29,533 nt of DNA from positions 1 to 29,533 of the IMG/VR virus record IMGVR_UViG_3300012952_000084. One strand, 5' to 3'. Shown here in pieces: positions 1 through 29,533 of the stretch. Origin of the DNA: a virus. Lineage: Duplodnaviria; Caudoviricetes. Every line of letters begins with the position of its first letter. Position 1 is the stretch's first letter. The notes beneath the pieces were generated by a model that was given only the letters and a program-made list of their open reading frames with translations, was not told the DNA's origin and did not search any database. Made by a program: the position numbers and the translations under genes.

Positions 1-195
1 ACGCATCTTGCCGTCAAACAATTCATCAAACGAATAGTCCATGACCGATGCATCGCGCATCCATTTATAAATCTTATCCGAGACATCGCGAGAAATCTCA
101 TTAAGTATTTCTAAATTTTCTTGAAGTTGGGAAGGTTTATTTTTACGCTCGGCGGAGCTTACGAAATCTTTCCACAGACTATAAAACTTTTCCAT
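1..195 (-). CDS. N-terminal part of an uncharacterised phage protein (runs off the window start); carries the WKxF / LxE tag
   Basis: Not in the ORF track. Manual translation from ATG at 195: MEKFYSLWKDFVSSAERKNKPSQLQENLEILNEISRDVSDKIYKWMRDASVMDYSFDELFDGKMR, open to the edge. ACTATTTAT motif upstream. Confidence 0.75.
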   Translation of the reverse strand, partial: MEKFYSLWKDFVSSAERKNKPSQLQENLEILNEISRDVSDKIYKWMRDASVMDYSFDELFDGKMR

Positions 196-222
196 TAATA
201 GTTTCCACCATGTAGTACGCTA

Positions 223-231
223 ATAAATAGT
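223..231 (-). promoter_or_regulatory. Candidate phage late promoter ACTATTTAT
   Basis: Same motif recurs upstream of the genes starting at 4315, 7706 and 10513. Confidence 0.5.
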
Positions 232-266
232 CTTTTAAGAGCGATAAAACAAAAAAAAGAGAGACA

Positions 267-605
267 TTATGTCTCTCTTTGGTAGTCGTCCTCAAGTCTA
301 ACTACATCATCAATTTCTGGCGTACTCACTTCAATCAACTCTACATCCGAATACGGTGCACAGAATCTATGAATTTCTTTTGGCTTGATCCTATAGGCAT
401 GACCTTCCGGAATTTGTATCTCTATATCCTTAGGGCCTAATATTATTTGCAACTTTCCGCTTAGCACATAAATTGTTTCGTCCTTCACTTCGTGATATTG
501 TTTTGATAGTCGATGACCCTTATTTATGTGCAGAATCTTGCCTAAATACTTTTCATTAATCGCCCACCTAATTTCGTGACCCCAAGGTTTCTCAACCTTT
601 ACCAT
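267..605 (-). CDS. Cupin protein, mannose-6-phosphate isomerase type II C-terminal-like
   Basis: KPWG, LSKQYHEVKDET, IHRF, EVSTPEIDDVVRLEDDY motifs; GAGG RBS. Confidence 0.85.
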   Translation of the reverse strand: MVKVEKPWGHEIRWAINEKYLGKILHINKGHRLSKQYHEVKDETIYVLSGKLQIILGPKDIEIQIPEGHAYRIKPKEIHRFCAPYSDVELIEVSTPEIDDVVRLEDDYQRET

Positions 606-658
606 GTTTACCTCGCTGTTTATTTATTTAATATCTGTATTGTACAGTCTGTTAATTT

Positions 659-666
659 CTACTTAT
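659..666 (+). promoter_or_regulatory. Candidate late promoter variant CTACTTAT
   Basis: 6 nt upstream of the in-frame ATG at 673; similar spacing to the copies at 4323 and 7714. Confidence 0.4.
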
Positions 667-672
667 ATTACC

Positions 673-1275
673 ATGAGTAAGAATATGAAAAAGCTTCAAC
701 TCAAAGCAGAGTATCTCTTGTTAGAACACTCGGAAGTAGAAGAGTTGTTTGCTGATTATAGCAAAATATTTAATGAAGATTTTGTCGAAGAGCATGCCTT
801 TTTAGCAGCCAAGGCTGAAGCTGCTGGGATAGTCAGTCAAGATTCGCCGGATAGTGACCGTAAAGAAGATGCTAATGCAGATGGAAAGCCGACTATTTCA
901 GAAGATCTGCAAAAAATATATCGACTCATAGCTAAAAAAACTCATCCGGATGTCTGCAAAGTGGAAGAGCACCGCAAACTTTTTGGAGAAGCTGCCGCGG
1001 CATACGCTTCGGGCGACTGGATTACTCTAATATCGATTTCCAACACTTTGCGCCTAACGATTCCCAAATTGAGTCGAGAGACTATCCAACTAATAAACGA
1101 AAGCTCGGAAAAATGGTTTGAGGAAATAAAATCCATAAAAAATCGTTTGCCATGGGTCTGGGTAACTGTTGGTCAGAAAGATCTCTTGCTCAGAACGAAA
1201 ATACGAGCATGCATGGGCATAAACGAGCAAGAGTTTGCAGAGTGGAAAGCTGCTAATCAGATAACTGATAAATAA
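673..1275 (+). CDS. J-domain (DnaJ-like, HPD) protein
   Basis: LQKIYRLIAKKTHPDV matches J-domain helix II plus HPD. Start at 673 (MSKNMKK) is preferred over 604, which overlaps the divergent gene. This is the only credible + strand gene. Confidence 0.7.
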   Translation: MSKNMKKLQLKAEYLLLEHSEVEELFADYSKIFNEDFVEEHAFLAAKAEAAGIVSQDSPDSDRKEDANADGKPTISEDLQKIYRLIAKKTHPDVCKVEEHRKLFGEAAAAYASGDWITLISISNTLRLTIPKLSRETIQLINESSEKWFEEIKSIKNRLPWVWVTVGQKDLLLRTKIRACMGINEQEFAEWKAANQITDK

Positions 1276-1553
1276 GGAATTCCAGGGGGGAGATCTCCCG
1301 CTACTATTCCGCCGTGCTTGGCCACAACAAGAGCCACTCGTTCAGCAGGCACCCAAGCATACACAGTCTCCGTGGGCCTGTCTGGATCTTCTGCCCAGTC
1401 CATCAGCAAAGGCTCTCTTCTGTTAGGAAATCCGACCTCAACTTCGCTGTATTTGTCCGCATTTGTAACTCGCGGCTCACAGTATGCAGTTTTGTTAGCC
1501 TGCACGCTCATGCTAAACCCATCTGCGCAAAGAATTTTTTTGTTAAGTTTCAT
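1257..1553 (-). CDS. Hypothetical phage protein
   Basis: Protein-like ORF (CADGFSMSVQA...YCEPR...EVGFP) abutting the upstream gene. Confidence 0.7.
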   Translation of the reverse strand: MKLNKKILCADGFSMSVQANKTAYCEPRVTNADKYSEVEVGFPNRREPLLMDWAEDPDRPTETVYAWVPAERVALVVAKHGGIVAGDLPPGIPYLSVI

Positions 1554-1901
1554 CTATGTTCTCCATAAAAGTTGTATTGCAACAATCGCGAACGAGAGCA
1601 GAACACATATCAGCGTCTTGGGCGTGAACATACTCTCGTTCATAAAGTGCCATGTTAGAATTGGAAATGTCAAATACGACATACCAAAAATTAAAAGGCG
1701 TGGGCCCCAAAGTTCATTCATTTCCCCCACAACCATTCTAACCCCGTACCAAAAGCAGAAGCTAGCGGGTATAGAAAAGATAAGTATTGCCGGGATAGGC
1801 TTGTCTCTCCACCAATCCCAAACAAACTGAGAATTCAACTGGAACCACACCAGTGTCTGCCCGATAACGAATAGCAAACAGCCTATTAGAATGTTGAACA
1901 A
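1554..1901 (-). CDS. Small four-TM membrane protein, SMR/DMT-like
   Basis: Four hydrophobic segments in 115 aa; the C-terminal FMNESMFTPKTLICVLL pattern resembles DMT/SMR helices 3-4. TTG start. Confidence 0.55.
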   Translation of the reverse strand: MFNILIGCLLFVIGQTLVWFQLNSQFVWDWWRDKPIPAILIFSIPASFCFWYGVRMVVGEMNELWGPRLLIFGMSYLTFPILTWHFMNESMFTPKTLICVLLSFAIVAIQLLWRT

Positions 1902-2117
1902 CTACGCGCCCCGTCTTGAATGAACAACAGATATAATCTTGTTTGGCATGTGCGTACCTGTTTGGTGATCACCCTTTACCATGGCCACCACAAGATAGCC
2001 GGGCAAAAGCTCATTAGCCTGATTGTGCGCCTCTTCGCTATCGTGAGCCAGAGAGTCGAACACATGGTGTTCAGCTTTTTCTGTCGTCAAATTGATGGCG
2101 ATAACGGTCCAAATCAT
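1902..2117 (-). CDS. Hypothetical protein
   Basis: Tiles between neighbours with an ATGA overlap. Confidence 0.6.
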   Translation of the reverse strand: MIWTVIAINLTTEKAEHHVFDSLAHDSEEAHNQANELLPGYLVVAMVKGDHQTGTHMPNKIISVVHSRRGA

Positions 2118-2428
2118 GTCTGCTCCTCGTCATTGTTGTCTATATCTTGCAAATAAAGCTCAAGTTCCGTGAATCCCCCAATGAGCACTTGGTGCTTTGC
2201 GTTATGTAGATCTCTCTCCACAACAATCGGCACAGTTTGCTGGTGCCAACGATTTTTTGTCTCAGTTAATAGGGGACCAGACACGGGAGAAAAGATATAA
2301 CCAACATTCTTCGTCTCTAAAAGTCCGATGGCTTTAACGCAAAATGGGCAGCTAACGCGACCATGTACTATAAAATAGCGACTACTTCCCACGCTATCCT
2401 CGCAACAACTGCTTGGAGCCGTGTACAT
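2114..2428 (-). CDS. Glutaredoxin-like protein
   Basis: CPFC active site, TVP cis-Pro motif, IGGFTEL. True start uncertain. Confidence 0.85.
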   Translation of the reverse strand: MYTAPSSCCEDSVGSSRYFIVHGRVSCPFCVKAIGLLETKNVGYIFSPVSGPLLTETKNRWHQQTVPIVVERDLHNAKHQVLIGGFTELELYLQDIDNNDEEQT

Positions 2429-2693
2429 TTATCTTATTTTCAATCGCCGTAGGCGTCCCAATTACGGTGATATCGATACCGTTCTGTCCGCGGCTTAAGT
2501 GAATCTTAGTAAAAGATTGCCTATCATCCAAATCAGCCGGGAAGCGTCCTTCGGTCAAGTGCTGCTTCGCCATGTGATCCTCGCGAATTGCAACAACATG
2601 TTGCGGATTAATAAAGACCTCATGCAATTCATACGATTCAGCATTAGAACCTGTATAGCGCCGGCTAGCCCTGATTTCTGTTAATTTAATCAT
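2394..2693 (-). CDS. Hypothetical protein, FlbD-like
   Basis: MIKLT...VFINPQHVVAIRE...TKIHL...TPTAIENKI resembles the FlbD family pattern. Confidence 0.5.
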   Translation of the reverse strand: MIKLTEIRASRRYTGSNAESYELHEVFINPQHVVAIREDHMAKQHLTEGRFPADLDDRQSFTKIHLSRGQNGIDITVIGTPTAIENKINVHGSKQLLRG

Positions 2694-2937
2694 CTGTCAA
2701 TTCTCGCTCTTGTAGTTCATCTGTGTTGTTGTAGGGATAGACATGTTTCGATTTTACCGTCCACCTTTTTCCGTTCAAAAGAAGACAAAAATGGTATGAG
2801 TCACTTTGCTCTAAAAAAAGAGCAGCTGTTGGCCTCTCTGTCTTATAATAGCTGCTGTCACCGTTAATTATGTTAAATAAGATTACATCTTGGGGCACAT
2901 AGCACAAATCGCCCTTGGTGAAATAAGGTGATATCAC
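2686..2937 (-). CDS. Hypothetical protein
   Basis: Tiles in the operon; GTG start with GAGG RBS. Confidence 0.6.
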   Translation of the reverse strand: MISPYFTKGDLCYVPQDVILFNIINGDSSYYKTERPTAALFLEQSDSYHFCLLLNGKRWTVKSKHVYPYNNTDELQERELTDD

Positions 2938-3389
2938 TACTCCTCCCCGGGGCCATGTACTCTCGCATCTTCTTCTTGCTTCTGCATCGCGTCGGAAACT
3001 ACCTGCTCAAGCTCGGCTACGGCTTCGGCCGCCATTTCCATTGAAGTTGCAGCATCATCAGGCTCTTCGTCGGAAAGAGCCGGCGGCGGGTTCGTTACAA
3101 CATCATACCAGCCTCCCAGCAGAGCAGCGCAATCTTGCAAACGACGATCAACGCTAGCCAAGGTACTTCGGCTACTTTGAATTAGGCGAACGACCTCGCC
3201 CACAGCCTTATAGTTATGTTCAGGTTCTTCAGATATCGCGCAGCGAGATGTTGGCTCTTCTGTCGCGGCCAGTGCAGCTTGAACTGCCTCTAGAGTTGCG
3301 CAAGCGCGCTGTACTAGAGACGCAATTTCATCCGGCACGGAATCGATCGATACCGAATATGTAAAGTTGACTCTTTGATGAGGGTCCAT
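2937..3389 (-). CDS. Hypothetical helical/acidic protein
   Basis: GGAG RBS; first gene after a consensus promoter. Confidence 0.7.
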   Translation of the reverse strand: MDPHQRVNFTYSVSIDSVPDEIASLVQRACATLEAVQAALAATEEPTSRCAISEEPEHNYKAVGEVVRLIQSSRSTLASVDRRLQDCAALLGGWYDVVTNPPPALSDEEPDDAATSMEMAAEAVAELEQVVSDAMQKQEEDARVHGPGEE

Positions 3390-3411
3390 TTAGTTCTCCA
3401 TATTATATTTA

Positions 3412-3440
3412 ATTATAGCGTATATCGTTACGCTTGTCAA
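3412..3440 (-). promoter_or_regulatory. Sigma70-type promoter, perfect consensus
   Basis: TTGACA (3440-3435), 17 nt, TATAAT (3417-3412). Confidence 0.85.
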
Positions 3441-4039
3441 CGAGTTTTTTTAAGATATCTTTCTTCTATAACAAGCGGCACTTCGCTGTTAAATGGCAAA
3501 ACCATGTGTCTTTTGGCACCGGTGGCCATGCTGACAATTGGTGCTGCAGAAAGTTTTAAGATTATCATTGGTTGATTCAAAAAGGTCTGTAATTCTAGTT
3601 TTCTTGCGGCCGGAGTTCTTATATAAACGGTATCGCCCGTTGAAAATTCCGACTCACTACTATACTCTGCTAACAATATAGCAGAATACTTGTTGTTTGT
3701 CAACCTATTATATTGACTTTCTGTCGGTATAAAATCACTGTTAGTTAAAATTCTATGTGCCAGATCATTGTAATAGGGCGGGTTTGCAATATAGTACTTA
3801 GCGCATACTTCTGCTAGCTCTCTCTTTTTCTTATTCCACTTTTTTGTCCACGAATTAGTCGGGGCGTTTTCAGAATAATTCTCCCTTATAGATTTCAAAG
3901 CATTAATTTGTTTAATTGAGAGCTGACCTTTATCGTCATAGGATTTTAAAGACAATACGAAGCTGCGAGTTCTTGGACTCAAATCATAGTCATTCAACAA
4001 CTCTTCTATAATCTCATAGTTGGCTCGTTCGTATTCCAT
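3437..4039 (-). CDS. Hypothetical phage protein
   Basis: 200-aa ORF tiling with neighbours. Confidence 0.75.
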   Translation of the reverse strand: MEYERANYEIIEELLNDYDLSPRTRSFVLSLKSYDDKGQLSIKQINALKSIRENYSENAPTNSWTKKWNKKKRELAEVCAKYYIANPPYYNDLAHRILTNSDFIPTESQYNRLTNNKYSAILLAEYSSESEFSTGDTVYIRTPAARKLELQTFLNQPMIILKLSAAPIVSMATGAKRHMVLPFNSEVPLVIEERYLKKTR

Positions 4040-4315
4040 CTAACCAGCAACGATCATGGCCTCCCAAATCTGCTTAGCAGCTAACATAAGTATTCCCGAA
4101 ATCAAAATCCACTGTATTTTGGCTGTACTTTCCTTCCACTGTTCCAAAGCTCGGATTCTAGCATAAAGACCCTCGTCTGGGTTATAGACGGCATCTTTAA
4201 TCTTGGAGATGTCTTCACACATCCGCTCTTGGTTTTGACCCAAGACTTCGATGCCGATAAGCAGTCTTTCCAACTTAGAGTTGAGTTCGATGAGTGTTTC
4301 AGAATGGTCTTGCAT
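4040..4315 (-). CDS. Coiled-coil protein with C-terminal TM helix (XhlA/holin-like)
   Basis: Heptad-rich N-terminus followed by IQWILISGILMLAA. Confidence 0.55.
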   Translation of the reverse strand: MQDHSETLIELNSKLERLLIGIEVLGQNQERMCEDISKIKDAVYNPDEGLYARIRALEQWKESTAKIQWILISGILMLAAKQIWEAMIVAG

Positions 4316-4322
4316 AGCACTA

Positions 4323-4331
4323 ATATATAGT
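4323..4331 (-). promoter_or_regulatory. Candidate late promoter ACTATATAT
   Basis: 7 nt upstream of ATG 4315, with no RBS in between. Confidence 0.5.
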
Positions 4332-4342
4332 AAACAAGATGG

Positions 4343-5914
4343 TTAAATTACCTGGATGATGGCATGATTTGTAGTCAACAGTGTGCTCGCAGCGGAAGTT
4401 GCATTTTGCAGCGCGCAACGAGTAACTTTGACCGGATCAATAATCCCCGCTTCGATCAAATTTACGATCTCGCCTGTGGAAAAGTTATATCCGTGATGTA
4501 TATCTGCTTCTGTCAAGTTGTTGACAATTATGTCTGGCGACTCGCCGCAGTTCGTTGCCATCTGGCGAAGGGGTGCCGAGACAGCTTTCTTAATAATCTC
4601 CACCCCAAGTTGCTGCTGTTCGTTCTCAACCTCAACCTCGATACTATTAGACGCGCGGATGATGGCCACGCCTCCCCCGGGAACAATGCCCTCTAACTGA
4701 GCGGACCTGACGGCCTCTAGCGCATCTTCGATCCTGTGCTTTTTCTCGATCATTTCGATCTCAGTTGGCGCCCCGACATGGATAATTGCTACACCGGATG
4801 CCAGTCTAGAAATTCTTTCCTGAATTCTTTCGCACTCATACAAAGAGTCGGTGTTGGCCAATTCTTGATTTAGACCCTCAATACGCGTTTCTACCGCGTC
4901 ATAATCTCCAGAACCTCCAACGACGGTAGTCCTATTCTTCGTTATCTCGATCGATCGACATCGACCTAGGTGTTCCAATTTAACATCACGAACTCGAAGG
5001 TCCGATGTGCGCGTAACAAATGTTGCACCGGTAGAAAGTGCAAGATCGTTTAAAATGTTCCTGCGCTCTTCTCCGTAGCGTGGCGCTTTTATAGACACAA
5101 CTTTCAGCGTGCCGCGCATTGAATTCATAATTAAAGCAGCCAAAGCTTGGCCCTCGACATTATCACTAACAATGACCAAGGGTCTAGATTCGCGAGACAT
5201 CACCTCTAATACGGGCAACAATTCATCAACCGATGAAATTCCGTGATCTGTCACTAGCAAATAGCAGTCTTCGTGCCTCACTACCCCTCTGCGCTCATCC
5301 GTGATGAACGAGGGGGACATGTACCCAGAATCGAACTGAAAGCCCTCTACGATGTCTAGAGAGGTCTCAATCGACCTCGCCTCTTCGACCTTGATGGCGC
5401 CATCTTTTCCCACAGAATCGACCGCCATAGCGACAAGCTTGCCAATTGTTTTATCCCCGTTGGCAGAAATTGTCGCAACATGCTCAATGTCAACGGTACT
5501 GGATATTGGCTTGGCCATTTCATCCAGATTGTCCACGATCGCTTCAACTGCCTTATCCATCCCTCGCTTAAGTTCGACGGGTGATGCGCCGGCCGTGAGA
5601 TATGCTTGTGCCTGAGTCAGTATGGCCCGGGCCAAAACTGTTGCTGTGGTTGTCCCGTCGCCAGCCGTATTATTAGTTTCAGCTGATGCTTGTTTAATAA
5701 TCTCGGCGCCAGCATTTTCCATGGGGTCTTCGAGAGTTACAAACTGCGCGACCGTGACCCCGTCTTTTGTAATAATTGGGCGTTTGCCGCTCTCTTGTAA
5801 AATAACATTTCGACCTTTTGGGCCTAGGGTGGCAGCAACATTGTCTGCCAAAATGTTAACACCTTTTAAGATTCTCTGGTTCAAGGATGTACCAGAGTCA
5901 TATTTTTTTGTCAA
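4343..5914 (-). CDS. groEL: Chaperonin GroEL (Cpn60), phage type
   Basis: TLGPKGRN, ITKDGVTVA, AGDGTTTATVLA, ATISANGD, GIVPGGG, GIIDPVKV. TTG start with GAGGTG RBS. No C-terminal GGM tail. Confidence 0.97.
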   Translation of the reverse strand: MTKKYDSGTSLNQRILKGVNILADNVAATLGPKGRNVILQESGKRPIITKDGVTVAQFVTLEDPMENAGAEIIKQASAETNNTAGDGTTTATVLARAILTQAQAYLTAGASPVELKRGMDKAVEAIVDNLDEMAKPISSTVDIEHVATISANGDKTIGKLVAMAVDSVGKDGAIKVEEARSIETSLDIVEGFQFDSGYMSPSFITDERRGVVRHEDCYLLVTDHGISSVDELLPVLEVMSRESRPLVIVSDNVEGQALAALIMNSMRGTLKVVSIKAPRYGEERRNILNDLALSTGATFVTRTSDLRVRDVKLEHLGRCRSIEITKNRTTVVGGSGDYDAVETRIEGLNQELANTDSLYECERIQERISRLASGVAIIHVGAPTEIEMIEKKHRIEDALEAVRSAQLEGIVPGGGVAIIRASNSIEVEVENEQQQLGVEIIKKAVSAPLRQMATNCGESPDIIVNNLTEADIHHGYNFSTGEIVNLIEAGIIDPVKVTRCALQNATSAASTLLTTNHAIIQVI

Positions 5915-5939
5915 TTGACACCTCTAAGTTTGTTGTTTA

Positions 5940-7706
5940 TTATTCTTTAGTGGCCGCGGCCTGTTGCATATCTTGTTCGTGGTATTCTTGGGCGCCGGCC
6001 TTAATCTCGTCTGCGGTGCTGGCTGCCTCAAGCGCAGAGCTTTTATTCCCGCCAATAAAATATCCATTAATCTGTTGCGATAGCGTTTGCACTTTCTTGA
6101 ACATATCATAAATTTTCTGGTTTAAGATTTCAGCGTATTCTACAGCTAGTGCGCGCACAGCTGCCTTTCCTACATATATTTGACCAATATACCCGAAGCC
6201 GTCTTGTTCCCATCTTTTTTGTCGATAGTATCTGGGGCTTACTACAAACTGTGTTTCTTCTGCGGCACCAGTATATCCAGAAGATTTAGCGATAAGATTC
6301 CAAAAGTCTATTGGGTTTTCTTCGTTTTCTGTTAATTTCGATTTTAATATTTTAACCGATGTGCCGTAGTCTAACCACTCTACGGTAGAAACACGCGCTT
6401 TTCCAGTTTTAGGATCAATATCTTTCTTATCCGGGGTAGTTTTCTGCGTATATGTTGTAGAGGCAATGTCTTTTCTTCTCGGGTCTGCTGGTGGAAGCTC
6501 TGCGTACCTAATGGGTTCGCCGTCCGCATTGACCAGTTCAAGTTTTTTTGGATTCTTTTCAGTGGGGCGGAGTGTGGCGTCGTCGAGCAGCTCTCTAGCA
6601 TATTCAGGAACATAGTTCTTTACAATCTTTCGATATGCCCATGCCGTACCGGGATCGAAACCATTATTACGACCTGCGAGCATTCTCTTCTGATCCTCTG
6701 CAGAAATGGGATCATAAACCTCTTGCTCTGGCTGTACGGCAGGATCTTCATCTGGCTGGCCAAATTCCTCTTTCGGCAGCAGCAACAATTTGGCGTTGTG
6801 CTTATTAGTTACTAAAGCCTCAAAGAATGTTTTAGCAGTAAAGTCAAACTGGAAAAACCTAATAGTTTCGGGCTCCCCTCCCTCGGCGACCTCTTCAGCC
6901 GAAAGCTTTTTTGTAGATTCCATGTCTCTGAACGACTTCAAAACAACAACATAAGTCATTGTTCCGGCTGCGCCTGCTTGACCAACATAGTGCGGGTTAA
7001 CCACCTCTTCACCTGTTTCTGAATCTGTGTATGTCTTTTCAGATCTCCGTGCGCCGGTAGACTGTGCTGTCGGATCAATAAAATGGTCGACCAAGTCTTT
7101 GTAGCTTCCGTGAACATTTCCCGTAGAGCCTGCGGATCCGGCGCCTGTGAGAAGCTTTAGACTAATCGGATTATCGTCTGCGTCGATCAAATCTTGGATT
7201 CCGGCGGTGCCTGCGGGTATTTGAGTGCCGCTTAACAGCGCTGATAGGAATCCTTCAAATGTAAAGCCGGCCGCAGAAGCATTAAAGTGAAGCATGATGT
7301 TGGTTAGCGTGTCGAGAAGCACGATGTGCGTGAGGATCTCTGAAATATCATCAGTTTGAGGCTTCTCTTCTAGAAACTCGGAAATCTTCTCAACCTTTTC
7401 TTTGAGTGTTGAACCGCCGGCGGAGCCCACAAGTCTTGTCAACAGACTCTGGATTATTTCTCGGTCTTCTGAGCCTTGTTGTCCCCACATCTTTTCGGAA
7501 ATTCGAATTCGGGGTATGAAGATTTGAAGATCCTCCTTTTTGTCGGAAGGGTCTTCTTCTGCTGGCGCCACCTGCTCTTGTTCTACAATAAGGCCAGTGG
7601 TAGACTCCATGATTTCTTCAACGAGCTTGAACATATCGTTGATATTTATCTTTTCGGTAGCCGGCTCAAAATACTCGTTTAATAAATTTTGTAGTTCTCT
7701 GTCCAT
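5940..7706 (-). CDS. Uncharacterised 588-aa protein, possible PD-(D/E)xK-like nuclease core, probable virion protein
   Basis: GFTFEGFL...IQDLID...ISLKLL; N-terminal LLNE/IMES/LIVEQ; late-type motif upstream. Confidence 0.5.
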   Translation of the reverse strand: MDRELQNLLNEYFEPATEKININDMFKLVEEIMESTTGLIVEQEQVAPAEEDPSDKKEDLQIFIPRIRISEKMWGQQGSEDREIIQSLLTRLVGSAGGSTLKEKVEKISEFLEEKPQTDDISEILTHIVLLDTLTNIMLHFNASAAGFTFEGFLSALLSGTQIPAGTAGIQDLIDADDNPISLKLLTGAGSAGSTGNVHGSYKDLVDHFIDPTAQSTGARRSEKTYTDSETGEEVVNPHYVGQAGAAGTMTYVVVLKSFRDMESTKKLSAEEVAEGGEPETIRFFQFDFTAKTFFEALVTNKHNAKLLLLPKEEFGQPDEDPAVQPEQEVYDPISAEDQKRMLAGRNNGFDPGTAWAYRKIVKNYVPEYARELLDDATLRPTEKNPKKLELVNADGEPIRYAELPPADPRRKDIASTTYTQKTTPDKKDIDPKTGKARVSTVEWLDYGTSVKILKSKLTENEENPIDFWNLIAKSSGYTGAAEETQFVVSPRYYRQKRWEQDGFGYIGQIYVGKAAVRALAVEYAEILNQKIYDMFKKVQTLSQQINGYFIGGNKSSALEAASTADEIKAGAQEYHEQDMQQAAATKE

Positions 7707-7713
7707 GTTGATA

Positions 7714-7722
7714 ATAATTAGT
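7714..7722 (-). promoter_or_regulatory. Candidate late promoter ACTAATTAT
   Basis: 7 nt upstream of ATG 7706, with no RBS in between. Confidence 0.5.
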
Positions 7723-7724
7723 CT

Positions 7725-8654
7725 CTAATCTTTGAGTTCGTCTAAAAGAGTTGGCAAATCTAGGCCTGCGCAGTCGATTTTTCTCTTGGTAAAGTTATAG
7801 TGATTGCAAAATCCCTTGAACTTGCCCCGATCACAATCTTTGTGTACTCCTGTTTCGACATATCCTGTTTTTGAATTTTTTGGATACTCAAGAGGAATCT
7901 CCAAACCTTTGTGTATAGCATACCACAAGGCTTGCAAAGCTTTAATTTGTACAGGATAAAAATCTAAAAATGGATCTAGTTTTTTACCGTGAACCCATGC
8001 GTGTTCCTGAATTGGTCGTTCTCCGAAGCCATTTTTCTTGTACCAGTTCTGATATTTGATGTAATAACCGTTGCTGATCTCGACGCCGATGCCTTTCTTG
8101 TTTCCTTGTACATGCCCTGCGTGCCATGCGCCATGCTGCGTGTCCAACATTTGATAAATTGTGCCGTCATTGTCGACTAGAAAGTGCACCGAAATCCCTC
8201 TTCGGTTAAGCACCTTTGCACATGATTGAGATGACAAGCAGACATCCCAATGGTTTATAAACATGGTAGGCTTTCGGTCTTCTTGCCCGGAATAATCGTA
8301 ATAATTACCCGAATCTGCTCGAAAGCCCTCTTTTTCATCCCACAAAACTACATCTGGCCAATCAATTTCCAAAAACTTACCATTGTGCACAATATATTTT
8401 TGATCATCGCAACGCTCCCTAGAGCGAACATATGGAGAGCTAGAAGGTTTATAATTTGAAATTTCTGCTTCGCGCTCTGTCCAGATCCTACGATATGTCA
8501 TGGGTCCGACGAGACCATCCGCGGATAAATCGTAACCTTTTTGCCACTTTTTTACAGCTTCAACTAGATCTTCGTCGTTATACTTCTCCCCAAACCACGA
8601 AGGATCCCAGCCTAATTTTGCGGCCGACGATTGGTTATAGAATACCTTGTCCAT
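7725..8654 (-). CDS. Endolysin: peptidoglycan-binding domain plus N-acetylmuramoyl-L-alanine amidase (Amidase_2)
   Basis: AVKKWQ...DGLVGPMT (PG_binding_1); INHW, VHFLV, AWHAG, IGVEI and NH...KIDC (amidase motifs). Confidence 0.9.
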   Translation of the reverse strand: MDKVFYNQSSAAKLGWDPSWFGEKYNDEDLVEAVKKWQKGYDLSADGLVGPMTYRRIWTEREAEISNYKPSSSPYVRSRERCDDQKYIVHNGKFLEIDWPDVVLWDEKEGFRADSGNYYDYSGQEDRKPTMFINHWDVCLSSQSCAKVLNRRGISVHFLVDNDGTIYQMLDTQHGAWHAGHVQGNKKGIGVEISNGYYIKYQNWYKKNGFGERPIQEHAWVHGKKLDPFLDFYPVQIKALQALWYAIHKGLEIPLEYPKNSKTGYVETGVHKDCDRGKFKGFCNHYNFTKRKIDCAGLDLPTLLDELKD

Positions 8655-8660
8655 CGGAAA

Positions 8661-9281
8661 CTAAACCACCTCATCAGCAATGCCATATTCGACGGCCTCT
8701 TCTGCGGTCAGGTACACATTGACATTGCGGCCAATAAGCTTTTTAATAAGCCTCTTGGTCATATCAGTTTCCGACACAATCGCGTCTATATATCGCTCTT
8801 GCAGCCAGCGGATTTCATCCATTTCATTTTCTAAATTGTGGATGGCGCCGATGTGCCCCCCGGTCACACCATGAATCATGGCTCGACAATTCTTTGCGAT
8901 CCGGCGCTCACCCTTGGTTCCTGCAGCCAACAGTAATACTCCTGCTGACATAACTTTTCCGATCGCAACAGTGTGAATCGGGCAGGTTTGTTTAATTAAT
9001 CTCATCGAGTCGTAAATTGCAAACATATCATGAGCGTCGCCGCCCGGTGTAGAAATCATGAACTCGATCGGCAAGTCTACAGGTTGCTGCCCCTGCATGA
9101 CGAAGCCGCTTTCGCGTAGCATGATAAACGCCCCAATGACTTCGGACATCCGCTCTTCGTTAACTTCTCCAAACAAACCGACCGTGCGTAGATCATTTCC
9201 GGTTTGTGCGAGTGTCACGGTACCAGAAGTCTCAGCTTCTTCCTGTTGCTCGACTGACTCGTCTTGTTCACTGATTTTCAT
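8661..9281 (-). CDS. clpP: ClpP-like protease, paralog 1
   Basis: ISTPGG, VMSAG (Ser), MIHG (His), YLTAEEAVEYGIAD. Asn at the expected catalytic Asp position. Confidence 0.9.
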   Translation of the reverse strand: MKISEQDESVEQQEEAETSGTVTLAQTGNDLRTVGLFGEVNEERMSEVIGAFIMLRESGFVMQGQQPVDLPIEFMISTPGGDAHDMFAIYDSMRLIKQTCPIHTVAIGKVMSAGVLLLAAGTKGERRIAKNCRAMIHGVTGGHIGAIHNLENEMDEIRWLQERYIDAIVSETDMTKRLIKKLIGRNVNVYLTAEEAVEYGIADEVV

Positions 9282-9282
9282 G

Positions 9283-9672
9283 TTATGCCTTTTTAGTATT
9301 TTTAGTTTGTAAGTTGCTTAGGTACACCATCGCAGTGTCCCAATCATTATACCCTATGCTGTTCCGATATTTAACTGGGTATGAATTAATAATGTTTTGA
9401 ATAGTGCTCTTTTTCCATAAACTTATGGTGTAAGCGTCGATATTTTCTTGGACCTTCAAAGCATTCTTGATCGGCTCTGGCGTGTTCGCGTCATCAATAC
9501 AAGTGGCGCGCATCGACTGAACGACATTGCACGATATATCCAAAACAGACAACAGCCTCAAGCAATCATGCTCTGTTGTTCTTATCGTCAAGTACGATCT
9601 AATTGTGTTGCTCAGGTGAGAAAGAATCTTTGCCATAGCAAATCCGAAAAGACACCATAAAGCGTTTTCCAT
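9283..9672 (-). CDS. Hypothetical protein with hydrophobic N-terminus
   Basis: GAGG RBS; ends 1 nt before clpP. Confidence 0.7.
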   Translation of the reverse strand: MENALWCLFGFAMAKILSHLSNTIRSYLTIRTTEHDCLRLLSVLDISCNVVQSMRATCIDDANTPEPIKNALKVQENIDAYTISLWKKSTIQNIINSYPVKYRNSIGYNDWDTAMVYLSNLQTKNTKKA

Positions 9673-9705
9673 ATATTCCTCGTAATAAGTTGTTCGCTGT
9701 TTTAC

Positions 9706-9731
9706 AAAAAAAGCTGCACAACTGCAGCTTT
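9706..9731 (-). terminator. Intrinsic terminator
   Basis: Minus strand reads AAAGCTGCA-GTTG-TGCAGC followed by a T7 run. Confidence 0.75.
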
Positions 9732-9745
9732 ATTGCTGTGTCATT

Positions 9746-9774
9746 AATATAACACTATTTCTTTGTAATGTCAA
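9746..9774 (-). promoter_or_regulatory. Sigma70-type promoter
   Basis: TTGACA (9774-9769), 17 nt, TATATT (9751-9746), with TGn extension. Confidence 0.6.
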
Positions 9775-10513
9775 GCAATCTTGCTGCTACTCGACGAGTT
9801 AAATTATCGAGCACAGATTCTTCTAACGGAAGCGCACTTCCGGGATGCGACCCCATGTGGGTTTGGCTGGCTTTTGCTTTGCCTCCGCCAAAATGGTGCT
9901 CGCCGGCACTGCTTTTTTGATTATCGTCAGAAGAAGAACCCTCTTCCGAGTTCCCACCCTTAGACAACATATCTTCGCCGCCAGCAATGTGCTTGTGTGC
10001 CTCTAAAAGCTGTGCGATCTGGTTTCTGACATAAGCGCGCAACTTGTTCTCGTAAACGCCGGCAGAATCTCTCATGGCTGGATCCTCAAGCATGTCAGGG
10101 CCTTCTGCGTCAAGCTCCATCGGCAACTCTTCATCGCCAACATCGCTCAAATCGGGCATGCCGGCTTCTTCGCCCTCTTCTCCAGAAACACTAAGCTGAA
10201 CGCCGGATTGTTGAACTTCTGGATGCCCTTGGATTGCATCGACAATTGCGACAACAAGACCTTCGACATCAAAATCGCCCGGGCCTGCGGGAGATGCTTC
10301 GCCGCCCACATCAAGCGCGGCCGCATCAACGGCAGGATCTGCTAAGGGATCGGCACCAACAGGGTCGGCATCTTCGTCTTCTATCATACCGTCATCTAGT
10401 TGTTCACCTATGGATCGACGAGTATCGATAAAAGGATTGGTGAGCGGCTCTACAGACGCTAGCTTCATAAATCTTCGGATTTGGTTTTCCGATAAAAGTG
10501 TTTTCTTGCTCAT
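9755..10513 (-). CDS. Acidic low-complexity protein, probable internal head/scaffold-like virion protein
   Basis: MSKKTLLSENQIRRFMKLA leader, D/E/A/G-rich body, repeated [LIV]xE sites, amphipathic C-terminal LTRRVAARLL. AGGAG RBS. Confidence 0.6.
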   Translation of the reverse strand: MSKKTLLSENQIRRFMKLASVEPLTNPFIDTRRSIGEQLDDGMIEDEDADPVGADPLADPAVDAAALDVGGEASPAGPGDFDVEGLVVAIVDAIQGHPEVQQSGVQLSVSGEEGEEAGMPDLSDVGDEELPMELDAEGPDMLEDPAMRDSAGVYENKLRAYVRNQIAQLLEAHKHIAGGEDMLSKGGNSEEGSSSDDNQKSSAGEHHFGGGKAKASQTHMGSHPGSALPLEESVLDNLTRRVAARLLDITKK

Positions 10514-10554
10514 TTGATGTGTTTCTCCTGTTGGTAAGCAAATTGGCGTACAAA

Positions 10555-10563
10555 ATAAATAGT
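10555..10563 (-). promoter_or_regulatory. Candidate late promoter ACTATTTAT
   Basis: Identical to the copy at 223-231; intergenic. Confidence 0.5.
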
Positions 10564-10596
10564 TAACTAAATCGATAAATGCATAAATTTATTTAT

Positions 10597-10833
10597 TTAT
10601 TGCATTTTGGTTTTCAATCTCTTGAGGGCCTTTTTTTCTATCTGTTGTATCCTAACAAAGGATACACCCTCTCTTTCCGCAATCTGTCGCAGAGTCATTG
10701 AACCGTTTTCTGCAATTGAGATATTTGCACAATTCAAATCTTCCTCATAGTCTATCCACATTTTACACTCTTCGACGGGACATGAAGTTTTAAGTTCTTT
10801 GCATTTCCTCGCACATAATTTAAGTAGTTTCAC
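10597..10833 (-). CDS. Stand-alone sigma70 region 4 HTH protein with Cys-rich N-terminus
   Basis: MTLRQIAEREGVSFVRIQQIEKKALKRL matches region 4.2 (TLEEIG..GVTRERIRQIEAKALRKL); five Cys upstream. Confidence 0.8.
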   Translation of the reverse strand: MKLLKLCARKCKELKTSCPVEECKMWIDYEEDLNCANISIAENGSMTLRQIAEREGVSFVRIQQIEKKALKRLKTKMQ

Positions 10834-10839
10834 GACACT

Positions 10840-11160
10840 CTACACTCCCATTTCTTCAGCAATGATATCAAATATGTTTTCAATGTCTGAGTCAGTCAGA
10901 CCAAAATCAGAGGCCGTCATTGCAGCAGCATTTTCTTCTCGGATTAGTTTGTTGCTCCGAGATTTATTTTTAATAAGGCTCGCGCGAGTCTCCTGAACCC
11001 ATTCGAGCAGCGCGGGCTCATCATTGACATAAGCTTGCACAATTGAATTAAAAAACATAACTTGCGTTAAGCCGTCGCGATGAAGTTTAATTTTGAACGC
11101 TGCTTTCAAGCCCTCTGTGGTCTCGAAAATAACTCTATCGCTTTTTGCGCTGGACATCAT
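10840..11160 (-). CDS. Hypothetical protein, possible ribbon-helix-helix regulator
   Basis: RVIFET strand followed by LKAAFKIKLHRDGLTQVMFFNSIVQAYV. Confidence 0.5.
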   Translation of the reverse strand: MMSSAKSDRVIFETTEGLKAAFKIKLHRDGLTQVMFFNSIVQAYVNDEPALLEWVQETRASLIKNKSRSNKLIREENAAAMTASDFGLTDSDIENIFDIIAEEMGV

Positions 11161-12188
11161 TTTCCTCGGCCGAGAATATGTGTGCTACTCTCGGCTGCTC
11201 CCGCATAGGTTTGTTCTATAAATTCAGCCTTGCTTTGAAGTTCTGTGATGTTCCGCGCTCCGCTATAGGAAAGGCCGGAACGAATGCCTAAGGCTATTGA
11301 ATCGATTACATCGCGCAGAGGGCCCTTGGTTGCAACAACTGCGGACACGCCCTCAACAGAGGCTGTGCTACCGCGCCACTCAATCTGCGCTTCGCTACTA
11401 GCCATGCCGCGATATGTTTTAAATGACTGACCACTCTTATCGTATATAAGATCGCCGGGAGTCTCTATTGTTCCAGCGAGCAAAGAGCCAACCATTGCAA
11501 AATCTGCACCGGCAGCCAAAGCTTTAACTATGTCTCCGCTTGTCTTCATTCCGCCGTCGGCGATAATTTTTGCATTACGATCCGATACGGAGCAGTCAAG
11601 CACCGATTGGAGCGTTGGGACACCATGACCAGTTTGAATTCGGGTCGAACAGATTGAGCCTCCGCCAATCCCTACGCGGACGGCGTCAGCCCCCCAGTCG
11701 GCTAAGTCATTGAATCCCTCTATGGTTGCAACATTTCCAGCAATAACATAAATTTTATTTCCGAATTTATCGCGAATATTTTTCAAAGCGCGTTCGACCA
11801 AAACATGGTGGCCGTGAGCCACATCAACACAAATAGTTTGTACTCCCATCTGTATTGCCAACTTGACCCTCATCATATAGTCGCCAGATACACCTACCGC
11901 GATTCCGGATAGCAATTCATCCCTTTTGCAATACTCTTGCGCTTTTAAGATTGAGTTGATTTGATCTGCCGGAGTGTTGTAGCGATGCATTACGGCCATG
12001 GCCCCTAAGCGAGACATCTCCGCCGTCAACATGGGGCCAGTTACAGTATCCATTGGACTAGCGATAACCGGCACGGATAACCTAAGATTGTCGCTTAAAG
12101 CGGAGCCAATATCAATTTCACTTCTCGACTCTATGTCGGAGTATCTCGGTGATAACAAGACATCCTCAAAGCTTACACTACTTCTCAT
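11157..12188 (-). CDS. IMP dehydrogenase / GMP reductase family enzyme (no CBS domains)
   Basis: [36 protein letters not shown] (catalytic Cys), [22 protein letters not shown]. Confidence 0.92.
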
Positions 12189-12489
12189 TTTTATCTTTCT
12201 CCCTCTCTCTTAAAATTTCTCCGGTCTCTTGTATGCCTTCGACAGCAGCAGCGACCATGTTAAACGCCATCTGCCAACAGCTCGGACAATAGAGATTCAC
12301 GCGATTTTCGGATTCTCGGACCGCCACATTCCATGTCGATAACATCTTCCTGTCCTTCTTGTCGAAAGGCTTTTCGCACGCAGTACACATTTCGGGAAGC
12401 TTGTCGAATAGCATCATCTTATCTGCTAAATCATTCTCTCCCTTTTTCCGTTGCTGTTTGGCTAAAGCACGCCTTTGTTTGCGATTCAC
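12178..12489 (-). CDS. Small Zn-finger protein
   Basis: CTAC...CPSC; basic MNRKQRRA N-terminus. Confidence 0.7.
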   Translation of the reverse strand: MNRKQRRALAKQQRKKGENDLADKMMLFDKLPEMCTACEKPFDKKDRKMLSTWNVAVRESENRVNLYCPSCWQMAFNMVAAAVEGIQETGEILREREKDKNEK

Positions 12490-12977
12490 GCTCTCTCCAT
12501 AGAAAAAATTTTCGGCCGAACTCCGTAGCTCATCTGGGGTGAACTATCAAACACCACCACCGCGGAGGGGAACGGCGCCGAGTTTTCACTCTCGCCAAAC
12601 TTGAGGCGGCCTTTAACCAAATGAATCTCGGAAGCCTGCATAACATATTTATGCCAATATTTTGTATCGGTGCGCGCGGGAATCAACATGACTACCCGGG
12701 TGCCCTCTGCTTTAGAAGATTCATAACCCTTTTGAATCCATTTATCAATCCCTCTTCCATACGGAGGATTGACAAACGCTGTATGCCCAGCCCAATCTTT
12801 AGACAGACCATCATCTGCTTCTGTATAAAAAGCTGCACACTTTGCATTTTTGCCGTTGGCGCACGGGTCAAGATCAAACGGTCCGAACCGCCAATTTAAC
12901 CTGTCGTAAAATTCTTGTGGAGTCGACCAATTGCCGGTTTTGCTAGAGAACATGACCTTTTGTGTTGCTTTATTCAC
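12486..12977 (-). CDS. Phage-type DNA N6-adenine methyltransferase (Dam family)
   Basis: WSTP, FDLDPCA, DGL, FVNPPY, LIPARTDT, GRLKF, APFPS. GTG start at 12977 with GGGAG RBS is preferred over 13034. Confidence 0.9.
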   Translation of the reverse strand: MNKATQKVMFSSKTGNWSTPQEFYDRLNWRFGPFDLDPCANGKNAKCAAFYTEADDGLSKDWAGHTAFVNPPYGRGIDKWIQKGYESSKAEGTRVVMLIPARTDTKYWHKYVMQASEIHLVKGRLKFGESENSAPFPSAVVVFDSSPQMSYGVRPKIFSMERA

Positions 12978-13428
12978 CTGTACTCCCAAGTGCTCCAGTA
13001 CCTCGATCACTAATGGTGATTGGATACCATTCATATAAATTGTCTGCGGTAGTCTCTACTGCTCGAAATGAGACAACCGGAATCATAACTACCTGTGCTA
13101 TCTTCGTGTGCGGCTCCACAACTTGCGTTTCGGTACCAATATTGTGAAGGTTAATAAACAGATCTCCATCATAGCCGCTGTCAACAACACATGCGCCGAC
13201 AACAAGAGAGCGCTTGGCAGCTACGCTAGAGCGGTTTTTTACCTCTAACATGTATCCATGTGGCACTCCAAACTTTAGGCCAGTCTCTAATATTACACTC
13301 TTGCCCGGGGCAATTGTGATGGCGCAGTGATCCTTTGGAGAAAAATATATATCTAACCCCGCATCACTGGGGTTGCTGCGGGTTGGTGGCCGTACATTCA
13401 GATGCGTGCGGTGGTACTCGACTATCAT
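12970..13428 (-). CDS. dut: Trimeric dUTPase
   Basis: DAGLD, NRSS, VVDSGYDG, KIAQ, RGTGALGSTG. Confidence 0.95.
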   Translation of the reverse strand: MIVEYHRTHLNVRPPTRSNPSDAGLDIYFSPKDHCAITIAPGKSVILETGLKFGVPHGYMLEVKNRSSVAAKRSLVVGACVVDSGYDGDLFINLHNIGTETQVVEPHTKIAQVVMIPVVSFRAVETTADNLYEWYPITISDRGTGALGSTGE

Positions 13429-13475
13429 TGTTTCCTCGCAGTCTTTTTATTGTTTTCTTTGTTATTCGGATCCAT
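13425..13475 (-). CDS. 16-aa mini-ORF MDPNNKENNKKTARKQ
   Basis: Strong AAGGAGAGG RBS; its TGA overlaps the dut ATG (ATGA); lies directly after a promoter. Confidence 0.5.
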   Translation of the reverse strand: MDPNNKENNKKTARKQ

Positions 13476-13495
13476 TATCCTCTCCTTATGATTAT

Positions 13496-13524
13496 AATTT
13501 AACACAAATTTGACACAGTGTCAA
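13496..13524 (-). promoter_or_regulatory. Sigma70-type promoter with palindrome over the -35
   Basis: TTGACA (13524-13519), 17 nt, TGn-TAAATT (13501-13496); inverted repeat TTGACAC-A-GTGTCAA at 13510-13524. Confidence 0.65.
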
Positions 13525-14180
13525 GTAAGGTTTTCAATTAATGCTTCTAAAAATTCTTTCTTTTGCTCTTCTGTATGTAGCGCTAAAAGGCCGCTAACTG
13601 TTATTTTTGCTGGCCGGCCATACTGGTCAAATACCCAATTGTCTTTAGCGACCTTGTTGCATATCTGACACTGTGGGATGATGTTTGCGTTGTCCATGGG
13701 TAACGATGGGTCTCTATGTCCCTTTTCCAGTGTAGTAATAATATTATCATAGCGATGCACTTCGCCTTCGGCCGATCCGCATGTAGCACAGTTATTATCA
13801 TATCTTCGCTTGATTGATTCAAAGTCAAGCATGTCCTCTGTGCGTCGACGGAAGTTATAATATGGATTGAGTTCGGTCAAATTAAGCAACACATACTCTC
13901 CCCTTTTAAGCTTTCTGTCATTGTATTTTGCTCCGTGCTGCAATATATTGTAGCCGTCTTGCTTGCCCAAATGTCTTAGAGCTTGTAGATCTTTCGGCTG
14001 TTGTTTAAGCCGTTCAGCGATACAAAGTTCTGCTTCTGATTTTTTAACTACTCTGCCCATATTTTGATACAGATATAATAAAGCTTGTCCTTTTTGCGTT
14101 TTGTGTCTTGGCAGCTTGACACCCTTTTCTCTCAACCTGCCCTTGTTGTAGGCGATTTCTAGATCTTTGTAGGTTTTCAC
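13521..14180 (-). CDS. HNH endonuclease, restriction-enzyme-like
   Basis: CATCG...LEKGHRDP...NIIPQCQICN; N-terminal LRHLGKQDGY domain. GTG start. Confidence 0.8.
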   Translation of the reverse strand: MKTYKDLEIAYNKGRLREKGVKLPRHKTQKGQALLYLYQNMGRVVKKSEAELCIAERLKQQPKDLQALRHLGKQDGYNILQHGAKYNDRKLKRGEYVLLNLTELNPYYNFRRRTEDMLDFESIKRRYDNNCATCGSAEGEVHRYDNIITTLEKGHRDPSLPMDNANIIPQCQICNKVAKDNWVFDQYGRPAKITVSGLLALHTEEQKKEFLEALIENLT

Positions 14181-14183
14181 AGA

Positions 14184-14786
14184 TCACTCAAAGCTAAAGT
14201 CAACATCGACAGAAAAAACAAATTTAGGCACCCTCAACTCGGTGGCCAAGTTGTGCTGTAGGCATTCTTCCGCATCTAAAAACCAATCTGCATGGCCCTT
14301 TTCGTGGATATGCTTGAGGAAGTAGTCAGACCGCTTGCCGCAGTTTTTGGCCATCATCTTATAGACCTTTTGGTTCAACCTTTCTGCTTCTGCAGCATCG
14401 GCCTTAATTTCTTCAATTTTCCCCCAGGCTCCGGTACTGACATCGTGAATCATCACTGTCGCGTCCGGATCCATGTACCTCATGCCTTTCGAGCCAAACG
14501 AAAACAGGATGGCGCCACAAGACATTGCTTTACCTTGCACGATCGTAGCCACGGGAAGCTCCGCATGTTTAATATCACCGACCATGGACATTAAACTATA
14601 TACCTGTCCGCCATAAGAGTCAATGACAACAGGAATGACTGGTTGGCCTGTGCTGTGGGCCAAGCTCATACTATGAGAAAAGGCTTTTGCCGAAGTTTCA
14701 TCAAACTTGTTAACTCGTATGATAACCGGCTCTTTGCTTAGTTCGTACTTTTGTATAAGTGGGTGCTTTTTGTAAATCGTTTTCAT
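14184..14786 (-). CDS. clpP: ClpP-like protease, paralog 2
   Basis: IDSYGG, AMSCG (Ser), MIHD (His), ADWFLDAEE (Asp); triad intact. Confidence 0.9.
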   Translation of the reverse strand: MKTIYKKHPLIQKYELSKEPVIIRVNKFDETSAKAFSHSMSLAHSTGQPVIPVVIDSYGGQVYSLMSMVGDIKHAELPVATIVQGKAMSCGAILFSFGSKGMRYMDPDATVMIHDVSTGAWGKIEEIKADAAEAERLNQKVYKMMAKNCGKRSDYFLKHIHEKGHADWFLDAEECLQHNLATELRVPKFVFSVDVDFSFE

Positions 14787-17700
14787 GCTAATAACCTAAA
14801 GTTGTGTCTTATTGAGCGAGTGGAGAATCCCCACTGGGGATCATGATCAAGTCGAGCCATGTACGGTCGATTAATCTGTATGCTGTCTTTGAACGGGCGT
14901 ACGCCCCAGCACTTAATGCTTGTCGAATTGCTAGAATCATCGATTACTTCGACAATCCAGTAGTCTTTTCCATTTTTAGTCTTTCTCGATGTAACTTTTC
15001 GCGGTATAAACCAGACAAGTTGTAAATCTGGGTCGAACTCGGAGATAGGCGGCACAAATCTTTCACTGAGCTGACCACGAACATAGTCGTCCATAACCAA
15101 GTTAATCGGAAACACGCCTGTCAAATCGACTAAATATTGAATCTTGTCTTCTTCCGTAAACGATGCCTCTGCCGCATACATCTCTATGTTTTCATCTAGG
15201 TTTTTTTGCTTCCTAGGTCGATCGACGGCTACGGCGCTCCAAAAATGTTTATCTCCGGTGAAGCGGTCGTCTATTAGGCAATCCATCGTTCCGGAGCGGA
15301 TAAGTACATCTAGAGCCTTTTTGTTTAACTTGCTATACACAATATCCTCATTAAACAAAAAGTCTTCCACTACTTGAAATGGTCGATTCGCAACTATCTG
15401 CTCGATAGCCGCGTCTCCAAGGCCCTTGATTGAAGTGAGTGGTTGAATCAAGGTTTTACCGTCTTGCGTGATTTCCCACACAGCGCCTGATGTGTTGACA
15501 TCAAGAGAGCGGATCTGAAAGCCCATACTTTTAGCTGTATTGATCGCGCGCTCTTTGCGTCGTTCCGGCTCTTTGTCCAGAAAGGCGGCTACCCACTCCG
15601 GAGTGTAGTGGTGGCAGAGCCATGCGCACTGATAACTAAGAATGCAATAGGATACCGCATGCGACTTATTAAATCCATACCCCGAGAAATACTCAAATGT
15701 ATCCCACAATTTTTGCGCATCGACTCTGTGTACCTTTTTCTGTAGACAACCTGTGATGAACTTCTTATAGATCTTTTCCTTTTCTCTCGCTCCCTTGCCC
15801 GTGCCCTTCTTGGTCAAAAGCTTTCGAAGCTTATTACCCTCATCCAATGATACATCGCTTCCTAGCTTGTGTGCAAGAATGGCAATCTGTTCTTGGAAAA
15901 TAAGAAAGCCGTATGTATCCGAAGTAACCTCTTCGACGATCGGGTGTATGTATTTAATATATTGGGGATTCTCTTTCGCCTCGACATACTTATCGTCAAC
16001 ATCAGCGCTAAGTGGTCCCGGACGGTAAATCGAAGTAATCGCAGAAAGGTCAATTATGTTAGTAGGCTTAGCTTTCATGCAAAATTCTTGTGCACCACGC
16101 TCAGTAAACTGAAAGATTCCGGCCCACTTTCCAGTGTGAAATACATCTTTATAAACACTCTCCTCTTCAAAGTTCATAACATCGGGATGAAGATGTGTAT
16201 CATAATAGTTCTTGACATCCTCATATGTCGGGTCTTCAATGTTGTGATGGCGGCGCAAAATATGCTCGATGCACCCCTCAATCATCCGAAGAGTTGAAAG
16301 TCCTAAAATGTCGAACTTAATGAACCCCATCGGCTCCAAGTGACGCACATTCTGTCCTTCGCTCCACGGAGTCTGTCTCACACCTCCGGAGTTAATTAAT
16401 GGCATAAAATTATCAAGGTTTTCTCCGACAACAACTCCTCCCGCATGGCGCGAGCAGGAGCGCACTTGACCATAAAGCACATCGATATGGTTTGCAACCT
16501 TTGGATACTTATTTAGAAAAGCTTGTAACGAGGGGCTAAATTCCTTTACCTCCTCAAATGTCGGAACATAAACTCCGGCCTTAATCCCATGCTTTTGCTT
16601 GGCGGCTGGGGTGGCCTCATAAATCATCTTCCCCGTAACAGTGTTAACTTCCGTAAACGGAATTTCGTAAAGCTTTGAAATATCCTTAACCAAAGAGCGC
16701 AACTGTAGCGTATTCCAGTTCGAAATAGGTACAACCGTATCATCCCCCCATTCCTCAATAAGTTGCTCTTTAAGCTGCATCGGGTCCGATACATCAAAAT
16801 CGATATCTGGGTAGTCCGTGGCATCGGCTCTGAGAAACCGCGAAAACAGAAGGCCGTGCCTAATCGGATCAACTTGCGTAATGTTTAACGCGTAAGCAAC
16901 CAGCGAACCAGCGGCAGATCCTCGGCCCGGGCCGGCGAGCATGCACGCAGAAGCCTTATCGGCAATTGCTTTCATTGTCAGGAAATACTTTGAGAACCCT
17001 CGATCATCAATGACCTTAAGTTCTGTTTTAAGGCGCTCTATGTACTCTGTGTTGTCTCCTAAACCCAGAGAACCTAAACCATCCATGGAGAGCTTTACAA
17101 GCGCTTGTGTTGCCGTCAGGCCCGGCGGTACAACAAAGTCTGGGAGGCGTACGGTATTGTCTGGAAAGAACTTCTCGATTCTCTCTGTTGCGATTAGATG
17201 CGTGTTGGTAATCGAGCGCATCACCATATCATCATCATATTCTATATCGGCTGCCTCGGAATACTTCTTGTAGCTCTCCCACATCTGATCGCCATTCTTT
17301 GGGTATAGCTCGTAGCCAACTTCTTCGACGCCAATTGGCAACTCCGAAGACATGTATTCTGGCAACCCCCCTTTGCCCAGCCAACCAAGCCTAGTATAAA
17401 GCTCGCGATCCTTCCACGCTGTAGGGTTTGGATAGTGACTATCTGCAGTAGAGATAAGCTCTACGCCGAACTCTTGAGCGACCTGTATGATCAGTTGATT
17501 CAATTCATGTTGCTCTGGAATGTTGTTCCACTGTAGCTCTGCGTACCATCTATCTCCAAAGATGCCTTGCATTCGACGAGTAGTTTCTCGCATGTTATCT
17601 AATGCCGCGGTGGTGTCGCAACCAGTCCGGTTACCTTCCTTATCATGAATACTGGCAGACCAATAGTTGCCAGCATACACCCCGCCCAAACACGCAGAGG

Positions 17701-18238
17701 CGGCGATGATCCCCTCGTTATATTTTTCAAGCATCGCGTAATCAATTCGCGGATAGCGGTAAAAATTCTCGGACTTATAACTTTCCGATACCAGCTTGAA
17801 TAAGTTATTTAGGCCAGTCTGATTTTGAACTAATAAAACAAGGTGACGACGAGCTTTAAGAATATCTTGCGAACGCTTACTTGCTCCCTCGTCCTCAACC
17901 GAAGCTCTCGCAGCGCTGTCCTTTGCAATTGCTCGGGCCCTCTTTTTATCTTCCATGGCGCGGTTATACTCTTCGCGCCATTGTTCGTGGGACGGAATAA
18001 AATACGCCTCCATGCCGTAAATTGGCTTAAAATCTTTGCCTTCAGACTCCATCTTTTTTGCATGCAAAACTTGATACGCAAGGCCATTCATGTTTCCATG
18101 ATCTGTCAGAGCTAGGGCGTCACAACCATTCTCGTGTGCAAAGTCCATATGTTCTGCAGGATATCCTAGAGCGTCAAAGATCGACCCTGCTACGGAATGT
18201 GCGTGTAGTCCAACAAACTTAATCTTAGGTTTAGACAT
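14783..18238 (-). CDS. dnaE: DNA polymerase III alpha subunit (family C)
   Basis: PHP motifs LHAHS/TDHG/DSHY; GRGSAAGSL, PDIDFD, HAGG, KFDILGL, RPGP, FQEQ, YGFNKSH, SIKGLG. ATG at 18238 with GGAG RBS. Confidence 0.97.
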   Translation of the reverse strand: MSKPKIKFVGLHAHSVAGSIFDALGYPAEHMDFAHENGCDALALTDHGNMNGLAYQVLHAKKMESEGKDFKPIYGMEAYFIPSHEQWREEYNRAMEDKKRARAIAKDSAARASVEDEGASKRSQDILKARRHLVLLVQNQTGLNNLFKLVSESYKSENFYRYPRIDYAMLEKYNEGIIAASACLGGVYAGNYWSASIHDKEGNRTGCDTTAALDNMRETTRRMQGIFGDRWYAELQWNNIPEQHELNQLIIQVAQEFGVELISTADSHYPNPTAWKDRELYTRLGWLGKGGLPEYMSSELPIGVEEVGYELYPKNGDQMWESYKKYSEAADIEYDDDMVMRSITNTHLIATERIEKFFPDNTVRLPDFVVPPGLTATQALVKLSMDGLGSLGLGDNTEYIERLKTELKVIDDRGFSKYFLTMKAIADKASACMLAGPGRGSAAGSLVAYALNITQVDPIRHGLLFSRFLRADATDYPDIDFDVSDPMQLKEQLIEEWGDDTVVPISNWNTLQLRSLVKDISKLYEIPFTEVNTVTGKMIYEATPAAKQKHGIKAGVYVPTFEEVKEFSPSLQAFLNKYPKVANHIDVLYGQVRSCSRHAGGVVVGENLDNFMPLINSGGVRQTPWSEGQNVRHLEPMGFIKFDILGLSTLRMIEGCIEHILRRHHNIEDPTYEDVKNYYDTHLHPDVMNFEEESVYKDVFHTGKWAGIFQFTERGAQEFCMKAKPTNIIDLSAITSIYRPGPLSADVDDKYVEAKENPQYIKYIHPIVEEVTSDTYGFLIFQEQIAILAHKLGSDVSLDEGNKLRKLLTKKGTGKGAREKEKIYKKFITGCLQKKVHRVDAQKLWDTFEYFSGYGFNKSHAVSYCILSYQCAWLCHHYTPEWVAAFLDKEPERRKERAINTAKSMGFQIRSLDVNTSGAVWEITQDGKTLIQPLTSIKGLGDAAIEQIVANRPFQVVEDFLFNEDIVYSKLNKKALDVLIRSGTMDCLIDDRFTGDKHFWSAVAVDRPRKQKNLDENIEMYAAEASFTEEDKIQYLVDLTGVFPINLVMDDYVRGQLSERFVPPISEFDPDLQLVWFIPRKVTSRKTKNGKDYWIVEVIDDSSNSTSIKCWGVRPFKDSIQINRPYMARLDHDPQWGFSTRSIRHNFRLLA

Positions 18239-19124
18239 TATCAATTTCTCCAATCTTGTTTAATCTTGAGGGGTATAAAATTTTATCGTACGGCTTTTCT
18301 ATTTTCAAATCGGCAACTGATAGAAGATTGCAATATCCTTGCCAACTATCAATTCCGAAGTAACCTTCAATCTCGCACGACTCATTATTACTAATTATAG
18401 CAGAATTAAAGACTTTGTCAAGCGAAAAGAATCGTGCAGACCATCTTTCTTCTACGGGTAACAGCTTGCCGGACATTCCCTCTCCCGGTGTTCTTATCCC
18501 CGTGCCTTCGCTACGCAAATTTGCCCTCATTTGCTTAAACTGCTCTCCTGTGAAGGTGAAGCCCAAATATAACCCATCGGAAACAGTCTTGCCTCCATAC
18601 GATAACATAAAGCCTTCCTTAGAAGATATCACCTTTCTATGCTCTCTTAGTTCGTTATTGTCGTAGACTCCATATGGAAACGAGACATAGTATTTATCTG
18701 GAATGACCCACTTGCTTAACTTTCCCGATACCGAGTATGCAGTGTTTGCTCCATAGAGTACGCTCCACGCTAGGCAATCGCGCTTATCTCTATCTTTTGG
18801 ATGGATTGGAACATAGTATATTGGAATCAATTTTCTGCTTTCTGATGGATAAGTATCTTGCTTTCGATAATACCAGACCGGATCTTGCACACAGTCACCG
18901 ACAACTTTTCGCACTAATGGCTGAGTGTCATAGTGACACACAATCCAAATAGTTTCACAACCAGCATATGCACACTCCATAACTGCATGCTGCAGCGCCG
19001 TATACCCCGGGGCGAGCGGCATAAGAGCGTCGTGCCACGGCATACCATAATCTAGAGATTGGCCAGCTATTGGCACGATCCCCGCTAAGTGAAATGAGTT
19101 AGTGTCTTGTTTACCTGTTTTCAT
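18231..19124 (-). CDS. Divergent nucleotide-diphospho-sugar transferase (NTP_transferase)-like protein
   Basis: AGIVPIAG...ALMPL...AVMECAYAGCETIWIV matches the fold's N-terminus, but the GxGTR/PK signature is degenerate. Confidence 0.6.
   Translation of the reverse strand: MKTGKQDTNSFHLAGIVPIAGQSLDYGMPWHDALMPLAPGYTALQHAVMECAYAGCETIWIVCHYDTQPLVRKVVGDCVQDPVWYYRKQDTYPSESRKLIPIYYVPIHPKDRDKRDCLAWSVLYGANTAYSVSGKLSKWVIPDKYYVSFPYGVYDNNELREHRKVISSKEGFMLSYGGKTVSDGLYLGFTFTGEQFKQMRANLRSEGTGIRTPGEGMSGKLLPVEERWSARFFSLDKVFNSAIISNNESCEIEGYFGIDSWQGYCNLLSVADLKIEKPYDKILYPSRLNKIGEIDNV
18394..18421 (-). promoter_or_regulatory. Intragenic sigma70-type promoter for dnaE
   Basis: TTGACA (18421-18416), 16 nt, TATAAT (18399-18394), about 155 nt upstream of the dnaE ATG. 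Confidence 0.7.
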
Positions 19125-19851
19125 TTTTCATAAAAATCATTGTTTTTGTGTTCTCGTATTCAGAAAAGGTTAATTTTCGATAAGTGCGATCTCGGGATTC
19201 GATCTTTAGCGGCCTGTAGCGTGGATTTTGTTGTGCATTGGTGCCATTTTTTGGCCCACTGATGCCGGTAGCCTTCATCATACTAATGATTTTAAATTTT
19301 GCGTATATCTCTGAATAATCGATATCGTGCAGCTGCTCTTCTGTAAGTCTCGATACTGCGACAAGATCTTTTCTGTTGTGTTCGCCGTCGATTCTGTTCG
19401 ACGGATAGAAATATATATCTTTTATAAAGTTCTCATCAGAAGCTATGTGCTCGTGCTCATGGCACATGCCCGTTCGAACATCAAACCAGTCTAAAACCTC
19501 GTACTCTGGTGTGATAATTTTCTTTGGGGCAGGGAGGATCGACAATTCATCAGGAATAAAAACTATTGCCTTCTTTATCTTGTATTTAAGCTGTCTGGAA
19601 CGATCGCAGACAACGCGAAGATTATTGCCATCAATCACAATGTTTGTGACTCCTGACGGATGCGGCACCAGCCCGTTTAGAGAAAGCTGGAATCTCATTT
19701 CCCTGTAGATGTTCATCTTTTCTGTTTCGAAAATATAGGGTGACAGAGATTCTTTATATAAAAGCGGCAACCTGTTTTCGTAGGCAAACTTTGTTGCTGC
19801 AAAATTTCCACCTATCACAATTCGTTTATAATAATGTTCAAAATCATCCAT
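19111..19851 (-). CDS. Hypothetical protein with degenerate Rossmann-like N-terminus
   Basis: RIVIGGNFAATKFAY resembles a dinucleotide-binding beta-alpha unit. Confidence 0.55.
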   Translation of the reverse strand: MDDFEHYYKRIVIGGNFAATKFAYENRLPLLYKESLSPYIFETEKMNIYREMRFQLSLNGLVPHPSGVTNIVIDGNNLRVVCDRSRQLKYKIKKAIVFIPDELSILPAPKKIITPEYEVLDWFDVRTGMCHEHEHIASDENFIKDIYFYPSNRIDGEHNRKDLVAVSRLTEEQLHDIDYSEIYAKFKIISMMKATGISGPKNGTNAQQNPRYRPLKIESRDRTYRKLTFSEYENTKTMIFMKNENR

Positions 19852-20155
19852 CCGGATCCGTAGTAATCATGCACACCACATAATTTTCTAAAATTAAATG
19901 CACCTTTTCATCTTCGTAGGATAATTCTTTAATCATCGAGCGCTCTACCAGAGCGGTGCCAAATTCGGAAAGGCCAGAATTTATACTACAATCTTCGGCC
20001 CAGTCAAGGATCGAAACTGCGACATGTTGAGATTGTTGTTTTTGGTAATCCTCTGGAAGCAGTATTCCCGAAGGCGCTCTCGAATCTTCTTCTGAATCTT
20101 CCAAAGGCTTAATAAGAATATGTCGGTTAACGGGGCAAAAAATACTTGTAGACAC
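19844..20155 (-). CDS. groES: Co-chaperonin GroES-like protein
   Basis: PVNRHILIKP, mobile loop SGILLP, C-terminal LILENYVVC; 103 aa; GTG start with AGGAG RBS. Confidence 0.75.
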   Translation of the reverse strand: MSTSIFCPVNRHILIKPLEDSEEDSRAPSGILLPEDYQKQQSQHVAVSILDWAEDCSINSGLSEFGTALVERSMIKELSYEDEKVHLILENYVVCMITTDPDG

Positions 20156-20169
20156 TTTAACTCCTGTGT

Positions 20170-22596
20170 TTAGCTACATTTTGAAAACCCGCACTGCTTG
20201 CAAGATGCACAGCCATCAACATAAATCAATGACTCGGCATTACAAGAAGGGCAGGTCTTATCTGACACAACTGTACCATCTTTAATATAAGTTTTTAATA
20301 CGCGCGCAACACATTTAGCAAAACTAAACATATCGCTATCTCTATCTTTTTGCATTTGCTCCACCACATACTTAATGTTTGCGCCATGGCGAAGAGAAAG
20401 AGAAATCAATCGTGTGAAGGCAGAATTATTTGGATTATCAAACACTTTCACCACATCGCGGACCCTAACAGAATCGCCATTCGTGCCGACCTTAAGATCA
20501 TAAACTGAGTTCATTGTTTTTCTGGGGTGCTTAACTAACATGCCTTCGGTGTGTTTTTGAGGTATTTCAATAAGATTTGATAACCCGCCCATAACCTCAT
20601 AAGGCTTGCCGTCGAGGAGTCCCACCAAGATAATCCACTTTTCTCCCTTAATAGTCGTGTGGTAGATTCTGCAGGGCAGCTCTGATGGTCTGGAGGCGGC
20701 CCTGTTTTCTGGGAATTCATCCTTGCTTGCTTCGCTTTCCGTGACTAGTACTCCGCTCCTTGAACCATCTACATAAACTGTAATTCCTTTGAGGCCGGCT
20801 TTCCATCCGCGCATATATAATTCCGACACGACCGCAGAATCAGTCTCGCGGGGCAAATTAATTGTAGAACTTATTGAGTGATCGATGTACTTTTGAATGG
20901 CGGCCTGCACATCTATTCGGCCGGTCCACTCAATCTGATCGCTTTCAACAAAAAATGACGGCAACTCTTCATTATTCCCACCTGTTGCTGTGCACCAATC
21001 TTCAATATTGTGGTGCATAACAGCATACTCAGCCCAACGATCTCCCAAGCTGTCAACAAAATCAGCATCGACATTATCTTCATTATGTGAAAGCTTTCGT
21101 CGGCGGACATATTTATTCCGAAACACTGGCTCTAAGCCAGAACTAGTCTGAGATAGGATAGAGACCGAACCTGTAGGAGCGTTAGTTAAAATAGAAATGT
21201 TTCTTCGACCAACTTGCGCTATGAGAGCGCGGATATTCTCTGGGAGTCTTTTGATGAAGAGGTTTTCCTTTTCAGCGGCCCAGTCGAAGGCTTCGAAATA
21301 CCCTCTTTCTTCTGCCAGCCTCGCTGATTCCAAATAGGCTGAATCTCTTAAGGTTTGGTAAATCTGCTCAATTACCTTTATGGCCTCCGGAGAATCATAT
21401 GAAAGGCCCAAACAAGCAATCGCATCAGCTAGGCCATGGGTACCTAATCCGGTTCGCCGGCCAAGTCTAGCTTGAGTTTCAAGATTTCTCCACAACAGCT
21501 TTTCATCTTCTGTGTCGCATACATCAATAATTTTATTAAGCTTTTCTATCTCAAGCTCCACCAAATCGTCAGACAGCCTCATCGCAACAGAAGCCACTTC
21601 GGAAAACTTTGCAAAGTCGAATTTGCTTTTCTTTTTGAATCTGTTTTTGACAAAGTTTTTTAAATTAATAGATATGAGCCTGCAAGAATCGTATGAAGAG
21701 AGTGGTATCTCTCCACACGGATTAGTCGTCACAGTCTTAAACCCAGCGTGAGCATATTCTTCCGCCGGTAGATTGTTAACGATGTTATCCCACATCAACA
21801 GTCCCGGCTCAGCCGTCTTTGTGGCCGAATTTATAATAGTATTCCACAGAGCCTTCGCGTCAACCTCTTTAACATGAGTCGGGTTGTCCGAATCTACAGG
21901 ATATTGCAAAGTAAATGACTTTTCGCCCTCAACCGCCCTCATAAAGTTGTCGCTTATTTTGATTGAAACATTGGCTCCTGTCACTTTTGTCAAGTCTTGT
22001 TTCATAGTTATAAACTGTTCAATGTCTGGATGTCTAATATCCATAGAGATCATAAGTGCTCCGCGGCGGCCGTTTTGGCCAATCATGCGACAGACATATG
22101 AATACAAATCTGCGAATGACCACGCTCCCGTGGTTGTCCCGGCGGAATTGTTTACTGGTGCTCCCTCCGGGCGGAGGCTACTAAGATCAATCCCGACCCC
22201 ACAACGGCGCTTAAACAAATTAGCCAGATGTTTTCCGCTGTCCATGATTGAAGAAATGTTGTCAGCGGGGGGTTCAACCACCACACAATTCGATAAGGAT
22301 ACATTGACATAATTGTTCCCAATACCCATCATAGGCGAACCCTGAGGTACGATATAGTTAAAATCTTTTAGGTAAGAGTAAATCTTCTCTTCTGTTACTG
22401 CTCGTTCGCTATTGAACTTTTTTTCTATTCTATAAAATTCAGATGCGAGTCGACGATGCATGTCGTCTGGGGTTTTCTCGCAAAGATTGCCGTCTTTGTC
22501 TTTGAGGGCGTATTTTGTGATCCACACATTGGTTGCCAGTTCATCGCCACTAAAATATTCTAAAGTTGCCTCCCTGACCTCTTTCTCATCATACAT
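20170..22596 (-). CDS. nrdJ: Class II (adenosylcobalamin-dependent) ribonucleotide reductase
   Basis: SNCVV, GRRGA, EPG, TNPCGEI, GLG, APTGS, SISSTIN, KGITVY, C-terminal CPSC..CASCKQCGFSKCS; no NrdB adjacent. Confidence 0.92.
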   Translation of the reverse strand: MYDEKEVREATLEYFSGDELATNVWITKYALKDKDGNLCEKTPDDMHRRLASEFYRIEKKFNSERAVTEEKIYSYLKDFNYIVPQGSPMMGIGNNYVNVSLSNCVVVEPPADNISSIMDSGKHLANLFKRRCGVGIDLSSLRPEGAPVNNSAGTTTGAWSFADLYSYVCRMIGQNGRRGALMISMDIRHPDIEQFITMKQDLTKVTGANVSIKISDNFMRAVEGEKSFTLQYPVDSDNPTHVKEVDAKALWNTIINSATKTAEPGLLMWDNIVNNLPAEEYAHAGFKTVTTNPCGEIPLSSYDSCRLISINLKNFVKNRFKKKSKFDFAKFSEVASVAMRLSDDLVELEIEKLNKIIDVCDTEDEKLLWRNLETQARLGRRTGLGTHGLADAIACLGLSYDSPEAIKVIEQIYQTLRDSAYLESARLAEERGYFEAFDWAAEKENLFIKRLPENIRALIAQVGRRNISILTNAPTGSVSILSQTSSGLEPVFRNKYVRRRKLSHNEDNVDADFVDSLGDRWAEYAVMHHNIEDWCTATGGNNEELPSFFVESDQIEWTGRIDVQAAIQKYIDHSISSTINLPRETDSAVVSELYMRGWKAGLKGITVYVDGSRSGVLVTESEASKDEFPENRAASRPSELPCRIYHTTIKGEKWIILVGLLDGKPYEVMGGLSNLIEIPQKHTEGMLVKHPRKTMNSVYDLKVGTNGDSVRVRDVVKVFDNPNNSAFTRLISLSLRHGANIKYVVEQMQKDRDSDMFSFAKCVARVLKTYIKDGTVVSDKTCPSCNAESLIYVDGCASCKQCGFSKCS

Positions 22597-22602
22597 GCTC
22601 TA

Positions 22603-23970
22603 TTAATCTCCTTTCTTAAAATTTTTATATTTTTCTCTTAGCGCTTCGGCTTGCTGTTTGGCCGAATTTGCCATAATTTCTTGCGGAGTTTCTCCCGTGG
22701 CTTGTAAAACCTTAATTTTAACTCTCGCAGTGTCCATAAATACTGGGTATACAAGTCCGTCAGCTCCAAATCTATTTTTCGCTACAAATACTCTACCAGT
22801 GTTATTGTTCTTGTCCTCTATTGTTCGCGAAAGCGAAAAAATGAAATCAGCAACAAAGCATTTGCTGAATGCTTCCGATATCGACTCCATCGTAATGACC
22901 TCGGCATTTAATCCAGAGCGGTTTGTTTGGCTGGCCGTCCACACGGGGCATTTGTTTTCTTGCGCGAGGGCGCGCAAGCCTTCGTAAATTGACTGAAGAT
23001 CGTGTCGGCGCTCTCTGTGGCTTGAAGTGGGCTTAAGCAGATCGCCATAGTCGACTATGATCATATCTGGCTTGATGTTGCGCTGTGATAGTTTTTGAAG
23101 ATGGTTATGCAAAGTTTTAACTGAAGCGGATTTCGTGGGATACTCTTTAATAATTAGAGTGCCCGAAATGTCTTGGACCTTTTCGTATACCAATTCTTTA
23201 AAAGAAAATAAGTCTGACAAGCAAACGCCGGTGAGACAACTATCGTATCTGCTTCCGACGCTTTCTTCGGAAAGCTCTAATGTATAGTGAACCACCGTTT
23301 TTCCTGCTGCGACGGCTTGCGCTCCAAGGTGTACAAGTACCATGGATTTGCCGGCGCCGGTTGGCGCAATAACTACACCAAGTTCGCCAGAACCCAGACC
23401 ATCTTTACATATTGAGTCTAATTCGGTCCAGCCCGTTGAGACCGGATTTCGGGCCTTAATCTCAAATCTCGCTTCGAAATCCTTTAGATAGTCGTGGCCG
23501 TAATTATTGTCAATGCCCAACTTGAGCGAATCATTAATAACTGTAGCTATCTCATCAAACGAGGCTTCTTCTAACAAGGGCACACACTTAATCATAGCAT
23601 TTTTTAAATTCTGCTTTCGGCAAAAATCAAGCGCTGTTTGTTTTATGTAATCGGCGCCGTCAGTCGAATCATCACTGTAGATTCTAGCAAAATAGTCGCG
23701 CACCTGCTTGCGTACGGCCTCGTTCTCTCCATCAAGCTCGGTACGCAGTATGGTTGTCATAGTCTTTGAAGATGGGTGTACTTGATATTTATCTTTGTAT
23801 TTTAATATCCTCTCAACAAATACTTGCAAGTACTTAAGTTCAAAATAGTTAATATCCAGCACTTCGCAAATCTGATCTGCAAAGGGACGGTCTTGTAATA
23901 TAAGCTGTGTTAGCCCTTCTTGGAAGGATTTGCCGAACTTGGAAAAATCTGCCATTTGTGCTTGCGCCAT
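22603..23970 (-). CDS. Replicative DNA helicase (DnaB / T4 gp41-like, SF4)
   Basis: Walker A APTGAGKS, YTLE, IIVDY, TASQTNR, KNRFG. Confidence 0.93.
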   Translation of the reverse strand: MAQAQMADFSKFGKSFQEGLTQLILQDRPFADQICEVLDINYFELKYLQVFVERILKYKDKYQVHPSSKTMTTILRTELDGENEAVRKQVRDYFARIYSDDSTDGADYIKQTALDFCRKQNLKNAMIKCVPLLEEASFDEIATVINDSLKLGIDNNYGHDYLKDFEARFEIKARNPVSTGWTELDSICKDGLGSGELGVVIAPTGAGKSMVLVHLGAQAVAAGKTVVHYTLELSEESVGSRYDSCLTGVCLSDLFSFKELVYEKVQDISGTLIIKEYPTKSASVKTLHNHLQKLSQRNIKPDMIIVDYGDLLKPTSSHRERRHDLQSIYEGLRALAQENKCPVWTASQTNRSGLNAEVITMESISEAFSKCFVADFIFSLSRTIEDKNNNTGRVFVAKNRFGADGLVYPVFMDTARVKIKVLQATGETPQEIMANSAKQQAEALREKYKNFKKGD

Positions 23971-24006
23971 TGATGCCTCATAAGATAGGTGTACAAGTTA
24001 TCATAT

Positions 24007-24035
24007 ATAATAACCTGTTTAGAGTTAAATGTCAA
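24007..24035 (-). promoter_or_regulatory. Sigma70-type promoter for the helicase-nrdJ operon
   Basis: TTGACA (24035-24030), 17 nt, TATTAT (24012-24007). Confidence 0.7.
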
Positions 24036-24044
24036 TCCAAATAA

Positions 24045-27000
24045 TCAGAAAGACATCAATTTGTCGTAAGAATCGACTTTCAAGTTAGATAACTTTTCAA
24101 GATACCCGTTTCGGCGCAACACTTTGAATGTTATATTTTCGGATGAATATTCGCCGTTTTCTTCTAATCCGCATTTGCGAAATTTCTGTATCTTTTCCTT
24201 TAGTCTTCCTACATTGTCCATTGCTTTTTTGTATTCTTGTTCTTGAAACTGTTCTTCGATCTTATCAATCTGGGTCATGATATGGTTGGCCTTAAGTGTA
24301 ACACTTGCCGAATCGACTGTAAAGTCTTTTCTAAAGGGTTCTACTATCCATTGATCGTGTAGAACCGAATATACCCCGGTTGAGTGATGCGGCTCATTAG
24401 AGTCTTGGACATATATCTCTACTTCATAGCCGTTTATCTCAATATTGTGTCTCCTATTCCACGCGGCGCGCTTGGAATTCATCATGGCCTGTGTTATTTC
24501 TTCATCACCAGGCAAAAGATTAAAATCAACCAATATGTGCAGATCTACATCAGAATATTGCGACCAATTAAAGTTTGCCAACGATCCGGTAAATGTTATA
24601 TCATCGATTTCGACTGTTGGCAGATCTAGCCCAACCCAAAATTGCTTCGCGATCATAATTAACCTTTCTCGAACTTGCGGCAATAACACTTTGGATGGTG
24701 CCCAAACATTCGGTTCGAGATGATCGTTTATTTTAAAGCTTGACAAATCGATCGACTCATTTAAAATCTCTTTATTCGCATGTTCGGACCACACATCAAG
24801 TTGTTCTCTCAGGCTCAGATCCGATTGACGCCGTGCTCCTCCGGGGAGGCGGCCTTGTCCAGTATCGGTGTTGTAGTACGGATTATATCTCGGATCGAGC
24901 CCTTGGAGCGGGTCATTAAATTGTTGTGGTACCGTGTGAATGTCCATACGCTGGGCTCGCCAATCACCGTCCGGTGGAGGCGGTGTCCAGCCTGCGGGCA
25001 TTGGCATCGTCGAGGCATCTATGTTGATATTTGGGCCGGTGAGTTCGGGCCATGGCTGACTCTGGCCCGTGTATGCAAAGGGCCCCAGGTCTTGCATATA
25101 TCTCCCATAATCAAGATAGTTCTCTTGAGACTGCAGTGGGGTAAACCCCTGCTCTGTTCCGTACACACCTCCCTGTCCTGTTCGCCATGCGTCTTGTCGC
25201 TGCTGGGCCAACTGGTACGCGGCGGCGGCCGGGCCGGTTTCTTCCATGGGTCGGGCAAGGATCGACTGATCTGCTAAAAACTGGGCGGCTTCGGGACTGA
25301 ATTCGTGGAAGCCCATTGCGCTGTGGTATTCATCTGGTGTGAGATTGGTCCGTGGGGCGCCCGTGGTCGAGCCGCCATATGGAGTAACTCGGCCCGGGCT
25401 ATAAACTGTGGGCGAAGATGTGGAATCGGGGCTAGGCTGAGCATTAGTGCTGCTGGGAGCTTGCCCTAAAAGGCCCTGACTCATATTATTGGCGGCATCG
25501 GCGTTATATGCGGCTCGATCTGGCCGGAAAGAGGGATATGCATTTCTAATGTCGGCGGTGGCCTGTTTCGCGGGCTCAAGACCAGTTGCAACTGTCTGGG
25601 TCGCACCTGCTAAGTTCGTGGCCGCCGTTGATGCATCCGAGTAAGCTTGGTTATAATCGTGTCTTCTTTGTACGCGGTCGGCGCGCCTTTGATCGGTACG
25701 ATAAGATGACCATGGGTTAACTGTTCGATTAACTCCTGCCCAAAACCCGGATCCATGCTCGGACGGCAAAGGTGTGTTTTCTATTCCCGGGACCCTTACC
25801 ATGTCGTGCTGGCTAGCCAATTGTTCATCGCTCAAACGAGGATCAAATTGTGGATTTGCCTGCATCCAGCTTTCTTCTTTTTCGGTGAATTCGCCTCGTC
25901 CTTGCCTGTTCCAGCGCATAGATCCTTGCAGATCTGTCCTCGCGTCTTCAAGTGTATCTTCTAAAGTACCGCGTGTTCGGCTGGGAAGAGTAGAATCTGC
26001 TATCCCGAAATCTTTCTGGAGGTCGTCACGACGATCCCTAAAAGCCTCTCTTTCGGTTTTGTCTTGCCGATCCCATGGGGTATCTTCATCTTCGTACCGA
26101 TCTTTCCACTCTATGGCTTGAGAACCAGACTCATCGCGGTCTTCTTCATCGACATTGGGGGCCGCCCAGGTTGCGGCTTGCTCTAAAAGAAGTTGAGTAG
26201 CGCGCACAATTGCTTCGAATATACCTCTTTGAAATAGTCCTAAATCTACAATTACAAAATCGTTGGTGCTGGGGCGCATCATAACATTTTTTATATGCAC
26301 ATCTTTCGGTCTCCAATTCTGATCTTGCATAAAAAATCTCATAGCAGCCATTAGGTTTTGCGCCTCTGGGAATAAGTCTTCTACTTTTTTGAGAGTCGGC
26401 CCTGCCCACGATCCACGATCAGTTTCTTCGTCACCCGGCTCTGGCTGGTGAACTGGAACAACTTGTTTATCAAAGTAATATAAAATATCATCTACTAGTG
26501 CTTTTTCAAAAGAACTTTTTACTGCTGGACTTTGAAAATCTAGTTGTTTAGATATCTCATCGGTCACAGTATAAATAACACTTTGAACATCTCCTCCGTG
26601 TGATATTTTGGTTACGGCATTTATAACAGACCCTATAATTTGTTCACGATTAACCAAAAACTCACGCATTTGATTTAATATTCGATTATTGTTAATAACA
26701 TACTTTGCTATTTCTGCTACCGCCTCTGGGTTTTTTAAAATCTTCTGTTTTTTAATGGATGCAGTAGGCGCATCTTGCGCCGCAAATAATTCTTGCGCCA
26801 CTTTCTTTGGCAAAGGTTTGAGCAATTCCATAAATATGATGTTGTAGTTATCTGGGCCGGCCACGATTTCTTTAACATCTGGTAGGTATTTTGCATACTG
26901 TGTCGGCATGGAGGGTTTGTTTTTCATCGCGAACTCATAATTTTCTGTTTCACGATTACTGTCTTTTACGACTTTGGCCGCCAGTCTTTCGCCACTCGCA

Positions 27001-27206
27001 CCTCTTTGAACTTCGTATACGACGCCAAAGGCGCCGCGGCCAAGCTCTCGCAAAACAGAAAAGCCCCCCTCTTCCAGAAACGCTTTCCATGATTGTTCCA
27101 CTTTTTTTCTATCAAGGTGATCGGGCGTCGACATCGTGTCGGGCCAAGTGTTTTCAGCCAAAAACGACTTCCATGAGTTAAATATTTTTCTATTGCTGTC
27201 ATTCAT
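24045..27206 (-). CDS. Multidomain protein: protein kinase-like domain, low-complexity middle region, Pol-beta-superfamily nucleotidyltransferase
   Basis: Kinase: LGRGAFGVVY, AAKVV, E, IFMELL, DVHIKNVM, VIVDLG. NTase: FTGSLANFNWSQYSDVDLHILVD...GYEVEIYVQD. Confidence 0.85.
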   Translation of the reverse strand: MNDSNRKIFNSWKSFLAENTWPDTMSTPDHLDRKKVEQSWKAFLEEGGFSVLRELGRGAFGVVYEVQRGASGERLAAKVVKDSNRETENYEFAMKNKPSMPTQYAKYLPDVKEIVAGPDNYNIIFMELLKPLPKKVAQELFAAQDAPTASIKKQKILKNPEAVAEIAKYVINNNRILNQMREFLVNREQIIGSVINAVTKISHGGDVQSVIYTVTDEISKQLDFQSPAVKSSFEKALVDDILYYFDKQVVPVHQPEPGDEETDRGSWAGPTLKKVEDLFPEAQNLMAAMRFFMQDQNWRPKDVHIKNVMMRPSTNDFVIVDLGLFQRGIFEAIVRATQLLLEQAATWAAPNVDEEDRDESGSQAIEWKDRYEDEDTPWDRQDKTEREAFRDRRDDLQKDFGIADSTLPSRTRGTLEDTLEDARTDLQGSMRWNRQGRGEFTEKEESWMQANPQFDPRLSDEQLASQHDMVRVPGIENTPLPSEHGSGFWAGVNRTVNPWSSYRTDQRRADRVQRRHDYNQAYSDASTAATNLAGATQTVATGLEPAKQATADIRNAYPSFRPDRAAYNADAANNMSQGLLGQAPSSTNAQPSPDSTSSPTVYSPGRVTPYGGSTTGAPRTNLTPDEYHSAMGFHEFSPEAAQFLADQSILARPMEETGPAAAAYQLAQQRQDAWRTGQGGVYGTEQGFTPLQSQENYLDYGRYMQDLGPFAYTGQSQPWPELTGPNINIDASTMPMPAGWTPPPPDGDWRAQRMDIHTVPQQFNDPLQGLDPRYNPYYNTDTGQGRLPGGARRQSDLSLREQLDVWSEHANKEILNESIDLSSFKINDHLEPNVWAPSKVLLPQVRERLIMIAKQFWVGLDLPTVEIDDITFTGSLANFNWSQYSDVDLHILVDFNLLPGDEEITQAMMNSKRAAWNRRHNIEINGYEVEIYVQDSNEPHHSTGVYSVLHDQWIVEPFRKDFTVDSASVTLKANHIMTQIDKIEEQFQEQEYKKAMDNVGRLKEKIQKFRKCGLEENGEYSSENITFKVLRRNGYLEKLSNLKVDSYDKLMSF

Positions 27207-27628
27207 TGCTTGAGGGCTCTCTTAATCGCGTTTAGGTACTTCGGAGGCAAATCGTAACTATCCAAGTCCGCCGCATCTACTAATAAATAGTCTGTATGTT
27301 CATCGCTGAGTGATATATCTTTATTCTTTGGCATAGAAGCTTTAAAATATGTGTCCCTTCCTTGCGAATACAGCTTTTCTGGCCTTCTTATTATTAAGCC
27401 TGTCTCTTCCCACACTTCTCTCTGCAAGCCGTCTTGCATATCTTCGCCCTCGATCAGGTGGCCGCCCGGCAAATCCCACTCACCGGGGTGCTTCTCTAGA
27501 TTTTCGGATCTCTTAACAATTAAAACTTTATTTTCATCGTATATGACCGCTTTGGCTATCTTGTCGCTATCCACTCTCTTTTCACCCTCGCTAATATATT
27601 TTCGCCAATTTTCAAGCAAAAATTTCAT
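27203..27628 (-). CDS. Nudix hydrolase with N-terminal MKFLLENWRKYISE leader
   Basis: Nudix box GGHLIEGEDMQDGLQREVWEETGL; LSDEH; ATGA overlap with the kinase gene. Confidence 0.92.
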   Translation of the reverse strand: MKFLLENWRKYISEGEKRVDSDKIAKAVIYDENKVLIVKRSENLEKHPGEWDLPGGHLIEGEDMQDGLQREVWEETGLIIRRPEKLYSQGRDTYFKASMPKNKDISLSDEHTDYLLVDAADLDSYDLPPKYLNAIKRALKQ

Positions 27629-27646
27629 CTTCCATCTTCCTCTTTA

Positions 27647-27675
27647 ATTATTGCAGATTTGCGTCTTAATGTCAA
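27647..27675 (-). promoter_or_regulatory. Sigma70-type promoter
   Basis: TTGACA (27675-27670), 17 nt, AATAAT (27652-27647). Confidence 0.55.
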
Positions 27676-27747
27676 AATCTCAAAAATTTGCCCGCGAAAA
27701 AATCTGAGCAATTGCGAATATTGGATCCGCGCTATCTCACAGATATT

Positions 27748-28185
27748 TTAGTCACCACCGTGCACTGCATACAGCGATTCTTCGTCTACGGGCTCCGCCT
27801 TGCGACGATAACTGTCTTTGACCTTTTTGCTAATCGGAATTGCTTGGCCGTCTCCATCAATCCTTACATAAGTTATCTCAGTCTGACATACGAGCTTTTG
27901 AGTTCCGTTGTAGACGCTGTGTCTGCGCGCCTCAAGCTTAAGCTTGCATGAGGTGTCGCCAATGTCCAGAACCTCTCCATATATTTTGATAAGGTGGCCC
28001 GGGCGTACTGGCTTGGCAAAGACAGTCTCTGCCATTTTAACCGTAACCATTCGCGGCGTATCACAAACTTGGCACGCATATGCGGCGCCAGCTTCGTCTA
28101 ACCACGATAACATAACTCCTCCAAAAAGATTACCATGCACGCCAATGTTCTGTCCCTTGCAGATGTGTGTTGAAACAAGCTTCAT
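27748..28185 (-). CDS. Hotdog-fold acyl-CoA thioesterase (YciA-like)
   Basis: NIGVHGNLFGGVMLSWLDEAG, VTV, FAKPVRPG, TYVRIDGDGQAIPI. Confidence 0.88.
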   Translation of the reverse strand: MKLVSTHICKGQNIGVHGNLFGGVMLSWLDEAGAAYACQVCDTPRMVTVKMAETVFAKPVRPGHLIKIYGEVLDIGDTSCKLKLEARRHSVYNGTQKLVCQTEITYVRIDGDGQAIPISKKVKDSYRRKAEPVDEESLYAVHGGD

Positions 28186-28186
28186 A

Positions 28187-28396
28187 TTATTCTGGCTCCG
28201 CAGTGTCTGTTCGCCTCAGGCTTCCAGCCTCGGGCAGGTCTTCCATCTCTTCTATCTCTTCATCCTCGGGGAATCCAATTTCATCATACTCATATCGTTC
28301 AAATTCCGGGACAGATGTCGGTTCTATAGTCTTACTTTTTGGCCCACATGCAAGGGCAAGAAGAACAATAATAAATAACCACAGTCTATAGTTCAT
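28187..28396 (-). CDS. Small acidic putative lipoprotein
   Basis: MNYR, then hydrophobic LWLFIIVLLALA, then C (lipobox-like); ATGA overlap with the upstream gene. Confidence 0.6.
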   Translation of the reverse strand: MNYRLWLFIIVLLALACGPKSKTIEPTSVPEFERYEYDEIGFPEDEEIEEMEDLPEAGSLRRTDTAEPE

Positions 28397-29532
28397 TTTA
28401 AAAAACTCCTCCATTTCTTATACATTCTGTTCACATTTCTATTTTCTTTCAACTCTTGTTCCGATGAAGTTTCTTGTTGAGACTCTTGCGCTTCGGACTC
28501 TGTTTCATCCCACAACTGTTCGATAGGTTCTGGACCTTTCATTCCAGACGGCATTCGCAGTCTCTGCATTGTCTGCAGGGTACCCAAAAAGATTTCGCGA
28601 AGTTTATCTTCATCATCAACAGTACCGGGTTGCCAGACTGCCGCTTGAAATAGGTCTATCACTTCATCAGGGTCTTCATAGCTAACTACCAACGCAAATT
28701 CATAATTTACACCATTATCAAGAGGCATAGCTCCGGTTCCCTGATCATATATGTCTACATTATACTCTGTTTGAACCTCTTTTCTTGCATCTGATAGCAT
28801 CTTCTTCCGAATCGCAAGTCTAAAATCACGAGAGTCTAACACTTGTTGTAAAACCTGTGGATTCCATTGAAGTTCTCTGGTGTCGAAGAAAAATTCTACT
28901 TGGCCTACTATAATGGTAGCCTCGTCCGGATCCCACTTGTCATCAAGCTCAAGCGTCCATTCATATGGATCGATATCTCCGTTTGAGATCTCCATGGCCA
29001 TGTTTAAAAACTTGCTGCCAACCATAGCACCTTCCATCTTATAATGTCTGGTAAGATAATGTTTAACTCCATCGTACATGTCATCAATAGCATTGACAGC
29101 CACACCAAAATCCTCGACCTCTTCTGGATCTGCAACGAACGACATGCCGTTCCACTCTGGTATATACTCGGGGCTGATACGGAAGCCCAAAGATACTGTC
29201 TGGCTGTTGCGTCGAAGCCAAGCGGAGCCCTCATCGGCCCATGCCCAACCTAGGTCATTAAGTTCTGATACTGCCCAGCGCGCAGAGGTTGAGGCAGGAA
29301 GCTTGTTCCACTCTTCTATACCCCATTGGATATTCATATATGCTTTGAGCATGATGATAACTTGACCTTCGTCGTCCTCTACATCGACTTGAATTTCAGC
29401 AGCTTGGTAACGACGGTTCCATTCTTCAGCTATCTCGTCGGCGCGCCTTTGTGCATCTTCAATTTGGCCGGCGTTGAGCATAGAAAGATCTATCTCATCC
29501 TCTGCAGTTGCGTCCTGACCGACCTGTCCATC
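28393..29532 (-). CDS. C-terminal part of a large acidic protein (start outside the window)
   Basis: Frame stays open from 29481 to the window end (DGQVGQDATAEDEIDLSM...); ends LKENRNVNRMYKKWRSFLK. Confidence 0.8.
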   Translation of the reverse strand, partial: DGQVGQDATAEDEIDLSMLNAGQIEDAQRRADEIAEEWNRRYQAAEIQVDVEDDEGQVIIMLKAYMNIQWGIEEWNKLPASTSARWAVSELNDLGWAWADEGSAWLRRNSQTVSLGFRISPEYIPEWNGMSFVADPEEVEDFGVAVNAIDDMYDGVKHYLTRHYKMEGAMVGSKFLNMAMEISNGDIDPYEWTLELDDKWDPDEATIIVGQVEFFFDTRELQWNPQVLQQVLDSRDFRLAIRKKMLSDARKEVQTEYNVDIYDQGTGAMPLDNGVNYEFALVVSYEDPDEVIDLFQAAVWQPGTVDDEDKLREIFLGTLQTMQRLRMPSGMKGPEPIEQLWDETESEAQESQQETSSEQELKENRNVNRMYKKWRSFLK

Positions 29533-29533
29533 A

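Follow-up and report, generated by a model that had tools for sequence, protein, structure and literature searches.

The window, by which we mean the whole 29.5 kb stretch of DNA analysed here, comes from a marine T4-like phage, and its minus strand carries at 24,045..27,206 a single uninterrupted frame of 1,053 amino acids (P0001) in which a kinase, a disordered-type module and a nucleotidyltransferase (NTase) are fused. The gene sits among replication and metabolism genes, beside those for DnaB and ribonucleotide reductase (RNR), and the window also encodes two ClpP proteases and GroEL; we find no head genes in its 29.5 kb. Upstream, the gene of a NUDIX hydrolase with a full leader (27,203..27,628, minus strand) overlaps the start of the fusion by ATGA. 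Within this gene, 85 nt upstream of the fusion start, lies a candidate late-promoter motif (27,283..27,291, minus strand), weak and picked by eye, which is kept in the locus L070; the window holds 5 copies of the motif where 1.86 are expected, which is no significant excess (6 of 100 shuffles reach that count).

A sequence-only reading had described one ORF with an N-terminal kinase, a low-complexity middle and a C-terminal NTase, and this layout is confirmed by the frame, conserved residues, fold matches and composition. Pfam and PHROGs searches of P0001 return the kinase and phrog_36119 only, with no MuF, ArdC-N or in-cis peptidase. The same reading raised the possibility of an assembly artefact, and indeed the GC content of the middle differs from that of its flanks and no single listed contig piece covers the whole gene, as would be the case for a chimera or a missed stop codon. 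However, a separate allele (P0002, at L070) has the identical layout with an intact frame at 91% DNA identity, three full-length cluster members are 1,051 aa long, and both joints are spanned by contigs of run X2 and likewise of run X3. Because a divergent allele shares the fusion and contigs of other runs bridge both joints, we conclude that the fusion is genuine; the chance of a chimera is negligible.

Two enzyme domains and a disordered module

The kinase domain (residues 47-331; 26,214..27,068, minus strand) has the hallmarks of the protein-kinase-like superfamily: a Gly loop, an ATP-binding Lys, the helix-C Glu, the catalytic Asp/Asn and the Mg-binding Asp. The residues concerned (G56/G58/G61, K78, E86, D302-x-H304-x-x-N307 and D321) are kept by 90% or more of the 62 relatives in the alignment. 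Its C-terminal subdomain has been lost: stand-alone kinase genes stop just past DLGLF, the fold alignment ends there too, and in the model (pLDDT 86) protein kinases are matched only from the N-lobe to the DFG-equivalent (~140 residues, Z 9-10). In P0001 the domain ends at IFE331, where many stand-alone relatives naturally stop. A helical insertion (about residues 142-283; 26,358..26,783, minus strand) precedes the catalytic loop, and the alignment and model thus uphold the earlier description of a DxHxxN loop behind a long insertion. Between P0001 and P0002 the insertion is 53-55% identical, as against 94-95% for the adjoining kinase parts, and between P0001 and the L004 kinase it is 81-90% identical; judged by these identities, the insertion is a block swapped between alleles.

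T7 gp0.7, which had been offered as a precedent for the kinase, serves as an analogy only, since we reject homology on the motifs: DLG is invariant here, not DPV, and the shut-off domain is absent. As far as the part of PMC13645617 used here describes gp0.7, both proteins have the fold of a protein kinase, with host takeover or anti-defence as conceivable uses, whereas P0001 is predicted to be delivered by the virion. Kinship to a virion kinase of the cultured cyanophage S-CREM2 is also rejected (score 2.7, where shuffles reach up to 3.2), and a search for the kinase family in cultured phages and GTDB genomes gives no match. One kinase copy is binned in a Gammaproteobacteria MAG, which is not host evidence.

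The middle of the protein is a predicted disordered, GC-rich module of 450 aa (residues 346-795; 24,822..26,171, minus strand). Here ILVFWYC make up 18% of residues, compared with 31-34% in the rest of the protein, and GC content is 55%, compared with 39-40% elsewhere in the gene; the low-complexity link of ~460 aa noted earlier is thus a region of disorder-type composition. The module contains no [LI]xE, an absence that is not significant (~1.8 sites expected from site frequencies). Its comparison with the Atlas gives no usable match, and a profile built from the cargo of P0003-P0007, which are proteins of leader-cargo-NTase form, finds nothing. In pairwise comparisons against local shuffles, the cargo of P0007 and P0006 is matched by 0 and 1 of 300 shuffles, that of P0003-P0005 by 3, 7 and 9 of 300, and P0008 does not rise above shuffles. 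These scores amount to a weak likeness and no more than suggest a common origin for the linker and the cargo of P0003-P0007.

The C-terminal domain (residues 818-1053; 24,048..24,755, minus strand; phrog_36119) is a Pol-beta-superfamily NTase followed by a C-terminal helical bundle. The GS-x10-DxD...E motif read from the sequence is secure: G874-S875-x10-D886-x-D888 and E930 show no variation among 41 aligned members, which gives the Pol-beta core its GS, its DxD and its third acidic residue, Pfam NTP_transf_2 is found in 33 of these members, and the fold matches are Pol-beta NTases (2rff: Z 7.1, rmsd 4.1, 99 aligned). This alignment replaces an earlier one whose noisy 820-position profile gave only spurious PDB matches, and VIA structure searches with the NTase return lists filled by helical bundles, with no close structure named. 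Both domains of P0001 keep their catalytic residues, and activity is predicted for each. The NTase family is very common (an estimated 5,400 or so IMG/VR stretches), with members in Lak, Molly, Cr30 and cluster C cyanophages, and we know of no function for it.

Even if P0001 is packaged and cut as we propose below, the targets of its enzymes might be small molecules or RNA (antibiotics, nucleotide signals, tRNA ends), as they are for APH/choline kinases and aminoglycoside or cyclic-nucleotide NTases. The top Foldseek matches of the NTase are AAD(9)/ANT, CdnE and FAM46 (E no better than 8e-4, TM about 0.25), the kinase's D-x-H-x-x-N loop is similar to the one in the S-CREM2 kinase annotated as APH/ChoK-like, and NUDIX and 5'-nucleotidase partners occur in the NTase family. 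We nevertheless regard such substrates as improbable: sequence and fold matches of the kinase are almost entirely Ser/Thr/Tyr protein kinases, and among PDB entries the NTase profile matches the protein AMPylase DrrA best, though weakly and over the GS-DxD core only (E 0.018); SidM_N, at E values no higher than 0.05, is found in 12 of 41 members, and it stays below the Pfam cut-off in both proteins checked individually.

Protease-type sites at the domain borders

P0001 holds 11 [LI]xE sites, with E18 and E46 ahead of the kinase, E331 and E342 behind it, E801 and E817 ahead of the NTase, and the remainder within the kinase (one) and the NTase (four). Clusters at each domain boundary had been noted before, and they hold statistically: three 20-aa windows at the borders contain 5 sites (P=1.4e-4, 50,000 shuffles), where the windows were chosen after the site list was known and the family-wide test given below is the stronger. 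The first site closes an N-terminal leader (residues 7-18, W-x-x-F-L-x-E; 27,153..27,188, minus strand), a predicted head-targeting propeptide that, like the T4 capsid-targeting sequence (CTS), is short, N-terminal and ends in L/I-x-E, here E18. Scored with a profile of 121 leaders from genes that are neither kinase nor NTase, an over-trained profile, it exceeds all 4,347 control windows. A second leader-like copy (residues 35-46; 27,069..27,104, minus strand), ending at E46 just ahead of the kinase fold, scores weakly and is equalled by 0.14% of control windows. The post-kinase joint (26,181..26,222, minus strand) has predicted cut sites at E331 and E342, both retained in P0002 despite altered neighbouring residues. 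The pre-NTase joint (residues 799-817; 24,756..24,812, minus strand), with predicted cut sites at E801 and E817, is a candidate leader remnant that the profile misses; by eye it aligns with the N-terminal leader of a stand-alone NTase.

That NTase belongs to G005, a complete relative (205.5 kb, 100% complete) whose gene order is that of the window (thioesterase-NUDIX-...-kinase-NTase-DnaB-RNR). There, kinase (324 aa) and NTase (259 aa) are encoded by two genes that overlap by ATGA, and both products start with a leader that closes with a hydrophobic-x-Glu site. The two genes abut also in L080-L082, and 55 of 60 kinases of 181-578 aa start with a leader as read from the alignment, the other five starting later or being fragments. 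Because the separate genes of split relatives already carry these leaders, the boundary sites of P0001 are, on this comparison, largely the inherited propeptide ends and leaders of stand-alone genes. The fusion is found in 2 of 118 kinase loci, one of them the window's own contig, and this rarity is why we take it to be derived; in the NTase tree the fused, split and leader-cargo forms share one clade (99/98), and the branching order among them (91/30) is left open.

Sites that are inherited by a rare fusion could be vestigial. P0001 might then be packaged and lose only its N-terminal leader, with kinase and NTase left tethered by the disordered module. Such an outcome fits the position of the sites, which fall where the kinase ends and the NTase leader lies in split relatives, and the rarity of the fusion, which perhaps allowed little time for site loss. 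Of 14 cuts mapped in SPN3US, 13 do no more than remove an N-terminal propeptide, and about 80% of its head proteins escape cutting (PMC10052503). We think it unlikely all the same, in that the extra cargo-flanking sites E342 and E801 persist in P0002, P0003-P0008 and P0183 despite changed neighbours, the sites lie in stretches predicted to be unfolded, and the enrichment at borders holds over 35 and 52 unrelated flank clusters.

This enrichment comes from a 50%-identity representative set of 146 NTase proteins; the best 150 of 3,926 matches were examined in the homologue search. Of 56 internal N-borders, 47 have an [LI]xE in the 18 aa ahead of them (background 0.19); of 76 C-borders followed by at least 60 aa, 53 have one in the next 10 aa (background 0.09). 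With one vote per cluster of related flanks, the site is present at 31/35 N-borders and 39/52 C-borders against backgrounds of 22% and 8%, and the controls [LI]xD (4/35 and 1/52) and [LI]xK (6/35 and 8/52) are flat. A second site stands at +3 to +12 past the NTase, with the domain's last residue excluded, in 40 of 76 (against 0.09), and [LIV]xE occurs in the first 20 aa of 17 of 20 distinct long kinase tails. The borders are somewhat Glu-rich overall, with other-x-E at 31/35 N-borders (against 0.71) and 36/52 C-borders (against 0.46), and long tails do not clearly exceed short ones in having Glu at +2 after the NTase (46/76 against 19/45, p=0.06). The boundary-site pattern seen in these sequences is clade-wide and crosses unrelated partners, among which are NUDIX, GNAT, amidase, M23 peptidase, poly(A) polymerase and GDSL domains. 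The expectation that homologous domains occur alone or shuffled with the same flanking LxE is thereby matched, and the objection that LxE might be no commoner at boundaries than by chance is contradicted.

Head protease and virion proteins in relatives

A gp21-type (S77) protease is encoded at 72,634-73,254 in the complete syntenic relative G005, and PF03420 is present in 4 of 5 kinase-bearing records (3/3 complete), in 15 of 17 large NTase-bearing records (5/5 complete) and in 3 of 3 cultured phages; G001, a 51% complete record, gives no protease match. Genes in scaffold position hold 3.5-4.6 [LI]xE per 100 aa, compared with 0.6-1.8 in seven replication/metabolic proteins of the window. The kinase family has no cultured or virion-tested member, and the NTase family reaches a published virion proteome: S-CREM2 ORF156, a distant homologue (30% identity) with a shorter leader, was detected with 6 peptides (PMC10665884 Table 3). 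Among the 13 non-structural S-CREM2 virion proteins encoded outside the structural region, 9 have [LI]xE in their first 20 aa and 4 lack it, whereas 13 of 83 undetected genes have it (p=1.5e-4; the control is 83 of about 168 undetected genes).

P0001 could alternatively be an enzyme made during infection and never packaged, its leader serving chaperone/ClpP binding or translation and its sites a by-product of acidic amphipathic linkers. The replication/metabolism neighbourhood and the ClpP and GroEL genes suit this idea, and the S-CREM2 detection could reflect co-purification, a caution its authors voice for regulatory proteins (in the part of PMC10665884 used here). We give it little credence, because the Asp and Lys controls are not enriched, scaffold-position genes are dense in the site, the site tracks virion detection in S-CREM2, and a strand-biased motif that precedes the G005 structural genes also precedes the G005 leader-gene run.

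Proposed processing and relation to known systems

We consider it more probable than not that P0001 is packaged in the head, where the prohead protease would divide it into kinase, disordered piece and NTase. Adjoining kinase and NTase genes would have fused with a likely disordered module between them, and P0001 would be expressed late. Its leader would load it into the prohead, which by the T4 CTS precedent we hold to be very likely. A gp21-type head protease would then cut after Leu/Ile-x-Glu at each joint (E18/E46, E331/E342, E801/E817), probably yielding a kinase of ~285 aa, a middle of ~460 aa and an NTase of ~236 aa. For the last step the odds look about even: by analogy to T4 Alt, the products would be ejected with the DNA and, in the first minutes of infection, phosphorylate and nucleotidylate what are most likely host proteins. 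The idea of a head-packaged, protease-cut polyprotein thus gains comparative support (border enrichment with controls, a gp21-type protease in relatives, a homologue in a published virion proteome), and its release as two effectors has to be amended: cutting at all joints would give three pieces, since the 450-aa middle has no site. The four [LI]xE sites internal to the NTase, which count against processing, would have to remain uncut.

Stand-alone cargo genes already have a protease site at the start and often at the end as well, so that a lost stop codon between two of them would yield a ready-cut polyprotein, which would explain how freely the NTase fuses with unrelated partners. Tentatively, we extend this to a large group of aquatic T4-like phages in which the gp21 propeptide site may be a universal joint, any head cargo may be fusable and the prohead protease may act as polyprotein processor, here freeing three products for injection at infection: a truncated kinase with an exchangeable insert that sets its specificity and a protein AMPylase, both previously undescribed, and a disordered effector. 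Should this hold, prohead proteases of the T4 type would process enzyme polyproteins, beyond propeptide trimming and scaffold clearing, and a leader with Leu/Ile-x-Glu joints would reveal injected cargo and domain borders in uncultured phage genomes. Such joints could also help to load several enzymes into engineered heads, and the NTase family is testable now in cultured S-CREM2 and S-CRM01.

The comparisons that follow rest on parts of the cited papers. In T4, short N-terminal propeptides end in L/I-x-E and Alt is cut at both ends (PMC9026906). P0001 resembles the T4 CTS, internal proteins and Alt in its L/I-x-E propeptide, in the gp21-type protease and site-rich scaffold of its relatives, and in having modifying enzymes as predicted cargo. 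Whereas T4 cuts remove terminal propeptides or fragment scaffold, the P0001 sites separate folded enzymes in one chain, and its leader is longer, with an invariant Trp. With polyvalent proteins (Iyer et al. 2017, PMC5512222) it shares at least two effector domains per chain, a lineage-variable architecture, a kinase minus the C-terminal subdomain, a Pol-beta NTase and predicted packaging. Unlike them, it has no MuF, ArdC-N or in-cis peptidase, its NTase has an added helical bundle and its processing is predicted to occur in trans by the prohead protease; compared by that paper's wording, its kinase also lacks the polyvalent-protein kinase clade's Glu before strand 2, Gln in the last N-lobe strand and His-Asp insert. 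By its sequence, P0001 is best described as a polyvalent-protein variant with predicted T4-type processing. In S-CREM2 (PMC10665884) the counterparts are separate genes listed as hypothetical or APH-like, and ORF14 is not detectably related to the P0001 kinase; yet like P0001, S-CREM2 places an NTase homologue (ORF156) in the virion, and ORF14 is a virion kinase with a leader, a site at E403 directly ahead of the kinase domain, and a long stretch of low complexity.

The fusion gene and its domains

The 29.5-kb window comes from a phage and has genes for DnaE, ribonucleotide reductase, DnaB, GroEL and two ClpP, among others; its sequence is present in marine and seawater metagenome runs. We modeled the two enzyme domains of its fusion ORF (P0001; 24045-27206, minus strand; 1,053 aa). 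The kinase-like domain (residues 47-331) keeps every catalytic residue conserved among aligned relatives, and its model (pLDDT 86) aligns to protein kinases over just ~140 residues, a span that begins in the N-lobe and stops at the DFG-equivalent; as modeled, it is a kinase without the C-terminal subdomain, with a helical insertion before the catalytic loop. The middle (residues 346-795) is polar in composition and rich in Pro and GC. Residues 818-1053 form a Pol-beta nucleotidyltransferase (NTase) with a helical bundle at its C-terminal end (pLDDT 93), the GS, DxD and Glu being invariant among aligned members. There are 11 [LI]xE sites in the protein, 6 of them paired at three joints, and the border windows contain 5 (P=1.4e-4 by shuffling, with windows set after the site list was seen). 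The anatomy proposed by the sequence-only reading (a kinase with an insertion, a low-complexity linker, an NTase and [LI]xE at the boundaries) is thus confirmed by sequence, models and conserved residues. Its parallel with T7 gp0.7 holds as an analogy only: on comparison with the T7 kinase (PMC13645617), we rejected homology.

An assembly artefact, which that reading had raised as an objection, is ruled out. The same fusion occurs in a second allele (P0002, on L070) at 91% DNA identity to the window, the protein cluster holds three 1,051-aa members in addition to the window's protein, and both joints are bridged by contigs of metagenome runs X2 and X3. In one contig of run X5 the linker has lost 2 bases and gained 2 others 12 nt away, so that the frame is kept; from a single contig, these compensating indels are a weak hint.

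Comparison with L070 and two other loci bearing relatives, L004 and L013, delimits the kinase insertion at 26358-26783 (minus strand). The window's insertion is 81-90% like that of L004 and the P0002 insertion is 83-88% like those of the complete, syntenic relative G005 and of the kinase protein P0128, while the remainder of the gene is 94-100% alike. On these alignments, the insertion is exchanged as a block between alleles, as expected for a substrate-recognition part under conflict, a role that we infer.

Protease motifs at domain borders

The NTase, found in 45/50,697 phage records, has a wide range of unrelated fusion partners (294 matches of 579-1,843 aa, 120 of them examined; Pfam was run on 39 proteins). 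Among 146 NTase representatives, [LI]xE occurs at 47/56 internal N-borders vs a 19% background and at 53/76 internal C-borders vs 9%. With one vote per flank cluster the counts are 31/35 and 39/52, and neither control is enriched ([LI]xD, 4/35 and 1/52; [LI]xK, 6/35 and 8/52). Other-x-E shows mild enrichment at the borders, and Glu at +2 after the NTase is not clearly more frequent in long tails than in short ones (p=0.06). The cut signature of the T4 gp21 prohead protease is L/I-x-E (PMC9026906), and at the level of sequence the border pattern is that signature.

A gp21-type protease is encoded in 8/8 tested records at least 90% complete (3 + 5 in two sets), in 11/14 partial records of the same sets, in 2/4 fragments of another set and in 3/3 cultured phages. 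By reading of sequence, the His, Ser and Asp motifs are kept in the proteases of the relatives G005-G007 and G009. Genes directly before the major capsid gene in G005-G007 have an [LI]xE density 2-4 times that of replication proteins.

A motif picked by eye before G005 structural genes has 30 copies on the coding strand and 1 on the other, and also lies upstream of a leader-gene run. In the window, this candidate late-promoter motif lies at 27283-27291, within the NUDIX gene and 85 nt upstream of the fusion ORF (as also in L070), and shortly before three further ORFs (223-231 before 1-195; 7714-7722 before 5940-7706; 10555-10563 before 9755-10513; all minus strand). Because its count within the window is no higher than chance, it gives only a weak hint of late expression of the fusion ORF. 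In G005, proteins of 1,066-1,938 aa (145670-150910, 177451-180651 and 182056-187872) have the candidate motif upstream, the first also carrying a leader; these are likely further head polyproteins.

Split relatives and the origin of the sites

The sequence-only reading had asked whether the domains occur alone or shuffled, and both proved to be so: the NTase has its many partners, and in G005 kinase and NTase are separate genes with boundary sites. The G005 kinase terminates at the same IFE as that of P0001, with an ATGA overlap with the NTase gene, whose leader can be aligned by eye to P0001 residues 799-817. We examined 118 kinase loci (38 viral and 80 metagenomic, many short or redundant; profile match in 117): the NTase is fused to the kinase at 2, one being the window's own contig, abuts it at 4 and lies a few genes further on at 2. 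The leader L-L-x-E-N-W-R-x-[FY]-L-x-E starts 55/60 kinase relatives of 181-578 aa (61 before one with 15% coverage was excluded). The search turned up just 3 longer kinase proteins, including a 1,478-aa multi-domain chain with [LI]xE around the kinase. In this independent chain (P0318) the kinase occupies the middle and is preceded by a different GS-DxD-like stretch, and [LI]xE sites cluster at what look like joints. The nearest NTases are split genes or stand behind a leader and disordered cargo; fused, split and leader-cargo forms make up one clade of the NTase tree, within which branching order is not settled. The interval from thioesterase to DnaB is a variable, mostly leader-bearing gene run. 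Given the split G005 genes, the rarity of fusion, the leaders and this variable run, the fusion is most simply read as two cargo genes that were joined recently, with sites largely inherited.

In L135 (986-1706), genes that read as IscU-like and IscA-like lie between the kinase and a leader-cargo-NTase gene. The last 25 aa of the window ORF at 28393-29481 (minus strand) contain LxE and then a leader-like W-x-x-F-L, possibly a C-terminal targeting propeptide; its relatives in L004, L070 and L075 have the same kind of ending. Two ClpP (8661-9281 and 14184-14786) and GroEL (4343-5914), all minus strand, lie within 29 kb, and at least the GroEL-amidase-ClpP run shares its order in G005. Before the NUDIX gene, 27596-27707 is the sole matching stretch for many unrelated contigs of runs X3-X5 (depth 65-98 vs about 5-10), which suggests an element common to many phages; a stretch of similar, AT-rich sequence occupies the equivalent position in G005.

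Proposed packaging, cutting and delivery

In the cultured phage S-CREM2, the 52 proteins of the published virion proteome (PMC10665884, Table 3) include an NTase homologue (ORF156); the authors warn of co-purification. [LI]xE occurs in the first 20 aa of 9/13 non-structural virion proteins encoded outside the structural region vs 13/83 annotated genes whose products were not detected (p=1.5e-4; such genes number about 168, of which 83 were compared, with one 26-aa gene dropped). Among the hypothetical or lysin proteins encoded in the structural region the count is 0/15, and among structural proteins it is 5/24.

In the scheme that we consider the most likely, and moderately probable as a whole, the leader would carry the P0001 chain into the prohead, the prohead protease would cut unfolded joints but leave buried sites intact, and the three products (kinase, middle piece, NTase) would pass into the host together with the DNA. 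The main rival, that only the leader is trimmed off, fits SPN3US, where N-terminal propeptide removal accounts for 13/14 mapped cuts (PMC10052503), and we think it rather unlikely. The earlier proposal of a head-packaged, protease-processed polyprotein stands as a plausible prediction, its boundary enrichment being statistically backed. The fusion ORF is proposed to work in like manner to T4 Alt and internal proteins, and it is built similarly to polyvalent proteins, although their hub domains and kinase signatures (PMC5512222) are missing; it would combine T4-type processing with a polyvalent-protein build. Among the literature titles and abstract openings covered, with subscription papers mostly outside that coverage, none describes gp21-type sites as enzyme-domain joints, or the leader. 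Protein substrates are favored because the kinase's nearest folds are protein kinases and the NTase has a weak likeness to DrrA, with small-molecule or RNA targets also possible.

A cultured phage also offers a case ready for testing: the virion kinase ORF14 of S-CREM2 (L237:10579-12846) has a leader, a low-complexity part of about 390 aa and, immediately before the kinase fold, a site at E403.
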